Assembly: GCA_963804165.1 (NCBI GenBank)
Contig: CAWDPO010000003.1
Coordinates: forward strand, 256,359 to 320,358
Reading direction: 5' to 3'
Length of the DNA: 64,000 nt
From: an uncultured delta proteobacterium
Lineage (GTDB): Bacteria; Desulfobacterota; Binatia; UBA9968
Part shown: piece after piece, positions 1 to 64,000 of the stretch
Layout: every line of letters begins with the position of its first letter
Position numbering within the stretch: position 1 is the stretch's first letter
The notes under the pieces: model-generated
The model's input: the letters and a program-made list of their open reading frames with translations, nothing else
Databases searched by the model: none
Told to the model about the DNA's origin: nothing
Program-made: the position numbers and the translations under genes

Positions 1-732
1 TCGGCGCAGTTCAAGCAGTACGAGGGACTGGTTTGCAACATGATGGAGTTTGTATTGAGCAACGGCGGTGCGTTGTGGAATGAACAGCGCCTCCAAAGCA
101 CGCTCGATGACGCCAAGGCGAAAGAGGCGGTGCGGTTCGTGCGCGATCAAATTATTCGCTTAATCGCGAATCGCGGCATTCTGGCCTACCAAGAACCGGA
201 ATCGCTGGCCTTGTTTACGCAGGGAAAAGCGATCTTCCATCGCAATTGGCCCTACGCCTGGGAAGCGTCCAATGACCCTAAACAGTCAAAAATCGCCGGT
301 AAAGTCGGCATCGTACCGTTGCCGGCTTTTCCCGGGCAAAAGAGTGCTGCCACCCTCGGCGGTTGGCAGCTGGGCATCAGCCGCTTCTCGCGTAATCCGC
401 AGCTTGCCTGGCAATTCGTCCAATTTATGACCAGCGGCGAGACGCAAAAACGGATTGCGCTCGAAACCGGCCGCGGGCCGGCGCGTAAGGCGCTCTATCA
501 TGATCCCGAGATCCTCAAGAAAAGTCCCCAGTTCCAGTCGCAGTACGAGACGTTCACTCTGGCCGCGCCGCGGCCGCGAACGCCGGTGTACCTACCCCTT
601 TCAAACGTCTTACAGCGTTACTTCAGCTCGGCCATCGCCATTGCCGATTCCGACATCGACCAGCTGGCGCGAGCTGCGTCGCGCGACATGGATCGCGCCT
701 TGGACCTCTTGCGTGATCGGAGACAGCGGTGA
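1..732 (+). CDS. Sugar ABC transporter substrate-binding protein (trehalose/maltose type), 5'-truncated by the window edge
   Basis: Open frame from base 1 (SAQFKQYEGLVCNMMEF); motifs FHRNWPYAW and ATLGGWQLGI of SBP family 1; followed by two permeases and an ATPase. Confidence 0.9.
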   Translation, partial: SAQFKQYEGLVCNMMEFVLSNGGALWNEQRLQSTLDDAKAKEAVRFVRDQIIRLIANRGILAYQEPESLALFTQGKAIFHRNWPYAWEASNDPKQSKIAGKVGIVPLPAFPGQKSAATLGGWQLGISRFSRNPQLAWQFVQFMTSGETQKRIALETGRGPARKALYHDPEILKKSPQFQSQYETFTLAAPRPRTPVYLPLSNVLQRYFSSAIAIADSDIDQLARAASRDMDRALDLLRDRRQR

Positions 733-1619
733 GCAACCACCAAGATCCGGTCTGGCGCTTTCTGGTGCCAAGTTTTGTCTTCGTCGGCGTATTTTCTCTC
801 TATCCGATTCTGGACTCCTTTCGCCTGAGCTTTTACCGCATGATTTTGACTCTGCCCTGGCTCGGCCAGAAATTCGTCGGCTGGGACAACTACCGCGATC
901 TCATCACCGATCCCGTGGCACTCGGGTCGCTCAGCACTTCCGTGATATTCGTCGCCGTCACGACTCCGATCGAAGTGCTTCTCGGTCTCGCCATGGCGCT
1001 GGTGTTGAACGAGTCCTTTCGCGGCCGCGGCTGGCTGCGCGCCGTCGTGCTCATTCCCTGGGCGGTGCCCACCGTGGTCTCGTCGCAAATGTGGCGTTTC
1101 ATTTTCAACGACCGCTACGGACTTTTTAATTATCTATTGTTCGGCGACGCGACTCAGCTGTACTGGGCGCCGCTCGCAGAGCCGGATTTGGCGCTGCTAT
1201 CGATCATGATAGCGGACATTTGGAAGACCAGCGCATTTGCCGCGCTGATCATTCTCGCCGGACTGCAGGTGATTCCCGGTGAGCTCTACGAGGCCGCCAG
1301 CATCGACGGCGCCAGCACGTGGCGAAAGTTTCGCCACATTACTCTGCCGCTGGTCAAGCCGGCTTTGCTGTTGGCGCTGCTATTTCGCACGATCGACGCG
1401 CTCAAGGTCTTCGACCTGGTCTTCGTCATGACCCAAGGAGGGCCCGCGGACACGACGAATCTTTTACAATTCTATGGCTACAAAAAGAGTTTTGCCGAGG
1501 GTATGATCGGCTACGGCTCGGCGATCGCGGTCGTGGTATTTTTGCTCTCGCTCCTCCTGTCGGTTCTCTATATTCGTCTGCTCGGGACCGGTTTGCTCCG
1601 AAAGGAGCGGCAAACATGA
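729..1619 (+). CDS. Carbohydrate ABC permease (MalF/UgpA-like)
   Basis: TM helices, EAA loop ELYEAASIDGA; GTG start overlaps the upstream stop. Confidence 0.92.
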   Translation: MSNHQDPVWRFLVPSFVFVGVFSLYPILDSFRLSFYRMILTLPWLGQKFVGWDNYRDLITDPVALGSLSTSVIFVAVTTPIEVLLGLAMALVLNESFRGRGWLRAVVLIPWAVPTVVSSQMWRFIFNDRYGLFNYLLFGDATQLYWAPLAEPDLALLSIMIADIWKTSAFAALIILAGLQVIPGELYEAASIDGASTWRKFRHITLPLVKPALLLALLFRTIDALKVFDLVFVMTQGGPADTTNLLQFYGYKKSFAEGMIGYGSAIAVVVFLLSLLLSVLYIRLLGTGLLRKERQT

Positions 1620-2428
1620 AAAAATTCGCGTTCGCCGCATCCGTGGTCGCGATCGGTACGCTGACCCTGCTGCCGTTTCTTTGGTTCGTGCTCACGTCTT
1701 GGAAAAACGCTGCGGAGATCAACGCCATCCCGCCGGTTATCCTGCCGAGTTTTCATTGGGGAAACTATCGCGCGGCGATCACGCAACACGAGCTGCTTCA
1801 TTATATCGGCAACAGCGCGATCGTCGCGTCGGCGACAACTCTGATCAGTCTCGCGATCGCGTCGCTGGCGGCCTTCGCGCTGGCGCGGTTCAAATTGCGC
1901 TGGGCGCGCTACTATCTGATGTTGTTGCTGGCGCTCTCTATGTTTCCTCAGATTGCCATTGCCGGTCCGGTGTGGCGGCTGTTGAATTTTCTGGGCTGGC
2001 TCAATAGTTATCACGGCATCGTTGCCGCGTATATTTCGCTTTCGTTGCCGTTTGCGATCTGGGTGCTCACGACGTTTTTCCAGGAGCTGCCCTACGATAT
2101 CGAAGAAGCGGCGCTGGTCGACGGTTGCACACGCTGGCAAGCGCTTCGACTCGTCGTGTTGCCGCTGGCGGCGCCGGGACTTTTTACCGCGGCGATTCTC
2201 GTTTTCATCCACGCCTGGAACGAGTTCTTTTTCGCGCTGATCATTTTGACCTACCCGGCGTTGCAAACGCTGCCGGTCGGCATCGCGCTGTTCCCCGGCG
2301 AATACACGATGCCGTGGGGCGAGATCGCCGCAGCTTCGACGATTGCCACGCTGCCGCTGATCGCGCTCACGCTGATATTCCAGCGCCGCATCGTCCAGGG
2401 CTTGTCAGCGGGAGCAGTGAAAGGTTGA
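1616..2428 (+). CDS. Carbohydrate ABC permease (MalG/UgpE-like)
   Basis: ATGA overlap at 1616; EEAALVDGC loop; C-terminal GLSAGAVKG. Confidence 0.92.
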   Translation: MKKFAFAASVVAIGTLTLLPFLWFVLTSWKNAAEINAIPPVILPSFHWGNYRAAITQHELLHYIGNSAIVASATTLISLAIASLAAFALARFKLRWARYYLMLLLALSMFPQIAIAGPVWRLLNFLGWLNSYHGIVAAYISLSLPFAIWVLTTFFQELPYDIEEAALVDGCTRWQALRLVVLPLAAPGLFTAAILVFIHAWNEFFFALIILTYPALQTLPVGIALFPGEYTMPWGEIAAASTIATLPLIALTLIFQRRIVQGLSAGAVKG

Positions 2429-2463
2429 GTCTTCGATTCAATCGGTAACAGGGGGAGGAAGCC

Positions 2464-3549
2464 ATCGCGTCTCTGATCATAAACAAAGTCTCTAAACATT
2501 TCGGCGACAGAGAAATCCTGCAGGAGGTTTCATTCGAAGTCGCCGACGGAGAGTTCTGCGTCCTGCTCGGCCCATCGGGATGCGGCAAGACAACACTCTT
2601 GCGCATCGTCGCGGGGCTGGAATCGGTGTCAAGCGGCACGGTCAGCATCGACACCACGCGGGTCGATCCGCTGCCCCCGGGCGATCGCGATGTTGCTTTC
2701 GTGTTTCAAAATTACGCGCTCTATCCGCACATGTCGGTTTTCGACAATCTGGCCTTTTCTTTGAGGCTGCGCGGCGTGCCGAAAGGCGACATTCAATCGC
2801 GTGTCGCCGAGGTGGCGCGATTGCTGGAGATTGAAAACCAGCTCACTCATAAACCGCAACAACTGAGCGGTGGGCAAAGACAGCGGGTCGCATTGGGGCG
2901 CGCGATCGTGCGCCGACCGAAGCTATTTCTCTTCGACGAGCCGCTATCCAACCTCGACGCCACGCTGCGGACCAACATGCGTGTCGAGCTCGCCAGACTG
3001 CACCATCAGCTGGGCTCGACCATGCTCTACGTCACCCACGATCAGGCCGAAGCTATGACTCTCGGCGAGAAAATCATCGTGTTGAATCGGGGCACGATTC
3101 AACAGATCGGCGCGCCGTTGGAGATTTATCATCGGCCAAGCAACTTATTCGTTGCCGGCTTCGTTGGGCAGCCGCAGATGAATCTTATCGAAGGCCGGTT
3201 GGACGCTGGGGGCAAACTTCACAGCGATACGGGGCTGGAACTGGATCTTTCCGATATCGCACCCGGCCGTGCCACGGCGGACTCATCGATGACTCTGGGC
3301 ATTCGCCCTGAAGATTTTCGTCCTTGCGCCGCGGCCGAGGCCTGGTTTTCCGGCACGGCCGATTTCGTCGAGGACCTGGGTTCGGACCGCTTCGTTCATG
3401 TTCTCTGTGGCAGGCTTAAACTTGTGGCACGCTTGCCGGCGCAAAATCCGATCAAGCGCGGCGCGGCGCTCTACCTGAACGTCGATCCCCAGCGCGTGCA
3501 TCTTTTTCGCGATGGCAAGCGCGTCGAGTCGTCTGGATCCGCAGGTTGA
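2464..3549 (+). CDS. Sugar ABC ATP-binding protein (MalK/UgpC-like); apparent ATC start
   Basis: Walker A GPSGCGKTT lies upstream of the ORF-track start; LSGGQRQR signature, FDEPLSNLD; GGAGG 5 nt before ATC2464; in-frame TAA at 2446. Confidence 0.88.
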   Translation: MASLIINKVSKHFGDREILQEVSFEVADGEFCVLLGPSGCGKTTLLRIVAGLESVSSGTVSIDTTRVDPLPPGDRDVAFVFQNYALYPHMSVFDNLAFSLRLRGVPKGDIQSRVAEVARLLEIENQLTHKPQQLSGGQRQRVALGRAIVRRPKLFLFDEPLSNLDATLRTNMRVELARLHHQLGSTMLYVTHDQAEAMTLGEKIIVLNRGTIQQIGAPLEIYHRPSNLFVAGFVGQPQMNLIEGRLDAGGKLHSDTGLELDLSDIAPGRATADSSMTLGIRPEDFRPCAAAEAWFSGTADFVEDLGSDRFVHVLCGRLKLVARLPAQNPIKRGAALYLNVDPQRVHLFRDGKRVESSGSAG

Positions 3550-3678
3550 AAGGGGAATTGGTTACCGTATACGCGCGCTTGCTTGGAGCCACTCGTCACG
3601 GCGGCGTTGCGATTTGCCTAATCGTCGACGCCGCCGGGCGCCTAACCTCGGTGAGCTAAATGAGGCGCGATCAGGTGG

Positions 3679-4161
3679 TTAGTGCGGCGTACCACCCAAT
3701 CCGCTTGCCTGCGCGACGATTTCGCTTACACTCTTGTCGAGATCGAGAGGGCGGTTGATGCGCGCATCGTCGCGCTCCGGCACGAGGGCGTAAACCTCCA
3801 GGCGGTTTCCCTCAGGATCAAGAAAATAGCATGACACGGTGTTGCCCATTTCCTCGTAAGCATGGCTCACGCAGTGATCGATCGGCACGCCCAGCGCCTT
3901 GAAACGTTCATAATACGCCTTGACGTCGGCAGGCGTGTCCGCGCGCCAGGCGATGTGCGCAATGATCTTGGCATTGCCCTCGCGTCCCTTGGCAAGAGCG
4001 AGTTGGTGGTCTTCGATGTTGGGGTCGGCCGTCAGAAATACCATCCGTCCGGCGCGCTCGCGGTATTTCACGAGTCCCAATACGTCTTTGTAAAAGGCCA
4101 CCATTTTGTCCAAATCATTGACATAGAGTACCACGTGGCTCAGGCCTTTAATCGTCGGCAT
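3679..4161 (-). CDS. VOC/glyoxalase family protein
   Basis: SHVVLYV...HIAW...YFLDPEGNRLE motifs; AGGAGG RBS. Confidence 0.88.
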   Translation of the reverse strand: MPTIKGLSHVVLYVNDLDKMVAFYKDVLGLVKYRERAGRMVFLTADPNIEDHQLALAKGREGNAKIIAHIAWRADTPADVKAYYERFKALGVPIDHCVSHAYEEMGNTVSCYFLDPEGNRLEVYALVPERDDARINRPLDLDKSVSEIVAQASGLGGTPH

Positions 4162-4259
4162 AATTAACGCCTCCTTTCAGGATTTCGCGCGCGGAGCGCG
4201 CGCAGTCTGGGCAAACGTCATTCGGTTTTTCTGTCATTATCGGGTGCGATCCTGGCCAG

Positions 4260-4289
4260 AACGTATCCGATTAGTTTGTCGGATGTCAA
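4260..4289 (-). promoter_or_regulatory. Putative sigma70 promoter of the VOC gene with overlapping operator palindrome
   Basis: TTGACA (4289-4284), then TACGTT 18 nt later; ATCCGA-N8-TCGGAT inverted repeat fills the spacer. Confidence 0.5.
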
Positions 4290-4304
4290 TGAAAGACTGG
4301 TCGC

Positions 4305-4546
4305 GGAATAAACACAGCGGGGCCTCGGGTTCTCGTGGCGGGCGGAAATATCAGCCGTCAGCTTGCTGCGGGTTAGTTCACTAACGATAATGTGGTTGTC
4401 GTGGATTTGAGCTGACTGGCGGGCTGACTCGTCCGTGCTTTTCGATCTCTTCGCGGGGTCGTCGGATATCTCGATTAACTGAGGCCTGGCGCCGGGGTAT
4501 AGGAAGCCTGGTGTCGTATCCAGTTGTGATTTCCTATCCCCGGCGA
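4305..4546 (-). ncRNA. Candidate structured non-coding RNA
   Basis: Starts 12 nt after a sigma54 -12 GC; hairpin 4490-4545; long-range GGCCTC/GAGGCC pairing; nested TCAGCC..GTCAGCT / AGCTGAC.GGCTGA stem; no RBS-led ORF. Confidence 0.5.
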
Positions 4547-4556
4547 AGGACTATTC

Positions 4557-4572
4557 AGCAAACCTCGTGCCC
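4557..4572 (-). promoter_or_regulatory. sigma54 -24/-12 promoter
   Basis: Minus strand GGGCACGAGGTTTGCT = GG-N10-GC with consensus GGCACG and TTGCT. Confidence 0.7.
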
Positions 4573-4872
4573 TGATTTGTCGCCACGGGCTTACCGACTT
4601 TAGAGAAGTTAAAACCGCGTGCAAGGACTTGCGCTATATAGCGCCAATGGCAAGTTTGCCTGCTGAACTCTTCAACCAACTTGATCGGGTTAAATTGCCG
4701 ATACGGCGAGAATCTCCGATAGTCTATTGGGTTTCAAATAGCGGTGCGGGAAATTGTGAAATGCTGCGCTGCGCATCGAATTACGCAGGCAGATTATGTT
4801 ATATCAGAATAACGCCAGGTCTTTCGCAGATGGCGGGCGCGCGAAGCGCCATCAATAAAAGGGGGAAAGATA

Positions 4873-5868
4873 ATGCGTCGAGTTCTGTTTTGCGCGGCGC
4901 TCATTGCGGCAATCGGTTGTCCGCTGACCGCACCGGCACAGGAGAAAAAACTGGAAAGACTTCGCACGGGCGGCGGCTCGGCGTCGGGCGCGCAGATGTC
5001 GATTTGGCTCGCCAAGGAAGGTAATTTCTACGAGAAGAACGGTCTCAATGTCGAAGTGATCAGCATTCCGGGAAGTTCGCTGGCGCTCCAGGCGATGCTT
5101 TCGGGAGAGCTGCCGATCATCCAAGCGGGCGGCGCCGGACCGATTCAAGCCGCGCTCTCGGGCACGGATACCGTCGTCATCGCGACCATCGCAAAAAAAT
5201 TCAATTGGTGGATATTCGCCCAACCCAACATCAACCGCATCGAAGATTTGCGCGGCAAAATTTTCGGCACGACACGCTTTGGCACCCAGTCCGACCTCGC
5301 CTCCCGCATCGCGTTACGCCGCGCCGGCATCGATCCGGAGCGCGACATCACCATGGTCCAGACGGGCGGGCCGGCGGAAACCATCAGCGCCATGGTGGCC
5401 GGCAAGATTCACGCTGCGGCAGTCACGCCGCCGGCGACCCTGCAAGCGCGAAAAGTGAAACTCAAGGATCTGGTGGACCTTTCCAAGCTCGACGTCGAAT
5501 ATCACGTCAACGGCGTGGTGACGACGCGCAAGTTTCTTAAGTCCAATGAAGATACCGTTCGCCGTTATCTCAAAGCGTACATCGAGGGCGCAGTGCGCGG
5601 CATGAAGGACAAGGTCTTCGCCATGAAGACGATGGGAAAGTATTTCCGCACGGACGACAATGACGTGCTCGAAGAGACCTACGAGATGATCATAAAAACC
5701 GGCTTTAGTGTGCCGCCCTATCCGGCGGGCATCGCGAGCCTGCTACAGGAGCTGGAAAAACCGTTTCCGAAAGCCAAAGGCGCGAAGCCGGAAGATTTCG
5801 CTGATAGCCGGCTGGTGCGCGAATTGGATCAAAGCGGTTTTATCAAGTCGCTGCTCGCCGGTCGCTAA
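4873..5868 (+). CDS. ABC substrate-binding protein, NMT1/THI5/SsuA-like
   Basis: Signal peptide; KNGLNVEVI, DLRGKIFG, C-terminal VRELDQSGFI. Confidence 0.88.
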   Translation: MRRVLFCAALIAAIGCPLTAPAQEKKLERLRTGGGSASGAQMSIWLAKEGNFYEKNGLNVEVISIPGSSLALQAMLSGELPIIQAGGAGPIQAALSGTDTVVIATIAKKFNWWIFAQPNINRIEDLRGKIFGTTRFGTQSDLASRIALRRAGIDPERDITMVQTGGPAETISAMVAGKIHAAAVTPPATLQARKVKLKDLVDLSKLDVEYHVNGVVTTRKFLKSNEDTVRRYLKAYIEGAVRGMKDKVFAMKTMGKYFRTDDNDVLEETYEMIIKTGFSVPPYPAGIASLLQELEKPFPKAKGAKPEDFADSRLVRELDQSGFIKSLLAGR

Positions 5869-5944
5869 CCCTCAAGAAACAAAATTTGAATACATCGGGG
5901 AGGTGGAGCTTGTTCGACTTGCTTGCCGGTAAACATCCGGCAAT

Positions 5945-6585
5945 ATGTGTTTTCGTTCATGTATTTGTGTTGTTTCAACTCATTAGCTCTCAAGGGCATG
6001 CCGCGGACAAGATCAGACTGGCGGTTCCGGATGTCGGCGGGCAGTTTATCACGTATCCTCTGGCGCACAGCCGAGGGTTTCTCAAACAGGAAGGGATCGA
6101 CGCGAGAATGTTTTAATTCGTGGCAACACGGTGTTGGCGGCGATGTCCAGCGGTGACGTCGACTACACGGTGGGGATTCAAGGCGTGCGCGGAGCGCTGC
6201 TCGGTATGCGCTCAAGATCGTCGCTTGCTTCGAGCCTCGAGCGGCCTTACAGTCCACGCCAAACGGCTGCGCGAAAAACCGGATGAAATCAAGCGGATTA
6301 TTCGGGCGGGTATGAAGGCCAACGGCTATATTCGGTCAATCGCGACGGCACTATTAAATTCTTGATGGAATGGAGCGCGGCACCATTGAGATCGCGTCCG
6401 TTACATACGACGCGGTCTGGCGCGTCTACAACGCCGACGGCAACGTGCCGATGGATGGATTCAATCGGGTCGTGCAAGACATCAAGGAACAGCGCGACCT
6501 CAAGCGCGATGCGCCGTCGAATGAACTGGCGGATCTAACAGCTTTGCGCCAGGCGCAAGCCGAGCTTGGTGTCAAAGGCAAGTAA
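5945..6585 (+). pseudogene. Decayed NMT1/THI5-like substrate-binding protein
   Basis: Fragments HAADKIRLAVP..GFLKQEGIDA, EIKRIIRAGMKA and LRQAQAELGVK in different frames; about 640 bp versus about 1 kb for intact paralogs, implying internal deletion. Confidence 0.75.
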
Positions 6586-6654
6586 TTAAGCGTAACTAAA
6601 TTCCAGCTCCCTTGGATCTCTCTCAGAGAACGCAGACGCGAAGAGCAGTGAACT

Positions 6655-7548
6655 ATGACTCAATCCTCGCAAGATCTATTTCGGATTACGTTGCTCGGCA
6701 CCGGCGCGCCGCCGCCGAGCCTGGAACGCTTCGGTCCGAGTACGCTGGTCGAAGTCGGTGAGCAGAAGTTTATCTTCGATGCCGGGCGCGGCGCCATGCA
6801 GCGGCTGCATCAGCTCGGGATTCCTTTCAGCGAGATTACCGGTATGTTTTTGACGCACCATCATTCCGACCATGTCGTCGGCTTTCCGGATCTCTGGCTG
6901 ACCGGTTGGATCGGCCGGCCATGGGGGAAACGCAGCACACCTTTACAAGTTTGGGGGCCGGAGGGGACGAAGCAGATGATGGAACACTTGCCGAAAGCGT
7001 TCCACGTCGACATCCGTGTGCGCAGCAAAAGTTATCCGGCAGAGGGCGTGAAATTAGTCGCGCATGAGATCGCCGAAGGAATCGTGTTCGAGGATGATGG
7101 CATCAAGGTTAGCGCATTTGAAGTCGATCACGGCGGAGAGGACTTGCCGGCCTACGGCTATCGAATCGATTACAAAGGCCATGCGGTCGCGTTGTCTGGC
7201 GACACGACGTTTAATGAAAACCTGATTGAGCATGCGCGCGGCGCCGACGTCCTCGTTCACGAAGTGACCGCTGTGTCCGGCAGCGCGGCGGAAAGCGCGG
7301 AGCAGCTCAAAAGAATCGGCAGCAATCACGCGACGCCGGAGCAGGCCGGCGAGGTCTTCGCCCGTGTCAAGCCAAAGTTAGCTGTGTACAATCATCTGCT
7401 ACTATTCGGCGGCGCCAAAGCCGCGGACCTGGTTCCGGCGACGAGAAAGAAATATGGCGGGCCGTTGATGGTCGGAGAGGATTTATTACAAATCGCCATT
7501 GGCCAAGAGGTTCAGGCGAAGCCATTCGAGAATTTACGCAACGGCTAA
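6655..7548 (+). CDS. MBL-fold metallo-hydrolase (RNase Z/AtsA-like)
   Basis: LLGTG, THHHSDH, SGDT, HEV and NHAT motifs. Confidence 0.88.
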   Translation: MTQSSQDLFRITLLGTGAPPPSLERFGPSTLVEVGEQKFIFDAGRGAMQRLHQLGIPFSEITGMFLTHHHSDHVVGFPDLWLTGWIGRPWGKRSTPLQVWGPEGTKQMMEHLPKAFHVDIRVRSKSYPAEGVKLVAHEIAEGIVFEDDGIKVSAFEVDHGGEDLPAYGYRIDYKGHAVALSGDTTFNENLIEHARGADVLVHEVTAVSGSAAESAEQLKRIGSNHATPEQAGEVFARVKPKLAVYNHLLLFGGAKAADLVPATRKKYGGPLMVGEDLLQIAIGQEVQAKPFENLRNG

Positions 7549-7571
7549 TTTCTTCGAAGAAGGATTTCTAA

Positions 7572-8582
7572 ATGGTGCTTCTGAAATCACTTATTCGTTT
7601 CTCACTTGCATGTGCGTGGCTGGCCATTGCTCCGTTCAGCTTCGCCGCCGCTCCCCTCGAACCCGTCACCATCGGTTATTCGACGTTCTCCGGGGCGTAC
7701 TTGCCGCTGTGGATCGCCGTCGAAGAGCGTTTAGGAAGAAAATACGGTCTCGATTTGAAAACGATCTATGCCGGCAGAATACGGCCGCAACAGCTTCTCG
7801 CGAGCGACGAAGTCCCGTTCGTCATGGCGAGCGGTACGGGTGCCCTTACTTCACACATTCTCGGCGTGAGAGACCAAGTGATCGTCATGACCACCATGAA
7901 CAAGGTCAATTCCGCTATTTTCAGCCGCAGCGACATCAAAAGCGCGGAAGAACTGCGCGGCAAAACCATAGCGACCGGTCGTCCCGGCGCGTTCGGCGAG
8001 ATAATGGTTCGGTATGTGTTGAGAGCGAAGCTCGGGCTTGTTCCGGACCGCGACGTAAAAATGCTGCCGATCGGTGAAGCTCAGTTGGCGTTTCCGGTAC
8101 TGGAACGCGGCGTCGTGCAGGCGGCCTCGCTGACGATTCCTTTTACGTTGATCGCGAAGAAAATGGGTTATCGGGAATTGATCGACTACGATAAAGCCGG
8201 CGTCGTATATCCGTACAACACCGTCACGACGCTGCGCCAAACGCCGGCCAAGAGCCCCGAACTAACCGAGAAGTTTTTGAAGACGATGATCGAAGGAATT
8301 TATCTCTCCAAGACCGACAAAGAGAAAAGCTTGGCCGTGTTGAAAAAATATATGAAAGGAACGGCCGACGACACCTTGGAAGAGACGTATCAATACGCCA
8401 AAAGCGCCGTGGAAGACGTGCCCACCCCATCTTTGGACATAACCAAAGCGGCACTGGAAATTTTGTCCTATCAATATCCGCAAGCGAAGGAGACCGACCC
8501 GAACTTGATCATCGACACAACGATCATGAAGCGTATCGAACAGAGCGGGTTCATTAAGGCGCTTTATAAAAAGGGAGGTTGA
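7572..8582 (+). CDS. ABC substrate-binding protein, NMT1/THI5-like (paralog A)
   Basis: Signal peptide; KYGLDLKTIYAGRIRPQQLL. Confidence 0.88.
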   Translation: MVLLKSLIRFSLACAWLAIAPFSFAAAPLEPVTIGYSTFSGAYLPLWIAVEERLGRKYGLDLKTIYAGRIRPQQLLASDEVPFVMASGTGALTSHILGVRDQVIVMTTMNKVNSAIFSRSDIKSAEELRGKTIATGRPGAFGEIMVRYVLRAKLGLVPDRDVKMLPIGEAQLAFPVLERGVVQAASLTIPFTLIAKKMGYRELIDYDKAGVVYPYNTVTTLRQTPAKSPELTEKFLKTMIEGIYLSKTDKEKSLAVLKKYMKGTADDTLEETYQYAKSAVEDVPTPSLDITKAALEILSYQYPQAKETDPNLIIDTTIMKRIEQSGFIKALYKKGG

Positions 8583-8713
8583 GTTTTCTTGGGCGGATTG
8601 AAGGTCGTCTCGGCCCTGACGGCGCGCGTTGCAAGATGAACTTTTAGAGTTAGGATTGGCACCGGAGTAATCACGGTCGTTTCTGAGTGGGCAAAAGGAT
8701 CGAAGGAGGGATT

Positions 8714-9079
8714 ATGTCGATAAAGCTTAATCACACGATTGTGCCGGCAAAGGACAAAGAGGCTGCAGCGACGTTCTTCGCGAAGCTTTTCGGTCTCAAT
8801 TACGATGGGCCGATGGGGCACTTCGCGCCTGTGCGCGTCAACAAGGAATTAACTTTGGACTTTGATAATGCCGAGTCCTTTGAGCCGCATCACTATGCGT
8901 TTCATGTAGACGATGACGAATTCGACGCGATTTTTGGGCGCGTGCAGGAGGCTGGCATCTCTTGGGGCAGCGATCCTAGAAATACGACGAACCGCCAATT
9001 GAACTCCCGAAAGGGCGGCCGCGGCGTTTACTTTCACGGACCCGACGGTCACCTGCTGGAATTGATGACACGCGCTTGA
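8714..9079 (+). CDS. VOC family protein
   Basis: AAGGAGG RBS; LNHTIV, HHYAFHV, GRGVYFHGPDGHLLE. Confidence 0.88.
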   Translation: MSIKLNHTIVPAKDKEAAATFFAKLFGLNYDGPMGHFAPVRVNKELTLDFDNAESFEPHHYAFHVDDDEFDAIFGRVQEAGISWGSDPRNTTNRQLNSRKGGRGVYFHGPDGHLLELMTRA

Positions 9080-9084
9080 GCGCG

Positions 9085-9211
9085 AAGTTCAGAAGGTTGG
9101 GCGGGAATCGAGAAGGCTTTGGAAATCTGGATTCCGGGTCGCGCTGGCTTGCGCCAGCTTGCCCGGAATGACGATTGAATTATGTTGTGCATTCCTGAAC
9201 CACCGCACTGG
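9085..9211. repeat. Miniature repeat element containing a TGGATTCCGGG..CCCGGAATGACG REP-type palindrome
   Basis: Imperfect palindrome 9128-9173; ends resemble those of the CTAG-bounded elements at 32097 and 47858. Confidence 0.55.
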
Positions 9212-9328
9212 AATCGTTTCCCATCTCCGAGCCCAACTTTGCTTTCATGGAGTTCTCGTAAGGTCCCCCGATGGTCATGCCTACGTCTTCATGTAGATAA
9301 GTTTTTGGATATCTGAAATAGTTGAACT

Positions 9329-9673
9329 ATGGGCAACAAAATTACCGATATCGGGAAGATGAAAAGCAGTGTGGACGCCGGAGTTCGCAGAGGGGTTTTC
9401 GATGGCAAGAAGAATGCAAAGTTGGGGACTGAAAAGAATCCGGCGGTTGTGACGGTACCAACAGAGAATAGAGTCAAAGAAGTGAAGTCTGTATTTGAAA
9501 AACATGGATGGACTTATCAAATCGAACTAGAACCGGACAAACCTGAGGATATCGCCGATCTGACGCGATTACTGAACCCACTCAAACCGGTGATCGCCGA
9601 AAAAAAAGTTGGACGTAATGTGCCTTGCCCATGCGGCAGCGGAAAGAAATATAAAAACTGCTGTGGTCAGTAG
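9329..9673 (+). CDS. SEC-C metal-binding motif protein (PBPRA1643-like)
   Basis: KLGTEKNP motif and C-terminal [20 protein letters not shown]; AT-richer than neighbours; start uncertain. Confidence 0.85.
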
Positions 9674-9713
9674 CGGATGCGCGGTTCGGTTTATTCGCTA
9701 CGAAATATTCGGG

Positions 9714-9740
9714 CCCTTCGACCAGCTCAGGGCGAACGGA
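9714..9740 (+). repeat. REP-like unit CCCTTCGAC..GCTCAGGGCGAACGG
   Basis: Related copies near 17081, 27991, 29538, 48056 and 59221. Confidence 0.7.
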
Positions 9741-9991
9741 CAAAGAAGAAACCGTATCTGATCGTTACATCAATTCATTGTTCTGTTGGCGTATACGCGC
9801 GCGAATGAAAATAGCTGTTTGCGCCTAACGTGGGCGATTCGGGAGTCGGATCCCGGTCCAGTTCGCTGCGCGCGCTGCCATTTAAGGATTTCCTGGGTCT
9901 GAAAGCTGCCTGCGTGGATGCTGTTTCATTGACATGAAACCGGCGCGGTGATAACCGGCAAGGTTAATCCAGCATCGACGGGATTCACTTT

Positions 9992-10996
9992 ATGCTTCAA
10001 CGACTGAGTTTCCTCGCCACATCTTTTGTTGTCGTTTCGTTGTTTTTTGCCGGCCAGGTTTTCGCCGCGGCGCGGCTCGAACCGCTGACTGTGGCGTACT
10101 CGAACTTTACGGGCACGTACGGACCGCTTTGGCTCGCGGTCGAGGAACGCGTCGGAGCAAAGTACGGATTGGACTTGAAAGCGATCTACGCCGGGAGAGT
10201 GCGGCCACAGCAGTTGCTCGCCACTGGCGATGTGCCGGTCGTTGTTGCTTCGGCGACCGGTACAATGACTGCCCATATTGCCGGGGTCAAGGATCATGTG
10301 TTGGTCGCCACCCTCACCAGTAAGATCGGTACATCGCTCTTCGGCAAGGCGGGCATCAAGAGCGTGGAAGACTTAAAGGGCAGGACGATCGCGACCGGCA
10401 GGCCGGGCGCATTCTTGGACGCGACGGTGAGATACGTGCTGCGCACCAAATTCGCCATGAATCCTGATCGCGACGTGAAGTTGTTACCCACCGGCGAACC
10501 CTATCTCGGTTTGCAGGCGTTGGAACGGGGCGTCGTCGACGCGGCGGCGATGTCGGTTCCCCATCTCTTCATTGCGCGCAAAGCCGGCTTTCGAGAATTG
10601 GCCAATTTCGATAAGCTCGGGATCGAATATCCCTACACAAGCGTGGTCGTTTTGCGGCAGACGGTGGCCAAAAATCCGGAGATGGTGGAACGATTCTTGA
10701 AATGCCTCATCGAAGGAACTCATCTATTCACGACCAACAAGGCGAAGACCCTGGCAGTGTTCAAACAATATATGAAGGGCGCCGACGACGAGATCCTCGA
10801 GGAGACGTACCAGGCGACTCGCGGGACGTTGGACGAAGCACCGCATCCGTCAGTTCAAGTCGTGAAAAGTGCCTTGGACATGCTGTCCTTGCAATATCCA
10901 CAGGCCAAGCAAACCGATGCAAATTTGATTGTCGAGCCATCATTTATGAAAAAAATTGACGACAGCGGATTTATACGGGCGCTCTATAAGAGATGA
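9992..10996 (+). CDS. ABC substrate-binding protein, NMT1/THI5-like (paralog B)
   Basis: Signal peptide; KYGLDLKAIYAGRVRPQQLL. Confidence 0.88.
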   Translation: MLQRLSFLATSFVVVSLFFAGQVFAAARLEPLTVAYSNFTGTYGPLWLAVEERVGAKYGLDLKAIYAGRVRPQQLLATGDVPVVVASATGTMTAHIAGVKDHVLVATLTSKIGTSLFGKAGIKSVEDLKGRTIATGRPGAFLDATVRYVLRTKFAMNPDRDVKLLPTGEPYLGLQALERGVVDAAAMSVPHLFIARKAGFRELANFDKLGIEYPYTSVVVLRQTVAKNPEMVERFLKCLIEGTHLFTTNKAKTLAVFKQYMKGADDEILEETYQATRGTLDEAPHPSVQVVKSALDMLSLQYPQAKQTDANLIVEPSFMKKIDDSGFIRALYKR

Positions 10997-11150
10997 CAAA
11001 GACGATTCGAACGCGTTCAAGCCGTTCACATCGTTTAAGCTGCGGCAGGTCGAGACAAATACGAAGTTGACTCTTGAGTAAAAATTGCAGACGAAATACA
11101 AAACATAGCGGAATCAAATTCGAAATTACTTCGGAAAGTGAGAAGAACCC

Positions 11151-12191
11151 ATGCTTGACGGAAAATTGAGAATCGCGCCGACCTGTTATCACATGCTGCA
11201 TCAAGTACCGGTGATGACCGCGCACGAGATGAATTTCTTTTATGACGAGGGGCTGGTCACGCCCCACGGAACGCTGGGCTATGAGATATTGACCGATTCG
11301 ATGGTGCCTTTTGGCCTCGAAAAGCTGGGCATCTCACAGGCGATGAAAGAGAAGTCCATCGATATCGCGCTGGATGTCCAGTCGCGCACGGTTTTTTATC
11401 AGCGCGCCCGGGGCGCCGATCTCTACATTCTGTGCGGCTGGCGCAATCAGCACACCAATGTGTGGATGGCGCCGCCGCATATCAAGACGCTGCAAGACTT
11501 GAAAGGCAAGCGCGTCGGTATCAGTGACTTCAACAGCATTCGCCATTGGGCGATCCAGATACAACTCAAGAAGGCCGGTTTGGATCTGGAGCGCGACATC
11601 GAGTGGGTGAGGCTCGGCGTCAACGGCAGATTCCACGTGGACGCGATCCGCAGCGGCAAGGTTGAATGCGCTCCGGTGTCGCCTTGGAACGCCGAAGATC
11701 TCAAAAAGGAAGGTTGCAATGCGCTGGTTTCTCCCGCCGATCAGTATCCGGATGGACGGCCCGAGCGCATCATTGCCGCCACCGGACGTATCCTCGAAGA
11801 GCGGCCCGACCTGGTGAAGAGTTTTCTTCGGGGCATGATCCGCAGTTATTGGTTTATTCGCGACATGCCGAAGAACTTCGAATATGTGAACAATCTGGAA
11901 AAGCGCCTGCGGCTCAAGAGTCCGGACCCGGAAGAGCGCGTGGTGACGCACCTGAGAAGCCCACGCGATCTCGAAGCCATGCCATTTCCGTTGAACGGCC
12001 GGGCGACCGGTTTCGAAGACATGCTTAAGGAAGAAGAGCGGCTCGGCGAGCTCAATTACGAAGTGCCGCCGATCAAAGAGGTCGCCGCGCAGGATCTCGT
12101 CGACGAGGCGTTTAAAGAATTACGCGGAAGAAAAGAGCTGGCGGAAGAGTACGAGCGCGTGAGTCAAGTCGAGAAGCGGTGGGGATATTAG
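11151..12191 (+). CDS. NMT1/THI5-fold protein without a signal peptide
   Basis: DLKGKRVGIS and RPDLVKSFLRGM motifs; no hydrophobic N-terminus. Confidence 0.8.
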   Translation: MLDGKLRIAPTCYHMLHQVPVMTAHEMNFFYDEGLVTPHGTLGYEILTDSMVPFGLEKLGISQAMKEKSIDIALDVQSRTVFYQRARGADLYILCGWRNQHTNVWMAPPHIKTLQDLKGKRVGISDFNSIRHWAIQIQLKKAGLDLERDIEWVRLGVNGRFHVDAIRSGKVECAPVSPWNAEDLKKEGCNALVSPADQYPDGRPERIIAATGRILEERPDLVKSFLRGMIRSYWFIRDMPKNFEYVNNLEKRLRLKSPDPEERVVTHLRSPRDLEAMPFPLNGRATGFEDMLKEEERLGELNYEVPPIKEVAAQDLVDEAFKELRGRKELAEEYERVSQVEKRWGY

Positions 12192-12294
12192 CGCTGCGCC
12201 CTGTTCAAAAAGTTCAAGACGTTCAAATCGTTCCAATCGTTGAGAAGAAGCGACCTGGGCATCGATACGGAATCGTCTCGTGTAAGCCAAGTTT

Positions 12295-13363
12295 ATGAAG
12301 GAGTTCGATCAAGTGAAACCAACAAAGTTCAAGTATGGGTTGAGGTTATTTTGTTATGTTTTCGTGCTCATCCTCGCGCCGACGCATCCGCTTCGCGCGC
12401 AAACGGCAAAGAGTTTTTTTGAAGGGAAGACGATCACATTCCTGGTCGGCTCTTCCGCCGGCGGCGGCACGGATGTTACCGCGCGCGTGATCGCGCGCCA
12501 CCTGGAGCGTTACATTCCCGGCAAACCGCGAATTGATGTCGTTAATAAACCAGGTGCGGGCGGCCTGATCGCCGCCAACGAGCTCTACAATTTAAAGAAG
12601 CCCGACGGGCTGTCCTTGAGTACCATGAATACTGGAGCCTTGTTTGCGACGGCGGCAGGTAACGAAGCGATCAAGTTCGATTTGCAAAAGTTTCTCTGGG
12701 TCGGCCAAGCTTTCGACGACGCGCAGGTGGTCTATCTCAAAACCTCTACGCCGTACACGAGCTTCGAAGCGATCAGGAAGGCCAACAAGGAGGGGAAGCA
12801 ACCTAAGATGGGCGCCCAAGCGCTCGACCATACGAGCAATGTTGTCGTGAAAATCGTCGAACAGATTTTCGGTTTAGATTTTCAAGTTATCCCCGGATAT
12901 CCGGGTACGCCGCAAATCCTGCTCGACATAGAGCGCGGCGCTCTCGATGGTCGCGCTCAAGGAATTGGTTCCTTGATGACGACCAGGCGTGAGTGGATAA
13001 AAAACGGCTATATCAAACTATTCGCCACCTCCAAAAAGAAGCGCGATCCTCGCATTCCTGACGTGGCCAGCATGGAGGAGATGGCGCCGGCCGGGAGCAA
13101 AGCATTGCTGAACGCGTTGTATGCGGGCCAAAATCTCGCGCGTTCCGTCGTGTTGCCGCCAAACGTGCCGGCGGACCGGTTAAAGAGCGCTGCGCGATGC
13201 TTTTGCTGCAATGATCAAGGACGAACTGTTTCTGAAGGAGTCTGAGAAGTTGGGTCTGGAAGTGGAGTTGATCCGTGGCGAGGAAATGAACCGCGACATC
13301 GAAAGCACTCTGCGCGACAAGCGTTTGATGGACCTTTACCGCATGATCGCAGCGGCCAAGTAA
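12295..13363 (+). CDS. Bug/TctC-type tripartite tricarboxylate transporter receptor; +1 frameshift near 13186
   Basis: GKTITFLVGSSAGGGTD, NKPGAGG; shifted frame continues ALRDAFAAMIKDELFLKE...AAAK* to TAA 13361-13363. Confidence 0.85.
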
Positions 13364-13469
13364 TAGTTGGCGGTTGTCAGTGGGTCAGTATCTCAGAGAG
13401 TCGCTTCCGGAAAATCAAACGAAAGAAGGCGGGGCGCTGACAACTGCCGGCTATAACTGACACCTGAGT

Positions 13470-14907
13470 ATGACTTCCCTCGCCATCCTCATCGATTTCG
13501 GCAGCACCTTCACCAAAGTCACCGCCGTCGATCTCGACAACGCCCGGCTGATGGGCAGGAGCCAAGCGCCGTCGACGGTGCTGACCGACGTGCGCGAAGG
13601 CTTGCTGCAGGCGCTCAACGAGTTGCACCAGTGTTTGCAGTTGTTCCCACGACCTCCGCAGGATTTATCGAGTCTCGAGGGAAAGACGGTGTTGGCGAGC
13701 AGCAGCGCCGCCGGTGGCCTGCGTATCGCCGTGGTCGGCAATGTGCCGGGTTTGACGGTTGAAGCTGCCAATCAATCCGCGCTCGGCGCGGGCGCGAAGA
13801 TCGTCGGCTCGACGGCGTTTAAACTCGTCGGAAGAAAGGCTTAGCGAGATCGAGAGCCTGCGCCCCGACATGATTCTGCTGACCGGCGGCGTCGACGGCG
13901 GCGACATAGAGACCATCCTGCATAACGCCCGCATGCTGGGGCAGTCGGCGCTTTCGGTGCCGATCGTCGTCGCCGGCAATCAAGCGGCGGCGCAAGAGGT
14001 TTCACAAATATTGCAAGAACGCGGCAAAGAGGTCCGGCGCGTCGACAACGTGATGCCGAAAATGGGAACTCTCGAGGTGGAATCGGCGCGCGAAGAGATA
14101 CGCCAATTGTTCATGGAGCGCATTACTCACGCCAAAGGTCTCGATCAGGTCAAAGAGTTCGTCGACGTGGTTTTGCCGACTCCAATGGCCGTCCTCGAAG
14201 GGCTTCGGCTGGGCGCGGACGGGACGGCCGAGGAAAGCGGTTGGGGCGACATGCTCGTCGTCGACGTCGGCGGCGCGACGACGGATGTTCACTCGATCGG
14301 TTTCGGTCATCCCGCCGGAGAAAACGTGATTTCCCAGGGCTTGGCCGAATCTTACGCCAAGCGGACCGTCGAAGGCGATCTGGGGATCCGCTTCAATGCG
14401 GCGACTATTCTCAATCGCGTCGGCCTAGACACACTTGCCGAAGATTTGTGCCGTGATTTTTCGGAATACTCAGTATCGGCAGATGCGCTGCGGGATTATA
14501 TCGAGCAGATCAGTCAGAAAACCGGCACGGTGCCGCAAGCGCAGTGGCACTTTGCCGCAGACGCGGTGCTGGCGCGCACCGCGGTCGATCTCGCCGTGGG
14601 GCGCCACGTCGGCCGGCGTGAAAGAGTTGTTGCGCGGGAAGGGGAAGCGTGGGTCCATTACGGCAAGGACATGCGCGACACGCACACACTGATCGGCACG
14701 GGCGGCGTGTTCATTCACAACCCCTTTGCCGCCTATATCCTCACACACGCCGCGGCGACGGACGATCGTGTGCAGGCGTTGCGGCCGAGAAACCCGGGGA
14801 TATTTCTCGATTCTTCGTATCTGCTCTACGCCGTCGGACTTCTATCGGAACGTCACCCAGACGTTGCCCTGCGAATCTTCAAGCGGTATGTAACGCCGGT
14901 AGCGTAG
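13470..14907 (+). CDS. glmL: Glutamate/methylaspartate mutase accessory (reactivating) protein GlmL/MutL; +1 frameshift near 13827
   Basis: IDFGSTFTK, SSSAAGGL, LLTGGVDGG, VDVGGATTDVHS, KRTVEGDLG motifs across two frames. Confidence 0.85.
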
Positions 14908-14949
14908 CGCGGCTCGCGCGCGGTGGCGCGGCGTTCACTTCAGGAGACC

Positions 14950-15957
14950 GTGATGACGAGCAAGAAACTCCTGATCCTGACCGGATCGCTCGGGTGGTGG
15001 CTTGCCGGCGCGGCATGGTCGTTGGCGGCGGTTCAACTTGAGAGTTTGACCGTCGGCTACGCATCGTTCTCGGGCCACTACACGCCGATGTGGATCGCGG
15101 TGGAGGAGGGTCTCGGGAAAAAATACGGCCTCGATCTCAAAGCCGTCTACGCCGGCCGGATGCGTCCGCAACAGCTCCTTGTCAGCGGCGACGTTCCCGT
15201 TGTGATTGCCACCGGTAGCGGCGCGCTGACGTCGCATATTCTCGGCGCCAAGGATCAGGTGATCGTCGCCAACTTTATCGACAAAGTCGGCGGTGCGATT
15301 TATTCCAAGGGCGATATCAAAAGCCCGGAGGATCTACGCGGCAAGGTCATCGGAGTAGGTCGCGCGGGTTCGATCTCCGATTCGGTGCTCAGATATGTGC
15401 TGCGCGCGAAGCTGGGTCTGGTTCCAGACCGTGACGTAAAGCTCTTGGTCGTGGGCGAACCCGCGCTCGGCTTGCAATCCTTGGAACGTGGCATCGTCGA
15501 CGCCGCGCCGCTCAACATGCCGCTCAATTTGGCCGCCAAGAAATTGGGCTTCCGCGAGTTGGTGAGCTACGAGAAGTTGGGCATCACCTATCCTTCGAAC
15601 ACGGTGACGACGCTCAGACAGACCGCCGGCAAGAATCCTGATCTTATCGAGCGTTTTTTGAAAACCTTGATCGAGGGCCTGTATATTTTTAAGACGCAAA
15701 AGGACCGAAGCATCGCTGTCATGAAAAAGAATCTGCGCGGCGGCAGCGACGAGATTCTCCAGGAGACCTATCAACTCACCGTCAGCGAGATGGAGCAGAT
15801 TCCGACTCCGTCGTTACAGGTCATCAGAAGCGGATTGGACATTCTGTCGTTGCAATATCCTCAGGCGAAGCAAACCGATCCCATGGCGATCTTTGATCCG
15901 TCGTTTGTCCGACGCATCGAAGAAAGCGGTTTTATCGCGAGGCTTGGCAAAAAGTAG
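14950..15957 (+). CDS. ABC substrate-binding protein, NMT1/THI5-like (paralog C)
   Basis: AGGAG RBS; signal peptide; KYGLDLKAVYAGRMRPQQLL. Confidence 0.88.
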   Translation: MMTSKKLLILTGSLGWWLAGAAWSLAAVQLESLTVGYASFSGHYTPMWIAVEEGLGKKYGLDLKAVYAGRMRPQQLLVSGDVPVVIATGSGALTSHILGAKDQVIVANFIDKVGGAIYSKGDIKSPEDLRGKVIGVGRAGSISDSVLRYVLRAKLGLVPDRDVKLLVVGEPALGLQSLERGIVDAAPLNMPLNLAAKKLGFRELVSYEKLGITYPSNTVTTLRQTAGKNPDLIERFLKTLIEGLYIFKTQKDRSIAVMKKNLRGGSDEILQETYQLTVSEMEQIPTPSLQVIRSGLDILSLQYPQAKQTDPMAIFDPSFVRRIEESGFIARLGKK

Positions 15958-15976
15958 AAGCGCGGGGACGCCGTGC

Positions 15977-16852
15977 TTAGCTGAATCGTGCCGCGATTTC
16001 TCCCAAGCGCTCCATCTGATCTAAATCCTCCGCGCACGGACGCAGTATAAATTCATCGACGCCCATATCGGCTTGACGCTTGATCGATTCCTCCACGGCC
16101 TCTCGCGACGCCGGTAACGTGCCCAATCGCTTCGCGGCGAGCTGCGGATTGTAGCCATAGTTGTGATTAATGTAGCGCGTGGCATGGTCGAGTGCGTTCG
16201 GTCCCAAGGCGAAGTAGCTGGCGCCGACCCAGCGTGGCTGGCCTATACGCCGGTTTTCTTGCCATGCCTGGAGGATCTGTTGCCACATCTTGAGCATGCT
16301 CTCTGGCTCACCGCCGCCTGGCGCCATGTAGCCGTCGCCCCATTTGGCGATGCGCTGCACGATCGCCGGCACGTAACCGCCGATCAACAATTCCGGTCCG
16401 CCGGGACGGGGCGATTGCGGGCTGATCAGCCCCACTTCATTCGACAGCGGTTCACCAGCCCAGAGCCGGCGCAGGGTCGGCAGCTGCTCTTCGACGCGCC
16501 GGCCGCGCCGGTGAAAGTCGAGGCCGGTGGCGAGATAATCGTTTTCGCGCACGCCGATGCCGATGCCAAGCGTCAGTCGCCCGTTTGAGATGACGTCGAT
16601 CGTCGCGGCTTGTCTGGCCAGCAACGTGGTCTCGCGGGTCGGACCGATCACGACGCTGGTCATCAGCCGAATGCGCCGCGTCGCTCCGGCGGCCATCGCC
16701 AAGACCGCCAGCGGTTCGAGCGCCTGGGATACTACGCGATCGGTGACGACCACGCTGGAGAAAGGCCCGCGGTCCGCGCGCGTAGCCCAATCGAGCATCA
16801 TGTCGCCGGAAGCGTCGGCGACCCGGCTGGGTAATCCTAATGCGATGCGCAT
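15977..16852 (-). CDS. LLM-class flavin-dependent oxidoreductase
   Basis: ATRRIRLMTSV, LARQAATIDVISNGRLTLGIGIG; GGAGG RBS. Confidence 0.9.
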   Translation of the reverse strand: MRIALGLPSRVADASGDMMLDWATRADRGPFSSVVVTDRVVSQALEPLAVLAMAAGATRRIRLMTSVVIGPTRETTLLARQAATIDVISNGRLTLGIGIGVRENDYLATGLDFHRRGRRVEEQLPTLRRLWAGEPLSNEVGLISPQSPRPGGPELLIGGYVPAIVQRIAKWGDGYMAPGGGEPESMLKMWQQILQAWQENRRIGQPRWVGASYFALGPNALDHATRYINHNYGYNPQLAAKRLGTLPASREAVEESIKRQADMGVDEFILRPCAEDLDQMERLGEIAARFS

Positions 16853-17206
16853 GATTCCCTCCAATAAGAGATCAACCTTCGATAGCCTTTAGTATTCGAC
16901 AACGTATCGAATGGTGACGCCTGGTGTCAAACGACGCCAATCGACAACCCTTAGGACATGGTTATCCGGCAGAATTTTCGTCCCCAAGTTATGTTGAATT
17001 CGGCTCGTTCAGTTTGTCGTCATGTCGTTGTTTGAAGACTGCGACGAACTGTCCAATTGGAGGAGTTCGATCCTACGGAACCCTTCGACGCGAGCTCAGG
17101 GCGCACGGACAAGTTGAAACGCGTCGTGCTGAGGTTCGAAACCGTGGACAGTGAATGCACGGCGGTTAAAACTCGGCAACGAGTTCATTCGTTCAGGAGG
17201 CCGAGG

Positions 17207-19030
17207 TTGATAACTTGGTTGTTGCAGCAGTGGCAGAAAGTTCGCAACGCTCTGGTTCATACACCGCAGGCCTTGCGACTCGTTTGGCAGGCGAATCCTG
17301 TGGCGACCGTGGGGCTGGGCTTTCTGACGGTAGGCGGAGCACTATTGCCGGCGACTCAAGCGTGGGTCGGCAAGCTGATCGTCGATGGCGTCGTCGCTTC
17401 GATGCAGCGGGGTAATGACCCCGATCAGGTGCGGACGGTATTCTATTACCTGATCCTCGAACTCATCCTGTTTTTGCTCAGCACCGGCATCAATCACGCG
17501 CGCCGGCTGATCCAGCAGCTCATTCAGCTCCAGCTTGCCAATCAGATCCGCAGCGAGATCATTCGCAAAGCGCTCACTTTGGACTTGGCTTTTTTCGAGC
17601 ACCCTGATTATTACGACCGCTTGCAGAACGCGCGCCGCGAGGGCGGCTACAAACCAATGGAGCTGATCAACGACACGTTTCAAATCGCCCAGAACATGAT
17701 CACCTTAATTTCTTTCGCCGCGCTGATGCTGCGCTTTAGCCCTTGGCTGGTGTTGATACTCTTGGTGACGAGCATCCCCTCGTTCATCGCCGAAACGCGT
17801 TTTTCGGAGCAAGGTTTCCGCCTGCTCACCCGGCGCGCGCCGGAAACGCGGCAGATCAATTATCTTTCCCGGCTGTTGACCGAAGATACCGCGGCCAAGG
17901 AGATCAAGCTATTCAATCTGGGCAGCACCTTGCTGGCGCGATACAAAAGTCTGTTCGACAAGTTTTTCCAGGAGGACAAATCGCTTGCGGTCCGGCGCGC
18001 GCTGGTGGGCTTCAGTTTGGGACTGGTCGCGACCCTGGGATTTTACGGTTCCTACGCGTGGATCGTCTGGCGCACCGTTCAGGGGATGATTTCACTCGGC
18101 GACATGACCCTCTATCTGACCATCTTTCGCCAGGGGCAATCGACGTTTCAGTCCATTCTCGCCGGCGTCGGCAACATCTACGAAAATAATCTCTTCATGG
18201 CCCACTATTTTGAATTTCTCGAGCTAAAACCGCAGATGCAAATCGCGGCACCGCGCAAAAAACTGACGGCGTCGCTCACCCGCGGCATCGAATTTCGCGG
18301 CGTCGGCTTTCGCTATCCGGAGAGCGATGAATGGGTTTTACGCGGTATCGATTTGAAGATCCTTCCCGGCGAGAAGATCGCGCTCGTGGGACATAATGGC
18401 GCGGGCAAGACGACTTTGATCAAGCTCTTGAGCCGGCTCTACGATCCCACCGAGGGGACGATCTTGATCGATGGCGGCGATATTCGCGAGCTCGATCCAC
18501 TCGAACTCAGACAAAAGATCGGCGTGATATTTCAAGATTTCGTGCGCTATCACTTGCCGGTCAGCGAAAATATCGGTTTCGGTCAGATCGAAGCGGTCGA
18601 CCGCATGGATAAGATCGTCGACTCGGCGCGCAAGAGCGGCGCCGATACGATTATCGAAAATCTACCGCAAGGGTATCAAACCATGCTCGGCCGCTGGTTT
18701 CACGGCGGCCATGAGCTGTCCCTCGGCCAATGGCAGCGGGTAGCGCTGGCGCGAGCTTTCATGCGCGATGCGGAAATTCTCGTCTTGGACGAGCCGACCG
18801 CTTCACTGGACGCTCAGACCGAGTACGACATCTTCCAACATTTCAAGGAGCTCACCGATGGGAAAATGGCGATTTTGATATCGCATCGATTTTCCACCGT
18901 GCGCATGGCCGATCGCATCGTGGTGATCGAGGGAGGGCGGGTCGCCGAAATCGGCAGCCACGAGGAGCTGCTGCGCCGGGAAGGTATCTATGCCCGGCTA
19001 TTCAGCATGCAGGCCGAAGGCTACCGTTAA
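17207..19030 (+). CDS. ABC exporter, fused permease-ATPase
   Basis: AGGAGG 6 nt before TTG17207; TMD, GHNGAGKTT, LSLGQWQR, LDEPT; the longer track start runs through a REP element. Confidence 0.9.
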   Translation: MITWLLQQWQKVRNALVHTPQALRLVWQANPVATVGLGFLTVGGALLPATQAWVGKLIVDGVVASMQRGNDPDQVRTVFYYLILELILFLLSTGINHARRLIQQLIQLQLANQIRSEIIRKALTLDLAFFEHPDYYDRLQNARREGGYKPMELINDTFQIAQNMITLISFAALMLRFSPWLVLILLVTSIPSFIAETRFSEQGFRLLTRRAPETRQINYLSRLLTEDTAAKEIKLFNLGSTLLARYKSLFDKFFQEDKSLAVRRALVGFSLGLVATLGFYGSYAWIVWRTVQGMISLGDMTLYLTIFRQGQSTFQSILAGVGNIYENNLFMAHYFEFLELKPQMQIAAPRKKLTASLTRGIEFRGVGFRYPESDEWVLRGIDLKILPGEKIALVGHNGAGKTTLIKLLSRLYDPTEGTILIDGGDIRELDPLELRQKIGVIFQDFVRYHLPVSENIGFGQIEAVDRMDKIVDSARKSGADTIIENLPQGYQTMLGRWFHGGHELSLGQWQRVALARAFMRDAEILVLDEPTASLDAQTEYDIFQHFKELTDGKMAILISHRFSTVRMADRIVVIEGGRVAEIGSHEELLRREGIYARLFSMQAEGYR

Positions 19031-19189
19031 ACGAATTTCGGGGAGTAGAATTGCTGCAGCCGGAACTTGCGAGCTGGAAGAATCTCTGCAAGAAGTATCG
19101 TTCCGAAGGGCGGAGTTCAAGTCGTTCAAGCCGATGAAGTCAGCACAAGCTTGGCAAGCGATCACCGATCTCAAAACGAGGGGCAGCGC

Positions 19190-20173
19190 ATGAGTCGTTA
19201 TCTGAACTATCTATCGTTGACTTTCTGGCTTCTGATGGGTTCGAGCTCAGCGCTTTGGAGCGCGGAGACATTTCGCGTCGGATTTCCCTCGTTGGCCACG
19301 GGCTTCGCGCCCTCGTGGGTGGCGGCGGATAAAGGGATCTGGAAAAAACACGGCCTCGACGTTGAATTGATTTTTCTGCGCGGCGGCTCGCGCACGGTTT
19401 CCGCCCTGATCGCCGGCAGTGTCGACTTTATCATCGGCTCGGACCTCGGCGTGACAACCGCGATCCTTCAGGGTGCGAGTCTCACGCGAGTCGGCGTGAC
19501 GACCAACACCCTGGGATATTCCCTGGTCACGCAACCGAGCATCAAGACAATCCGCGATCTCAAGGGAAAAATTGTCGGCATTACGCCGGGGCGCGACGCC
19601 GCCTATGCCCGGGTGGTAAAGCTGCTGCGTGACAACGGCATGGACAGTAGCAAGGACGTGACCTTCCTTTCGGTGGGCGATGGCGGGCCGGCGGCGCGGG
19701 TGGCGGCGCTTTCGACCGGGGTGATCCACGCGACGATGTTTACGCCGCCCTCGGATATGATCTCGGAGAAAGCGGGTATGCGCATCCTCGCGAAGATCGA
19801 CGTGGCCAACGTCGGCGGCGGGTTAAACACGTCCACTGCCGTTTTGCAAAAGAGCCGACCGCAGGTGGTGCGCTTTCTGCGCGGTTACATGGAAGGGATT
19901 CAGTATCTAAAATCGCACAAAGACGAGAGTTTAAAAATATTTTCCAAGTACGTGCGCAATCCCGACCTGGGAATCATGGCGTATCTTTACGAAGAGATCT
20001 CGACCCGCGTTGACCGCGGTTTACGGCCGCATTCAGATGCGGTTCGCGCTTTGCTGGAATTGGCTGCGTTGGATTTTCCCCAAGCGAAGCGTTTGACCGA
20101 AACGGATAACTGGGATCTTAGCCTGATCGACGAGATTCAGAAATCCGGCTTCCTCGATCAACTTTACAAATAA
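19190..20173 (+). CDS. ABC substrate-binding protein, NMT1/THI5-like
   Basis: Signal peptide; KHGLDVELI, DLKGKIVG. Confidence 0.88.
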   Translation: MSRYLNYLSLTFWLLMGSSSALWSAETFRVGFPSLATGFAPSWVAADKGIWKKHGLDVELIFLRGGSRTVSALIAGSVDFIIGSDLGVTTAILQGASLTRVGVTTNTLGYSLVTQPSIKTIRDLKGKIVGITPGRDAAYARVVKLLRDNGMDSSKDVTFLSVGDGGPAARVAALSTGVIHATMFTPPSDMISEKAGMRILAKIDVANVGGGLNTSTAVLQKSRPQVVRFLRGYMEGIQYLKSHKDESLKIFSKYVRNPDLGIMAYLYEEISTRVDRGLRPHSDAVRALLELAALDFPQAKRLTETDNWDLSLIDEIQKSGFLDQLYK

Positions 20174-20298
20174 GCGCAACCTACCGTTTGGATCAATCAG
20201 CGGGCAAGCAGAAGTATGACCGGGCTCAATAATTGAGCCAGCGCGATCGCCTTGCTCCACGTCGAGATCGCTCTGTGCCGATTTGGATCTTGGAAGCC

Positions 20299-20424
20299 CT
20301 ACTGCTCCATCGGCTCCTTTGACGAAGACCCGCCGCCACCCTGTTGAGCTACCTCGGGACATCCGGCCATCGTTAACAGCGAGAGCAGCAGGACAGCGCT
20401 AAAAATTTTCTTGACGATCGTCAT
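20299..20424 (-). CDS. Small predicted lipoprotein, 41 aa (not in ORF track)
   Basis: GGAGG RBS; MTIVKKIFSAVLLLSLLTMAG|CPEVAQQGGGGSSSKEPMEQ*: basic n-region, hydrophobic h-region, lipobox Cys22. Confidence 0.75.
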   Translation of the reverse strand: MTIVKKIFSAVLLLSLLTMAGCPEVAQQGGGGSSSKEPMEQ

Positions 20425-20484
20425 TCTTTGCCTCCTAGTATCGTTGTCGGACATGTTGATTCGCATGGCCGCTGCTGGCGGTAC

Positions 20485-20500
20485 CGCAATTGCGATGCCA
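20485..20500 (-). promoter_or_regulatory. sigma54 -24/-12 promoter for the small lipoprotein
   Basis: Minus strand TGGCATCGCAATTGCG = TGGCA..TTGC with GG-N10-GC spacing. Confidence 0.75.
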
Positions 20501-20805
20501 CGAGTGGAGCGAGGTGGATCATTGAGAATTCAATGAGATACAAAGGCAGAATTGTTTTCTCGCTGTTGCAAGTTACCACATGAAAGTCATTCACGCGTGT
20601 CGCGCCAAAGAAACTACCGAGTTCTCTGGAGCTTAGAAAGCTGTTGCATAAAACGACGTGCCGATGCGAAATGCCCCGCCGCAATCGATAGACGTTTGAC
20701 TTTGTGTTGGTGATCGCGAAATGCTAATGCGGAGATTGAGGTGAATGTGCGGTGGATAATTTCCCAGTCCGCTAGGAACTGCTCGCTCTCTGGAGGCGCG
20801 CGTCA

Positions 20806-22188
20806 ATGAGTAATGTGCCGGAGCGAAATTCGCGGCCGCGAATCCTCGTCGTCGATGACGATCGCGACATGTGCCATTTTCTCACGGATATATTGACTGA
20901 AGAGGGGTATGACGTCGAGGCCGCCCACGACGGCGAGTCGGCGATTCAAAGATATCAGGCCGGGGCATTTGCCTTGACGATCACAGATCTGATGATGCCG
21001 AAAATGAAAGGCATCGACCTGGTCAAGCGCCTACGCGAGATCGATAACGGCGCCCTGGTGCTGCTCATTACTGCATTTGGCACGATTGAAAGCGCGGTGG
21101 AGGCGATGGCCGCGGGGGCGTTTCACTACGTGACGAAGCCGTTTCACACCGATGAGATACTTATCCAGGTCAAACGCGCGCTCGAACAAAAATATCTCCG
21201 TGACGAAGTCAAAAGGCTGCGCACCGAAGTCCAGGCGCGCGAGCGCTTCCAACATATCATCGGCCGAAGTACGGCGATGCAACGGGTATTTGAAGTCATC
21301 GCGCAGGTGAGCGACTTGCCGGCCAATATTTTGATCGAAGGTGAAAGCGGCACCGGCAAAGAGCTGATCGCGCGCGCGATTCATTTCAACAGCGCAAGAG
21401 CGGCCGGGCCGTTCGTGGCGCTGAATTGCGCGGCCATTCCCGAGACTTTGCTCGAGAGCGAATTGTTCGGCTACGTGCGCGGTGCGTTCACCGATGCGCG
21501 CAAGGACCGGCGGGGCCTCTTTCATGAGGCGGCGGGCGGAACATTGTTTCTAGACGAGATCGGTGAAATTCCGTTAACCCTGCAGGCGAAGTTGTTGCGG
21601 GTTTTGGAAGACAAAGAGATACGCCCGCTGGGGGGCAATCAAAGCGAGAAGGTCGATGCCCGCGTGCTGTCGGCTTGCAATCGCAGTCTGGAAGAACTCG
21701 CGCGCGATGGCAAATTTCGCCAGGATCTTTTTTATCGACTCAACGTCATTCGCATCGAACTGCCGGCGCTGCGCCATAGGCGCGAAGATATACCGCTGCT
21801 CGTCAATCATTTCATGGAAAGATTCGCCATGAGCGTCCACCGCAGTGTCGAAGGCGTCGCGCCGGACGCCCTGGCCGCTTTGACCGGTTACGACTGGCCG
21901 GGAAATATCCGCGAGCTTGAGCACACGATCGAGCGCGCCGTGATTCTCGGTAAGGGAACGATGATCGGGACGGAAGACTTGCCGGTTCACGTAGCCGCTC
22001 GCGCCGAGCAGGAAATCGACCTGGGTCAAGCGGTCGCTAATCAGGTCACCCTGCGCGATCTCGAACGGGAGTACATCGCAAAAGTTTTACATTCCACCCA
22101 CGGCAACAAAACGGAAGCGGCGCGGATCCTGGGAGTGGACCGGACAACGCTGTATCGCAAATTGGAAGAATTCAAATTCAAGGACTAG
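20806..22188 (+). CDS. sigma54-dependent response regulator (NtrC/AtoC/ZraR family)
   Basis: Receiver (VVDDD, DLMMP), GESGTGKE, GAFTDA, LFLDEIGE, Fis-type HTH. Confidence 0.95.
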   Translation: MSNVPERNSRPRILVVDDDRDMCHFLTDILTEEGYDVEAAHDGESAIQRYQAGAFALTITDLMMPKMKGIDLVKRLREIDNGALVLLITAFGTIESAVEAMAAGAFHYVTKPFHTDEILIQVKRALEQKYLRDEVKRLRTEVQARERFQHIIGRSTAMQRVFEVIAQVSDLPANILIEGESGTGKELIARAIHFNSARAAGPFVALNCAAIPETLLESELFGYVRGAFTDARKDRRGLFHEAAGGTLFLDEIGEIPLTLQAKLLRVLEDKEIRPLGGNQSEKVDARVLSACNRSLEELARDGKFRQDLFYRLNVIRIELPALRHRREDIPLLVNHFMERFAMSVHRSVEGVAPDALAALTGYDWPGNIRELEHTIERAVILGKGTMIGTEDLPVHVAARAEQEIDLGQAVANQVTLRDLEREYIAKVLHSTHGNKTEAARILGVDRTTLYRKLEEFKFKD

Positions 22189-22322
22189 CCGGATCTGGTC
22201 GGCGTCGCACGAGGATAGTCAGCAGGGTGCGCGGAAACACATTCGTGCGCCGGTGATTCTCGATCGCGGCGTGCCGAATTTGCCGATGAGATCGCTCGGA
22301 GTCTTGCACCCAGGCTTACGTA

Positions 22323-23456
22323 TTAGCCTAGCGCGCCGATCTCGGCCATGCTTGCGTCGAAGGTGATCTTTTCGTTGTCCGCGGGTTGGCGGAGGATCCA
22401 AAAAGGATCTTTGCCTTGGCGCACCGCATCGATGGATTCCTTAATTGTGTTTCGCAGCAGGATGACGCCTTGGTCGGAGGCGCCGAGATGTTCCTTGCTG
22501 CGATCGTAGATATCGCCCTGGCTTTCCTGGGCGACGCGGTCTTGATCGTGCGACGCGATGCCCCACCAGCCGTCGTCGACCCGCGTATAAACTCCCGGCT
22601 TATCGTCTTCGAAACCGACGGTTTTCTGAATTAACTCTTTGCCGCGACTGGCCTCATCGTTCGGCGTGAAGCGCAGCCAAAATGTCGTAGTCCTGGTATC
22701 GTCCGTCGGCACGCGGAAGCGGATGGCATGATCGGGGATGCGTCCTTTGCGCGCGGTGGTATGGCGCGTATGCGAAGGAAATATCCAGTGGGAGTGCTTG
22801 GGTTTGGACACATCCGGCACGTGCATGGTGATCTTTGCGCCATAGATGGTTTTTTGCCAGCCGATTTCCGGACGCTTCAAAGCCATGTGCGGGTACTCCG
22901 GCGCATGGAGAGCCACGAGATGAGTCTGGTCGACGGAATTCTCCGCGCGCTGGAGCCAATTGCAATATTCCGTGCCGGCGCCGATGACGCGCTCGCCGCT
23001 ATCGGTGAAAAACAAATCATAACGCGGCAACAAAGGCGCCGGATCGGGGCCGATGTAGGCGAAGATAAAACCGGCGATCTCCTGAGCTTTGTACGCCGGA
23101 TGTTGGATGCGGTCTTTGAAGGTGCTGTCGGCGGGCTCGGCGGGTTGTTCCAAGCAGCGACCGTTCACATCGTAGAGCCAGCCGTGATAGCAGCAACGAA
23201 TTCCCTGATCTTCGACTCGGCCGAATTCCAGCGACGTGCCGCGGTGCGAGCAATGTAACTCAACAAGCCCGAGCCGCCCGCCGCCGTCGCGGAAGAGCAC
23301 GAAGTCTTCTCCGAGCAAGCGCACTTTGGTCGGGCTGCCTTTTTCTTTGACAAGCTCGCTGAATCCAACCGGCCACCAGTATCGCCGGAGCATTTCTCCC
23401 GCGGGCGTGCCCGGTCCGACTCGGGTGATCAGCTCGTTTTCTTCTTTGGATAGCAT
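22323..23456 (-). CDS. Rieske oxygenase alpha subunit (phthalate 4,5-dioxygenase-like)
   Basis: CSHRG...CCYHGW Rieske motif; ENSVDQTHLVALH Fe site; QDRVAQESQG. Confidence 0.9.
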   Translation of the reverse strand: MLSKEENELITRVGPGTPAGEMLRRYWWPVGFSELVKEKGSPTKVRLLGEDFVLFRDGGGRLGLVELHCSHRGTSLEFGRVEDQGIRCCYHGWLYDVNGRCLEQPAEPADSTFKDRIQHPAYKAQEIAGFIFAYIGPDPAPLLPRYDLFFTDSGERVIGAGTEYCNWLQRAENSVDQTHLVALHAPEYPHMALKRPEIGWQKTIYGAKITMHVPDVSKPKHSHWIFPSHTRHTTARKGRIPDHAIRFRVPTDDTRTTTFWLRFTPNDEASRGKELIQKTVGFEDDKPGVYTRVDDGWWGIASHDQDRVAQESQGDIYDRSKEHLGASDQGVILLRNTIKESIDAVRQGKDPFWILRQPADNEKITFDASMAEIGALG

Positions 23457-23490
23457 TAGCGAAACCTCCGAAGTCGCTCGATAAAGTCAC

Positions 23491-23603
23491 GGTTCCAATC
23501 GTTCAAGTGGTTCCAGTCGTTCCAAACGTTAAAACAATTCAGTTCGTTCAAGCCGTTCAAACAATTTGGCTCGTTCAAAAGTTCAAGGTTCAATCGTTCA
23601 AAG
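23491..23603 (+). repeat. Degenerate GTTCAA 7-9 bp tandem repeat tract
   Basis: About 11 GTTC(A/C)A units; similar tracts near 11006, 12203, 19114, 27933 and 43677. Confidence 0.8.
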
Positions 23604-23622
23604 TCAGTCGCGAAACTAAGGC

Positions 23623-24714
23623 TCACGAGCCCTTTAGGATCTTCGCCAACTCTTCTTTGAACTGCAGGCCTTCGGCGTCTTCGGTCTTGAGGTAATAACT
23701 GATCGACAGCTTAGGCTCCTGAACTGCGACTTTGTTCTCTTTGAGATATTTCTGCATGATTGTTCCCTCGACCATGTGCGAGCTGCGCGACTCGTGTTTC
23801 TGCAGGACGGCTTGCGCCTCTCTGGTGGTCATGAAGGCGACGAAGAGCTTCGCCAAATTTGGATGGACGGTGTTCTTCGGCACGCTCAATTGAAAATAGT
23901 CGGTGTTGACCGGTGTCACGCCGGGCACGGCGACGAGCGGCGCGCCTTTGGGCTGCCATGACCACATAGCGCTCAACGCATCGCCGAAGTTGGCCATGAT
24001 GGGAAATTCGCCGCTGACGACGCGCTCCTCTTCGCTGTAGCGCAAGCGCCCGCCGCTGATGGCGACGAGCTTGCGCGCGTAGTCTTTGACTTTCTCCTGA
24101 CCCCAAACGAGGGAGAGTTCAGCGAGCCATGCGACGTAGGGCGGAATGGCGATCTTGCCCGTCCAGGTCGAACTCAACTTCGGATCGATCAAGTCGGCAT
24201 AGTTCTTCGGCGCCTTGTCTTTGGAAATCAAATCCTTGTTGTAGACGATGCCATTTGGCGACGTGTAAGTCAGGACCGTTTCAGCGGGAAATATTTCCAT
24301 GTCCTTCGCCACCCAGGAAAAAATCCCCGAGTAGTTGACTTTCTCCAGGGCATTTTCTTTGTGCAGCAGCGCCTGATGGGACTGGGATCCGAGAAAAATA
24401 TCCGACGAGACTTTCCGTCCTGATTTGATTTCCGTGATATGCCGCGCGGCGCGCGCGTTCATATCCGGTCCCGCGGCGAAACTGATTTTCATCGTGAGCC
24501 CGTAGCGCTTATTAAACGCGCCTTCGAGGTCCGCGAGGCCTTTGCGGCCGCCGAAAGTCTGGGCGCCGGCGATGAAAACGAGCTCGTCTTCTTTTTTGGC
24601 GGCGGCGATCAGCGATTCGACGGTATCGGCGGCGTATAGCTGCGACGCGGCAAAAAGTACCGACGCGAGCAGCGGCAGGCTGAATTGCGATGCCTTATTC
24701 ACGAACCGTTTCAT
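23623..24714 (-). CDS. Extracellular solute-binding protein (Fe3+/spermidine-type family)
   Basis: Signal peptide; AAAKKE, DLIDPK, HPNLAKLFVAFM motifs. Confidence 0.82.
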   Translation of the reverse strand: MKRFVNKASQFSLPLLASVLFAASQLYAADTVESLIAAAKKEDELVFIAGAQTFGGRKGLADLEGAFNKRYGLTMKISFAAGPDMNARAARHITEIKSGRKVSSDIFLGSQSHQALLHKENALEKVNYSGIFSWVAKDMEIFPAETVLTYTSPNGIVYNKDLISKDKAPKNYADLIDPKLSSTWTGKIAIPPYVAWLAELSLVWGQEKVKDYARKLVAISGGRLRYSEEERVVSGEFPIMANFGDALSAMWSWQPKGAPLVAVPGVTPVNTDYFQLSVPKNTVHPNLAKLFVAFMTTREAQAVLQKHESRSSHMVEGTIMQKYLKENKVAVQEPKLSISYYLKTEDAEGLQFKEELAKILKGS

Positions 24715-24726
24715 AGTCACCCCCGG

Positions 24727-25882
24727 TCAGCTTAACTGAAATTCACCCGGCACCGGGGCCAGAAGCTTATTTTTCACCGGATCGCGGATGATTCCGACGG
24801 GATCTTGGCCGCGTTGCACCGCTTCGATGCATTGCTTGAACATGCGGCGCAGCATGATAACGCCTTCATCCGAGACGCCGAGGTGCTCGCCGCTGCGGTC
24901 GAAGACCGGTCCTTGGCTTTCCTGAGCACAGCGGTCCTGATCGCCGCGCGCGATCCAGCCGGTTTCTTCGTCCCAGCGATATTTGCCCGGTGTACTGTCG
25001 CCTAAACCCTGCGCCGATTGGTCCTTTGGGAACTTGCCCGACACTTTGCCGTTGACCATGGGCCCGAAATACAGAGTAAAGTGCATCGTGTTCGTGTCGT
25101 CGATCGGGGACGCGCCAGCGCAGCGCTTCGTACCCTTCGTGGGTCGCCGCGAAAGCCGCGGGATGATCTTCGTTCAAGTGATAGCCGACTTTGTTCATGT
25201 TCGGCATTAAAAAATGGCTTACCGTCATGAACGTACCGTCGGGCACGGTTCGGGTGAAAGTGTCGCGGATGCCGAACTCGGTGATTTCGGAAGTGAGCTT
25301 CTCGTCAGTCCAGAAGCGAGTTTTGGGCGTCCGGTGGAGCCACTTAAAATGGTGCTGGTCAACGCTGTTTTCGACGGTCTGTAGATAATTGCAGTGAATG
25401 ACCCGCGCGGCCAGCGAGCGCGCGCCGTCTTCGCGAACCAGCACATCCCAGCGCGGCAACAGCGGCGCGGGCTCCGGTCCGATATAAGCGAAAATGATTC
25501 CAGCAGCTTCTTGAGCCTTGTAAGCTTTTTGACGAATGCGATCTTTAAACGTGCTGTCCGGCGGTTCGCCGGGCATCTGGAGAACTTTGCCGTCGACGTC
25601 GTAGAGCCAGCCGTGATAACAGCAGCGAATGCCGCCGTCCTCGACATGGCCGAATTCCAGCGACGTGCCGCGATGCGAGCAGCGCAGGGTGAGGAGTCCG
25701 ACCCGGCCTTGGTCGTCGCGAAAGACCACCAGATCCTCGCCGAGCAAGCGCCGCCGCAGCGGCCGGCCTTTGAGCTCCGCGCTCAGGCCGATGGGGTGCC
25801 AGTAGCGACGCATCATTTCGCCGCAGGGAGTGCCCGGAGCCACGTGAGTGATCAATTCATTTTCTTCAACAGTGAGAGCCAT
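24727..25882 (-). CDS. Rieske oxygenase alpha subunit; +1 frameshift near 25107
   Basis: CSHRG..CCYHGW; ENSVDQHH; C-terminal half (QDRCAQESQG, EHLGVSDEGV) in a second frame; break in a G4 run. Confidence 0.88.
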
Positions 25883-26020
25883 AGTAATTCTCCTGCGTAA
25901 AATCGACCGGAAGTCTAACGGAGATATATTCGAGACAGAAACGTGTCAACGCGCACTCGCAAATCCAAAGGCTCTCGCTTCGTTCGAAATGGCATGAGCC
26001 GTACCGACGTTGCCATCGTC

Positions 26021-26053
26021 CGTCATTCCCGCATGTATTTAGCGGGAATCCAG
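26021..26053 (+). repeat. CGTCATTCCCGC..GCGGGAATCCA REP-like palindrome
   Basis: Related copy at 29656-29731. Confidence 0.65.
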
Positions 26054-26124
26054 ACGAACGTCTCAGTGTTTGTCACCAATGGATCAGACTGACCATTGAG
26101 CAGACGATTCACATGTCAACTTAT

Positions 26125-26886
26125 TTATCGGATTCCCTTTCGCTCTAAAAACGCTTTGAACCCTTCGCGCGGCGAATTGGCTTTTAGTTTTCCTTTGCGC
26201 GCGTTTTGTTCGGCATCGAAACGCTCGCGCCACGCCATGCCGATGTCGTCATTGAGCAAACGTTTGATGCCTTGGACCATGCGCGGATCGTTTTCGCTGA
26301 TCTGTTTGGCCATTTCGATCGCAGCATCGCGCAGCCGCGCGCATGGCACAACTTGGTTGAGCAAGCCGATACGTTCGGCTTCGTCGGCCTTGATCGGCCG
26401 GCCGGTGTAGAGCAGCTCCTTGGCTTTGGGCATGCCGACGACCAGCGGCAATGACCACGTCGAGTTGGCGCGTCCGTATTTGGCCGCAAGGAATTGAATT
26501 TCCGCGTGCTCGCAGCCGATGCGGATGTCCAGCATGGTCGTCAACTGCGCGCCGGCGCCATACGCCAGGCCGTTGATCGCGCCGATGATCGGTTTTGTGA
26601 AAGTGGCAAGATGCCAATTGGCTTCGCGGCGGATGTCCGTTCGCGCGGCCATTTCTTCCGGCGTCGATTTCACCATTTGCATGATGTCGCCGCCGGCGGA
26701 AAAGGCGCGCGGCCCGGCGCCGGTGAGAATCACCACGCGCGCGTCATCGTCGTTTTCGATCTTGGTGAGTTCTTCGTCCAGCTCGCAGGCCAGCTCGTAG
26801 TTCATGGCGTTGAGTTTCTCAGGACGATTGAGCGTGATGATGGCGACTTTATCGACGCGCTCGGCGAGAATATTTTGGTAACTCAT
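26125..26886 (-). CDS. Enoyl-CoA hydratase/isomerase family protein
   Basis: LNRPEKLNAM, FSAGGDI, KPIIGAING. Confidence 0.9.
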   Translation of the reverse strand: MSYQNILAERVDKVAIITLNRPEKLNAMNYELACELDEELTKIENDDDARVVILTGAGPRAFSAGGDIMQMVKSTPEEMAARTDIRREANWHLATFTKPIIGAINGLAYGAGAQLTTMLDIRIGCEHAEIQFLAAKYGRANSTWSLPLVVGMPKAKELLYTGRPIKADEAERIGLLNQVVPCARLRDAAIEMAKQISENDPRMVQGIKRLLNDDIGMAWRERFDAEQNARKGKLKANSPREGFKAFLERKGIR

Positions 26887-26913
26887 ATGATTTCTCCTCT
26901 AGTCCACCGCGCA

Positions 26914-27852
26914 TTACAACAGAAAGGAACGAACCCTGCAAATTAACCGAAATACGAAAAAATAGTAACAAGCGTGTAGGGGCAACCCCTGTGGTTGCCC
27001 GTTCAAAGAGGGCAGGCACGGGGGCCTGCCCCTACAAAAATAAACCCCAGACCCGGAGCCCAACAGCTTTTTCACGTTCGATACGGGTTCGTAAACCACC
27101 GCCTGTTTGATCGCGGCGTCGATTTTCGTCGCCATCGGATTGCGGATTTCTTCGGCGATGTGACCGATGGCGCCGAGGGTCCTACCGATCAGCGCGAATG
27201 CCTTGGTGATTTGCCACGGGTAACCCATGTCCAACGCGATGGCGCCGATGGCGCCGGTGACGTTGACCGGGATTAACCGTTTGCGCCGTTCGGAGGCGAG
27301 CGCAGAGAGCTTTTGGATCAGCTCGCAATACTTGCCGTAAACGCCGGTTTCTTTGGCGATGCCGAGTAGCGTGTCGACGCGCGGGTCGCCTTCGGCATGT
27401 GTGCGATGGCCGATGCCGGGCATGCGCTGTTTTCTTTTGTTGTAATCGTCGATGATGGACGCGGCGATCGCGTCCAGGTCGGGATTCGCCACGTCTACGG
27501 GAAGCGCGTCGACGAGCATTTTTGCCGACCATTCCGACGACCCCAGGTGCACGCTGCCGGCGCCACACAGTGCCGCGGCCACCGCCGCTTGCATGGCCTC
27601 GGGCGCGCAATGATAAATGAGCCGCGCCGCGATAACGTGGGAAACTAGCCCATGTTCGACGAGTATAATCAGAAGCGCATCGAGCATTTTGGCTTCATTG
27701 GGCGTCGGTAACCGTCCGCGTAATATGAGCGAAGTCATCTCCGTAAAAGTGATCTTGCCGACCAACTCTTTATTCAAATCATAGCCGCGCACGAGTATGC
27801 GATGCAGTTCCGCATTGCCGATGCCCGTGACGATCTTAACGGGTTCCGCCAT
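26914..27852 (-). CDS. Citryl-CoA lyase / citrate synthase-like protein; C-terminus probably over-extended
   Basis: RGYDL, EHG, HLG, PGIGHRTH..DPR, NVTGA; family similarity ends near 27085 and the remainder reads through a REP doublet. Confidence 0.85.
   Translation of the reverse strand: MAEPVKIVTGIGNAELHRILVRGYDLNKELVGKITFTEMTSLILRGRLPTPNEAKMLDALLIILVEHGLVSHVIAARLIYHCAPEAMQAAVAAALCGAGSVHLGSSEWSAKMLVDALPVDVANPDLDAIAASIIDDYNKRKQRMPGIGHRTHAEGDPRVDTLLGIAKETGVYGKYCELIQKLSALASERRKRLIPVNVTGAIGAIALDMGYPWQITKAFALIGRTLGAIGHIAEEIRNPMATKIDAAIKQAVVYEPVSNVKKLLGSGSGVYFCRGRPPCLPSLNGQPQGLPLHACYYFFVFRLICRVRSFLL
26975..27036. repeat. GTAG-family REP doublet (REPIN)
   Basis: TGTAGGGGCAACCCCTGTGGTTGCCC ... 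GGGCAGGCACGGGGGCCTGCCCCTACA. Confidence 0.85.
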
Positions 27853-28124
27853 GTTTTAATTCCTCCAAGAAAAAGTTTGTGCGAATGGATAGTAAGCTAC
27901 GTTGTTGCCGATCGTCAAACGGCGAACAACGGGGTTTAAAGTTCAACGTTCAATGTTCAAGGCATGTGCTGAACGTAGTGAAGGACAGATCCTTCGAAGC
28001 TCAGGATGCGCGAGGCGCGCACCTGGAACCTTGAACTAGACGTGCGGAATGGTCGGTTTATTTCTCCTGATATTTGTGTGTAATATGCCCGCAAGTTAAC
28101 GAGCCAATAGGAAGCAGCTGCACG

Positions 28125-29369
28125 ATGGGCGATTATATTAAGGAACACTACGATTTCCCGCTGACCCAAAAAAGCGCGAATAAACCACTTAAAGGCGTGC
28201 GTGTTATCGATGCCGGCAACATGGTCGCGGCGCCGTTCGCGACGGTATTGCTCGCCGACTTCGGCGCGGACGTGATTAAGATTGAGCATCCAAAATACGG
28301 TGACGGCCAGCGCAAGCTGGAGCCGATTATGAATGGTATCCCACTTTGGTGGAAATCGGTGGCGCGCAATAAGCGCTGCATCACACTCGATCTGGGGAAG
28401 CCGGAAGGCGCAGAAATTTTTAAACAGCTGATCAAAGGCACGGACGTGATCGTGGAAAACTACCGCCCCGGAACCTTCGAGAAGTGGGGCATTGGGCCTG
28501 ACGTGATTCGAACAATCGATCCGCGGATCATTCTTTTGCGTATCTCGGGATTCGGCCAGACCGGCCCATACAAAACTCGCGCGGGCTTTGGCCGCGTCGC
28601 TGAAGCGATGAGCGGACTTACCAATCTCATCGGCGAGCCGGACGGGCCGCCGATGTCGCCCGGATATCCACTCGGCGACCTGATCGCGGGCATTTTCGGC
28701 TCGCTCTCCGTCATGATGGCGCTGTATCACCGCGATCTACGCGGCGGTGAGGGGCAGGTGATCGATCTCGCGCTCTTCGAGGCAGTTTTTCGTTTTTTGG
28801 ATTTCGACCCGATCCAATACGACCAGATGAAAGTCGTCCATAAGCGCACCGGCAACCGCGTCGCTTATGTCGCGCCGAGTTCCATGTTCAGAACGAAGGA
28901 CGGGAAATACCTCACGCTCGCTGCCAGCACGCAGAGCGTGTGGTTGCGATTGGCCGAGGCTATCGGCCGCAAAGACCTTACAACCGATCCGAAGTTTATC
29001 GATAACTCGGCGCGGGTAGAAAATTCCGTGGAGTGTAACGGCATCGTTGGCGCCTGGATTGAGCAACACAGCCGCGATGAAGTGATCGAACACTTCGACA
29101 AGCATGGCGTGGCTTACTCCGCCGTCTTCGACATGGAAGACGCCTTCCGCGATGTTCAATATCGAGCCCGCGAAGCGATGGTGCGCGTCCCCGACGCCGA
29201 CCTCGGCGAGGCGATCGTGCAGAACGTCGTACCCAAGTTTTCCGCAACCCCCGGCTCGGTGGATTTTCTCGGCCCACAAATGGGTGCCCAAAACGAGGAA
29301 ATTTTTTGTGGCGAGCTCGGGCTGTCCAAAGAACGACTGCAAGCGCTTAAAGACGCCGGAATCATTTAG
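28125..29369 (+). CDS. Family III CoA-transferase (CaiB/BaiF)
   Basis: PLKGVRVID, LADFGADVIKIE, RNKRCITLDL, ENYRPG, GD catalytic Asp region. Confidence 0.92.
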   Translation: MGDYIKEHYDFPLTQKSANKPLKGVRVIDAGNMVAAPFATVLLADFGADVIKIEHPKYGDGQRKLEPIMNGIPLWWKSVARNKRCITLDLGKPEGAEIFKQLIKGTDVIVENYRPGTFEKWGIGPDVIRTIDPRIILLRISGFGQTGPYKTRAGFGRVAEAMSGLTNLIGEPDGPPMSPGYPLGDLIAGIFGSLSVMMALYHRDLRGGEGQVIDLALFEAVFRFLDFDPIQYDQMKVVHKRTGNRVAYVAPSSMFRTKDGKYLTLAASTQSVWLRLAEAIGRKDLTTDPKFIDNSARVENSVECNGIVGAWIEQHSRDEVIEHFDKHGVAYSAVFDMEDAFRDVQYRAREAMVRVPDADLGEAIVQNVVPKFSATPGSVDFLGPQMGAQNEEIFCGELGLSKERLQALKDAGII

Positions 29370-29495
29370 CTCCTCTGTTACTTCGCGCGCGGAGGGGTGA
29401 AACAGATTTGATCTCTATCGCGGTTTCTGCCGTCGAGTGTCCGGTTTACTGAACGACCCTCGGCTCTAAGCCGAGCGGTTCTCAACGTGTCGACG

Positions 29496-29635
29496 AGTGG
29501 ACTGTAACAGTTGATTCGCATCTGTATATTTGGCGCTCTTCGACGCGCTCAGGGCGAGCGGACTAAAAAAGCCGTTCGTAGTGAGGCTCTCGAGCCATGA
29601 ACGGAAGACGCCATTCACGTGTTACAGTCTACTAA
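29496..29635. mobile_element. MITE-like element with GTGGACTGTAACA / TGTTACAGTCTAC ends enclosing a REP pair
   Basis: Terminal inverted repeats; the 21-mer GGACTGTAACAGTTGATTCGC recurs inverted at 48111-48131. Confidence 0.7.
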
Positions 29636-29794
29636 TAGAAGTCGATTTCATTATCCGTCATTCCCGCGCAGGCTGAATCCAGGCTAATTTAGTCGCGTAA
29701 GTCGAACCTGGATGCCTCCGCCGGCATGACGATTTGTGTCGTCAGTCAAGGCGGGGTTGTAAGCATCCTTGGTAGAGCCATAAATCCGTTGGAA

Positions 29795-31057
29795 CTATTT
29801 TGGTGCGGGAAGTTTTGGGTAGATCAACCGCCAGCGTTCGTCGCCGTTAATCTTTGAAATTGTTCCGATCGCTTGCTCGTATCTGGGTTCGCGGTATTGA
29901 AGCGCTGCGCGCCTCAGCAAAGGGGCGAGCTTCTCGGGCTGAAAAGCCGAGATCTGCTTGTAGGGCCACGGTTTCACGCCGGTCGCGAAAGGCATCAGCC
30001 GATCCAGAGCTTTACGAATACTTCGTGTATCGTCCGTTTGGAAATTCCAAAGGTGAGCTCCCAGTTTTTCTCCGATCGCCGCCGCGGTAAAGAACGCCTC
30101 GAGGTTGAAAACGGCATAGTTCCACCCCTGCGTGCGCGCAAACTCGCGCGGCTGGCGGCCGTCGGGTTCAATCTGCTTGGCGATGCGCTTGACGCCAAAT
30201 TCACCCATGACTTTCATCGCCACCTCGCCACGACCGACAAAAAGCGCGAACCCGGCGATTTGCACGTCGTACCACGTGCCGTGATTGTTGTCCGCTTTCG
30301 CTGCGATTTTTCCTTCCGCACTTTCGATAAGCCAGGTCAGGTAAGAGTTGAACCAGGTTTGCAATTGCTCGTGATCCGTTTCCGCCCACGACTTTGAACC
30401 CACGAGCAACCCGACCGAATCAAGCAGCTCGGGCAGATTGTGTGTTTCGATAATACCGTCGCCGCGCCCTTGGTTCCGACCAGGAATCGATTGAGCATAG
30501 CGAAGATGTGGATTCATTTTGGTCGTCGCATCAAAAAACCAAACCCGCAGCGTCTTCGCGGCGTGAGCGGCGTAGGCTTCACGGTCTGTGAAAAGATAGC
30601 CGAGCGCGAGCGTCTTTACGGTTTGGATCATGTTGTCGAGTCTTTTCCGGTCCGAGGTCTGGTCACGTTCGGGATTCACTTCGCCGTCGCGGCGAACATA
30701 AGGCAGACCGGTTGCCGTGTTCGGATTGGGCCACCAGTACGGGGCGTTGCTCATGTAATCATGCCTATCGCCGCCAGGCGAAGTGATCTCTTTTTCCGTT
30801 ACTGAAAATGGTCCGCCGAGAAGTGCCCGATCGGCATCGCGCTTGAGCTTATCTAACGACGGCGTCAACGAGGCGTCGCCGGCTTGCAGCAGCTGTTTAA
30901 CCTTGGCTAAGGCGGACCCTTCAAGAATAAGTAGCGGCGGCGGTTCGGTGGCGTAGCTTGCGCTAGGCAAGGCCGCAACAACTAGAGAAAACACAAGGAG
31001 CGCGAAGGCCGCGATGACCGTCGGTCGAACTCCGGCTTCTTCGAACCTACGACCCAT
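29795..31057 (-). CDS. Secreted alginate lyase family protein (alpha/alpha toroid)
   Basis: Signal peptide; HDYMSNAPYWWP, RRDGEVNP, MNPHLRYAQ, NNHGTWY. Confidence 0.88.
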   Translation of the reverse strand: MGRRFEEAGVRPTVIAAFALLVFSLVVAALPSASYATEPPPLLILEGSALAKVKQLLQAGDASLTPSLDKLKRDADRALLGGPFSVTEKEITSPGGDRHDYMSNAPYWWPNPNTATGLPYVRRDGEVNPERDQTSDRKRLDNMIQTVKTLALGYLFTDREAYAAHAAKTLRVWFFDATTKMNPHLRYAQSIPGRNQGRGDGIIETHNLPELLDSVGLLVGSKSWAETDHEQLQTWFNSYLTWLIESAEGKIAAKADNNHGTWYDVQIAGFALFVGRGEVAMKVMGEFGVKRIAKQIEPDGRQPREFARTQGWNYAVFNLEAFFTAAAIGEKLGAHLWNFQTDDTRSIRKALDRLMPFATGVKPWPYKQISAFQPEKLAPLLRRAALQYREPRYEQAIGTISKINGDERWRLIYPKLPAPK

Positions 31058-31069
31058 CGCTCGGGCTGC

Positions 31070-32095
31070 TCAACGGGCGGCGTCAAATGCAAGTTTCAAA
31101 ATGCGCTGGATCATTCTCGGATAACTGAGGCCCGCCTTCGCGGTGGACTGGGCGAATTCGTCGTCGCCGTCGAGGTTGGGATTGGGGTTGGCCTCGAGGA
31201 TGACGATCTCGCCCTCGGGGGTCACGCGCAGATCGATGCGGCCGTAGCCGTGAATGCGCAGCGCGCGATAAACGGCTTTGCAGATTTTGACAATGCGCTG
31301 ACCGGTGCCGTTGGCAAACGGCTCGGCAAAAACATTTTGGATGCCCCAGCGTTTTCGATAGGCGTCGTCCCACTTGGCCTTGAACGTGGAAAACTTCGGC
31401 TGGCCGTCGGGGACTTCGGTGAAGATCACTTCGCGAAAAGGAAAGACTCGCAGCCGCTCATTGCCCAATAGACTGACGTAAATCTCTCTTCCCTCGATGT
31501 ATTCCTCGGCGAGGGCAGGCTGATTCATGCGCTCGTGGATGAAGCGAATTCTTTCCTCGAAGGCTTCGTCGTTTTCGACGAAAGAGTCCAAGGAGATGCC
31601 ATAGGACGCTTCCTCGGCGACGGGCTTGATGAACAGCGGAAATTTAAGACGGCTTGGTTTCCGAATCATCGCGCCGGGGGAGAAGATCGCAAAGTTCGGC
31701 ACGCGAATTTTATGATAGGCGAGAAGCTCCTTCGCCATGCCCTTATTTTTGCACAGGGTCAAACCTGTGGGGCTCGATCCGGTATAGGGCACACCCATCA
31801 TTTCGAGCAGGCCGGCGACATTGCGATCGTAGGCGGACACCGCGTTGAAATGTTCGGTCAAGTTGAAAACGACGTCGGGCGGATTGGCTTTGATCTCGTC
31901 GATGATCATGCCGGGCTCATCCCAAACGCCGATAGTGCGCACTTCGTGGCCGAGTTTTTTGAGCGCTTCGATGACGTGGGCTTCCGCCGCCCAATCGTCG
32001 GTTTTCAATTCCTTGGTGAAATCTTGATTTGCCGGCGGCGTGCCCGCGGTGTCGAACAGCACCAGGACTTTGAATCGTTTCCGCGTTCGCGTCAT
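31070..32095 (-). CDS. D-Ala-D-Ala ligase-like ATP-grasp protein
   Basis: DVVFNLTE, PYTGS, FPLFIKP, EEYIEGRE, GYGRIDLR, EANPNP. Confidence 0.88.
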   Translation of the reverse strand: MTRTRKRFKVLVLFDTAGTPPANQDFTKELKTDDWAAEAHVIEALKKLGHEVRTIGVWDEPGMIIDEIKANPPDVVFNLTEHFNAVSAYDRNVAGLLEMMGVPYTGSSPTGLTLCKNKGMAKELLAYHKIRVPNFAIFSPGAMIRKPSRLKFPLFIKPVAEEASYGISLDSFVENDEAFEERIRFIHERMNQPALAEEYIEGREIYVSLLGNERLRVFPFREVIFTEVPDGQPKFSTFKAKWDDAYRKRWGIQNVFAEPFANGTGQRIVKICKAVYRALRIHGYGRIDLRVTPEGEIVILEANPNPNLDGDDEFAQSTAKAGLSYPRMIQRILKLAFDAAR

Positions 32096-32096
32096 G

Positions 32097-32295
32097 CTAG
32101 TGCCCTGTCCCGGAAGTTCTGATCTATAATTCCCGCGTCATTCCGTCCGAAAATCTCCCCTTCCCCTCTTTGGCAAAGAGGGGTGAGAATCGCACGGAGA
32201 CGATTCCCCCTTTGAAAAAGGGGGACAAAGGCGGATTTGAGTTCAACTTCAGCTGCTGCCATCGTTTGGACTTCTTAAACGAACTTCTGAGCCAT
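32097..32295. mobile_element. CTAG-bounded MITE-like element with internal CCCCTTT..AAAGGGG hairpins
   Basis: Starts CTAGTGCCCTGTCCCGGAAGTTC and ends GAACTTCTGAGCC; internal segment related (inverted) to 47858-48014. Confidence 0.6.
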
Positions 32296-32299
32296 CGGG

Positions 32300-33355
32300 T
32301 TAGGAATCTTTGAACTTGCCCGTAAGCCGATAATGGCACGCCAGCGTCGCCAAGTAGGCGGCAATTTCGACGCCGGCTGATTCCGCTTTGAGCCGGAGAT
32401 CGAGCTCGGCGCAGCGCTCGGTCAGCTCGCGCAGCAGACGGTTGATCGTGAACTTCGGTTCGCCGGTCCAAATGGAAACGGCGTTGAGAATCAGTTTGTT
32501 CGACCGTCGCAAAAACACCGACGCGCGTTCACCGTTGGGCGACGCGGCTGCGTCGACGAAAAGCTTTTTTAGATCGGCGTCGAAAAAATCGGGAAATTCC
32601 TGCGCGTAGATGCGCCGCCGTCTTTTATAGTGAGCCGCCAGTCGCGAACGGAGGCGGGACGCGTCGCTAATCTTGGCTTTGGAGAAAACCAGGGGCGGTT
32701 TTGCCGCTAGCTTCTGCATCAGCTCATCGACGTACTCGATTTTTTGCAAAGCCTTCCAGCCTCGATACTGCTGTCGCCATTCCAGATCGGGCGTCAACCA
32801 GATCGCGACCGTCTCAGCAAAGTCCTCTTCCGGGTGGCTCTGGGCATAGTAGCCCTCCAAGTGGCGCACGAATTGGCGACTGTACGGCCGCGCGCGAAAG
32901 CTTTCTGAATATTCGAGCGACGTGGGTCCGAAGATCTTTTGCCAACGTTTGTCTTTCTCCAGCAGGTAGGCGTGATTGAGGACGTGACCCATCTCGTGGC
33001 GCAAGAGTCGAAGACACCACGTTTCCGTGCCGCCCTCGACCTCCATCATCATTTTTTCTTCAAGCTTCTTCAGGCGCGGATGGGCGAGGTAGAAAGGGAT
33101 GGCGATGGTGGCGCTGCCTTCGGGGCAAAACCATTCGTCGCCGAGATAGCAGATGGGTTTGATCGTGATGCCCTTGGCGGCGAGCTCCGCGTAGAATTTG
33201 TCGACGCGCGACTCGATCTCGGTGCCGGCGATCTTGAGCTTCAAGTCGCAAATACGCATGCGCAAGAGCTCGTCGTCGCTCATGCCCGCGAGGTCGGGCG
33301 GCGAAACCGGCGGGCTCGGCGGCGCCGGTTTCGCCGTCGATTGTTCCGAATCCAT
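32300..33355 (-). CDS. Putative zinc-binding metallopeptidase (zincin)
   Basis: LRHEMGH and YAQSHPEEDFAET motifs. Confidence 0.88.
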   Translation of the reverse strand: MDSEQSTAKPAPPSPPVSPPDLAGMSDDELLRMRICDLKLKIAGTEIESRVDKFYAELAAKGITIKPICYLGDEWFCPEGSATIAIPFYLAHPRLKKLEEKMMMEVEGGTETWCLRLLRHEMGHVLNHAYLLEKDKRWQKIFGPTSLEYSESFRARPYSRQFVRHLEGYYAQSHPEEDFAETVAIWLTPDLEWRQQYRGWKALQKIEYVDELMQKLAAKPPLVFSKAKISDASRLRSRLAAHYKRRRRIYAQEFPDFFDADLKKLFVDAAASPNGERASVFLRRSNKLILNAVSIWTGEPKFTINRLLRELTERCAELDLRLKAESAGVEIAAYLATLACHYRLTGKFKDS

Positions 33356-33397
33356 TTAGCTATTTTAACAGAGCGTTGACTGGGCGGCTAGCGACGG

Positions 33398-33468
33398 GAA
33401 TGGAGTTATGGGTATTGGAGTCTTGGAGTGCTGGAGTATTGGGAACTGAAGCTACAAATTACTCCAAC
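33398..33468 (+). repeat. Degenerate TGGAGT(A)T 8-9 bp tandem repeats with inverted ACTCCA unit
   Basis: GGAATGGAGTTATGGGTATTGGAGTCTTGGAGTGCTGGAGTATTGGG ... TTACTCCAA. Confidence 0.65.
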
Positions 33469-33488
33469 CCTCGAATCGCAATCCTTGG

Positions 33489-33986
33489 TTACGGCGCGAC
33501 GGTGCCCGGCTTTTGCGGGATTGTGCCGGAAAGCTCGTCCTCGATGCTGCCGTAGTTGTAATAGGGATTGGACACGGTCTTGCGATACTCCTCCGGCGGC
33601 ACGTTGCAATAGACTTCGAGCAGATTGCCGTCGGGATCGTAGAAATAGATGCTTTTGGCGACACCGTGGAAAATCGTCTGACGAAGCTTCACGCCGTGCT
33701 CTTTGAACTTGCGATAGACTTCCTGCAGTTCGGCAAACGTCGCCACTTCGAATGAAACATGCTCCATGCCGATCTGTTCCGGGTCCGGCATCGGCGCGCC
33801 TGGTTTTCCTTCTCTGATCGCCAGCATATGATGATTTTCCTTGACGTCGGTGCTGAAAAACAACATGCCGCGGTCGTTCTCGCCGACCTGGGGAAATCCT
33901 AATATTTCGGTAAAAAAGTTTCGCGAGCGTTCGAGATCTTTCACTTTGAGAACCAGATGGCCGACTCTTTTGATTTTGAATGACAT
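33489..33986 (-). CDS. VOC family protein (extradiol dioxygenase-like fold)
   Basis: GHLVLKV, HHMLA, EHVSF, SIYFYDPDGNLLE; AGGAG RBS. Confidence 0.88.
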   Translation of the reverse strand: MSFKIKRVGHLVLKVKDLERSRNFFTEILGFPQVGENDRGMLFFSTDVKENHHMLAIREGKPGAPMPDPEQIGMEHVSFEVATFAELQEVYRKFKEHGVKLRQTIFHGVAKSIYFYDPDGNLLEVYCNVPPEEYRKTVSNPYYNYGSIEDELSGTIPQKPGTVAP

Positions 33987-34134
33987 ATTACAGGTCTCCT
34001 TTTGATAGCGATGTATCGGTACCGTACTGTCGATGCATGGTGCGATCGTACGCACCCCCTCTTTGATTCTCCCCCGTCGAGGGGGAGAAAATGAAATTAG
34101 GAATGTCTTGCCAAATTAATGCTTGATTCCTATT

Positions 34135-34208
34135 CAGGCCGCTCAAAAAGATCTCAGAGGCGAGGCGATGGAGCGCAACGAAGCATATGAGTCTTTTTCA
34201 GCGGCCTG
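34135..34208. mobile_element. 74-bp MITE-like element with 16-bp inverted ends
   Basis: CAGGCCGCTCAAAAAG / CTTTTTCAGCGGCCTG, abutting the stop codon of the adjacent gene; ends resemble the GCTGAAAAA core of the IS at 61973. Confidence 0.65.
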
Positions 34209-35180
34209 TTACATCGTCAGCATGACTTTGCCAAAGTGCTCGCGCCCTTCGAGATAGCGCTGCGCCGCGCGGGTTTCCGCCAACGGAAAACTTTTGCCGA
34301 TGACGACTTGGAACTTCTTTTCGGCCACGAGTTTGAGAATTTCATCGAGTTGCTTGAAATCGTCAGGCTTGGCTTTCAAATAATTTGTAATGGAAAAGCG
34401 GGTGGCCTTACGCCCTTCGGTAAGCGCAGGCGGCGAATCGGGGATCGCGCCGAAAGCACCGCCGATAGAAAACAGCCGGCCGCCGGGCGCGAGCGCTTGC
34501 AGACTTTTTTGATAAACATCGCCGCCGATCATCTCGAGCACCACATCGACGCCGCGGTCGTTCGTCACGCGCAGGGCCTCCGGCAGAAAGTCGTTTTGCG
34601 AAACGTCGATGGTGACGTCGGCGCCCAATTTGCGCAGCCGGTGGGATTTTTCTTCGCTACCCGTGGTAACGATGGTTTTGGCGCCCAAATGTTTGGCGAT
34701 TTGGATTGCCGCGGTGCCGACGCCGCTGCTGCCGCCTTGCACGAGCAGCCATTCACCCGCTTTAAGATTACCGTCCGTCTTTAGACCGAACCACGCGGTG
34801 AGAAAGGCGGTCGGCAGCGCCGCCGCTTGCGCGGAAGTGACAGCGTCGGGGATTGGCCGAACTTCGGACGCTTTAGCGAGCGCGTATTCGGCATAGCCGC
34901 CGAGACTCGGGTACGCGACGACGCGCTGACCTGCTCGGTATTCGTTAACGCCGGAGCCGAGCTTTTCGATTGTCCCGGCGAATTCACGGCCGGGAATAAT
35001 CGGCAGCGCATCGGCAGAAATACGGTAAGTTCCTTTGCGCAAACCGAGATCTGCTCGGTTCAACGACGCAGCTTCGACCTTGATGAGAATCTCACCGGCA
35101 TTGGGCTCAGGTACGGGGACGTCTTCGTATTGGAGAACATCTTCACTTGGACCGAATTGATGAATGCGAATAGCTTTCAC
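34209..35180 (-). CDS. NADPH:quinone oxidoreductase (MDR superfamily)
   Basis: NRAD, PGREFAG, GGSSGVG, HFGKVML. Confidence 0.9.
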   Translation of the reverse strand: MKAIRIHQFGPSEDVLQYEDVPVPEPNAGEILIKVEAASLNRADLGLRKGTYRISADALPIIPGREFAGTIEKLGSGVNEYRAGQRVVAYPSLGGYAEYALAKASEVRPIPDAVTSAQAAALPTAFLTAWFGLKTDGNLKAGEWLLVQGGSSGVGTAAIQIAKHLGAKTIVTTGSEEKSHRLRKLGADVTIDVSQNDFLPEALRVTNDRGVDVVLEMIGGDVYQKSLQALAPGGRLFSIGGAFGAIPDSPPALTEGRKATRFSITNYLKAKPDDFKQLDEILKLVAEKKFQVVIGKSFPLAETRAAQRYLEGREHFGKVMLTM

Positions 35181-35249
35181 AGATTACTCCTTCTGACACG
35201 CGAGGGTCTTAAATGCCGTGCTCAAGGGAAAAGTCCGGTGTTGAATTTG

Positions 35250-36194
35250 CTAAGTCTTAGATGCTGGACGGCTGCCGCGCGGTCGATAAAGTTCCACGAG
35301 TTTTTTCCGCACAGCTTCTTCGCCGCCCGGCAGAGAGTCAAACTTCGTGGTGTTGTCCGTTTTTCGAAGGATGTCTTGTCCCTGGCTGTCTTGATGCATG
35401 ATCAGAAGGACCTCTTTGAGTTTCAACCGGACCGGTTCCGGTAGATCCTTGCGCACCGAGACGAGATGCCGGGGCACCGATTCGCTTTCGCCGAGGATCG
35501 AAATTGATGCTTTGGCTGTGTCATCCAGGCTGGCATAGTCGTCGCTGCTAAAGGCTCCGGCCGCCACCCTATTTTGCAGTACGAGAGTGGCGATGTTCTT
35601 GTACGTATCGGCGAAGACGTAGCCAATCTCCCTATCGGCAACCTTGGCCCCGACAGCCGGCTTTTCCACCACGGACAACCCCTTCTTGAGCAGAAAGAGT
35701 TTCGGCAGGAAATACCCGGAGGTCGATCCGGGATCTTCGAATGCAATGATTTTGCCGCGTAGATCTTCGAGGCGCGCGATGCCGCTTTCCTTGTTGGTGA
35801 AAATGAGGCTCCGATACTCGCCAATTCCGCCCTTCCAGCGCCGGAGCAATAACTTGGCCGCGCCCAAACGGTTTATAAGATAGGTGGGGAAAGGGCTTTC
35901 CATATAGAAATCGACGCGCTTCTCTTCGAGGAGTTTCATCATCTGCCCGGCCGTGGGCGCGAGAACGACCATTCCCGTGGTTTCCTCAGTCGACTTGAGC
36001 TTGCGGGCCGCATAATCCACGAGAGGGCGGAAGTGTTGTTCGAGCGGCTCCGGTGAGCCTTGGAAGACAACGCCTAGTTTGAGCGTTTTAGTCTCTGTCT
36101 TTTGTTTTGTCTGCGCTCCGGCATTTAGGTCAATGATCAGCAGCAGCGTGGCGACGAATAAAGCAACGGAGATTCGATGCGATGGCTCCTTCAT
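35250..36194 (-). CDS. Phosphate/phosphite/phosphonate-type substrate-binding protein (PhnD-like)
   Basis: Signal peptide; YRSLIF, DLRGKIIAFEDPGSTSGYFLP. Confidence 0.85.
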   Translation of the reverse strand: MKEPSHRISVALFVATLLLIIDLNAGAQTKQKTETKTLKLGVVFQGSPEPLEQHFRPLVDYAARKLKSTEETTGMVVLAPTAGQMMKLLEEKRVDFYMESPFPTYLINRLGAAKLLLRRWKGGIGEYRSLIFTNKESGIARLEDLRGKIIAFEDPGSTSGYFLPKLFLLKKGLSVVEKPAVGAKVADREIGYVFADTYKNIATLVLQNRVAAGAFSSDDYASLDDTAKASISILGESESVPRHLVSVRKDLPEPVRLKLKEVLLIMHQDSQGQDILRKTDNTTKFDSLPGGEEAVRKKLVELYRPRGSRPASKT

Positions 36195-36821
36195 GCTGGC
36201 ATCCTCACATTCGCCGGATCGTTAAAAGCGCCGCCAAAGAAATGACTATTCGGACCCAATGTTTTTGTAAGAAAACGTCGCGCAGAGCTTAGACAAGATT
36301 GAGTTGTTCTGTCAATGGAAGGGAGACTATACGGCCGCAGGATCGATTCTGGATGTTGCACCGATCGGGATAAGAATTATTCGTTGAAGGCAATGAAAAT
36401 GATCCCGCAACTTACCATGCAGCCCGCTTCACATAATTGAAGCCAGGAGTTGGTCTGCCTTCTGGAAAAGAGCCCGGCAGGACATTGATCTACTGGGGCT
36501 CTTTGTTTTCTCAGGATTGTCTAGACTTCAGACCTTTGAAGCTGAAAATCCAGGTTTGAAGCCTAGCCCCCGAGCCACGAAATCAACTACTTAGCAGAGT
36601 AATCCTCGTCCGATGCATCCGTTTGTATGCGTCATCGAGCACATGGAAAATCCAAATGCTCCGCACACCTGCGAAAACGGGATAATTAAAACCACCCGAT
36701 TCAGCTTGATGGTAGTCCTCAAAATACGAGCCCTCAAAGATCCGCGTAACGGTCGCCCCAATCGTGAGTTCCGAGAACTGAACAAGGTTAGAACAGCTTT
36801 TCTTACAAAGCATTCATTTAA

Positions 36822-37499
36822 CTACCAGATAGAAGGCACTAAGCGATAACGGACCTTCTGACAATACTCTGTGTAGCCTGGCAGATTTTTGGAAAGAAAC
36901 TTCTCCTCATCGAGGAGTCTCCATATAAGGACAGGCATAACGAGGGCGAGCATGAACAGTCCCCACCATGAGCCGAGTGCAAGCGGTACACCTATAAGCA
37001 TGACGAGAGCCCCAGCATACATCGGGTGGCGCACTAGAGCGTACGGACCTGTCGAGATGACTTTTTGGCCCTCGGCTATTTGAATCGTGGAAGCGCCGTA
37101 GGTATTCACCTTGAACACAAAGAAGATGAAGAGAAATCCGAATGCGACGAGTACGTCTCCCGCTAAGGATATATATGACGGCACCGGAGACCATCCGAAG
37201 CGATGGTCCAACGCGGGAAAAACAAACAATGCTACAAATCCTATCATCACAAAAAACATTATGATTTTTTGTGTTGTCTCCTTTTCCACCGTCGGTCCCA
37301 CATTCATGCGCCGCTCGAGGAGCTTCGGGTCTTTTATTGCGAGGTACACCGTGATAACGGCTGATGCTCCCACAAAGACCGCCATAAAGACCCATGCCTG
37401 CCAATAATTGAACGTTCCCGTGGGAAGAAAGAGAAGTACCGCCATCACGATGGTGCCAAGGAGGCTTGATCGGAGTGCTCGAATGTTTAGACTGGTCAT
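36822..37499 (-). CDS. Isoprenylcysteine carboxylmethyltransferase family membrane protein
   Basis: VISTGPYALVRHPMY, EEKFL, YRLVP motifs. Confidence 0.9.
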   Translation of the reverse strand: MTSLNIRALRSSLLGTIVMAVLLFLPTGTFNYWQAWVFMAVFVGASAVITVYLAIKDPKLLERRMNVGPTVEKETTQKIIMFFVMIGFVALFVFPALDHRFGWSPVPSYISLAGDVLVAFGFLFIFFVFKVNTYGASTIQIAEGQKVISTGPYALVRHPMYAGALVMLIGVPLALGSWWGLFMLALVMPVLIWRLLDEEKFLSKNLPGYTEYCQKVRYRLVPSIW

Positions 37500-37604
37500 G
37501 ATTTTATGAACCCAAAGTAGAAGCAAATCATAATATTCATTCCGCCAGCGGATCCGAGCCAATCATCATTCCGCTTGGACGCTTGAGATATGCACGACCC
37601 GTCC

Positions 37605-37968
37605 TCATTGCACGTTCGTTCCCTGGTGGAAGATTATCTGCCATCCCGCCGGTGTATCGCCATATGGAGCTTCTAAGCGAATAAGGAGGAGGCTGTCTCT
37701 CTTTCGTCACCCCAATCGACTTATATGTGACTAAGCAGACAGAAGCACTGAGCTCACGAACGCTGAAGTTCTCAACCATTCCCTCGATCGGCGTCCACTG
37801 TGACATCGCTGCAATGAGCTCTGCTTTGGACCAAACTTTTCTTGAAGCACCGAATTCGACAAAATCTTCTGCAATAAGCGAAGACGCGTCCTCGGCAGAC
37901 AACTTCCCGCCCACTTGAGCCAACCGTTGCTCTCGCTCAAAGAGCATGTCATCGCGCTCTCTACTCAT
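37605..37968 (-). CDS. DUF4440/NTF2-like protein; frameshift near 37645
   Basis: DFVEFGAS, SLRSSIW; the expected ending WQIIFHQGT lies in a shifted frame ending at TGA 37607-37605. Confidence 0.8.
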
Positions 37969-37974
37969 CGTCGG

Positions 37975-38037
37975 ATCTAACGCTTTGCGGCTGAGCGGCT
38001 TCGTTTTGCTGGTACCCCCTCAAGCCGCTTCTTAGAC
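37975..38037 (-). other. attC site (R'' degenerate)
   Basis: GTCTAAG AAGCGG CTTGAG ... CTCAG CCGCAAAGC GTTAGAT, 63 bp. Confidence 0.75.
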
Positions 38038-38546
38038 GGTTCAGGTACACGCCGAGGATCGGCGGTGTAACCGCTCGACGTAATGAGTGCCCTCAGCTGG
38101 CGAGCGATCTTCTTTGCGGCTGTGGGGTGGCGAACACCGCTATTCTCCAGCAGGTCGACTGCAGTCGTCAGGCCCTCGACGAGATTCTGCACCGCACGGC
38201 TAGCGAGACCTGCCGAAAGCGTGTTTGCAAACACCAGTCGTTCGCGCTCCCCGAGCCACTCGACATAACCACCGGCACGCTCTGCCTCGATCGGGAGGAC
38301 GTGAGTTACGAATTCAAGAGCCAGAACAAGCGCCTGGAGCGAGTCTTCGCCTGGAATCGGCCTCAGCCTACGCTTGCCCAAACCCGTGATCTCGACGGGG
38401 CACCACCACGGATCAGCTCGCTCCGGGTGGGGGGATCGGACGGGTCGCCCAAATCTGATCAATACAATACGGGCCAGTTTGCGCGGTCCTGCGAACTTGA
38501 GTCTCCGCTCGGCGATGACACTACCAAGCTTACGCGGTCGCCACAC
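37977..38546 (-). CDS. Hypothetical protein (DUF6968-like N-terminal domain)
   Basis: GAGGAG RBS + GTG; IAERRL, WWCPVEITG, GEDSLQALVLAL; stop lies within the attC. Confidence 0.7.
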   Translation of the reverse strand: MWRPRKLGSVIAERRLKFAGPRKLARIVLIRFGRPVRSPHPERADPWWCPVEITGLGKRRLRPIPGEDSLQALVLALEFVTHVLPIEAERAGGYVEWLGERERLVFANTLSAGLASRAVQNLVEGLTTAVDLLENSGVRHPTAAKKIARQLRALITSSGYTADPRRVPEPSKKRLEGVPAKRSRSAAKR

Positions 38547-38563
38547 TGGGTTCTCCTCTATCC

Positions 38564-38628
38564 GTCTAAACGTTTGCGTTAACGCGCGCGCCGCTTTTGG
38601 CGCGTCGCTGTTGAACGCATTGCTAGAG
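38564..38628 (-). other. attC site
   Basis: CTCTAGC AATGCG TTCAAC AGCGACGCGCC AAAA GCGGCGCGCGC GTTAA CGCAAAC GTT(T)AGAC. Confidence 0.8.
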
Positions 38629-39168
38629 GGCCACTCTCCCATTGCTCTCTTGTGACATGCCATTGAATTTGGCTCCAGCCCCGAGCAGCCATCCAAGCTG
38701 GAGTAGGCCGCGTCGTTGCCACCGCCCCGAAAGAACTTGCGAGACGCGCGACGCGAGCATTGGCGCTCACGGTGCTGCCGTAAATCTCTCTTAACTTCAG
38801 ACTGCCGAACCCGAAATCAACTAGGGCGTGCATGATCTCAATGGCATATCCGTAACGACCCCAGAACTCAGGCGCCAGCTCGATACCAAGCTCCGCTTTG
38901 CCTGCCTCGGAATCTGCGGTGCGGAGTCCACAGCAGCCAGCAAGTAGTTGTGATCCTTGGCGTTGAACAATTGCAAACTGATAGTTGCGTCTTGGTTTTT
39001 CTGCCGCCCAATTTTTGAAGTCTCAAGAAGCTGCTGCGCGTGACCGGGCTTAACCTCTTCGAGCCCGTAGAACTCAAGAGACCGCGGGTCCGCATGGTAT
39101 TCCTGAAAAGCAGCCGCGTCCTCCTCCCGAAAGTCGCGGAGTAAGAATCTTTTTGTGACAATTTCCAT
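38579..39168 (-). CDS. GNAT N-acetyltransferase (RimJ/RimL type); frameshift near 39015
   Basis: TKRFLLRDF; continuation AELGIELAPEFWGRYGYA...LREIYGSTVSAN in another frame. Confidence 0.82.
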
Positions 39169-39190
39169 TGCGGCCACTGAACGATTGGCC

Positions 39191-39250
39191 GTCTAACCGC
39201 CCAGAGTCAGCCGGCGGCTTCAGCGGGTCAACTGTGCTCTGCTGTTAGGC
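39191..39250 (-). other. attC site (60 bp)
   Basis: GCCTAAC AGCAG AGCACAG ... CTGACT CTGGGCG GTTAGAC; both core sites canonical. Confidence 0.8.
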
Positions 39251-39882
39251 GCCCATTCCCTTGGTTGATTTGTATTTCGACACCGATATGTTTCTTTTTG
39301 ATATTCACAGTACTTGAAACGGCCGGTTTCCAAGCCGAAAAGAAAATCTCCTCCGCTCTTGACGGTGATCAATAGCGTCTTTTGATCTTGTCTGATGTAA
39401 GCGGGACCCTTTCTCCAATGAATCGAAGAAACACTGCGGCCGAAGGCCTTGATTTCCTCGTCTTGGAACAGATCACTCAGCTCGTAAGCTTGAACAACTT
39501 TTCCACGAGCGTCATACATTGAGACGACCTTTCCGTATCCGACGTTATGCCAATTATCGATGGTCGCAAGACGGCCGTCGTTAGAAACAAAGAACTCGAC
39601 CGGCGCCACGGGATTGAGAAGGACGGCCTCGGCTACGAGCCGGTAAGAACGATCCTGATGGCGACGATAGAACTCGGCCGCCGCATATTTCCCTTTCTTT
39701 TCCCGGGCAAAGCCGAACGTGTCGCCTAGACTTTCGCCCGGAATCACCCGCACGAAATATTCACGCGATGCGCTGAACACTTCCTTGGTTTGTGGTCCGG
39801 CCCAATCATCGGCCCTAACTGCCAACGCCGTGACCGATAACAGCGTGCCTAGGAGAAAGCCCTCGAAATATACGCGGCGCAT
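39220..39882 (-). CDS. Hypothetical secreted protein
   Basis: Signal-like N-terminus ending AVRA|DDW; LLNPVAPV, DNWHNVGYG, SVSSIHW; beta-rich. Confidence 0.75.
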   Translation of the reverse strand: MRRVYFEGFLLGTLLSVTALAVRADDWAGPQTKEVFSASREYFVRVIPGESLGDTFGFAREKKGKYAAAEFYRRHQDRSYRLVAEAVLLNPVAPVEFFVSNDGRLATIDNWHNVGYGKVVSMYDARGKVVQAYELSDLFQDEEIKAFGRSVSSIHWRKGPAYIRQDQKTLLITVKSGGDFLFGLETGRFKYCEYQKETYRCRNTNQPREWAPNSRAQLTR

Positions 39883-39936
39883 CGTGTGGTGCAATCGAGG
39901 ATGTCTAAGTGTTAGACGAGCCTGTTCTGCAGAAGA

Positions 39937-40365
39937 TCATGGTGTCCGTGTACCCGTCTGCGAATCGGCGTGTCGATGGATAATCCGCCATCCGTCGGAG
40001 TCGCGGCGAAACACCATCGTCACCCGAAAATCGCGAGTCGTCGACTGCTCAGCCCGCCCCGGGACGCGAAAACGGATCTGCTCGGCCTGCACGATATACG
40101 CGAAGTCGGCACCAACCATGCTCCTAATCTCTTCCCTGCTGCGTGTGCCCTCTGAGATCTGCGAACTGGCCCAATCGAGCCGCGTTCCGACCCTGTCCCA
40201 TCCGGACTCCACCCCGCCGAAACCGCCGCAGAGACTGACCTCGTCACCGTGGGACCATAGCGCCTTGAACGCGGCGGGGCGCCCCTGTGCGAATTCATGT
40301 TCTGCGGCATCAAGCTTTGCCATGAATGCCGTCCATTCGGGATCGACCAACCGGTCGTTTTGCAT
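39937..40365 (-). CDS. SnoaL/NTF2-like protein
   Basis: ALWSH, RVTMVFRR..GWRIIHRHAD. Confidence 0.82.
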   Translation of the reverse strand: MQNDRLVDPEWTAFMAKLDAAEHEFAQGRPAAFKALWSHGDEVSLCGGFGGVESGWDRVGTRLDWASSQISEGTRSREEIRSMVGADFAYIVQAEQIRFRVPGRAEQSTTRDFRVTMVFRRDSDGWRIIHRHADSQTGTRTP

Positions 40366-40580
40366 TACGAGCACCTTCCATTGCAATTAAGACAATAGCC
40401 ATGGCAGAGGCCGCAAACCTGAGGATTGAGCCCATGCGTGATCGATTCGCTCAATCCTCAAACCTTGTGCCATCTAATAAGTGAATTGGTCGGCCATCTC
40501 GACGAAAAGAATTTGCCATTTCTGGGGATTTGATCGGCGGTGTCGCCGGCCGAATTTCTTGTGCAATTCAGGCGTTTCCA

Positions 40581-41162
40581 CTATACGCGACCGAGCACGC
40601 CTGATGCTTTCGCCGTGTGTGTTGCAATTGCATCCATCAGGGCAGGGGACAGGCAGTCATACGGCTCGAGCTTTAACTCCTTGAGTCTCGCTCTGACCGC
40701 TGTCATGTTCGCGGGATCGGCGCCGGATTCGATGATCGAGGAAACAAACGCCGCGAATTCGGGCGGTGCCCAGCCTTGCTCGGACGACAATTCCGTGTGG
40801 ATGAAATCGAAGCCGAACAAAGGATGCTTGTCGTTCTCGATGCGACAGTACATGTGTACGCCGCAACTCTTGCAGGCGTGCCGTTTGATAACCGCGTTGG
40901 GATCGACGATTGCTAATTTGTCTCCATTCGCAGTCACACGGACTTTGTCGCGCGGCACGGCCGCGACCTGCGAGAACAGCGCGCCGGTCGGCTTCCAGCA
41001 TTTGGTGCAGCCGCAGACGTGGTTGTGGGCGCATTGGCTGTCGATCGCGACGGTGACTTTCTTGTCAGAACAATGGCAGAGCAGGGTACCGCCCGCGAAG
41101 TTTGCGGCGGCAGGTTTCACGCCTCGGTCAACCGCCGGATGAATGGAAATTGTATTGGCCAT
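40581..41162 (-). CDS. gfa: S-(hydroxymethyl)glutathione synthase (glutathione-dependent formaldehyde-activating enzyme)
   Basis: [46 protein letters not shown]; GAGGAGG RBS. Confidence 0.95.
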
Positions 41163-41207
41163 TGTGATTTCCTCCTCTATGTAATTTTTCTCTGCTCTAT
41201 CTTCAAT

Positions 41208-41291
41208 GTTTAACGGAATGCGCATAACCGGCGCGCAAACGCAAGTGCAGCGCCGCTGTTTGCGCGTCCGTGTCGATGCGCGGGTTTAGGC
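41208..41291 (-). other. attC site
   Basis: GCCTA(A)AC CCGCGC ATCGAC ACGGACGCGCAAAC ... GTTTGCGCGCCG GTTAT GCGCATTCC GTTAAAC; R'' contains the TIR gene stop. Confidence 0.82.
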
Positions 41292-42314
41292 GCCCGGCTT
41301 AAGGGCCAGCAGAAGTTGATCACACGCGCTTCCAATCTTGGCCAGATCTCCTTCGCGACAGTCAGCATAGTTCCGATACTTCATATAGGTGGGAAGATTA
41401 GCGCTGTAGAGGTAGACGGGGAATATGATGTCCTTATCACTCTCACGACTTCTGACCCAAGCGATGTTGAACTCCTCTTTGCACACCTTTGACCTTAGGT
41501 AATCCGGGGAAAAGATCGCAACAACTTTACGACAGCGGTCCAGGCTTTCAAATATCTCCGGCTGCCATGCCATACCCACGTTGATGCTCTTGCGGTCCAG
41601 GAAGATTCGAATCTCAGGATGTTTCTGAGTCAGCAGCTGTTCAAACCTATCCACATCTGGTGAATTCTCGTGCGCGTAGCTGACGAAAACGTCGAAATCA
41701 GCTGGTCCTTCCGAGGACGGTGTAGCCATGCTCTGGTATTTGCTTGCCCAAGCGCTGAACACAGCCTCAGCTTCCGCTGATTGCGCGTCCGAATACGCAA
41801 CAATTTTCAACAGGTCGAGTGGTAGACCCTGCTCCATCCAATGTAGCGCCGCATCGAGCAGTGGCTCAAGCATGTTTTTGACGGACCATCCTTGATCTCC
41901 AGCAGCCACAATTGGCATCGCGGCCGATTTGATCTCAGATCTTTGGCCTAGGATGGGTGTCAGCGCTCGAAATATGTCTCCGACGACTGCTGGAGGACTG
42001 CCGCGAACCAATGGTTCGAAACAGAGAATACGATGAAAGCCGAAAGTTGAGAACGGTAAAGCCTGTGAGAGCCAGCATGAAAAGTTCACTCTTAGGTCAA
42101 GCTCCTTTGTTGCAGCTAGCTGTGCAACGGCTAACCCCTTTCGGTGTAGCGCGCCGATTAGAGAAGTCTTGGTTGGTATGTAATCGTTCGGAAAAGCTGA
42201 CACGATCAACAGATCAAACGCGTCTTCTGGCCCCGGCAAAGTCAGGTCGCCCTTCAGGAGTTCGATTCGTTTGTTCGCATGCCCACGAACATTAATGGTA
42301 GCTAGTAATTTCAT
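41286..42314 (-). CDS. Macro-like domain fused to C-terminal TIR domain
   Basis: IELLKGDLT and AMPIVAAGDQG macro-type motifs; FDVFVSYAH, IFLD, FSPDYLRSKVCKEE TIR motifs. Confidence 0.85.
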   Translation of the reverse strand: MKLLATINVRGHANKRIELLKGDLTLPGPEDAFDLLIVSAFPNDYIPTKTSLIGALHRKGLAVAQLAATKELDLRVNFSCWLSQALPFSTFGFHRILCFEPLVRGSPPAVVGDIFRALTPILGQRSEIKSAAMPIVAAGDQGWSVKNMLEPLLDAALHWMEQGLPLDLLKIVAYSDAQSAEAEAVFSAWASKYQSMATPSSEGPADFDVFVSYAHENSPDVDRFEQLLTQKHPEIRIFLDRKSINVGMAWQPEIFESLDRCRKVVAIFSPDYLRSKVCKEEFNIAWVRSRESDKDIIFPVYLYSANLPTYMKYRNYADCREGDLAKIGSACDQLLLALKPGA

Positions 42315-42403
42315 ACGAAAGCTCCGTATGCGAAGGGGTGCCTAACTACTGAATCGCTCGGTCTGCCGAATTACCGAAGCTAGCTTTCGATCACATTGTT
42401 CGG

Positions 42404-42432
42404 TTTGTATTGTTAAAAGGATGGCTTGTCAA
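42404..42432 (-). promoter_or_regulatory. Putative Pc-like sigma70 promoter reading into the cassette array
   Basis: TTGACA-17 nt-TACAAA, about 60 bp before the GTTAGGC core site at 42346-42340. Confidence 0.55.
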
Positions 42433-42624
42433 ATTTTTTGTCTCGCAGATTCTGCCGACCAACATAGACCAGTTTTCCCCGATAGGGCTGACAATAAATC
42501 GTTAGCAACTCACCAGCGCGGTTCTCTCGCCATCATGTTGACGGAAGTTATAGCACGGTAGTAGAAGAACAGTAGAGCGCCAATTTGTATTTCTCATGTA
42601 AACTACTTTGTCGGAGGCGTGGGT

Positions 42625-43671
42625 ATGAAACGATCTTTCCCCGTCATCGACGCTGACGGCCATGTGCTCGAGCGGGATCGTGAGCTGAGGGAGTTTCTGC
42701 CGGCGGAGTTTCGAGCGGTGCCGGGGAAGCGCGAGTATCCGCTGTTTTCTTGGGATGGCTGGGCGCGCGGGGCACTGTCGCCTCATAAGCGCGAGCATCC
42801 GAGCGTAGAGCTCTGGATGCGCTTTCTCGATGCGACGGAAATCGCGCTGACGGTGCTTTATCCGAACGAGGGTTTGAACATCGGTCTGCAGCGCGATCGC
42901 GACTGGGCCGTGGCCTTGGCGCGGGCGTATAACGACTGGCTGCATCATGATTTCTTGAGTGCGAGTCCGCGTTTTCAAGGTGTCGCTTTGCTCGCGCCGC
43001 AAGAGCCCGGCGAAGCGGCCAAGGAATTGGAACGGGCCGTGCGCGATCTCGGCATGATCGCCGGCATGTTGCCCGGTGTGATGAGCCCGATGCGCGGTCT
43101 CGGATTGCCGGAGTTCGATCCGATTTACCAGATGGCTGAGCGTCTCGATGTGCCGCTGGCCGTGCACAGCGGGCCGGCGGTGGAGCTGGGGCTTGATCAT
43201 TTCCAGTCTTTTGCCGGAGTTTATCCACTGAGCCATCCGTTCGCGCAGATGCAGCAACTGACGAGCATGATGATCTACGGCGTGTTCGAGCGGTTTCCGA
43301 AGCTGCGGGTGGCGTTTTTAGAATCGGGCTGCGGTTGGGTGCCGTATTTGGCGGATCGCTTGGATGAAAGCTGGGAACATCGGATCAAACGATGGCCGCA
43401 CCCGACGAAACGATCGCCGAGCGAGATCATGCGCGGCGGGAATCTTTACTACGTCTGCGAGCGGGAAGAGAAAACTCTGGCAACGGTGGCCGACCTGATC
43501 GGCGCGGGACAGTTGCTTTGGGCATCCGACTTTCCGCACGAGCGGCCCTGGGAAGAGTTCAGTGGTGATATCGATACGTTAATCGAGCGAAAGGATCTGC
43601 CGGAGTCACTGCCGCGAAAGATTCTTTTCGACAATCCACGCAGGTTTTATAAACTGAAGATGGAAGGCTAA
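42625..43671 (+). CDS. Amidohydrolase-2 family protein (decarboxylase/hydratase-like)
   Basis: IDADGHV, AYNDW, VH, FLESGCGW, WASDFPH. Confidence 0.9.
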   Translation: MKRSFPVIDADGHVLERDRELREFLPAEFRAVPGKREYPLFSWDGWARGALSPHKREHPSVELWMRFLDATEIALTVLYPNEGLNIGLQRDRDWAVALARAYNDWLHHDFLSASPRFQGVALLAPQEPGEAAKELERAVRDLGMIAGMLPGVMSPMRGLGLPEFDPIYQMAERLDVPLAVHSGPAVELGLDHFQSFAGVYPLSHPFAQMQQLTSMMIYGVFERFPKLRVAFLESGCGWVPYLADRLDESWEHRIKRWPHPTKRSPSEIMRGGNLYYVCEREEKTLATVADLIGAGQLLWASDFPHERPWEEFSGDIDTLIERKDLPESLPRKILFDNPRRFYKLKMEG

Positions 43672-43765
43672 ATCATCGTTCAAGGTTCAAGTTTGGGAGG
43701 GGAGTCCGACCTTGAACCTTGAACATTTGAACCTTGAACGGCAAGCAATCACTTAGGGGAGTTCG

Positions 43766-44675
43766 ATGCGGGTACTGATTACCGGCGCAGGCTTGATCGG
43801 CACGCACACGGCCAGGGAGTTGATCGATCGCGGTGACGACGTCACGTTCTTCGATTTCGCGCCGCGGCCGGATTACATCCGCCATGTGACCGGACGGGAT
43901 TTACCGGTGATTCGCGGCGATATTCGCGACCTGGCGGCGCTCGTGGACGCGTTTCAGCAAGTTCGTCCCGAGTGCGTGATTCACCTGGCGGCTTCCGTGG
44001 GCGAAGCGAACATCAATAACGTCTACACCGGCTTTCAAGTGAATCTGGTCGCCACCATTAATGTCGCCGAAGCGGCGCGACTTACCGGCGTGCGCCGGCT
44101 GGTGCACGCGAGCACACAGGCGCTTTACGTCGGCGAAGATCCGAAGGAGTTGCTGCGCGAGGATTCGCCGATCGACTGTCGAGAGCGTGTCTACAATGCG
44201 TCGAAGTTGGGCTGCGAGCATGTGCTGCGAACCTACGCGGCAAAACACAAACTCGAGTTGGCGTTGCTGCGCTTCGCTGGCGTGTACGGCTACCATTCCG
44301 TTGCCGGCGGGCCGGGCGTCGCGGTGCAGCAGGCGGTATGGGACGCGATGGCGGGCAAGCCAGTAACGCTAAATGTCTACGAGAGTGTCGATTTCATCTA
44401 CGCCAAGGATTTGGCCAACGGAATTGCGCTTGCCGTCCATACGTCGCCGCTGCCGCACCAAGTTTACAATCTTGGCAGTGGCACGCTCACGACGGTAGAA
44501 CGACGTCGAGAGTGCGCTGAGAATAATATTTCCAGGACTTACCATTAGCCGCGGCAAACTGACACCCGCCCGGCCGCGGATGGACATCACGCGGGCGCGA
44601 ACCGAACTCGGGTTCAATCCCGAGTATAAGTTGGAAGCGGGCTTACGGGACTACGTCGCGCAGTTGAAGAAGTGA
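43766..44675 (+). CDS. NAD-dependent epimerase/dehydratase; +1 frameshift near 44501
   Basis: TGAGLIG, YNASK; shifted frame gives [22 protein letters not shown]...* ending 44675. Confidence 0.85.
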
Positions 44676-44739
44676 AGAGATTAGCCGTAAAGGGCGCAGA
44701 GAATTTTGGGCCATACTGTAAAAGTTCGGCGAGCCTGAA

Positions 44740-44843
44740 TGTCATTCTGAGGAGCCTGCGACGAAGAATCTGGTTTTTCTTTTTCATGGGATTGGGGAGA
44801 TGCACCGAGCAAAGCAGATCCTTCGCTAGCGCTCAGGATGACA
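44740..44843. repeat. TGTCATTCTGAG..GAAGAATCT REP doublet
   Basis: Inverted pair TGTCATTCTGAGGAGCCTGCGACGAAGAATCT / AGATCCTTCGCTAGCGCTCAGGATGACA; same family at 55151-55250 and flanking the IS110. Confidence 0.8.
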
Positions 44844-44989
44844 GCCAACGCGGGTATGTTGATGGCATCCGCAGGCTGCTCAATGTTTCGAATGAATTTT
44901 GTTAGGGTGACCCTTGTCGAACCAGGAATTCGCCACGAACCGCCAAACGCAACGTAGCTTATAGTAGGAGATCACAAAGGAGAAGTCTC

Positions 44990-45964
44990 ATGAAGATCGC
45001 GGTCATCGATGATTATCAAAATGCCTTTAAGACGTTGAAGTGTTATCCAAAGCTTGCCGGCCACGAGGTGATGATTTACACGGAGCCGGAAACAAATTTA
45101 GAGAAAATTGCCGAGAGATTGAAAGATGCCGATGCGGTGGTGCTCACCCAACAGCGCACAGCATTTCCGCGCGCGCTGGTCGAGAAGTTGCCGAAGCTGA
45201 AATTGATCGGCCAGACCGGACGGGCGGCGACCCATGTCGATTTAGAAGCTTGCACGGAAAAAGGGATTGTCGTTTCTGCCGGCGGATCGGGCAAATCCAA
45301 TGCGACGGCAGAATTGACTTGGGGCCTCATCCTGAGCGCGCTCAGAAACTTGCCGTTCGAAGTGAAGCAACTCAAAGAGGGACATTGGCAATCAACGCTC
45401 GGCACCGGTGTCGACGGGAAATCGCTTGGGATTTACGCGTACGGCAAAATTGGCAGCATCGTGGCGGGCGTGGGCAAAGCGTTCGGCGCGCGCGTCGTAT
45501 GCTGGGGACGCGAAGGATCCACTGGCCGAGCCAAAGCCGCTGGTTTCGAAGTCGCGAAAAGCCGTGAGGAGTTTTTTGCCGAGTGCGATATCATCAGCCT
45601 GCATTTACCGCTTAACAAAGACACGCGCGGTATCGTCACGCGCGATGACCTGACGCGCATGAAGCCGACGGCGTTGCTCGTAAACCCCAGCCGCTCGGGG
45701 CTGATCGCGAAGGGCGCGTTGGAAGAGGCGCTCAAAGCGGGCCGACCGGGCAGAGCGGCGGTCGATGTTTATGACCAAGAGCCGGTGCTTGGCGCCGATC
45801 ATCCGCTGCTTAAAATGGACAATGTCACCTGCACGCCGCATTTGGGTTACGTCACGCGGGAAAGCTACGAAGAATATTATGCGACGGTGGTCGATGATAT
45901 CGTCGCGTTCGCGGCAGGTAAGCCCAATCATGTTTTGAATCCCGACGCCGTTGGAAAAAAGTAA
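44990..45964 (+). CDS. D-2-hydroxyacid dehydrogenase family protein
   Basis: IDDYQ, YGKIG, SLHLPL, VDVYDQEP, TPHLGYV. Confidence 0.92.
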   Translation: MKIAVIDDYQNAFKTLKCYPKLAGHEVMIYTEPETNLEKIAERLKDADAVVLTQQRTAFPRALVEKLPKLKLIGQTGRAATHVDLEACTEKGIVVSAGGSGKSNATAELTWGLILSALRNLPFEVKQLKEGHWQSTLGTGVDGKSLGIYAYGKIGSIVAGVGKAFGARVVCWGREGSTGRAKAAGFEVAKSREEFFAECDIISLHLPLNKDTRGIVTRDDLTRMKPTALLVNPSRSGLIAKGALEEALKAGRPGRAAVDVYDQEPVLGADHPLLKMDNVTCTPHLGYVTRESYEEYYATVVDDIVAFAAGKPNHVLNPDAVGKK

Positions 45965-46014
45965 GCGGCTGTGGATATCGGCAAAGCTGCAACCAATGAA
46001 GTGAAAATTATTGC

Positions 46015-46093
46015 ACCACAGAGGCACAGAGTTCCCAGAGTTCAGAGTATTATTTTAGAAATTCTTTCTGCGTACTCCGCGCCTCCGCGGTGA
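46015..46093. repeat. CACAGAG 9-mer repeats with inverted CT(C)CGCG units
   Basis: CACCACAGAGGCACAGAGTTCCCAGAG ... CTGCGTACTCCGCGCCTCCGCGGTG. Confidence 0.6.
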
Positions 46094-46156
46094 GTTCACT
46101 TTAGAGCGTACCGCGGTCTCTTCACGAACACTCCGGAAAAGGTTAATTACCTTAGC

Positions 46157-47857
46157 ATGATGTCACAGCGGTCGGTGCTCGTGGCGCACCTGGTGCTGCT
46201 CACGGCTCTTTGCGGCGTGCTTTACTTTCCCTATCTCGGCAGTACGCCGTTTTTCGATAGAGGCGAGCCGCGAGAAGCTATGGCGGTGCAGGATATCGTG
46301 CTGCGCGGCGAGTGGTTGTTTCCGCTCAAGCGGGCGACGGATTTGCCGTCGAAGCCGCCGCTGTTTCATTGGTCGGCGGCATTGACCGCCCAGGTCACCG
46401 GTAAATTGGATGAAGCGACGATCCGGTTTCCGTCTGCGCTTTACGCGACGCTGGGGGTTTTGCTCGTCTATATTCTTGGCCGAAAATTATACGGTGGTGA
46501 AGTCGGGCTGCTTGCCGGGGCGATTCTGGCAACGACGATGGTTTATCAATACCAGGCGGTGGACGCGCGTGTCGATATGACTTTGAGCTTTTTCGTGACG
46601 GCTAGCTTGATTCTATTTTATGCCCTCTACAGGAAATTTTTGGTTCACCAGCTTTGGTATTTTCTACTGTACGCCCTCGTCGGTATCGGCACCCTTGCCA
46701 AGGGTCCGCTAGGGATATTGCTGCCCGCCGTTGTAATCGGCGTGTTTCTCGCGTTGAAAAGACGATGGGATCTGGTCATCAAGTTTGCCTTTCATCCCGG
46801 TGTGATCGTGACTTTGGTGGTGGTGGTGGGCTGGTACGGTCTCGCGATCACGCGCGGCGGCGAAGGATTTGTCGATCGCCAACTACTGGAGGAAAATCTG
46901 GAGCGCTTCTTCGGCGGCTCCGGCCATAGCAGCGCGTTTTACTACTATCTGCCGTATCTATTTTCCCTCGGAGTACCATGGTGCCTGTTTTTCCCGTTGG
47001 TTTTTTGGGATTCGGGCCGGCGAGGCCTCCTTGCCGACGATGATCGTCTGTTTCTCATCGCGTGGGCGGCCGGCATGTTCGTGTTTTTTTCCATTGCCAT
47101 GGGCAAGCGCGCCGTCTATTTATTGCCGATTTTTCCGGCGATTGCTTTGATAACCGGTGTTTGGTTTTATCGCCGTACGTCGGAAGTAGGAGTCAAATTA
47201 TGGGTCCTTCGCGCGGTCGCTTTTTTTGCCGGCTTGACGGGTCTGCCTTTGCTTCTTCTCGCGGTGGGCGACTTGTGGGTGCACGATCCCAGCTGGTTTT
47301 TCTCGCCGGTCGAACGATTTCTTAAACCGAAAGATCTCGCGAATTTCGAAGTGGTGCGCAGCAAAATTGCCAGTTTCGGTTGGCGTTTTGATGCGCTTGC
47401 GCTGTTCTTGGCGCTGCTGTGGTTTTCTCTGGGATATTGTATTTGGACCAGACGGCTGCGGCTGGCGGCGCCACAGTTGGTGCTGATTACAATATTTACC
47501 ACCTTCGTCAGCCGAGGATTCGTCATTCCTGAGATTGCCGATGTTAAGAGCTACCGCGAATTCGTCGCGGAGGTAAGCCGGCGCGTTAGCCCGAGCGAGA
47601 AGATCTACCTGTACGGAGAGTTCAACAGCGATTCGGTGGTGTTCTATTACGGTGGCACGATCGACCAGCTCGAGCAGTCTCCAGCGACGCTCGCGCCAAA
47701 AATCGGCTACGGCAACGCCTATGTCGTTATGCCGGTGCAGTCTTGGAAAGAAATACAAAAGACCAAGCCCGGAACGCCCGCGCCGCTCGCGATCAGTAAA
47801 GGGACCGGCCCTGAGGGCGACGCTCCCTTGGTGCTGGTGCGGGCCAACATTTCCTAA
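46157..47857 (+). CDS. ArnT/PMT-like GT-C membrane glycosyltransferase
   Basis: DRGEPRE, SKPPLFHW, ARVDM, LAKGP, KRAVYLLP; many TM helices. Confidence 0.9.
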   Translation: MMSQRSVLVAHLVLLTALCGVLYFPYLGSTPFFDRGEPREAMAVQDIVLRGEWLFPLKRATDLPSKPPLFHWSAALTAQVTGKLDEATIRFPSALYATLGVLLVYILGRKLYGGEVGLLAGAILATTMVYQYQAVDARVDMTLSFFVTASLILFYALYRKFLVHQLWYFLLYALVGIGTLAKGPLGILLPAVVIGVFLALKRRWDLVIKFAFHPGVIVTLVVVVGWYGLAITRGGEGFVDRQLLEENLERFFGGSGHSSAFYYYLPYLFSLGVPWCLFFPLVFWDSGRRGLLADDDRLFLIAWAAGMFVFFSIAMGKRAVYLLPIFPAIALITGVWFYRRTSEVGVKLWVLRAVAFFAGLTGLPLLLLAVGDLWVHDPSWFFSPVERFLKPKDLANFEVVRSKIASFGWRFDALALFLALLWFSLGYCIWTRRLRLAAPQLVLITIFTTFVSRGFVIPEIADVKSYREFVAEVSRRVSPSEKIYLYGEFNSDSVVFYYGGTIDQLEQSPATLAPKIGYGNAYVVMPVQSWKEIQKTKPGTPAPLAISKGTGPEGDAPLVLVRANIS

Positions 47858-48136
47858 CGCGGTGTCTCGGAAGTTCGGACGCTGGCAGTAGATGGAATCG
47901 AACGCAAAAGAGAGAATTTTCTCTGTGCGGTTCGCACCCTTTGTCGACAAAGAACCAAGGGGAAATTTTCCGACGGAATCACGCAGCAATAATCAAGCCG
48001 GGTCGGGACACTAGCGAGGTGTAACACGAACGGCTTGTGCCTTGACCGTTCACTCCTTCGATGACCCTCAGGACAGGCTCGGCTCGTCGAAGGGGTCTTC
48101 GAATCTAGAGGCGAATCAACTGTTACAGTCCGCTAG
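47858..48136. mobile_element. Two abutting MITE-like elements sharing CTAG at 48011-48014
   Basis: First ends GGGACACTAG (family of 32097); second runs CTAGCGAGGTGTAACA..TGTTACAGTCCGCTAG (family of 29496). Confidence 0.65.
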
Positions 48137-48846
48137 GATTCCTAGCTTCATCCTTTTTAAAGACAATATCCGTAAATCTCGGTGTTAGCTCGTCCCCCAT
48201 ATAAGCGACGGTTAAGAAGTCATATACATGAAAACCACGTTCTTTCATAAAAAGGATTAGCTCTTCGAAACTGTAACCATCTTCAAACCTTCGAGCAACA
48301 GATACCTCCGCAATTACCGCTTCCGTTATTCGCAATAATTGACTAGCCTTGTAGTGCTTCGAGTTCGTATCCCTCGGTATCTATACTTGAGCAGTATCGG
48401 AATTTCAAAACCCTGGTTCTCTCGAAAAATTGTATCGAGTGTGGTCACATGAACCTGCCTCTTATGAAGTGGATTGTTTGTTCTTGTGAGTCGTGACCTG
48501 TCTTGAAAAGATGACATGTGTAATGTTTCGTGTCGACATTTATCTCCTTTACACCTTCTGTGTTGCTCACACCCTTATAGTAAACCGCACATTCATACTG
48601 TCTTGCTATCTGATTAATAGCGGCCTCGTAATCCCTCAGGGGCTCGACTAATACAAACTTGGCTGTTGGATAAGCCTGGTATAGTGCCGGCGTGCCATAG
48701 CCAACTCCAACATCGATAACCGTCCTTGGCTGACATATTCGAGAAAGATAGGACTGATTGAATCCTCTCTGGAATTCTGTCCGCCTCTTGACTCTGGTTA
48801 TTTGGTACCCACATTTGCGGAGTGCGTTGTTTATTAACTCTTTCAT
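48123..48846 (-). CDS. FkbM-family methyltransferase, multiply frameshifted
   Basis: VIDVGVGYG, VEPL, VTTLD, LLK-IDTEGYELE pieces in different frames; low GC. Confidence 0.8.
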
Positions 48847-48889
48847 AACTAAGCGGGGCTCCCTGTTGCCGCATCCGGCTAGCGATCGT

Positions 48890-49882
48890 CTACTTGAAAA
48901 CCCCTTCTTTTTCTAACTCCTTCAGCGCTCGCATGTCGACGAAATCGTCGAGCTTGAGCGTTTTTCCTTTCGCCTCTTTACCGATTTCGTCCAACACGGT
49001 TTGTAGTCCGGCTTGAGTCGGAAACGGGCGCGGATCGAGAACGCGGATGCTGCGTGAAAGCGCATAATCTATGGTTTCTACGTCGTCGGTTTTCAATGAC
49101 GCACGGATCGCTATTTTTGCGTTCGTCGCGTCGGCCTGAAGCGCGCGGATCGATTCTGACATGCTCTTGATGAGCACTTTAGCCAATTTTAGATTGCGGT
49201 CTAGGTAGGACCCCATCATGTGCAGCGCCAGGAAAGGGTATTCGATCTTGGTGTCGGCGAGATCGGCAAGGATATTAAAGCCCTCTTTTTTCGCCTTGGG
49301 CACGAAATCCGCTGCCATGATGGTCCCGTCGACGGTGCCGCTCAGGATCGCAGCCATGCGCGCCCCCGAATTACCAATTTGTAAGGTGGTCACATCCTTG
49401 TCGGGGTCCAAGCCGCCGTCTTTGAGTGCTAGATTACTTTGAAAGTGCGATCCCGAACCAAAGCGGCTGACCGCGATCCTTTTGCCTTTTAACTGTTTCA
49501 TGGATGTGATCGATGGGGCGGTGATGTAGACGTGATTGAATCGATTGGCGATAACGGCGACGATGCGCATGTCGGCACCGCGCATTTTCGCCAGCATAGC
49601 TTCCGAGCCTTGTGACAACGAAACGTCAAAGGTGCCGGCGATCAGCGCTTGATTGAGCAGCGAACCGCTGTTGACGTAGACGACCTCTACGTCGAGTCCG
49701 TTGCGGCGGAAAATGCCCAAGCGTTTGCCGATTTCCAACGAATAGCTGCTCATTCCCGTGCCGCTATAGCCGAGGCGAATTTTTTCGAGGGTCTGTGCCG
49801 GTAGGTTGCCGGCAAAACCGACCGTCCCCAGCAGCATCACAAAAACGACCCGAAGTGTCCGTGGGTTCAACAGCATTTTCAT
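48890..49882 (-). CDS. ABC substrate-binding protein, NMT1/THI5-like
   Basis: Signal peptide; RNGLDVEVV, LKGKRIAVSRFGS. Confidence 0.88.
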   Translation of the reverse strand: MKMLLNPRTLRVVFVMLLGTVGFAGNLPAQTLEKIRLGYSGTGMSSYSLEIGKRLGIFRRNGLDVEVVYVNSGSLLNQALIAGTFDVSLSQGSEAMLAKMRGADMRIVAVIANRFNHVYITAPSITSMKQLKGKRIAVSRFGSGSHFQSNLALKDGGLDPDKDVTTLQIGNSGARMAAILSGTVDGTIMAADFVPKAKKEGFNILADLADTKIEYPFLALHMMGSYLDRNLKLAKVLIKSMSESIRALQADATNAKIAIRASLKTDDVETIDYALSRSIRVLDPRPFPTQAGLQTVLDEIGKEAKGKTLKLDDFVDMRALKELEKEGVFK

Positions 49883-49992
49883 CAAAGCCTCGTATATCCG
49901 CTCGGAACGGGGCATGTTAATTCCACTCTTGACGAAGCACAAGACAAAAAGAGCATGGGAATTGGACCTAAAACAATTTACCACTCGATCGC

Positions 49993-50895
49993 TCATAATT
50001 TTTGCAGCTTGGCGACGATCAGTTTTTTGACCAGCTCGACGTTAGCCCTGGGAGTCGTGCGGTGCCGTTGCACGAGCATAATATGAGCGGCGGGCAATTG
50101 GATATCCTTCACGGTAAGTTTCCTGAGCGCACCACTACGCATCTCACTTTGCACGACAAATTGTGGCAGCACGGCAACTCCGAGTCCCGCCTTCGCCGCT
50201 TCGGTTCTACCTTGAAGGGTGCTGATTTGCAGCGTTGCCGAAGGTTCAGGTAAACCGCTTTGTCCACTGAGCTGATCGAGCATTTCCGAATAGCCGTCGC
50301 CGCGGATGCCCATAATGAAACGGGTTTTCTCTAATTGCTGCGCCGAAACGCTTTTTCGCCTTGCCAAGGGGTGCTTGGGCGAAGTCACCAGGCACAAAGG
50401 CTCAGGCCTGAGGGACGTAATCTTGAAACCCTTCGGCGGCAAATCCGAGAGCACCACGGCAAAATCGAGCGCGCCTTCCTGCAGCATCTGATAGGTCAGC
50501 GCGCGCGGTTGCGTGATCAGCAATATTTTAAGCTTCGAGAAGTTCTTGAGGATTCCTTGAACGATCTTCGGCAATAAAAAAGTTCCCACGGCTCGCGTCG
50601 CGCCGATTTTTACTTCGCCGAGACTGCCGGTGCTGAGATTTTTGAGTGAGTGGGACAACTCGTCCACTCTTGCGATGATCTCCTTGGCATAACCGAAAAA
50701 GATTTCTCCCGCTTCAGTCAATTTGAGCGGGCGTTGGGACCTGTCGATGAGTTTGATGCCGGCTTGCTCCTCGAGCTTGGCGACCTGGGTGCTGGTCGCC
50801 GATTGCGATTTGTGCAGTTTGCCGCTGGCGATGCTGAAGCTTTTGCATGTCGCCAGAGTGATAAAAGTCCGCAAAGAATCGGTCGAAAGGTCCAT
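49993..50895 (-). CDS. LysR-family transcriptional regulator
   Basis: SFSIASGKLHKSQSATSTQVAKLE HTH; LTEAGE; GLGVAVLP. Confidence 0.92.
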   Translation of the reverse strand: MDLSTDSLRTFITLATCKSFSIASGKLHKSQSATSTQVAKLEEQAGIKLIDRSQRPLKLTEAGEIFFGYAKEIIARVDELSHSLKNLSTGSLGEVKIGATRAVGTFLLPKIVQGILKNFSKLKILLITQPRALTYQMLQEGALDFAVVLSDLPPKGFKITSLRPEPLCLVTSPKHPLARRKSVSAQQLEKTRFIMGIRGDGYSEMLDQLSGQSGLPEPSATLQISTLQGRTEAAKAGLGVAVLPQFVVQSEMRSGALRKLTVKDIQLPAAHIMLVQRHRTTPRANVELVKKLIVAKLQKL

Positions 50896-50960
50896 CGATA
50901 AATCGAATACTATTATCAAAAGAACGTGATTGACAACGATGGACCGCTACGCCAATACTG
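50894..50960 (+). promoter_or_regulatory. Divergent control region: LysR T-N11-A box and TTGACA promoter
   Basis: ATCGATAAATCGAAT at the lysR start; TTGACA at 50930 facing the catabolic operon. Confidence 0.5.
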
Positions 50961-51019
50961 CGCCGACGTTGGACCTCCGCGCCTCGTCGCAGTTTCCGTT
51001 CTATTGAAAGGGACAATTG

Positions 51020-52018
51020 ATGAAGAGTTTGGCTTTGATCGGGTTGGTTATTTTCCTGACAATGTCAGCGAACCTTAATGCGCAAGATTCTCGACTCCAG
51101 CGCGTCAATTTCTCCTATCCTTCGCTGACCAAAACCCGCGTTGCTTTGTGGATCGCAAAGGATACGGGCATCTTCGAGAAATACGGTCTCAACGTGAACC
51201 TTCTGGTGATCCGTTCTGGCAATACGGCAGTGAGCGCTCTCATCACCGGGGAGATTGACGTCCTCGGCGGCCCGGCTTCAACTTCGATGTTGGCAACGGA
51301 AGCCGGGTTGCCGGTGGTGATTATAGGGACGTTCGGTCCGGCGTCGAGGAAACTCGTGGTGCCGGCGCGAATTCAGTCGGCTGAAGAATTGCGCGGCAAA
51401 ACCATAGGGGTCAGTAATTTTGGCACGATTATCGATTTCTCCGTCCGGCGCGCGTTGCCGAAGCTCGGTTTGTCTGTGAAGGACGTGAACATTATTCCGA
51501 CCGGCCTGAGCCAACCGGTGCAACGCATGCTGCTCATGTTTCAAGGAAAAATCGACGCCACGCTGGCGAGCGATGATGAGATCTATGCGATCGAAGCGAT
51601 GGGTCACAAGGTCCGAGTGCTGGCGGAGTTGCGCGATCTCGGGGTTTACAGCAGCTACAGCGATCTGTCGGTAACGCGCGAATTTCTCAAGAATCGCCGC
51701 GGCGTGGTGAAGTCGTTTCTGATGGGATTCAGCGAGGCCATCAGCGTCGCGAAAAAGAATAAGGACGTGGCGATCAAGGCCTTTCGCAAGTACCTCAAAG
51801 CCGAAGACCCTAAACTGCTGGATCTTATGTATAAGGAGTACGTTACGGACGCCGCTCCGGTGATTCCTTATCCGCTCACCGAGGCGATCAAGACCGACAT
51901 CGACATACTCAGCGCCACGCGGCCCGGCTTCAAGAACAAAACGCCCATGGATTTCACGGATGTCTCGCTGATCAAAGAACTGGAGAGCGAAGGTTTTTAC
52001 GCGAAGCTTAACCGTTAA
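51020..52018 (+). CDS. ABC substrate-binding protein, NMT1/THI5-like
   Basis: Signal peptide; FEKYGLNV, ELRGKTIGVS. Confidence 0.88.
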   Translation: MKSLALIGLVIFLTMSANLNAQDSRLQRVNFSYPSLTKTRVALWIAKDTGIFEKYGLNVNLLVIRSGNTAVSALITGEIDVLGGPASTSMLATEAGLPVVIIGTFGPASRKLVVPARIQSAEELRGKTIGVSNFGTIIDFSVRRALPKLGLSVKDVNIIPTGLSQPVQRMLLMFQGKIDATLASDDEIYAIEAMGHKVRVLAELRDLGVYSSYSDLSVTREFLKNRRGVVKSFLMGFSEAISVAKKNKDVAIKAFRKYLKAEDPKLLDLMYKEYVTDAAPVIPYPLTEAIKTDIDILSATRPGFKNKTPMDFTDVSLIKELESEGFYAKLNR

Positions 52019-52072
52019 AACCAGGGTGAGAAGCGCCGTCGCGCAAGATCCGCAGAGAGGAGGTCTCGATCA

Positions 52073-53086
52073 TTGGCTCGATTGAAGCTTAGTTTTGCCG
52101 TGGAGCGCAGTGAGCGGACGCAGCCGCTCATCGATGGTACGATCCAGCCGGAAGGCATCGAATTGGTGCCGATCGTCGCCGATCCCTCGGAGATCTTTTG
52201 GCGCCAGTTGAAATTTCAGGAGTTCGAAATCTCCGCGCTGTCCTTTTCCTCGTACATGATCATTAAGTCTCAGGGTACGGACATGATGGCTGTACCGGTA
52301 TTTCCGGCGCGGCGGTTTATGCACACCCAGCTTTTCGTGCACGCGGATGCCGGGATCAAAGAACCGGCGGATTTGGTCGGCAAGAGGATCGGCGTGGGCG
52401 AATACCAGCAAACCGCCGCGCTGTGGACGCGCCGAACCTTGGAGCATGATTTCGGCGTGTCTCAGTACAAGGTCCACTGGTTCATGGAGAGAACTGAAGA
52501 GCTGAGCCACGGCGGCGCCACCGGCTTCACGCCGCCGAAAGGAATTTCATTCCAAAGAATTCCGCCTGAGAAGAGTCTGGCTTCGATGTTGCTCAATCGC
52601 GAGCTCGACGCGGGGCCGGTTCATCGAGCCTTGCAAAAAGGCACCAACATCATCGATCGATCGACGCACAATCGAGGCGCGGGCGGCGATTGGAGCAAGA
52701 TCAAACCGCTCTTCCCGGATATCATTGCCGAGGGCGCCCGGTTCTTCAAAGCTCACGGCTACGTGCCGGCGAGCCACACTTATGTGATCAGAGGCGATAT
52801 CCAGGAAAAATTTCCATGGGTCGCATTCAGCTTATACGAGGCGTTTGTTCGGGCGAAGGATGTGGCGCGGGAGCGGCTGGCGCAGGACACTCCGTCCGGG
52901 CTGATCTTTGGCCAGCAGTACTTGGCCCAAACCAAGAAAATATTGGGCGACGATCCGTTCCCGTATGGTGTGGCGGCCAATCGGCAAATGATAGAGACGC
53001 TCGTCGAGGCTTCCTACGAGCAAGGCTTGACCGCCCGTAAGCTCGAGGTCGGCGAACTGTTTGCGGCGAGCACGTCGGAAGTTTGA
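52073..53086 (+). CDS. 4,5-dihydroxyphthalate decarboxylase-like protein (SBP fold)
   Basis: RTQPLIDG, EIFWRQL, PVFPARRFMH, GVGEYQQTAALW, DPFPYG; GAGGAGG RBS + TTG. Confidence 0.82.
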   Translation: MARLKLSFAVERSERTQPLIDGTIQPEGIELVPIVADPSEIFWRQLKFQEFEISALSFSSYMIIKSQGTDMMAVPVFPARRFMHTQLFVHADAGIKEPADLVGKRIGVGEYQQTAALWTRRTLEHDFGVSQYKVHWFMERTEELSHGGATGFTPPKGISFQRIPPEKSLASMLLNRELDAGPVHRALQKGTNIIDRSTHNRGAGGDWSKIKPLFPDIIAEGARFFKAHGYVPASHTYVIRGDIQEKFPWVAFSLYEAFVRAKDVARERLAQDTPSGLIFGQQYLAQTKKILGDDPFPYGVAANRQMIETLVEASYEQGLTARKLEVGELFAASTSEV

Positions 53087-53111
53087 AGTGGCGCGAAATC
53101 TTGAGGCAACA

Positions 53112-54101
53112 ATGAAGCGACAGCTGATCGTACACTTCTTGTGCTGGCTGGTGTTGCTGGCGTGGATATCGCCGGCCGTGGCTGCCGTGGCGAAGCCCAC
53201 CAATGTGCGCGTCGGCCTGCCCGGCCGGTTGTCGTCTAATTGGCCGCTTTATGTCGCCGCGGACCGCGGCTTTTTTAATCAAGAAGGGCTCAACGTCGAG
53301 CTGATCGCCATGCGCAACGCGACGATCCAAGTGCAGGCGCTGATTGCCGGCGATCTGCAATTCAATCACAGCTCGGTGGATTCAACGGCGCGGGCTTTCA
53401 CCGCGGGCGCGCCGTTACGCTTCATCGGCGCGGCGCAGCATAAGCCGAGCTTTCGCTTGCTCGCCGGCAAAGACGTCAAAGACTGGAGTTCGTTACGCGG
53501 CACGTTCGTCGCTGCCGGCGCGCCCGGCGGTCTCACTCATGCTCTCGTGGCGGCGATGCTGGATGCTCACGGTCTCAAGAAGGGCGACTATGACATTTTG
53601 AGCATGGGCCTCGACAGTGACCGGGCCGGCGCGCTCAAGGCCGGCCGCGTGCAAGCGACCCTGTTGATTCAGCCGACGGATTTCGGCTTGCTCGACGAGG
53701 GCTTTCGCTCCATGGGATTCGTCGGCGATTTTCTGAAAGATTGTGAATACAACGGTTACGTCGTCAACGGCCAATGGGCCAAGGACAATAACCCGACCGT
53801 GGTGGCGTTCATGCGTGCGGTTCTCAAATCGCTTCACTGGCTGCACAATCCCGCCAACCGGCAAGAGGCGATCAAGATTCATGCGCGCTATATTCCGTTC
53901 AAACCGGAGTGGCTGGAAAAAATTCACGACATGCTGATTCGGGAAAAGATGCTCAGCGTCGATGGAAGACCGAACGCCAAAGGCATCGAGAATCTTCTGC
54001 AGATCTCAGTCAAGTACGGCAGCGGCATGGCGGCGGTGCCGCCGTTGGATAAGTGGGTCGATCTCACTTTTCTCGATCGCGCTGCGGCATCGCTCAAGTA
54101 G
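53112..54101 (+). CDS. ABC substrate-binding protein, NMT1/THI5-like
   Basis: Signal peptide; GFFNQEGLNVEL. Confidence 0.88.
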   Translation: MKRQLIVHFLCWLVLLAWISPAVAAVAKPTNVRVGLPGRLSSNWPLYVAADRGFFNQEGLNVELIAMRNATIQVQALIAGDLQFNHSSVDSTARAFTAGAPLRFIGAAQHKPSFRLLAGKDVKDWSSLRGTFVAAGAPGGLTHALVAAMLDAHGLKKGDYDILSMGLDSDRAGALKAGRVQATLLIQPTDFGLLDEGFRSMGFVGDFLKDCEYNGYVVNGQWAKDNNPTVVAFMRAVLKSLHWLHNPANRQEAIKIHARYIPFKPEWLEKIHDMLIREKMLSVDGRPNAKGIENLLQISVKYGSGMAAVPPLDKWVDLTFLDRAAASLK

Positions 54102-54162
54102 AGGAAATTTTCGCGGCTCAATTGTTACGTGATTGAGCTCAGCTTTCAGAAGCGACGAAACC

Positions 54163-55101
54163 ATGCAGCAATCCATACGATTCGGCATTGCCATTCCCCA
54201 AGCCTTCGGTAGCGCGTCCGTCGATGTGGCGCTGGTTGACAATTTTCTCCGCAGGGCCGACGAGCTTGGCTATCACAGCCTCTGGGTGCAAGAGGTTATC
54301 GATGCCGGCCTGCTCGAGCCGGTATCGTTGTTGACGTATGCTGCGGCATTGACGCGGCGCGTGCGTTTGGGTAGCGCGATCTTGCTCACGACGTTGCGCA
54401 GTCCTTTGCATCTGGCCAAGACCCTTTCCACGCTCGATAACCTGAGCCGCGGCAGATTGATTGTCGGCGTCGGGTTGGGCAGCAACACGGAGGTTTATCC
54501 TGGCTACGGCATCTCCGCCGAGAAACGCTTGGGCCGCTTCCTCGAGGGTATCGATTTAATCAAAACGCTTTGGACGGAGGACAAAGTAAACCGCGACGGC
54601 CCGTTCTGGAAACTGGTCGACGAACGAGTCGAGCCCAAGCCGATGCAAGAGCCGCATCCGCCGCTCTGGTTCGGCGGCGGTCATCCCAACGCCTTGCGCC
54701 GAGCGGTGCAACTCGGCAGCGGCTGGCTCGGTGGCAGGACGTCGACGGAAAAGTTCAAAGCCCATGTGGCCGGTGTGCGACGGAATCTCGACGAACTCAA
54801 CCGCGATCTCAACGATTTCATGATCGGCAAGCGCACTTATATCGCCGTCGACAAGAACAAAGCTCGCGCCGAGCAGAAGCTCAATCAATGGTTCGGCGAG
54901 GTTTATAACGTTCGCGATATCGCCAACACTACAGCGATCTACGGGGGTGCGCAGGAGTGCGTCGACAAACTCGGGGAAATTGTTCTGGCCGGGGCCAAAT
55001 TGCTGATTCTGAATCCGATCTCCGATCATTTGGAACATTTAGAAACTCTGGCAAGCGACGTTTTGCCGAAGATCGATGCGACTTGGAAGTCGACGGCATA
55101 G
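54163..55101 (+). CDS. LLM-class flavin-dependent oxidoreductase
   Basis: LGYHSLWVQE, LAKTLSTLDNLSRGRLIVGVG, PKPMQEPHPPLWFGG. Confidence 0.9.
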   Translation: MQQSIRFGIAIPQAFGSASVDVALVDNFLRRADELGYHSLWVQEVIDAGLLEPVSLLTYAAALTRRVRLGSAILLTTLRSPLHLAKTLSTLDNLSRGRLIVGVGLGSNTEVYPGYGISAEKRLGRFLEGIDLIKTLWTEDKVNRDGPFWKLVDERVEPKPMQEPHPPLWFGGGHPNALRRAVQLGSGWLGGRTSTEKFKAHVAGVRRNLDELNRDLNDFMIGKRTYIAVDKNKARAEQKLNQWFGEVYNVRDIANTTAIYGGAQECVDKLGEIVLAGAKLLILNPISDHLEHLETLASDVLPKIDATWKSTA

Positions 55102-55150
55102 GAGAGTTTCCGGGCAAGAGAGTGTGTCGCAATATGAGAGATCACGTGGA

Positions 55151-55250
55151 TATCATGCTGAGTCCTTCGGTGGCACTCAGGATAAACTCCGCGAAGCATC
55201 TCGAAAAAGCTGATTCGAAGCAGATTCTTCGGCTGGGCCTCAGAATGACA
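55151..55250. repeat. REP cluster of the TGTCATTCTGAG family
   Basis: TATCATGCTGAG..GCGAAGCATCT and AGATTCTTCGGCTGGGCCTCAGAATGACA. Confidence 0.75.
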
Positions 55251-55283
55251 TTCTGGCACAGTCCCTAGAAGCAGGAGGATAAA

Positions 55284-56324
55284 ATGTCTACGACTATGTT
55301 ATACGTTTCCGGCGACAGCGGCGTGGCAACATTAAAAAAGAACGGCGGAGACTGGAAACTGGAATCCCATGGGCTACAGGATTGGGCCGTGCCGAAAGTC
55401 GGCGTGACCCAGTCAAAACCGGGACGAATCTTCGCCGGCACAAGAGGAGACGGCGTCTGGGTCAGCGAGGATTTCGGCGCCAAGTGGACCAAGCCTTGTT
55501 ACGGCAAACACGGCCCCGGCAAAGTGCGTTGCGTCGCGATCCATCCCCGCGAACCGGACACGATTTACGCCGGCGGTGAGCCGATCGACATTTACTTGAG
55601 CACCGACGCGGCGAAAAGTTGGACCCGATTGGATGCCGCACGCAACACACCGGGGGTCGCGGGATTTGGCTACCCATTGACCAACGTCGAGCCCCACGTG
55701 CGAGACATCATTTTCGATGTCGGCAATCCGGATACTCTTTATGCCGCGCTGCAAGTCGGCTTCATGCTCAAGAGCTCGGACGGCGGCAAGACCTGGAAGC
55801 TGCTCGACAAAGGTCTCGACGCCGACGTACATGCCATCGTCGTCGACCCGCAGAATTCGAATCGGCTATTCATAGCCAGCGGCGGCGATTCGTACCGCGC
55901 GGGGCAGGCTCCGGGAAGATCGCTTTACATGAGCGAAGACGGCGGCGAGTCGTGGTCGCCTACGGCGATGAATTTCAACGAAGAATATTCAGTGCCGCTG
56001 GTCATGCATCCGAAAGACCCGAAGATTCTTTACACGGCGCTGGCGCACGGAAGTCCCGGCTCGTGGCGGCGGTCGACCGGCGCCGAGTCCTACCTGCTCA
56101 AGACCACAGACGGTGGCAAGAGCTGGCAAAAACTCGACGGTGGTCCCAATGACGGCGGCAAGAGTTTTACCGAAGTTCTGGCGATTGACGAGGAGTCCCC
56201 CAATCAGATGTACGCCGGCACGCGCGGCGGCGATATCTATTCCAGCGACGATTGCGGTGAGAGCTGGCGCAAACTCGATATCAAAGTTTCGTCGATTTCG
56301 GACATGAGATGTGTTCACGCGTGA
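55284..56324 (+). CDS. BNR/Asp-box beta-propeller protein (YCF48/sialidase-like), no signal peptide
   Basis: Repeated SxDxGxxW boxes. Confidence 0.85.
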   Translation: MSTTMLYVSGDSGVATLKKNGGDWKLESHGLQDWAVPKVGVTQSKPGRIFAGTRGDGVWVSEDFGAKWTKPCYGKHGPGKVRCVAIHPREPDTIYAGGEPIDIYLSTDAAKSWTRLDAARNTPGVAGFGYPLTNVEPHVRDIIFDVGNPDTLYAALQVGFMLKSSDGGKTWKLLDKGLDADVHAIVVDPQNSNRLFIASGGDSYRAGQAPGRSLYMSEDGGESWSPTAMNFNEEYSVPLVMHPKDPKILYTALAHGSPGSWRRSTGAESYLLKTTDGGKSWQKLDGGPNDGGKSFTEVLAIDEESPNQMYAGTRGGDIYSSDDCGESWRKLDIKVSSISDMRCVHA

Positions 56325-56373
56325 GCGGTGGGCGAATTGATCGGAACAATTCGGTTTGACGGTTTAGGCCTGA

Positions 56374-56434
56374 TGTAGGGGCGGACCTGCGTGTTCGCCC
56401 TTCGGACGGGCGACCACATTAGGTCGCCCCTACA
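56374..56434. repeat. GTAG-family REP doublet (REPIN)
   Basis: TGTAGGGGCGGACCTGCGTGTTCGCCC ... GGGCGACCACATTAGGTCGCCCCTACA. Confidence 0.82.
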
Positions 56435-56487
56435 AGATTCTGCGAAATCAGACCCATCACCAATTTTGGCGTGAGAGAAGGGTATAA

Positions 56488-57780
56488 ATGGAAACGAATC
56501 ATAGACTTTCGGGGAAATATGCCATCGCCGGTCTCGGCATGGTGATCGGCGTTCCGGAAAAAGAACTTGCGGAGCGCAGAGCTGCGCTGCCGAACCATCC
56601 GATGCTGGCGAATGCGGTGGCGTCGCCGCTCGGCGATCTCGTCGCCAAAGATCTTGAAGCCGAAGCCGCGAGGCGGGCCATCGAGGACGCCGGTTTGTCG
56701 AATACAGATATCGACGGCGCCGTGCACGTTCACGGCGGGCCGCGCAGCGGCGGCGGCACGACGACGCATCTCGACGCGTTTCCACGCATGCTGGGATGCC
56801 CGGTTAATTTTTATTACCTAGTCGGACGCGGCGGTGCCTGGGGTACTATGGGCATCGTCAGCGCGCTGTCGTTTCTCGAGCTTGGCTTGGCGAAGTATGT
56901 GGTGATCGCCGGTTCGACGGAAGACTGGACGCGCAGCCATAGCAACGAATTTCGCGGCCAGGGCAATCGCGGTCACATTCAACCGTCGACCGTCAGCAGC
57001 ATGTGGAGTTTGCCCTTCGGCCGCACCGCGGCGGCGCACGAGCACAGCATGTTCGCGTCGCGTCACCGATACCAATACGGCACCACCGAGCGGCAGTTCG
57101 GCGCGGCGGCCGTGCAGGTGCGGGAGTGGGCGTGCAAGAATCCGCTGGCGCGCATGTACGGACGACCGGCGACCATCGAAGAGTATGAAGCGTCGCCGAG
57201 TTACATCTGGCCGTATCACGTGATGGACATGGCGGTGTCGTCCGACGGCGCCATTGCGTTTGTTCTCACTTCCGTGGAGCGCGCGCGCGATTGCGCGAAA
57301 AAGCCCGTGGGCGTCATGGGCATCGGCTTCGGCGATTCCCAAGGCGGCCAGTGGTGGGAAGGCGCTGATCACTACACCAAGCTGCCGGTGGCAAAGGCCA
57401 AGGCAGCGGCGTTCGGTCAAGCCGGCATTCAATTGTCCGACGTGGACGTGGCGGAACTCTACGATTGCTTCACGGCGGAATTGATCATGCAGATGGAGGA
57501 CTACGGTTGGTGCGCGAAAGGAGAGGGTGGACCCTTCGTCGAGGCCGGCCATATCGGTCCCGGCGGCGATACTCCGGTGAATACCAGTGGCGGACTGCTC
57601 TCGGCGTATCACCTAGCCGATCTTACCGGCATCTCAGAGTCGGTTTTTCAATTGCGTGGTGAAGGCTTGGAACGGCAAGTCGACGGCGCGCGGGTGGCAT
57701 TGGTGAGCGGTCACGGCGGCGAAGTTATTTCTCCCGGCATGTGTTCGCTTCATTCGAGTCTGGTCTTGGGCGTGTACTAA
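56488..57780 (+). CDS. Thiolase-superfamily protein (SCP2/Ltp2-like)
   Basis: NPLA, SDGA, ELYDCFT, PVNTSGGLLS, QLRG..RQV; GRGGAWG in place of the N-terminal catalytic Cys. Confidence 0.88.
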   Translation: METNHRLSGKYAIAGLGMVIGVPEKELAERRAALPNHPMLANAVASPLGDLVAKDLEAEAARRAIEDAGLSNTDIDGAVHVHGGPRSGGGTTTHLDAFPRMLGCPVNFYYLVGRGGAWGTMGIVSALSFLELGLAKYVVIAGSTEDWTRSHSNEFRGQGNRGHIQPSTVSSMWSLPFGRTAAAHEHSMFASRHRYQYGTTERQFGAAAVQVREWACKNPLARMYGRPATIEEYEASPSYIWPYHVMDMAVSSDGAIAFVLTSVERARDCAKKPVGVMGIGFGDSQGGQWWEGADHYTKLPVAKAKAAAFGQAGIQLSDVDVAELYDCFTAELIMQMEDYGWCAKGEGGPFVEAGHIGPGGDTPVNTSGGLLSAYHLADLTGISESVFQLRGEGLERQVDGARVALVSGHGGEVISPGMCSLHSSLVLGVY

Positions 57781-57869
57781 CGAGCTCGGTTACTGGGGTG
57801 TTAAGCAAATTAGTGGAGGAGAGATTCTTCGCCTTCGGCTCATCTATGAAAGCTTTGTCAAGGTATCTG

Positions 57870-58048
57870 TTAGTCACATATTGTTTTTTCTTCTCATGGT
57901 TTCGAATACACCAGTACTTATCGTCCGTGGCAAAGCGTACCCGATGTTATCGGACTCATCTATTCGCCGTCTAAAGCGGCAGAGAAAAATGCCACAGGGC
58001 TGTCGCAATCAGAATTCGGGTCTCAGTGGACCCATGAGCCGCGCGCGC
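57870..58048 (-). ncRNA. Putative bridge/seek RNA of the IS
   Basis: CGGCTCA-stem-ATTCTGA matches both target strands; ATAGATGA-stem-CGCTTT matches the circle junction; 3' boundary approximate. Confidence 0.75.
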
Positions 58049-59089
58049 TTAGCCCTGCGTGGACGACATCGGTTCGCGATAGCTTTCTCCTTTTTTCAAC
58101 ATCCAGAAACTCGCCTCCGCCAAGTGTCGGGCCACGGCCACAATCGCTTTGCCGTGCCCCCGTCTGGCTTTGACATTTTCATACAGCCGGGCAACGTGTC
58201 GGTACTGGCAGCGCTCGCGGTTGAGCACCGCGCTATTGGCCGCTTCGGTAAAGGCCCACTTCAGATAAAGATTCACATCCTTTCTCACCCGCCCGTAGCG
58301 CACCTTGCCGCCACTGGAGTTCTCCCGGGGTACCAGCCCCGCGTAACTCGCCAGCTGCTCGGCTCGGCCAAAGCGCTCGATCGTACCGATCTCAGTCCAG
58401 ATCACCACCGCCAACATCTCACCCACTCCTGGCTCGCTCTGCAAATAAGTCGTCTCGGCACAGGGAGCAAAGGCTTGGCGCATTTGGCCTTCAATGGTCT
58501 TGAGATTGGCCTGCACATGGTCGAGCTCGTCGAGCATCAATCGCAGCGCTTGTTGGGTGTGCGGTGGCAGCTTGGAGCAAAGCTCTTCGATGATCTGTCG
58601 GCCCCGCTTGCCAAAGGCGTCGCTGACGCCGTCGACCTTGAGCCCGTACTTCTCCAGAGTGGCGTGAATACGGTTCTTGAACTGGGTTCTCTGCTTGCTG
58701 AGCACCATGCGGGTGCGCGGCAGCTCGCGGGCATCACGAACCGCAGACGGCGCAATCCACACCGTCGGCAGGGTTCCGACTCTCTGCAAACGATTCATTC
58801 CCTTCGCATCGAGCTTGTCGCTCTTGTTCACGCTGCCGATCATCAGCTTGGCCAGTCGTGCGTTGACCAGTTGCGGCGATCCTTTCCCCGCCTCGATCTC
58901 ATCGACTACCCAGTACCAGTTGCCCACGGTCTCAACCGCCACCGGGGTTCCCGGACTCCACTTGTTGGTGAAGTTCTTAATCGTTCCTCGACTATGCGCC
59001 AGTTTACACTCAAAGAGCTTCTGGCCTTGGTCATTTTCTACCCGCGCCCAGGTGTAATGCTTATGAACATCCAATGCGACGTATTCCAT
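58049..59089 (-). CDS. IS110-family DEDD recombinase/transposase
   Basis: YVALDVHK, VAVET, KSDKLDA (DEDD); PGVG, YAGLVP, SSGG serine loop; GGAGGAGG RBS. Confidence 0.95.
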   Translation of the reverse strand: MEYVALDVHKHYTWARVENDQGQKLFECKLAHSRGTIKNFTNKWSPGTPVAVETVGNWYWVVDEIEAGKGSPQLVNARLAKLMIGSVNKSDKLDAKGMNRLQRVGTLPTVWIAPSAVRDARELPRTRMVLSKQRTQFKNRIHATLEKYGLKVDGVSDAFGKRGRQIIEELCSKLPPHTQQALRLMLDELDHVQANLKTIEGQMRQAFAPCAETTYLQSEPGVGEMLAVVIWTEIGTIERFGRAEQLASYAGLVPRENSSGGKVRYGRVRKDVNLYLKWAFTEAANSAVLNRERCQYRHVARLYENVKARRGHGKAIVAVARHLAEASFWMLKKGESYREPMSSTQG

Positions 59090-59374
59090 TTGCGATTTCC
59101 TCCTCCAGCCGTCAGTCTATCTACCGACGCTGCGGATTTCATCGCTTTCATATTAATCAGAATGACACTCTGAGTGAGATTGTCGTCTTGGAGGACACGG
59201 GAGTGAAGCTCTGTCGGAGCCCTTCGACCGCGCTCAGGGCGAACGGAAAAGCGCTAAATTTCTGATCAGAGCCTACCGTTCGTGGTGAGCCAAGTCGAAC
59301 CATGAACGGTGTTTCTACAGCTTGACGAAGCGGAGAATCTGCTTTGGTTTGAGTCATTGGTTTGTAAGGAGTCG

Positions 59375-59827
59375 ATGATGGCGTGGAAAAAGCCTGCACC
59401 GTACACCAAAGGAACCTTGCGGCCGTTTTGGGATGGCCTGAAAGAGCGGCGATTCCTTTTACCCAAATGCAACACCTGCGGCACGTGGTATTTCCCCCCG
59501 GCGTTTTGCAAGAATCATAAGAACGAGCCGTTCTTCGGCAGCCTGTCGTGGACGGCAGCGAGCGGGCGCGGCAAAATCGTTGCCTTCAACATTACCAAGA
59601 CCGCGCTGCGTTCGGCTTTCAAGGACGACGTGCCCTACGTGTACGCGTTGATCCGCCTCGACGAAGGGCCGATCATTTCCAGCAACATTATCAACTGCGA
59701 TGCCAGCTCGGTTTATATCGATATGCCGGTCAGCATTGTGTTTTGGAAGATCGAGGATTTGAACTGCACAATTCCCTACTTTGAACCCGATCTCACAGGG
59801 GTTCAGAGCGCGCATGCAAAGCCATGA
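59375..59827 (+). CDS. DUF35 Zn-ribbon/OB-fold protein
   Basis: PFWDG, CNTCG..FPP..FC, SGRGKI, PYVYALIRLDEGP. Confidence 0.9.
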   Translation: MMAWKKPAPYTKGTLRPFWDGLKERRFLLPKCNTCGTWYFPPAFCKNHKNEPFFGSLSWTAASGRGKIVAFNITKTALRSAFKDDVPYVYALIRLDEGPIISSNIINCDASSVYIDMPVSIVFWKIEDLNCTIPYFEPDLTGVQSAHAKP

Positions 59828-61974
59828 GCGAGCTTGATTGGAAGTCCGATTTAACTTCGCTGCTCAGTCCCCAATCCGTTGCCCTCATCGGCGCTTCGGA
59901 AAGCTCGGCCTGGTCGAGCGCGCTTGTGCAAAATCTTACGGAGCTTGGCTACCAGGGAAAACTCTATCCGGTCAATCCGAAGCGGGAGAAAGTTTTCGGT
60001 ATCAAGTGCTATCCGTCGGTCATCGACATTCCCGGACCGGTGGATGTTTTCGTCATCGCCATCTCGCGGGACTTCATCTTGCCCGTCCTGCAAGAGTGCG
60101 CGCGCAAGGAAATTCGCTCCGGCGTGATCATCTCCGCCGGTTTTGCCGAAGCGTCGGACGAAGGCAAAGCGATTCAACGACAAATCGTCGACATTGCAAG
60201 CAACGCGAAGATCCGAATTTGCGGCCCTAACAGCTTCGGCGTCGCCAATTTACATCAAGGTGTCTCGCTGATCTCCAGCTCTGAAATCCGTTACTTGAAG
60301 CCGGGCGGGGTTTCCTTGCTTTTCCAAAGCGGCGGGTTACTCAATGCGGCGTTGTTGGCCGCATGGGACCGTAGTTGGGGCATCGGCTACGCGATCTCGT
60401 GCGGTAACGAAGCGGTGCTGAGCATTGCCGACTATGCCGATTATCTGATCCGCGATGAAAACACTCGCGTGCTCGGGATCCTTACCGAGGGGTTTAGAGA
60501 CTCGCAGAAATTCTTGCGCGTGGCCAAGCTCGCCGCGGAACGGAACAAGCCGATCGTTGTCCTGAAGCTTGGCAGATCGGAAAAGGGCAAACATGCGGCG
60601 CAGGCGCACACTGGAACCTTGGTCGGAGCCGATGCGGTGTACGACGCGGTGTTCCGGCAGTATGGCTTGATCCGAGTCGGCGATCTCGATGATTTTATCG
60701 ACACCGTCGAGCTGTTCTCGAAGCGAAAAAAACTTCACGGTCAGCGCGTCGGCGTGATCGTGCCGTCGGGCGCCGAATGCGGTTTGGTCGCCGACACGGC
60801 GGACGAGGCCGGCATCGAGCTTGCGGAGCTGTCGCCCAAAACCGTCGAGAAACTTTCGAACGCGCAGTCGTCTTATCTTTCCGTGCGTAATCCGCTCAAT
60901 GCGCCGGAGCGCTACGTCAGGCGCGGCGAGGTGTTCCGAGAGTGGATCCAAACCCTGGTGGACGATGAAAACCTCGATATCGTCGGCCTGCGGCTGCCGT
61001 TGCCGCGCCGGCGCGCAGACGACGACGTTATCGCACGCTTTACCGACTTGGCGGCGATCGCCGAGCGCACGGAGAAGCTGATCGTCCTGTTTTCGCGCGC
61101 GTCCATCAGCTTGCCGGAATACTGGCGCAAGCTGCTGGCCGAGCACAATATTCCTTTTCTGCTCGAATATCGTCGCGGCTTTAAAGCGCTCAAGGCGCTG
61201 GTCGATTACGAACGGTTTGTGAATAAAGATCACACCCTGGACGAGAAGGTCAGGGTAGAGATCGACCGGCACAGAATCACGCAGTTGCTTACCGTCAGCG
61301 GGGCTGCGTTGACTGAGCGGCTGGGCAAAAAAATTCTGTCTAAATACGGTATACCAACGACGCGCGAGGGGCTCGCGCAGACCGAAGAGGACACACTTCG
61401 GTTGGCCCAAGAATTCAGCTATCCCGTCGTCCTCAAAGTGGAGTCTGCCGAGATCACACATAAGACCGAGGCGGGTGGCGTTAAGCTCAATATTCAAAAC
61501 GAAACGGAATTGCGCCGCGCTTATCGCGAGATCCTCGCCAACGCGGTGCAATATAATGCCCAGGCGAAGGTCAACGGTGTTATCGTTCAAGAAATGATCC
61601 AGGGCGGCAAGGAAGTGATTGTCGGCATGACTCGCGATCCGCAGTTTGGCCCGGTGGTTGTCGTGGGACTCGGCGGTATCTTTGTCGAAGTCATCCAGGA
61701 CGTCGCCATGCGCATAGCGCCTTTGACAATGAGCGATGCGCGGGAAATGCTCGGCGAGCTCAAAGGATATCGCATACTTCAGGGCGTACGCGGCGAGCCC
61801 GAGAGCGATATCGATGCCCTCGCGGAGGTTCTTTGCCGTTTTTCGCGGCTGTCGATGGATGTCGTGGAAAAGGTCGCGGAGATCGATATCAATCCGTTGA
61901 GAGTGTTTGAAAAAGGCAAAGGCGTCTTAGCGCTCGATTGCATGATGACGCTGAGGGACCGACATGAAGATTGA
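59824..61974 (+). CDS. Acetate--CoA ligase (ADP-forming)-like acyl-CoA synthetase
   Basis: PQSVALIGAS, GPNSFG, QSGG, AHTG, HKTEAGGV, DINPL. Confidence 0.92.
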   Translation: MSELDWKSDLTSLLSPQSVALIGASESSAWSSALVQNLTELGYQGKLYPVNPKREKVFGIKCYPSVIDIPGPVDVFVIAISRDFILPVLQECARKEIRSGVIISAGFAEASDEGKAIQRQIVDIASNAKIRICGPNSFGVANLHQGVSLISSSEIRYLKPGGVSLLFQSGGLLNAALLAAWDRSWGIGYAISCGNEAVLSIADYADYLIRDENTRVLGILTEGFRDSQKFLRVAKLAAERNKPIVVLKLGRSEKGKHAAQAHTGTLVGADAVYDAVFRQYGLIRVGDLDDFIDTVELFSKRKKLHGQRVGVIVPSGAECGLVADTADEAGIELAELSPKTVEKLSNAQSSYLSVRNPLNAPERYVRRGEVFREWIQTLVDDENLDIVGLRLPLPRRRADDDVIARFTDLAAIAERTEKLIVLFSRASISLPEYWRKLLAEHNIPFLLEYRRGFKALKALVDYERFVNKDHTLDEKVRVEIDRHRITQLLTVSGAALTERLGKKILSKYGIPTTREGLAQTEEDTLRLAQEFSYPVVLKVESAEITHKTEAGGVKLNIQNETELRRAYREILANAVQYNAQAKVNGVIVQEMIQGGKEVIVGMTRDPQFGPVVVVGLGGIFVEVIQDVAMRIAPLTMSDAREMLGELKGYRILQGVRGEPESDIDALAEVLCRFSRLSMDVVEKVAEIDINPLRVFEKGKGVLALDCMMTLRDRHED

Positions 61975-61997
61975 TTCTGCTGAAAAACCCCTCATGG

Positions 61998-62180
61998 TTA
62001 TTTTCTTTTCTTAGGTCGTTGGCGGATGAGGAAGAGTTTGTAACGGGTGTCGACTTTCCACTGCACCATCTCCCCTGGTTCGATATCAATGGCCGCAGCT
62101 AGAGGCAGCGGCAAGTTAACATAACACTGAGAGACGGCCTTTTTGCGGCGGATGGCCTGGACTTTAGTGGGATAGTTCAT
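61998..62180 (-). CDS. Small AbrB/MazE-like protein inside the IS
   Basis: YVNLPLPLAAAIDIEPGEMVQW resembles the swapped-hairpin signature; basic tail. Confidence 0.7.
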   Translation of the reverse strand: MNYPTKVQAIRRKKAVSQCYVNLPLPLAAAIDIEPGEMVQWKVDTRYKLFLIRQRPKKRK

Positions 62181-62208
62181 TTGGCGACTCTAGTTAATTA
62201 AATAGACG

Positions 62209-62237
62209 TTGACAAGCGAAGATGTTGCCTTCATGAT
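62209..62237 (+). promoter_or_regulatory. sigma70 promoter predicting a leaderless transposase mRNA
   Basis: TTGACA-17 nt-CATGAT, ATG 6 nt later, no Shine-Dalgarno. Confidence 0.6.
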
Positions 62238-62243
62238 TTTTCC

Positions 62244-63860
62244 ATGAGCGTAAGAGCCGCCGATGCCCAGAGAAGCTTTTATCATACCGACTATCTTGCT
62301 GGAAATCTTTTCGGTCCGGCCAACCGCTACCGGCTGTTTAGGGAAAAGATCTGGCCCAAGCTTTTAGAGCTTTCAGCTAAGCTTCATGCGCTTTACTGCG
62401 AGGATAACGGGCGACCGGCTATCGATCCGGTGCTGTTATGCGGGGTGACGCTGCTGCAGTTCATGGAGAAAGCGGCCGACCGCTCGGCCACCGAGCAGGT
62501 GGTGTATCACTTGGGTTGGAAGTACGCCCTGGATTTGGAACTGGACTACGACGGGTTTCATTCCACGGTGTTGGTTTATTTTCGCGACCGGCTGGAAAAG
62601 AAAAAAGCCGAGCGGATGATTTTTGACGGGATCTTAAAGCTCCTGGTGGAGTTGGGATTGGTGAAGAAAAAGGGCAAGCAGCGGCTCGATAGCACCCATA
62701 TCGTGGGATACGTGAAAGCGATGAGCTACTTGGAGTGCGCGATGGAGACGCTGCGCTTGGCGGTGGAGGATTTGGAACATGAAGTTGGGAAGAAAAAGCG
62801 GCCCGAGTTTTGGGACAGACTATGGGAGTTGTACGTGCAGAGCAAACTCGATTGGCGATTAAGCAAGACCGAGCACGATAGGCGCTATCGGCAGTGTGGG
62901 CAACACATGAGAGAGCTTTTGGAGTGGCTAGACAGAAATGATTCTAAGCTCAGGGAACGGGAGGCGGTGAAACTTTTGCGCCGGGTCTTTGAGGAGCACT
63001 TTGAGGTGGTCGAGGGAAAGCTTGAGCCCGCCACCAAGCGGCCGCCCCGCGCGGTACAGAACCCGCATGATCCCGATGCGCATTATGCCGATAAGAGGAC
63101 CAAGCAGTGGACCGGCTACAAGGTGCATGTGGCGGAGAGCGTCGATCCACAACAACCCATCAAGAAAAAAGGCGAGCCCGCCGAGCATTTTATTACCGAG
63201 ATACTGACCACCGAGGCGGCCCAGGACGAGATGGCGGGTTTAACCGAGACGCTCAAAAGAGAACAGCAGCACCATGAGATCACACCCCAGGCGATGTATA
63301 CCGATGCCGGTTACGTCACCGAGAACACCTTAACGCAAGCTGAACAAAACGGCATCGAGTTATTAGGCCCGACGCGTCCCGACCCGCACAAGGGAGCGTA
63401 CAATAGCGATGCGTTCCATGTTGATATCGACAAACGCCAGGCGGTTTGTCCCCAGGGCAAACTCAGCACGCAGTGCAGCCGCATCAAAGATAGCTACATG
63501 GGAACCGAGTACTATCGCATCGAGTGGGGTAATCAATGTGATAGTTGTCCTGTACAAAATCAGTGTACACGTTCCAAGAGTGGACGGAGAACTTTGGTCG
63601 TGGGACTGCGCCATGATCTGGTCGAGCAGCGGCGCAGAGAAATGAAACAGAGCGGGTTCTCAAAGAGCATGCATCCGCGAAACGGGATAGAGGGGACCCA
63701 CAGCGAGTTGGTGCGCGGGCACGGGCTGAGACGGACGAAATATCGGGGGCTGAGCCGAGTCGGGCTATCGCATTATTTGATGGGAGCCGCTTGCAATGTG
63801 AAACGATATCTAAATCTGCTCGCCTTCCAGATGAGAACATCGGCTCTGAGCCCTGCCTAA
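62244..63860 (+). CDS. DDE transposase (IS1182/IS5-like)
   Basis: GRPAIDP, QRLDSTH, DPDA, GYKVH, DAGY, CPQG..C..C..C Zn motif, RNGIEG. Confidence 0.92.
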   Translation: MSVRAADAQRSFYHTDYLAGNLFGPANRYRLFREKIWPKLLELSAKLHALYCEDNGRPAIDPVLLCGVTLLQFMEKAADRSATEQVVYHLGWKYALDLELDYDGFHSTVLVYFRDRLEKKKAERMIFDGILKLLVELGLVKKKGKQRLDSTHIVGYVKAMSYLECAMETLRLAVEDLEHEVGKKKRPEFWDRLWELYVQSKLDWRLSKTEHDRRYRQCGQHMRELLEWLDRNDSKLREREAVKLLRRVFEEHFEVVEGKLEPATKRPPRAVQNPHDPDAHYADKRTKQWTGYKVHVAESVDPQQPIKKKGEPAEHFITEILTTEAAQDEMAGLTETLKREQQHHEITPQAMYTDAGYVTENTLTQAEQNGIELLGPTRPDPHKGAYNSDAFHVDIDKRQAVCPQGKLSTQCSRIKDSYMGTEYYRIEWGNQCDSCPVQNQCTRSKSGRRTLVVGLRHDLVEQRRREMKQSGFSKSMHPRNGIEGTHSELVRGHGLRRTKYRGLSRVGLSHYLMGAACNVKRYLNLLAFQMRTSALSPA

Positions 63861-64000
63861 GGCTAAGAGCGAGCCACTTCTCTTGCTTGTGGCGCCGTAG
63901 CAGGTCAAAATTTCTCGCTCGGCAACATTACCCTCGTCGTAGCACCATTCTTAACGTCGATCACAAATCAAAATGAGGGGTTCTTCAGCAGAATCCTAAT

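Follow-up and report, generated by a model that had tools for sequence, protein, structure and literature searches.

A multi-copy cassette with a sigma-54-type promoter signature and a covarying, probable leader hairpin in Binatia

A 710-bp spacer in the genome of an uncultured member of the Binatia holds one copy of a cassette that recurs elsewhere in the same genome and across its order. The evidence tilts towards reading this cassette as a unit of candidate activator sites, a sigma-54-type promoter and a predicted 5'-terminal leader hairpin. The spacer lies in the window, by which is meant the whole 64,000-nucleotide stretch of DNA that was analysed, and is flanked by two divergent genes. 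On the plus strand, an NMT1-like ABC substrate-binding protein (SBP) is encoded at 4873..5868 (Pfam PF09084, E = 4.4e-20). The ORF that comes next behind the cassette, on the minus strand, encodes a VOC/glyoxalase-family protein of 160 aa (3679..4161; Pfam PF00903, E = 2.1e-19). The window's own genome, G000, belongs to genus g1, and the comparisons below draw on a genus set of 31 genomes and an order set of 123.

Binatia are abundant in soil and uncultured, and a literature search, with subscription journals outside its coverage, found no work on sigma-54 or regulatory RNAs in this group. With its sharp promoter architecture, helically phased candidate activator site and covarying hairpin, the cassette offers a handle on one regulon of these bacteria, in which it occurs up to eight times per genome before uncharacterised small genes. 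It could furthermore be curated, in the manner of Rfam, as a candidate new cis-regulatory RNA motif, and it exemplifies how a promoter can spread as one unit with its leader.

The cassette family, its promoter and upstream motifs

Plain BLAST of the window region against the 31 genomes of the genus reached only G020, together with repeat matches of 25-30 nt; the family is visible only through profile and covariance models. Sensitive BLAST within G000 yielded two sequences partly paralogous to the promoter and hairpin, from which a profile was built, and nhmmer places eight cassette copies in this genome (E 6e-66 to 5e-6). A covariance model detects the cassette in 10 of the 31 genomes of the genus, and a second covariance model detects it in at least 20 of the 123 genomes and at least 4 of the 27 genera of the order; because the order-wide search scored 33 candidates per genome and the MAGs are incomplete, these genome counts are lower bounds. 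Within genus g1, at least 9 of the 30 other genomes carry the cassette in addition to G000. It is present in all eight genomes of g27 and in the single genomes of g10 and g24, and in none of the 33 genomes of families f2 and f3 among the candidates scored.

The alignment comprises 42 true members. The window cassette is 60-64% identical to its non-orthologous relatives and is thus no recent copy. When metagenomes were searched with a 34-nt pattern from the hairpin, three contigs came back, all of them near-identical to the G020 allele, which therefore add no diversity. One genome of the collection, G012, carries five cassettes within 15 kb, set among receiver-only genes and repeated small ORFs; Pfam searches with the five small ORF families of this island gave no matches.

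The promoter signature of the window copy, GGGCACGAGGTTTGCT, occupies 4557..4572 on the minus strand, with the -24 GG at 4571-4570 and the -12 GC at 4559-4558. The earlier note on this DNA had read a sigma-54-like promoter at this place, and that reading holds both in the sequence itself and across the family, where GG-N10-GC is present in all 42 aligned members. A genome-wide search for GGCAC-N5-TTGCW gave 34 matches against 33.8 expected from base composition; a match to the motif is by itself at chance level, and so the promoter call rests on the comparative pattern. G000 encodes rpoN (PF04552 at G000:C38, E = 5.4e-62) and has 34 matches to the sigma-54 activator domain PF00158, 28 of them at E <= 8e-64. 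We infer that the window site is a sigma-54-type promoter, with a predicted dependence on sigma-54 and a predicted start site. A search of sequencing runs for this DNA gave 24 runs of DNA type, with small word shares, and none of RNA.

Upstream of this site, 89 bp from the -24 GG, the palindrome GGCAAACTTGCC (4649..4660, minus strand) is a candidate binding site for the activator (bEBP). A GGC-N6-G[CT]C palindrome, GGCAAAGTTGCC-like, is found in 36 of the 42 members at 77-91 bp upstream of the GG, and its spacing falls into two classes, 87-91 or 77-80 bp, which are about one helical turn apart. In G020 the window palindrome is kept with one change, and the element at 4660-4649 can be regarded as a conserved candidate enhancer. 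Another palindrome, TGCGCAGCGCA (4775-4765), which had earlier been suggested for this role, has been set aside; it falls inside 65 bp (4776-4712) that are absent from G020.

Further out, ATCGG-N9-CCGAT (4684..4702, minus strand) is the window form of a distal family motif, GACAATTTAACCCGAT, that aligns among the eight paralogs and may have a regulatory function. The expression GAC..ACCnGAT recovers the distal motif in 24 of the 42 members, at a distance of 106-132 bp before the GG; the window copy goes uncounted because GGC replaces GAC. No activator gene was found near the cassettes in 52 loci (244 kb), save one weak fragment in L142, and among the ORFs inspected in the 16-kb neighbourhoods of G121 and G120 none was evidently a kinase or an activator.

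The probable leader hairpin

The predicted transcript opens with a 56-nt hairpin at 4490..4545 on the minus strand. Its arms, CGCCGGGGATAGGAA (4545-4531) and TTCCTATACCCCGGCG (4505-4490), form a 15-bp stem with one bulge, with an inner CUGG/CCAG helix, and it begins 13 nt past the -12 GC, in a family range of about 13-15 nt. Folded alone, the hairpin reaches -29.6 kcal/mol with z = -5.37, a value that none of 200 shuffles equals. Between G000 and G020, 54 of its 56 positions (4545-4490) are identical (binomial P = 4e-5 against a neutral level of 76%), and the same holds for 189 of the 222 positions of the whole cassette (4711-4490; P = 8e-4). The neutral level is that of fourfold-degenerate sites in the flanking genes of the same two genomes (44/70 + 136/166 = 180/236).

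Across the family, the stem covaries. In a 43-row alignment, 90.6% of cells are paired, as compared with 83.1% in shuffled alignments (none of 500 shuffles attains 90.6%) and 28-51% with the partner columns displaced, figures that are not probabilities, as the alignment was fitted to the model structure and is biased towards pairing. Double-sided changes are seen in 8 of the 11 hairpin pairs (50 cells) in this alignment, and in 7 of the 11 in an older one of 29 rows, among members that are paralogs and kin and not independent samples. The 43rd row, the reverse strand of one hairpin, is part of the covariation test and is left out of all counts based on 42 members. The 56-nt hairpin that the earlier note had placed behind the promoter is thereby borne out, and two of the checks proposed there, homologs with covariation and a fold z-score against shuffles, favour this first element, and neither favours the second domain that was drawn beyond it, as described below.

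On the promoter strand, the hairpin stems hold 48 G-U cells against 22 A-C cells. This excess favours, though not decisively, an RNA structure that is read in the promoter direction; 22 A-C cells are not negligible, and so a small share of the probability stays with a DNA-level role of the inverted repeat. The loops measure 20-50 nt overall and 30-39 nt in 36 of the 42 members. In the family consensus the 5' half of the loop is conserved at a level with the promoter, and from inspection by eye no conserved inner helix is claimed for the loop across the family. A T-run, defined as at least four T within 12 nt past the hairpin, follows the hairpin in 11 of the 42 members. In the window there is no U-run behind it, the next sequence being CCAGGCCTCAG, and this copy does not qualify as an intrinsic terminator or attenuator. 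The earlier note had recognised no RNA family in this DNA; the Rfam 15 covariance models gave no match at E <= 1 over window positions 1-12000, and a scan of two other cassette loci (L063, L083) along with three repeat loci returned nothing relevant.

Genes behind the cassette, proposed mechanism and known systems

In the relatives of the window copy, ORFs lie directly behind the cassette, which thus appears to behave there as a sigma-54 promoter with a 5' leader. Within G000, with distances counted from the promoter motif, the C18a copy is followed by a gene for a PLD-like secreted protein (+127), the C42 copy by one for a zinc-ribbon membrane protein (+163), the C9a copy by one for a 98-aa secreted protein (+181) and the C35 copy by one for a receiver-only response regulator (+298; receiver by Pfam). 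In other g1 genomes the ORFs begin 8-31 nt past the end of the model and encode either hydrophobic peptides of 35-45 aa with acidic tails or CxxC zinc-ribbon proteins. Fourteen loci were added from the order search. Four of these have an intact receiver-like ORF (>=120 aa with a receiver-like N-terminus) that starts 40-142 nt past the model end, and several more have truncated receiver-like ORFs; at the G121 locus, an ORF that overlaps the cassette carries a receiver domain at residues 57-168 (Pfam).

From this anatomy a mechanism can be sketched. An enhancer-binding protein encoded elsewhere would bind the palindrome at 4660-4649, with 4702-4684 as a second conserved site, and would drive RNA polymerase-sigma-54 bound at the GG (4571-4570) and GC (4559-4558). 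With a transcription start around 4547-4545, the RNA would fold its first 56 nt into a stable 5'-terminal hairpin. The window transcript would most likely run on for about 385 nt, across sequence that shows no constraint, before it enters the VOC gene. Such read-through would give VOC a second, signal-dependent promoter; otherwise Rho would end the transcript as a non-coding RNA. The hairpin itself most likely stabilises the transcript or serves as a regulatory or protein-binding stem-loop, and in the roughly one quarter of members in which a U-run follows, it could act as an attenuator.

Parts of this design are familiar from other systems. The cassette resembles classical sigma-54 (RpoN) promoters in that its GG and GC are exactly 10 nt apart and that a conserved palindrome, the candidate activator site, lies some 80-90 bp upstream, and G000 has rpoN and many activator genes, as other sigma-54 systems do. 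Unlike those promoters, it has no candidate activator gene adjacent to it, and its promoter is part of a unit of about 270 bp that takes in a hairpin predicted to be transcribed and is present in up to eight copies per genome. At nasF of Klebsiella, a regulated terminator in the leader lies behind a sigma-54 promoter and is subject to antitermination by NasR. Similarly, in the cassette a leader hairpin stands directly behind a sigma-54-type promoter and has a T-run in some members (11/42), but the window copy lacks the T-run, and neither an ANTAR-type protein nor a second hairpin was identified. Bacterial mRNAs can carry 5'-terminal stem-loops that stabilise them, for instance in the ompA 5' UTR, and in the cassette, likewise, no more than about 1-3 nt separate the predicted 5' end from the start of a stable stem. 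In contrast to a pure stabiliser, the cassette has a loop whose sequence is conserved too, which stabilisation does not need.

In genomic organisation the cassettes can be compared with the Qrr sRNAs of Vibrio, which depend on sigma-54 and LuxO and have several paralogs per genome. The cassettes, too, are several paralogous sigma-54-type units per genome, with shared upstream sites and a conserved core that is predicted to be transcribed. They differ from Qrr in that they have no Rfam match (E <= 1), in the absence of a terminator in the window, in the ORFs that lie close behind most members, and in belonging to a different phylum. Enhancer-dependent ncRNAs also have a precedent in a lineage once grouped with Binatia. 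For Desulfovibrio vulgaris Hildenborough, four sigma-54-dependent ncRNAs are listed among 36 regulons, three of the four being adjoined by an activator gene in that listing (Kazakov et al. 2015, PMC4641369). The cassettes resemble these ncRNAs in layout but have no Rfam match, and no activator gene was found adjacent to them in the 52 loci.

A bolder reading, to which we give a rather low probability, is that the hairpin cassette defines a new class of enhancer-dependent riboregulator in Binatia, with a regulon controlled through trans action or through cis and trans action combined. One activator, acting by way of a short, sigma-54-driven hairpin RNA with a conserved loop, would then coordinate receiver-only response regulators and small membrane peptides, and within this class the copy in the window would be wholly non-coding.

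The window locus and alternative readings

The VOC start lies at +395 after the window promoter motif, the cassette being placed about 385 nt before the gene. As the earlier note stated, there is no RBS-led ORF between the promoter and VOC; each of the two minus-strand ORFs of at least 30 aa (4475-4624 and 4551-4679) has its start on the upstream side of the promoter. No minus-strand intrinsic terminator was found between 3600 and 5000. Proximal to VOC, at 4260..4289 on the minus strand, lies a promoter-like region composed of TTGACA (4289-4284), N18 and TACGTT (4265-4260), which contains TCCGA-N8-TCGGA. The earlier note took it for VOC's own promoter, and this is probably its role: the TTGACA and operator-like region is conserved before VOC orthologs that have no cassette (for example those of G018, G015, G013 and G041), although the TTGACA...TACGTT region (4289-4260) falls below the thresholds of a sigma-70 scan.

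VOC orthologs (E <= 1e-20) are present in 100 of the 123 order genomes. Among the 30 best-scoring VOC loci, two of which are from genomes flagged as unpublished, a sigma-54 motif within 900 bp upstream of the gene is found in G000 and G020 only. The SBP-VOC pair is shared by G018, G015 and G013, with spacers of about 260-400 bp and no cassette. Because genomes with the same pair keep the VOC-proximal region in the absence of the cassette, the cassette here is best seen as an addition specific to this lineage, with VOC independent of it. A leader role for VOC in the window is likewise doubtful, since the ORF is some 385 nt away and has a conserved putative promoter of its own.

The earlier note had proposed an sRNA of about 240 nt with two domains, the second (4489-4305) closed by GGCCTC/GAGGCC, whose recurrent ACGA motifs would sponge a protein; evidence of function in that RNA is limited to its first 56 nt, and the proposal now seems very unlikely. 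Complementary segments do exist, and the full 242-nt fold has z = -3.16, a value that stems from hairpin 1 because 4489-4305 alone has z = -1.25 (20 of 200 shuffles fold equally well). When the 45 predicted pairs outside hairpin 1 are followed into G020, 24 are unchanged, 7 are changed on one side, none is compensatory and 14 are broken, including two pairs of the closing helix and 2/3 of the GTTAG/CTAAC stem. The distal part (4305..4436, minus strand) is unconstrained, with 94 of 134 positions (70%) identical to G020 against 76% at the neutral level; the post-hairpin segment (4437..4489, minus strand) is possibly constrained, at 46 of 55 positions (P = 0.13, not significant alone). No other cassette member has a counterpart of 4489-4305, post-hairpin sequence differs between cassette subfamilies, and the window offers no terminator to end such an RNA. 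ACGA occurs five times, in G020 as well, against 1.95 in dinucleotide shuffles, which is a weak enrichment (P = 0.03 before correction for having chosen this 4-mer), and it lies in the hairpin loop of only 12 of the 42 members. The region also includes, at 4355..4380 on the minus strand, a 25/26 match to the 5' end of a genus-wide REP-like palindromic repeat, of which it covers the first 26 nt only; the full unit (CCCCGCAGC-AA-GCTGCGGGG type) is absent in the window, its right arm and the rest having been lost.

An independent sRNA of shorter extent deserves more credit, even if it is less likely than a leader. It would consist of the hairpin plus at most some 50 nt more (4545 to about 4437), be released by Rho or by processing, and act in trans on mRNAs or on a protein through its conserved loop, the ORFs of relatives being reached by read-through or belonging to a dual-function RNA. 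That the 5' half of the loop is conserved as strongly as the promoter suits such a role, and where a T-run follows the hairpin (11/42) an RNA of about 75-85 nt would result. The window itself lacks a terminator, which speaks against such an RNA; the predicted transcript has more C than G (C/G 1.2-1.9), a composition that would suit the loading of Rho. Neither the window copy nor the C35 copy of G000 has an ORF near the hairpin (nearest at +395 and +298, respectively), as opposed to g27, in which a receiver ORF begins about 40 nt past the model end. Multi-copy sRNAs driven by sigma-54 have precedents in Qrr and in the D. vulgaris ncRNAs, and the variation of post-hairpin sequence between subfamilies speaks against this reading. 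On balance, the cassette with its leader hairpin is the reading preferred here.

The window copy could also be an orphaned relic that was duplicated or inserted between SBP and VOC, was left without an ORF of its own and is now functionless here. Of the 30 VOC-ortholog loci scanned, those of G000 and G020 alone have the cassette in place, other genomes have the same gene pair without it and G041 keeps a short piece only, the sequence that follows the hairpin shows no constraint, and at the C35 copy of G000 the 5' end of the PLD-like gene persists as a similarly decayed remnant. What makes a relic improbable is the level of identity between G000 and G020, which is above neutral for the hairpin (54/56) and for the cassette (189/222), with the promoter GG and GC and the palindrome intact in both genomes. 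Equally far from the preferred reading as the 240-nt sponge, and to be thought very improbable, is an element that works as DNA, either a protein-bound inverted repeat or the hairpin-forming end of a mobile element. Its multiple copies, patchy distribution and the integrase and IS91-like genes within a few kb of two G000 copies (integrase by Pfam) would accord with mobility, and the 22 A-C cells become pairs when the opposite strand is read. Against this, the place of the hairpin just downstream of the sigma-54 signature is fixed in 42 of 42 members, G-U outnumbers A-C by about 2:1 on the transcribed strand, and a palindrome bound by protein would hardly be expected to have loops as long as 20-50 nt. 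Furthermore, 60-64% identity to non-orthologous members argues against recent transposition, and terminal repeats or target duplications are not established.

In G041 a short cassette piece (TTAACTTCT...GGGCACGAGGT) is joined to VOC-proximal sequence. The window has direct repeats, GCACGAGG (4570-4563) and CCACGAGA (4339-4332), of which G041 has a single copy, a pattern that a target-site duplication by insertion or a deletion in G041 would fit equally well.

Duplication of the promoter-hairpin cassette

In the window's own genome, G000, one copy of the promoter-hairpin cassette (candidate activator sites, a sigma-54-type promoter and a 5' leader hairpin) lies on contig C35. Next to this copy (locus L072, C35:31693 onward) stands about 100 nt of decayed sequence that corresponds to the 5' part of the PLD-like gene downstream of the C18a copy (L063); the start codon of this remnant is gone and an unrelated receiver gene then follows. 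Comparison with C18a shows that, when the cassette was duplicated, a piece of the gene then lying downstream of it was copied too. Within about 4 kb of two G000 copies (L062, L060) there are genes for a tyrosine recombinase (Pfam Phage_integrase) and for a fragment of an IS91-like transposase, the latter called from ORF text only; the positions are C9:5677-6327 and a site on C18 that follows the C18b cassette about 3.9 kb downstream. An island of cassettes is found in another genome of the genus, G012, where C4:19000-35000 (L138, L139) holds five cassettes in 15 kb together with three receiver-only response-regulator genes.

Small open reading frames associated with the cassette

Open reading frames directly 3' of the cassette hairpin code for peptides that form one family and are about 35-45 aa long (L089, downstream of G000 C18:43143-43249; L081, L074, L071, L085). 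In every member a single hydrophobic helix is combined with an acidic tail at the C terminus, e.g. V-T-T-x-L-L-I...V-V-V-A-F-V-Y-x-I-M-x-D-D-D. The family resembles small membrane peptides or toxin-like ones. Repeated small ORF families also occur in the G012 island, namely 102-aa proteins with KLRDHPLM..NWPPVW, 76-79-aa proteins (MMMQPYKDYFIEG) and 83-aa proteins (MNVLIEMSVEVYD), and Pfam gave no hits for them.

Surroundings of the window cassette

Window 4355-4380 (minus) matches a REP-like repeat family that begins (A)TGAACTACCCCGCAGCAAGCTG(A)CGGGGTATCAGAAC and is often continued by a second hairpin (CCCCCGAATGTTTTAATCGGGGG). The family (L003-L010 and L013-L026; G000 C15:112935, C20:38888 and C46:377644) is multi-copy in several genomes of the genus, with nine matches in G012 alone, and the flanking sequence is different at each copy. 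An Rfam scan of three of these loci (L004, L008, L009) returned nothing relevant. A 65-bp stretch at window 4712-4776, containing the palindrome TGCGCAGCGCA, is present in G000 and missing from the related genome G020 and three metagenome contigs. The closest sigma-54 activator gene within the window (AAA+ domain, E = 2.8e-70; about 21256-21759, plus; G000:C3:277614-278117) is about 17 kb from the cassette.

Upstream region of the VOC gene

Across the genus, orthologs of the downstream VOC/glyoxalase-family gene have in common a TTGACA box and, after it, an inverted repeat (CCGACAAAnnAATCGG type) overlapping the -10 region (window 4260-4289, minus; also upstream of VOC in L030-L032, L038, L041 and L050). 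This repeat looks like a conserved repressor operator of the VOC gene. About 400 bp upstream of its own VOC gene, genome G041 (L030) carries two inverted DnaA-box-like 9-mers (TTATCCACA / TGTGGATAA), 2 bp apart.

Follow-up and report, generated by a model that had tools for sequence, protein, structure and literature searches.

A probable IS1111-group insertion sequence interrupting a REP in an uncultured soil bacterium, and the guide RNA predicted downstream of its recombinase gene

Organization of the element and its insertion site

The window, a stretch of 64,000 nucleotides of DNA from an uncultured soil bacterium, carries on its minus strand an insertion sequence which interrupts a REP and harbors an intact recombinase gene, with 206 nt of non-coding sequence after the stop codon versus 68 nt before the start codon (Table 1). 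The insertion, which lies within the REP at TGTCATTC-TG-AGCCG, is site and orientation specific and leaves nothing duplicated other than the shared TG(A). At the right end, CATAGA-TGA is followed by GCCGAAGGCGAAGAATCT (positions 57839 to 57822, minus strand), and because TGA is present at both junctions, the element boundary is ambiguous by 2 to 3 nt. DNA contigs from one sequencing run break at positions 57836 and 59167, as is expected of a repeat. The subterminal inverted repeats are complementary at 9/9 positions (11/13 when extended), while the terminal extensions amount to 9 nt in total, which fits the 6+3 pattern of the IS1111 group, for which subterminal repeats of 7 to 17 bp (usually 11 to 13) and extensions of 6 or 7 bp at the left end and 3 bp at the right end are described (PMC11187229, PMC11208160).

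Table 1. Coordinates of the element, its flanks and the predicted features of its RNA
Feature	Position	Strand	Remarks
Whole insertion sequence	57843..59159	minus	1317 bp with a single TG core copy counted
Left REP half TGTCATTC	59160..59167	minus	interrupted REP; TGA comes next
Right REP half AGCCGAAGGCGAAGAATCT	57822..57840	minus	interrupted REP; 5' target guide predicted to read AGCCG
Left subterminal inverted repeat TATGAAAGC	59144..59152	minus	9 nt; complementarity to 57845-57853 is 100%
Right subterminal inverted repeat GCTTTCATA	57845..57853	minus	pairs with left repeat
Recombinase gene, 346 aa	58049..59089	minus	intact ORF; IS110 family
Ribosome-binding site GGAGGAGG	59106-59099	minus	serves recombinase gene
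TAATAT, -10 half of predicted junction promoter	59150..59155	minus	assigned from sequence
TTGACA, -35 half of predicted junction promoter	57856..57861	minus	conserved in relatives
Predicted bridge/seek RNA core	57943..58070	minus	at least 128 nt; initial 19 nt are the final recombinase codons
P0, 5' strand	58062..58070	minus	pairs with 57951-57943; 90.4% of cells paired, 4/7 pairs changed on both sides
P0, 3' strand GATAACATC	57943..57951	minus	overlaps CCGAT/ATCGG stem of the original prediction
P1, 5' strand GCAGGGCT	58051..58058	minus	last base is T of stop codon; pairs with 58001-57994; 8/8 pairs changed on both sides
Predicted 5' (right) target guide CGCGGCTCA	58035..58043	minus	complementary to top strand TG-AGCCG(CG)
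P2 hairpin UGGGUC / GACCCG	58017..58034	minus	covarying helix between the two target guides
Predicted 3' (left) target guide ATTC-TG, then invariant A	58009..58015	minus	match to target and covariation
Candidate right donor guide CATTTTTCTCT	57981..57991	minus	complementary to TG plus left end at 7/11 positions, discontiguous; tentative
P3 hairpin UGCCG / CGGCG	57965..57981	minus	covarying helix
Predicted left donor guide AATAGA-TG-A	57956..57964	minus	identical to right end plus core

The recombinase matches Pfam PF01548 (4.9e-13, residues 4 to 148) and, in its C-terminal domain, PF02371 (2e-21), and scores 234.9 bits against NCBIfam NF033542, "IS110 family RNA-guided transposase" (cutoff 140). 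The IS621 chains in the PDB also match (5.8e-12), the protein alignment being significant only in the C-terminal domain (residues 192 to 337), while tblastn aligned the recombinase over residues 1 to 337, its full length, with an IS4321-family transposase at only 22.6% identity. The protein has 346 aa, as against 330 to 350 aa for transposases of the IS1111 group. Nothing above 33% protein identity was present in the plasmid collection, and at least 550 relatives of the recombinase clade were found in metagenomes. The serine motif GLVPRENSSG aligns with that of IS621; the DEDD candidates D7, E53, D91, and D94, invariant in eight aligned relatives, are putatively the catalytic residues. The element is, with considerable confidence, assigned to the IS1111 group within the RNA-guided insertion sequences of the IS110 family.

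When the element ends are joined, TTGACA lies 17 nt from TAATAT. All 11 integrated copies listed lack a good -35 upstream of TAATAT, and a promoter and terminator scan returned no minus-strand promoter within the integrated element. In the same scan the P2 hairpin was called terminator-like, a result taken as a pattern match only. Three metatranscriptome runs yielded contigs only at positions 58684 to 58960, within the recombinase gene, together with flank pieces, at 90 to 99% likeness; these may derive from relatives and, as none covers the RNA region and contigs reveal no ends, speak neither for nor against expression.

A predicted, covarying RNA structure after the recombinase gene

Three segments of the non-coding region, CGGCTCA (58041 to 58035), ATTCTGA (58015 to 58009), and ATAGATGA (57963 to 57956), had been put forward in the original prediction as matching both target strands and the right end plus core. 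All three are present as described and represent the sole matches of at least 7 nt between this region and the target or junction, the co-occurrence of both core-spanning 7-mers having a probability of 0.0024 (20,000 shuffles). ATTC, as the final 4 nt of the left REP half, is the part presumed to be read by the 3' target guide. CGGCTCA is located 5' of ATTCTGA, an order of the target segments kept in all aligned relatives, and IS1111 RNAs are reported to carry the top-strand-complementary target segment 5' of the bottom-strand one (PMC11187229). Within the recombinase gene, a 9-nt stretch complementary to CGCTTTGCC was taken as chance.

Alignment of the relatives points to a five-helix fold, in which 95.7% of cells are paired and 18 of 30 pairs have changed on both sides; its covariation was reached by none of 500 shuffles, and sliding the partners cuts pairing to 32 to 43%. 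The GGGTC/GACCC stem between the target segments, now part of P2, is likewise upheld by compensatory changes, and the left donor guide is placed relative to P3 as the left target guide is relative to P2. The donor loop is predicted to be a multi-branch loop, the closing helix of which (P0) takes its 5' strand from the last recombinase codons, so that the protein C-terminus and the RNA would be co-constrained. Folding of the single sequence from 58052 to 57900 gave -44.3 kcal/mol (z = 0.00), no more stable than shuffles, and thermodynamics alone therefore shows nothing. A scan of Rfam 15 at E values up to 10 returned no relevant match, with just a sub-threshold L31-leader match on the opposite strand.

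Two further details of the original prediction did not survive this comparison. CGCTTT (57937 to 57932), proposed as a second donor guide complementary to AAAGCG in the left end, is a mere 6-mer that recurs at 57978 to 57973; it lacks conservation across 49 aligned relatives and reads CGCAGG in the sister element described below, though the left-end AAAGCG is unchanged there. The associated CCGAT/ATCGG stem is paired in 70% of cells with a covariation score reached by 28 of 500 shuffles, as opposed to none for the five-helix fold. This stretch is instead the predicted 3' strand of the long-range helix in which the end of the recombinase gene is the partner.

Predicted guides track flanks and ends among relatives

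Relatives were compared at 108 loci, of which 86 had readable RNA. In counts uncorrected for kinship, the 42 unique 5' guides match the right flank at 5.05 of 7 positions on average, versus 2.51 when shuffled, with position +1 matching in 42/42, and the 26 unique 3' guides match the left flank in 22 to 26 of 26 cases at positions -4 to -1; none of 10,000 shuffles was as high in either comparison. Covariation of guide and flank across homologs, suggested as a check in the original prediction, is thus evident for both guides. The variable REP base is tracked by the guide in 30 of 32 REP-inserted relatives, and non-REP targets (AACC-TG-GATGCC, GCCTC-TG-AGCAGGC, and a tRNA-like 3' end) are also tracked, the 42 distinct 5' guides of the clade reaching three REP subfamilies as well as tRNA-like 3' ends. 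We are strongly confident, on the basis of these sequence comparisons, that the RNA would guide target choice, and the guide code of the subfamily appears to consist of 4 nt to the left of TG, TG itself, and approximately 5 to 7 nt to its right.

In the relatives, the base that comes next after TG changes with the target (in 58 unique guide/flank pairs: A 45, G 10, C 2, and T 1); at the left end A follows TG in 70/70 loci. The 3-nt core previously claimed is accurate insofar as TGA stands at both junctions, but the crossover core of the family is, as judged from these relatives, TG and not TGA. The base just 3' of TG is always A in one of the two left guides, as is the first base of the left end, and in the other follows the first target base (57/64 loci); in both guides these bases may act as handshake positions.

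The predicted donor guide follows the right end in 62/64 loci (TAGA 45, GATA 15, GAGA 2), with TACA in one more case, such that its covariation comprises four variants only, split by subfamily. That the donor is also guided, via ATAGATG, is considered probable. The assignment of 57991 to 57981 as the right donor guide is more doubtful than not: its sole testable left-end position matches in 16 of 23 cases versus 9.1 expected, a value reached by 15 of 5,000 shuffles without correction for kinship.

According to the seekRNA model, the RNA would guide the target only, the protein would read the ends via the subterminal inverted repeats, and ATAGATGA would not be a working guide. Such a view derives from ISEc11, for which an 82-nt seekRNA with target matches sufficed for movement and only target matches were found by the authors (PMC11187229), so that the donor part may be dispensable in the group; it is also compatible with the poor complement of the right donor guide, at 7/11 positions, and with the clustering of donor-guide variants by subfamily. 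It nonetheless appears unlikely here, given the agreement of the donor guide with right end plus TG across three end variants and a fourth, its placement against P3 in the manner of the left target guide against P2, and the covariation of P0, which encloses the donor part; moreover, both donor and target loops are reported for IS1111 elements by Durrant et al. (PMC11208160).

Copies of the element and natural empty alleles

Five intact, near-identical copies of the element (type A) reside in the genome, all at one REP position, which also answers the question of whether other copies would map to REPs or to unrelated sites. Including a decayed copy and a fragment, 7/7 type A copies share the left flank (T)GTCATT(C/T)-TGA; the right flanks are REP halves in four of the five available, and one copy is inserted at TGAGCGTT. 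With five intact ORFs and a difference of 0 to 1 nt among four copies, the element is, on this sequence evidence, intact and recently mobile.

Contig C25 is colinear with C20 at ~98.5% identity and lacks both this and the sister element, providing natural empty alleles of two occupied C20 sites, both held by copies other than that of the window, exactly at TGTCATGC-TGA-GCAATG and TGTCATTC-TGA-GCCGCA. The reconstructed 29-nt empty site was, in addition, found uninterrupted at C20:86658, and the empty site originally given is borne out by both observations, just as the description of an intact IS1111-type element with a 346-aa enzyme is by the domain matches, the shared REP position, and the empty alleles.

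It might be argued that the window copy is an inactive relic in which the sequence pattern alone survives, since no good -35 precedes the -10 of the integrated copy and decayed copies exist (on C30, on C22, and at C20:85263). This seems improbable, however, as the window copy is identical to that at C17:220395 and differs by 1 nt from two more, its intact 346-aa ORF retains every invariant residue, and the filled and empty alleles differ within a sequence divergence of only ~1.5%.

REPs of the GTCATTCTGA kind, previously noted near 44740 and 55222, were located at 44741 (plus strand) and 55240 (minus strand); their loop sequences differ from the target. REP examples in the window formed weak DNA hairpins (-0.2 and -3.7 kcal/mol) that did not surpass those of shuffles. 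The suggestion of a multicopy safe-harbour target is overstated: only six exact free target sites exist, five of them in REPs, and of the 175 copies of the REP family most have a non-matching right half.

A sister element residing in another REP subfamily

A second element (type B), 82% identical to the first, is present in four copies in the same genome. Its left guide, ATGCTGA, differs from that of type A by one base (T to G), which is the base distinguishing the REP subfamilies, and all four copies lie in ATGC REPs. The right guide is also changed, the type B 5' guide TGAGCGA facing TGAGCAA at three sites and TGAACGA at one, so that guide matching is imperfect here, as it also is for the type A copy at TGAGCGTT. 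The type B P2 stem displays two compensatory changes. A division of REP pairs between the two types, each taking one half, was considered and set aside as inconsistent, the partner REPs being of mixed subtypes. The clade would appear to have re-targeted itself dozens of times, as reflected in its 42 distinct 5' guides, and the two siblings to share a genome by virtue of one differing REP base. That the guide matches arose by chance or from a REP fragment captured inside the element, with the site chosen by the protein or REP DNA structure alone, is highly improbable: each match is just 7 nt, a palindromic REP eases short matches to both strands, and the RNA fold energy is unremarkable, but the shuffling probability of the joint matches, the exact guide base at which the sister element differs, and the guide-flank covariation in relatives with non-REP targets, which already contradicts it, all stand against this explanation.

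Proposed mechanism and relation to known systems

Based on covariation and on published relatives, the element would excise as a circle, the joined ends of which would create the TTGACA-17-TAATAT promoter. Transcription from this junction is proposed to yield the recombinase mRNA, with the structured RNA deriving from the 3' part of that mRNA (~58070 to 57943). Helices P1 and P1b are predicted to close an internal loop whose target guides together would specify ~11 to 13 bp; the second loop, closed by P0, would carry AATAGATG, matching the right end plus TG, and, across the P3 hairpin, a stretch with partial complementarity to the left end. Strand exchange at TG by the recombinase-RNA complex is then presumed to follow.

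The guide RNA mechanism of IS1111 elements, its downstream location, REP targeting, and natural re-targeting are all described in published work (PMC11187229, PMC11208160), and the element is a clean further case of a mechanism published in 2024 and does not represent a novel one; its value is as an example and as a data set. It represents a compact and apparently active system (346 aa and ~130 nt of RNA) from uncultured soil bacteria, for which filled and empty alleles of one locus are both to hand, along with a sister element in the same genome whose single left-guide base change matches another REP subfamily. The subfamily guide code can be read from this natural collection of 42 5' guides and 26 3' guides, and a covariation-backed secondary structure is provided for an RNA undetected by the Rfam scan. 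These data could help to annotate such RNAs and to choose IS1111-type enzymes for bridge-editing, and the corrected details (core length, stem, and second donor guide) are ones liable to mislead guide design. It is conceivable, if rather unlikely, that the uncultured-soil clade constitutes a separate subfamily of IS1111 with an RNA design particular to it.

Among characterized IS1111 elements, ISPa11 of Pseudomonas aeruginosa similarly has a REP target and a non-coding region after the gene with the top-strand-complementary segment 5', and its seekRNA co-purifies with the transposase (PMC11187229); compared by description only, it differs in REP family and host lineage. ISEc11 and ISXne4 are described as having a seekRNA after the gene and a circle junction promoter (here predicted), and related elements as being re-directed by guide replacement, the same phenomenon as in the type A/B pair (PMC11187229, PMC12288879). 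The ISEc11 target, however, is a short linear site and not a REP, whereas here the re-direction occurs inside one genome through one left-guide base (T to G) and right-guide changes. IS4321 and IS5075 share full-length protein alignment with the recombinase, and IS4321 likewise carries subterminal inverted repeats, with a non-coding region that follows its gene, but identity is low (see above) and the target is a transposon inverted repeat; read by eye, the IS4321 non-coding region has no RNA sequence motif in common with the element.

IS621 of the IS110 group (PDB 8WT6) likewise combines DEDD and serine domains with a REP target, and its RNA is reported to possess two loops with guides for both strands, including the 2-nt core (here predicted), and a right donor guide that pairs discontiguously, as does the candidate proposed here (PMC11208160). 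In IS621, in contrast, the RNA is located in the left end, upstream, the guides stand in reverse order, and CT takes the place of TG as the core, while the donor loop predicted here differs in being multi-branched, with a closing helix that reaches into the coding sequence. ISPpu9 and ISPpu10 of Pseudomonas putida, also of the IS110 family, are described as occupying a fixed position in REPs, often REP pairs, and as forming circles by dinucleotide crossover; unlike the present element, ISPpu9 is reported to belong to the IS110 group and to have an upstream RNA, a strong promoter of its own, and additional small RNAs (PMC12288879).

Element structure and recombinase

The IS1111-type element, 1317 bp in length with one TG counted, is real, intact and recently mobile. 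Its recombinase matches PF01548 and PF02371, together with the NCBIfam model NF033542 ("IS110 family RNA-guided transposase"; 234.9 bits, cutoff 140), and also chains of IS621 (5.8e-12) and ISCro4 (7.7e-11) in the PDB, with the serine motif aligned; D7, E53, D91, D94 and GLVPRENSSG are kept in relatives. All IS1111 features tested were found, with full-length relatedness the tentative one: the recombinase aligns by tblastn with IS4321 over its full length at only 22.6% identity. No RNA motif common to these two elements was seen by eye.

The RNA-guided mechanism of IS1111 elements is already published, and the present element is a further example of this known type. Passages of Siddiquee et al. 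2024 and Durrant et al. 2024 (PMC11187229; PMC11208160) place the guide RNA after the gene, describe its two target matches, whose order is that observed here, predict a bridge RNA in the right end of 93% of IS1111 elements, and report both the targeting of REPs by ISPa11 and a natural re-direction (ISEc11/ISXne4).

Features of the element, its predicted RNA and the sister copies
Feature	Position	Strand	Remarks
Left junction		minus	TGTCATTC-TGA, then TTAATATGAAAGCG...
Recombinase ORF	59089-58049	minus	346 aa
Non-coding region	after recombinase ORF	minus	206 nt
Right junction		minus	...GCTTTCATAGA-TGA-GCCGAAGGCGAAGAATCT
Subterminal inverted repeat	59152-59144 and 57853-57845		9 bp, perfect
P0	58070-58062 with 57951-57943		alignment of 49 RNAs
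P1	58058-58051 with 58001-57994		alignment of 49 RNAs
P1b	58047-58044 with 58007-58004		alignment of 49 RNAs
P2	58034-58029 with 58022-58017		alignment of 49 RNAs
P3	57981-57977 with 57969-57965		alignment of 49 RNAs
Type B copies (L007-L010)	C17:395901-397244, C20:85263-86607, C36:38386-39728, C41:95423-96765		outside window

Genomic copies and empty sites

The assembly (46 contigs, 7.5 Mb, completeness 81%, contamination 5%) holds four full copies of the window's element (type A), as well as one cut by a contig end, a fragment on contig C22, and a decayed copy on C30 with 48 differences and an ORF that stops at 222 aa; four type A copies differ from one another by 0-1 nt. The left flank of every copy reads (T)GTCATT(C/T)-TGA, and four of the five available right flanks are REP halves (GCCGA, GCCGC twice and GCGTT), the fifth, that of the C30 copy, being GCCC followed by unrelated sequence. 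The 29-nt empty site reconstructed in the original prediction occurs uninterrupted at C20:86658.

A sister element, type B, is present in four copies that are 82% identical to type A, with the ORF intact in three. All four lie at TGTCATGC-TGA in ATGC-type REPs, with GCAA next in three copies and ACGA in one, and their guides read ATGCTGA on the 3' side, an ATTC to ATGC change relative to type A, and TCGCTCA on the 5' side; the stem between the guides is GAGCC/GGCTC instead of GGGTC/GACCC. The C17 copy, whose ORF is intact, has one additional base within its donor guide (ATAGCATGA).

Contigs C25 (1-6926) and C20 (82150-89976) are colinear, with 97.0-98.6% identity, except that neither the type B insertion (C20 85274-86581) nor that of type A (from C20 89977 to the contig end) is present in C25, which reads TGTCATGC-TGA-GCAATGCGAAGCATCT and TGTCATTC-TGA-GCCGCAGGCGAAGAATCT, respectively, at these points. 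Insertion is therefore precise, with nothing added beyond the shared TG(A). As the same locus is represented twice at ~98.5% identity, with two insertions versus none, the bin holds two strains or a duplicated region.

Target guides and crossover core

Relatives were drawn from a genome scan (21 loci whose proteins are 25-92% identical, from MAGs labelled Binatia, Nitrospirota, Chloroflexota and others) and a metagenome scan, for which the best 80 of 550 were kept. Setting aside five fragmentary or distant loci left 108 for comparison; the RNA core was recognised by pattern in 86, the other 22, truncated or diverged, being dropped. The clade stands far from cultured examples, the best identity to any protein encoded on 72,556 plasmids being 33%.

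CGGCTCA, ATTCTGA and ATAGATGA lie exactly where they had been predicted, with no other match of at least 7 nt to the target or the joined ends in the non-coding region, and the two core-spanning 7-mers (CGGCTCA and ATTCTGA) would occur together by chance with P=0.0024 (20,000 shuffles). In raw counts, which ignore relatedness among loci, the 5' guide (67 pairs with the right flank, 58 unique, 42 unique guides) matched at a mean of 5.05/7 positions versus 2.51 with shuffled flanks (sd 0.195, maximum 3.4, 0/10,000 as high), declining from 42/42 at +1 to 19/42 at +7, and the 3' guide (26 unique guides) matched the left flank at 4.46/7 versus 2.33 (0/10,000), with positions -4 to -1 matched in 22, 26, 25 and 24 of 26 and positions -7 to -5 in only 4, 4 and 11. 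A left flank was available for 61 external relatives; the same REP family hosts 32 of them, and in 30 of these 32 the guide follows the variable REP base. On its target side, the element very probably works as originally proposed; among relatives, guides covary with the flanks.

The proposed 3-nt TGA core did not hold across relatives. Immediately 3' of the right-end TG, the 58 unique pairs have A (45), G (10), C (2) or T (1), each matched by the 5' guide (58/58), whereas the left end carries A after TG in 70/70 loci; TG is therefore the crossover core shared in this family, and a third base is common to both junctions here only because the REP occupied by the window copy reads TGAG.

Two metagenomic relatives (L095 and L111; 55% identical in protein) have GGTTCGAATCCCGT on one side and TG-GAGCCACCA on the other, with guides that match this site, which resembles the T-arm and acceptor 3' end of a CCA-encoding tRNA gene; a similar right flank, GGGCCACCA, borders L108 and L109. 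Two further relatives (L030 and L046; ~85-94% identity) are truncated, retaining the recombinase gene end and target loop, with the RNA broken off after P1. In L030, another copy's left end, inverted, lies ~250 nt downstream, which suggests nested or rearranged insertions.

Predicted RNA fold and donor side

Alignment of 49 non-redundant RNAs (pairwise <93% identical) yielded a five-helix fold in which 95.7% of cells are paired and 18/30 pairs show both-sided changes; 0/500 shuffles reach these values, and shifted partners lower pairing to 32-43%. P0 and P1 have their 5' strands in the last recombinase codons.

The segment that follows P3, AATAGATG, is identical to the right end with its TG. 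Right end and donor guide are CATAGA/AATAGA in 45, CAGATA/AAGATA in 15 and CAGAGA/AAGAGA in 2 of 64 loci, with single mismatches in the remaining 2; L028, beyond these 64, has ...CATACATG together with AATACATG. In 57/64 loci, the base following TG in the donor guide is the same as the first target base, a hint of a possible handshake position like those described for IS621 (PMC13626964), as the nine G-G cases all derive from one subgroup.

A second donor guide had been placed at CGCTTT, but this and its stem need correcting: CGCTTT is not conserved in type B or in relatives although AAAGCG is kept, and the accompanying CCGAT/ATCGG stem, paired in only 70% of cells without covariation, coincides with the 3' strand of P0. 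The right donor guide is probably 57991-57981, before P3, though our confidence in this is low. At 7/11 positions this stretch complements TG and the left end; among 23 unique combinations, pairing involves left-end positions 1 and 4-8 and the core G but not positions 2-3 or the core T. Position 5, the sole one that varies well, is matched in 16/23 versus 9.1 expected (reached by 15/5000 shuffles), and the equivalent stretch of a more distant subgroup, (CC)ATCA, is complementary to TGAT(GG) without a break. The perfect inverted repeat of 9 nt that links 57929-57937, in the CGCTTTGCC stretch, with 58145-58153 in the recombinase gene is taken as chance.

In the joined ends, TTGACA (57861-57856) stands 17 nt from TAATAT (59155-59150). 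No comparable -35 was found in any integrated copy examined, nor a minus-strand promoter in a scan inside the element, and no transcript could be assigned to the element from three metatranscriptome runs. This predicted promoter fits the junction-promoter model outlined in portions of PMC11187229 and PMC12288879, whereby circle formation would join the ends and the circle would co-transcribe recombinase mRNA and guide RNA.

The REP family and neighbouring repeats

The multicopy target that had been proposed is so only modestly: the genome carries 175 copies of TGTCATNCTGA (N = T 78, C 73, G 24), and free copies of the exact 11-mer ATTCTGAGCCG number six, five of them in REPs. REPs of the target family are indeed present at 44741(+) and 55240(-), but their loops differ from the target. 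Around the copies at C3:197045, C17:220395, C20:85263, C17:395901 and C36:38386, convergent REP pairs of mixed subtype (ATTC, ATGC, ATCC), ~25-35 nt apart and resembling BIMEs or REPINs, are frequent; no such partner lies within 70 nt of the window copy.

Directly left of the element (59209-59290, minus strand), where contig depth in the DNA run is greatest, is a second short repeat family (...GGTTCGAC...GCTCACCACGAACGG...); the genome has 14 occurrences of its CTCACCACGAACGG, and similar sequence stands beside the decayed C30 copy. CAGACTGTGTGAAAA, with 16 genome occurrences, adjoins IS ends in several places; it was seen in the right flanks of the C30 copy (C30:69025) and of relative L052 and at loose ends in run X1, and possibly marks where another repeat or mobile element ends.
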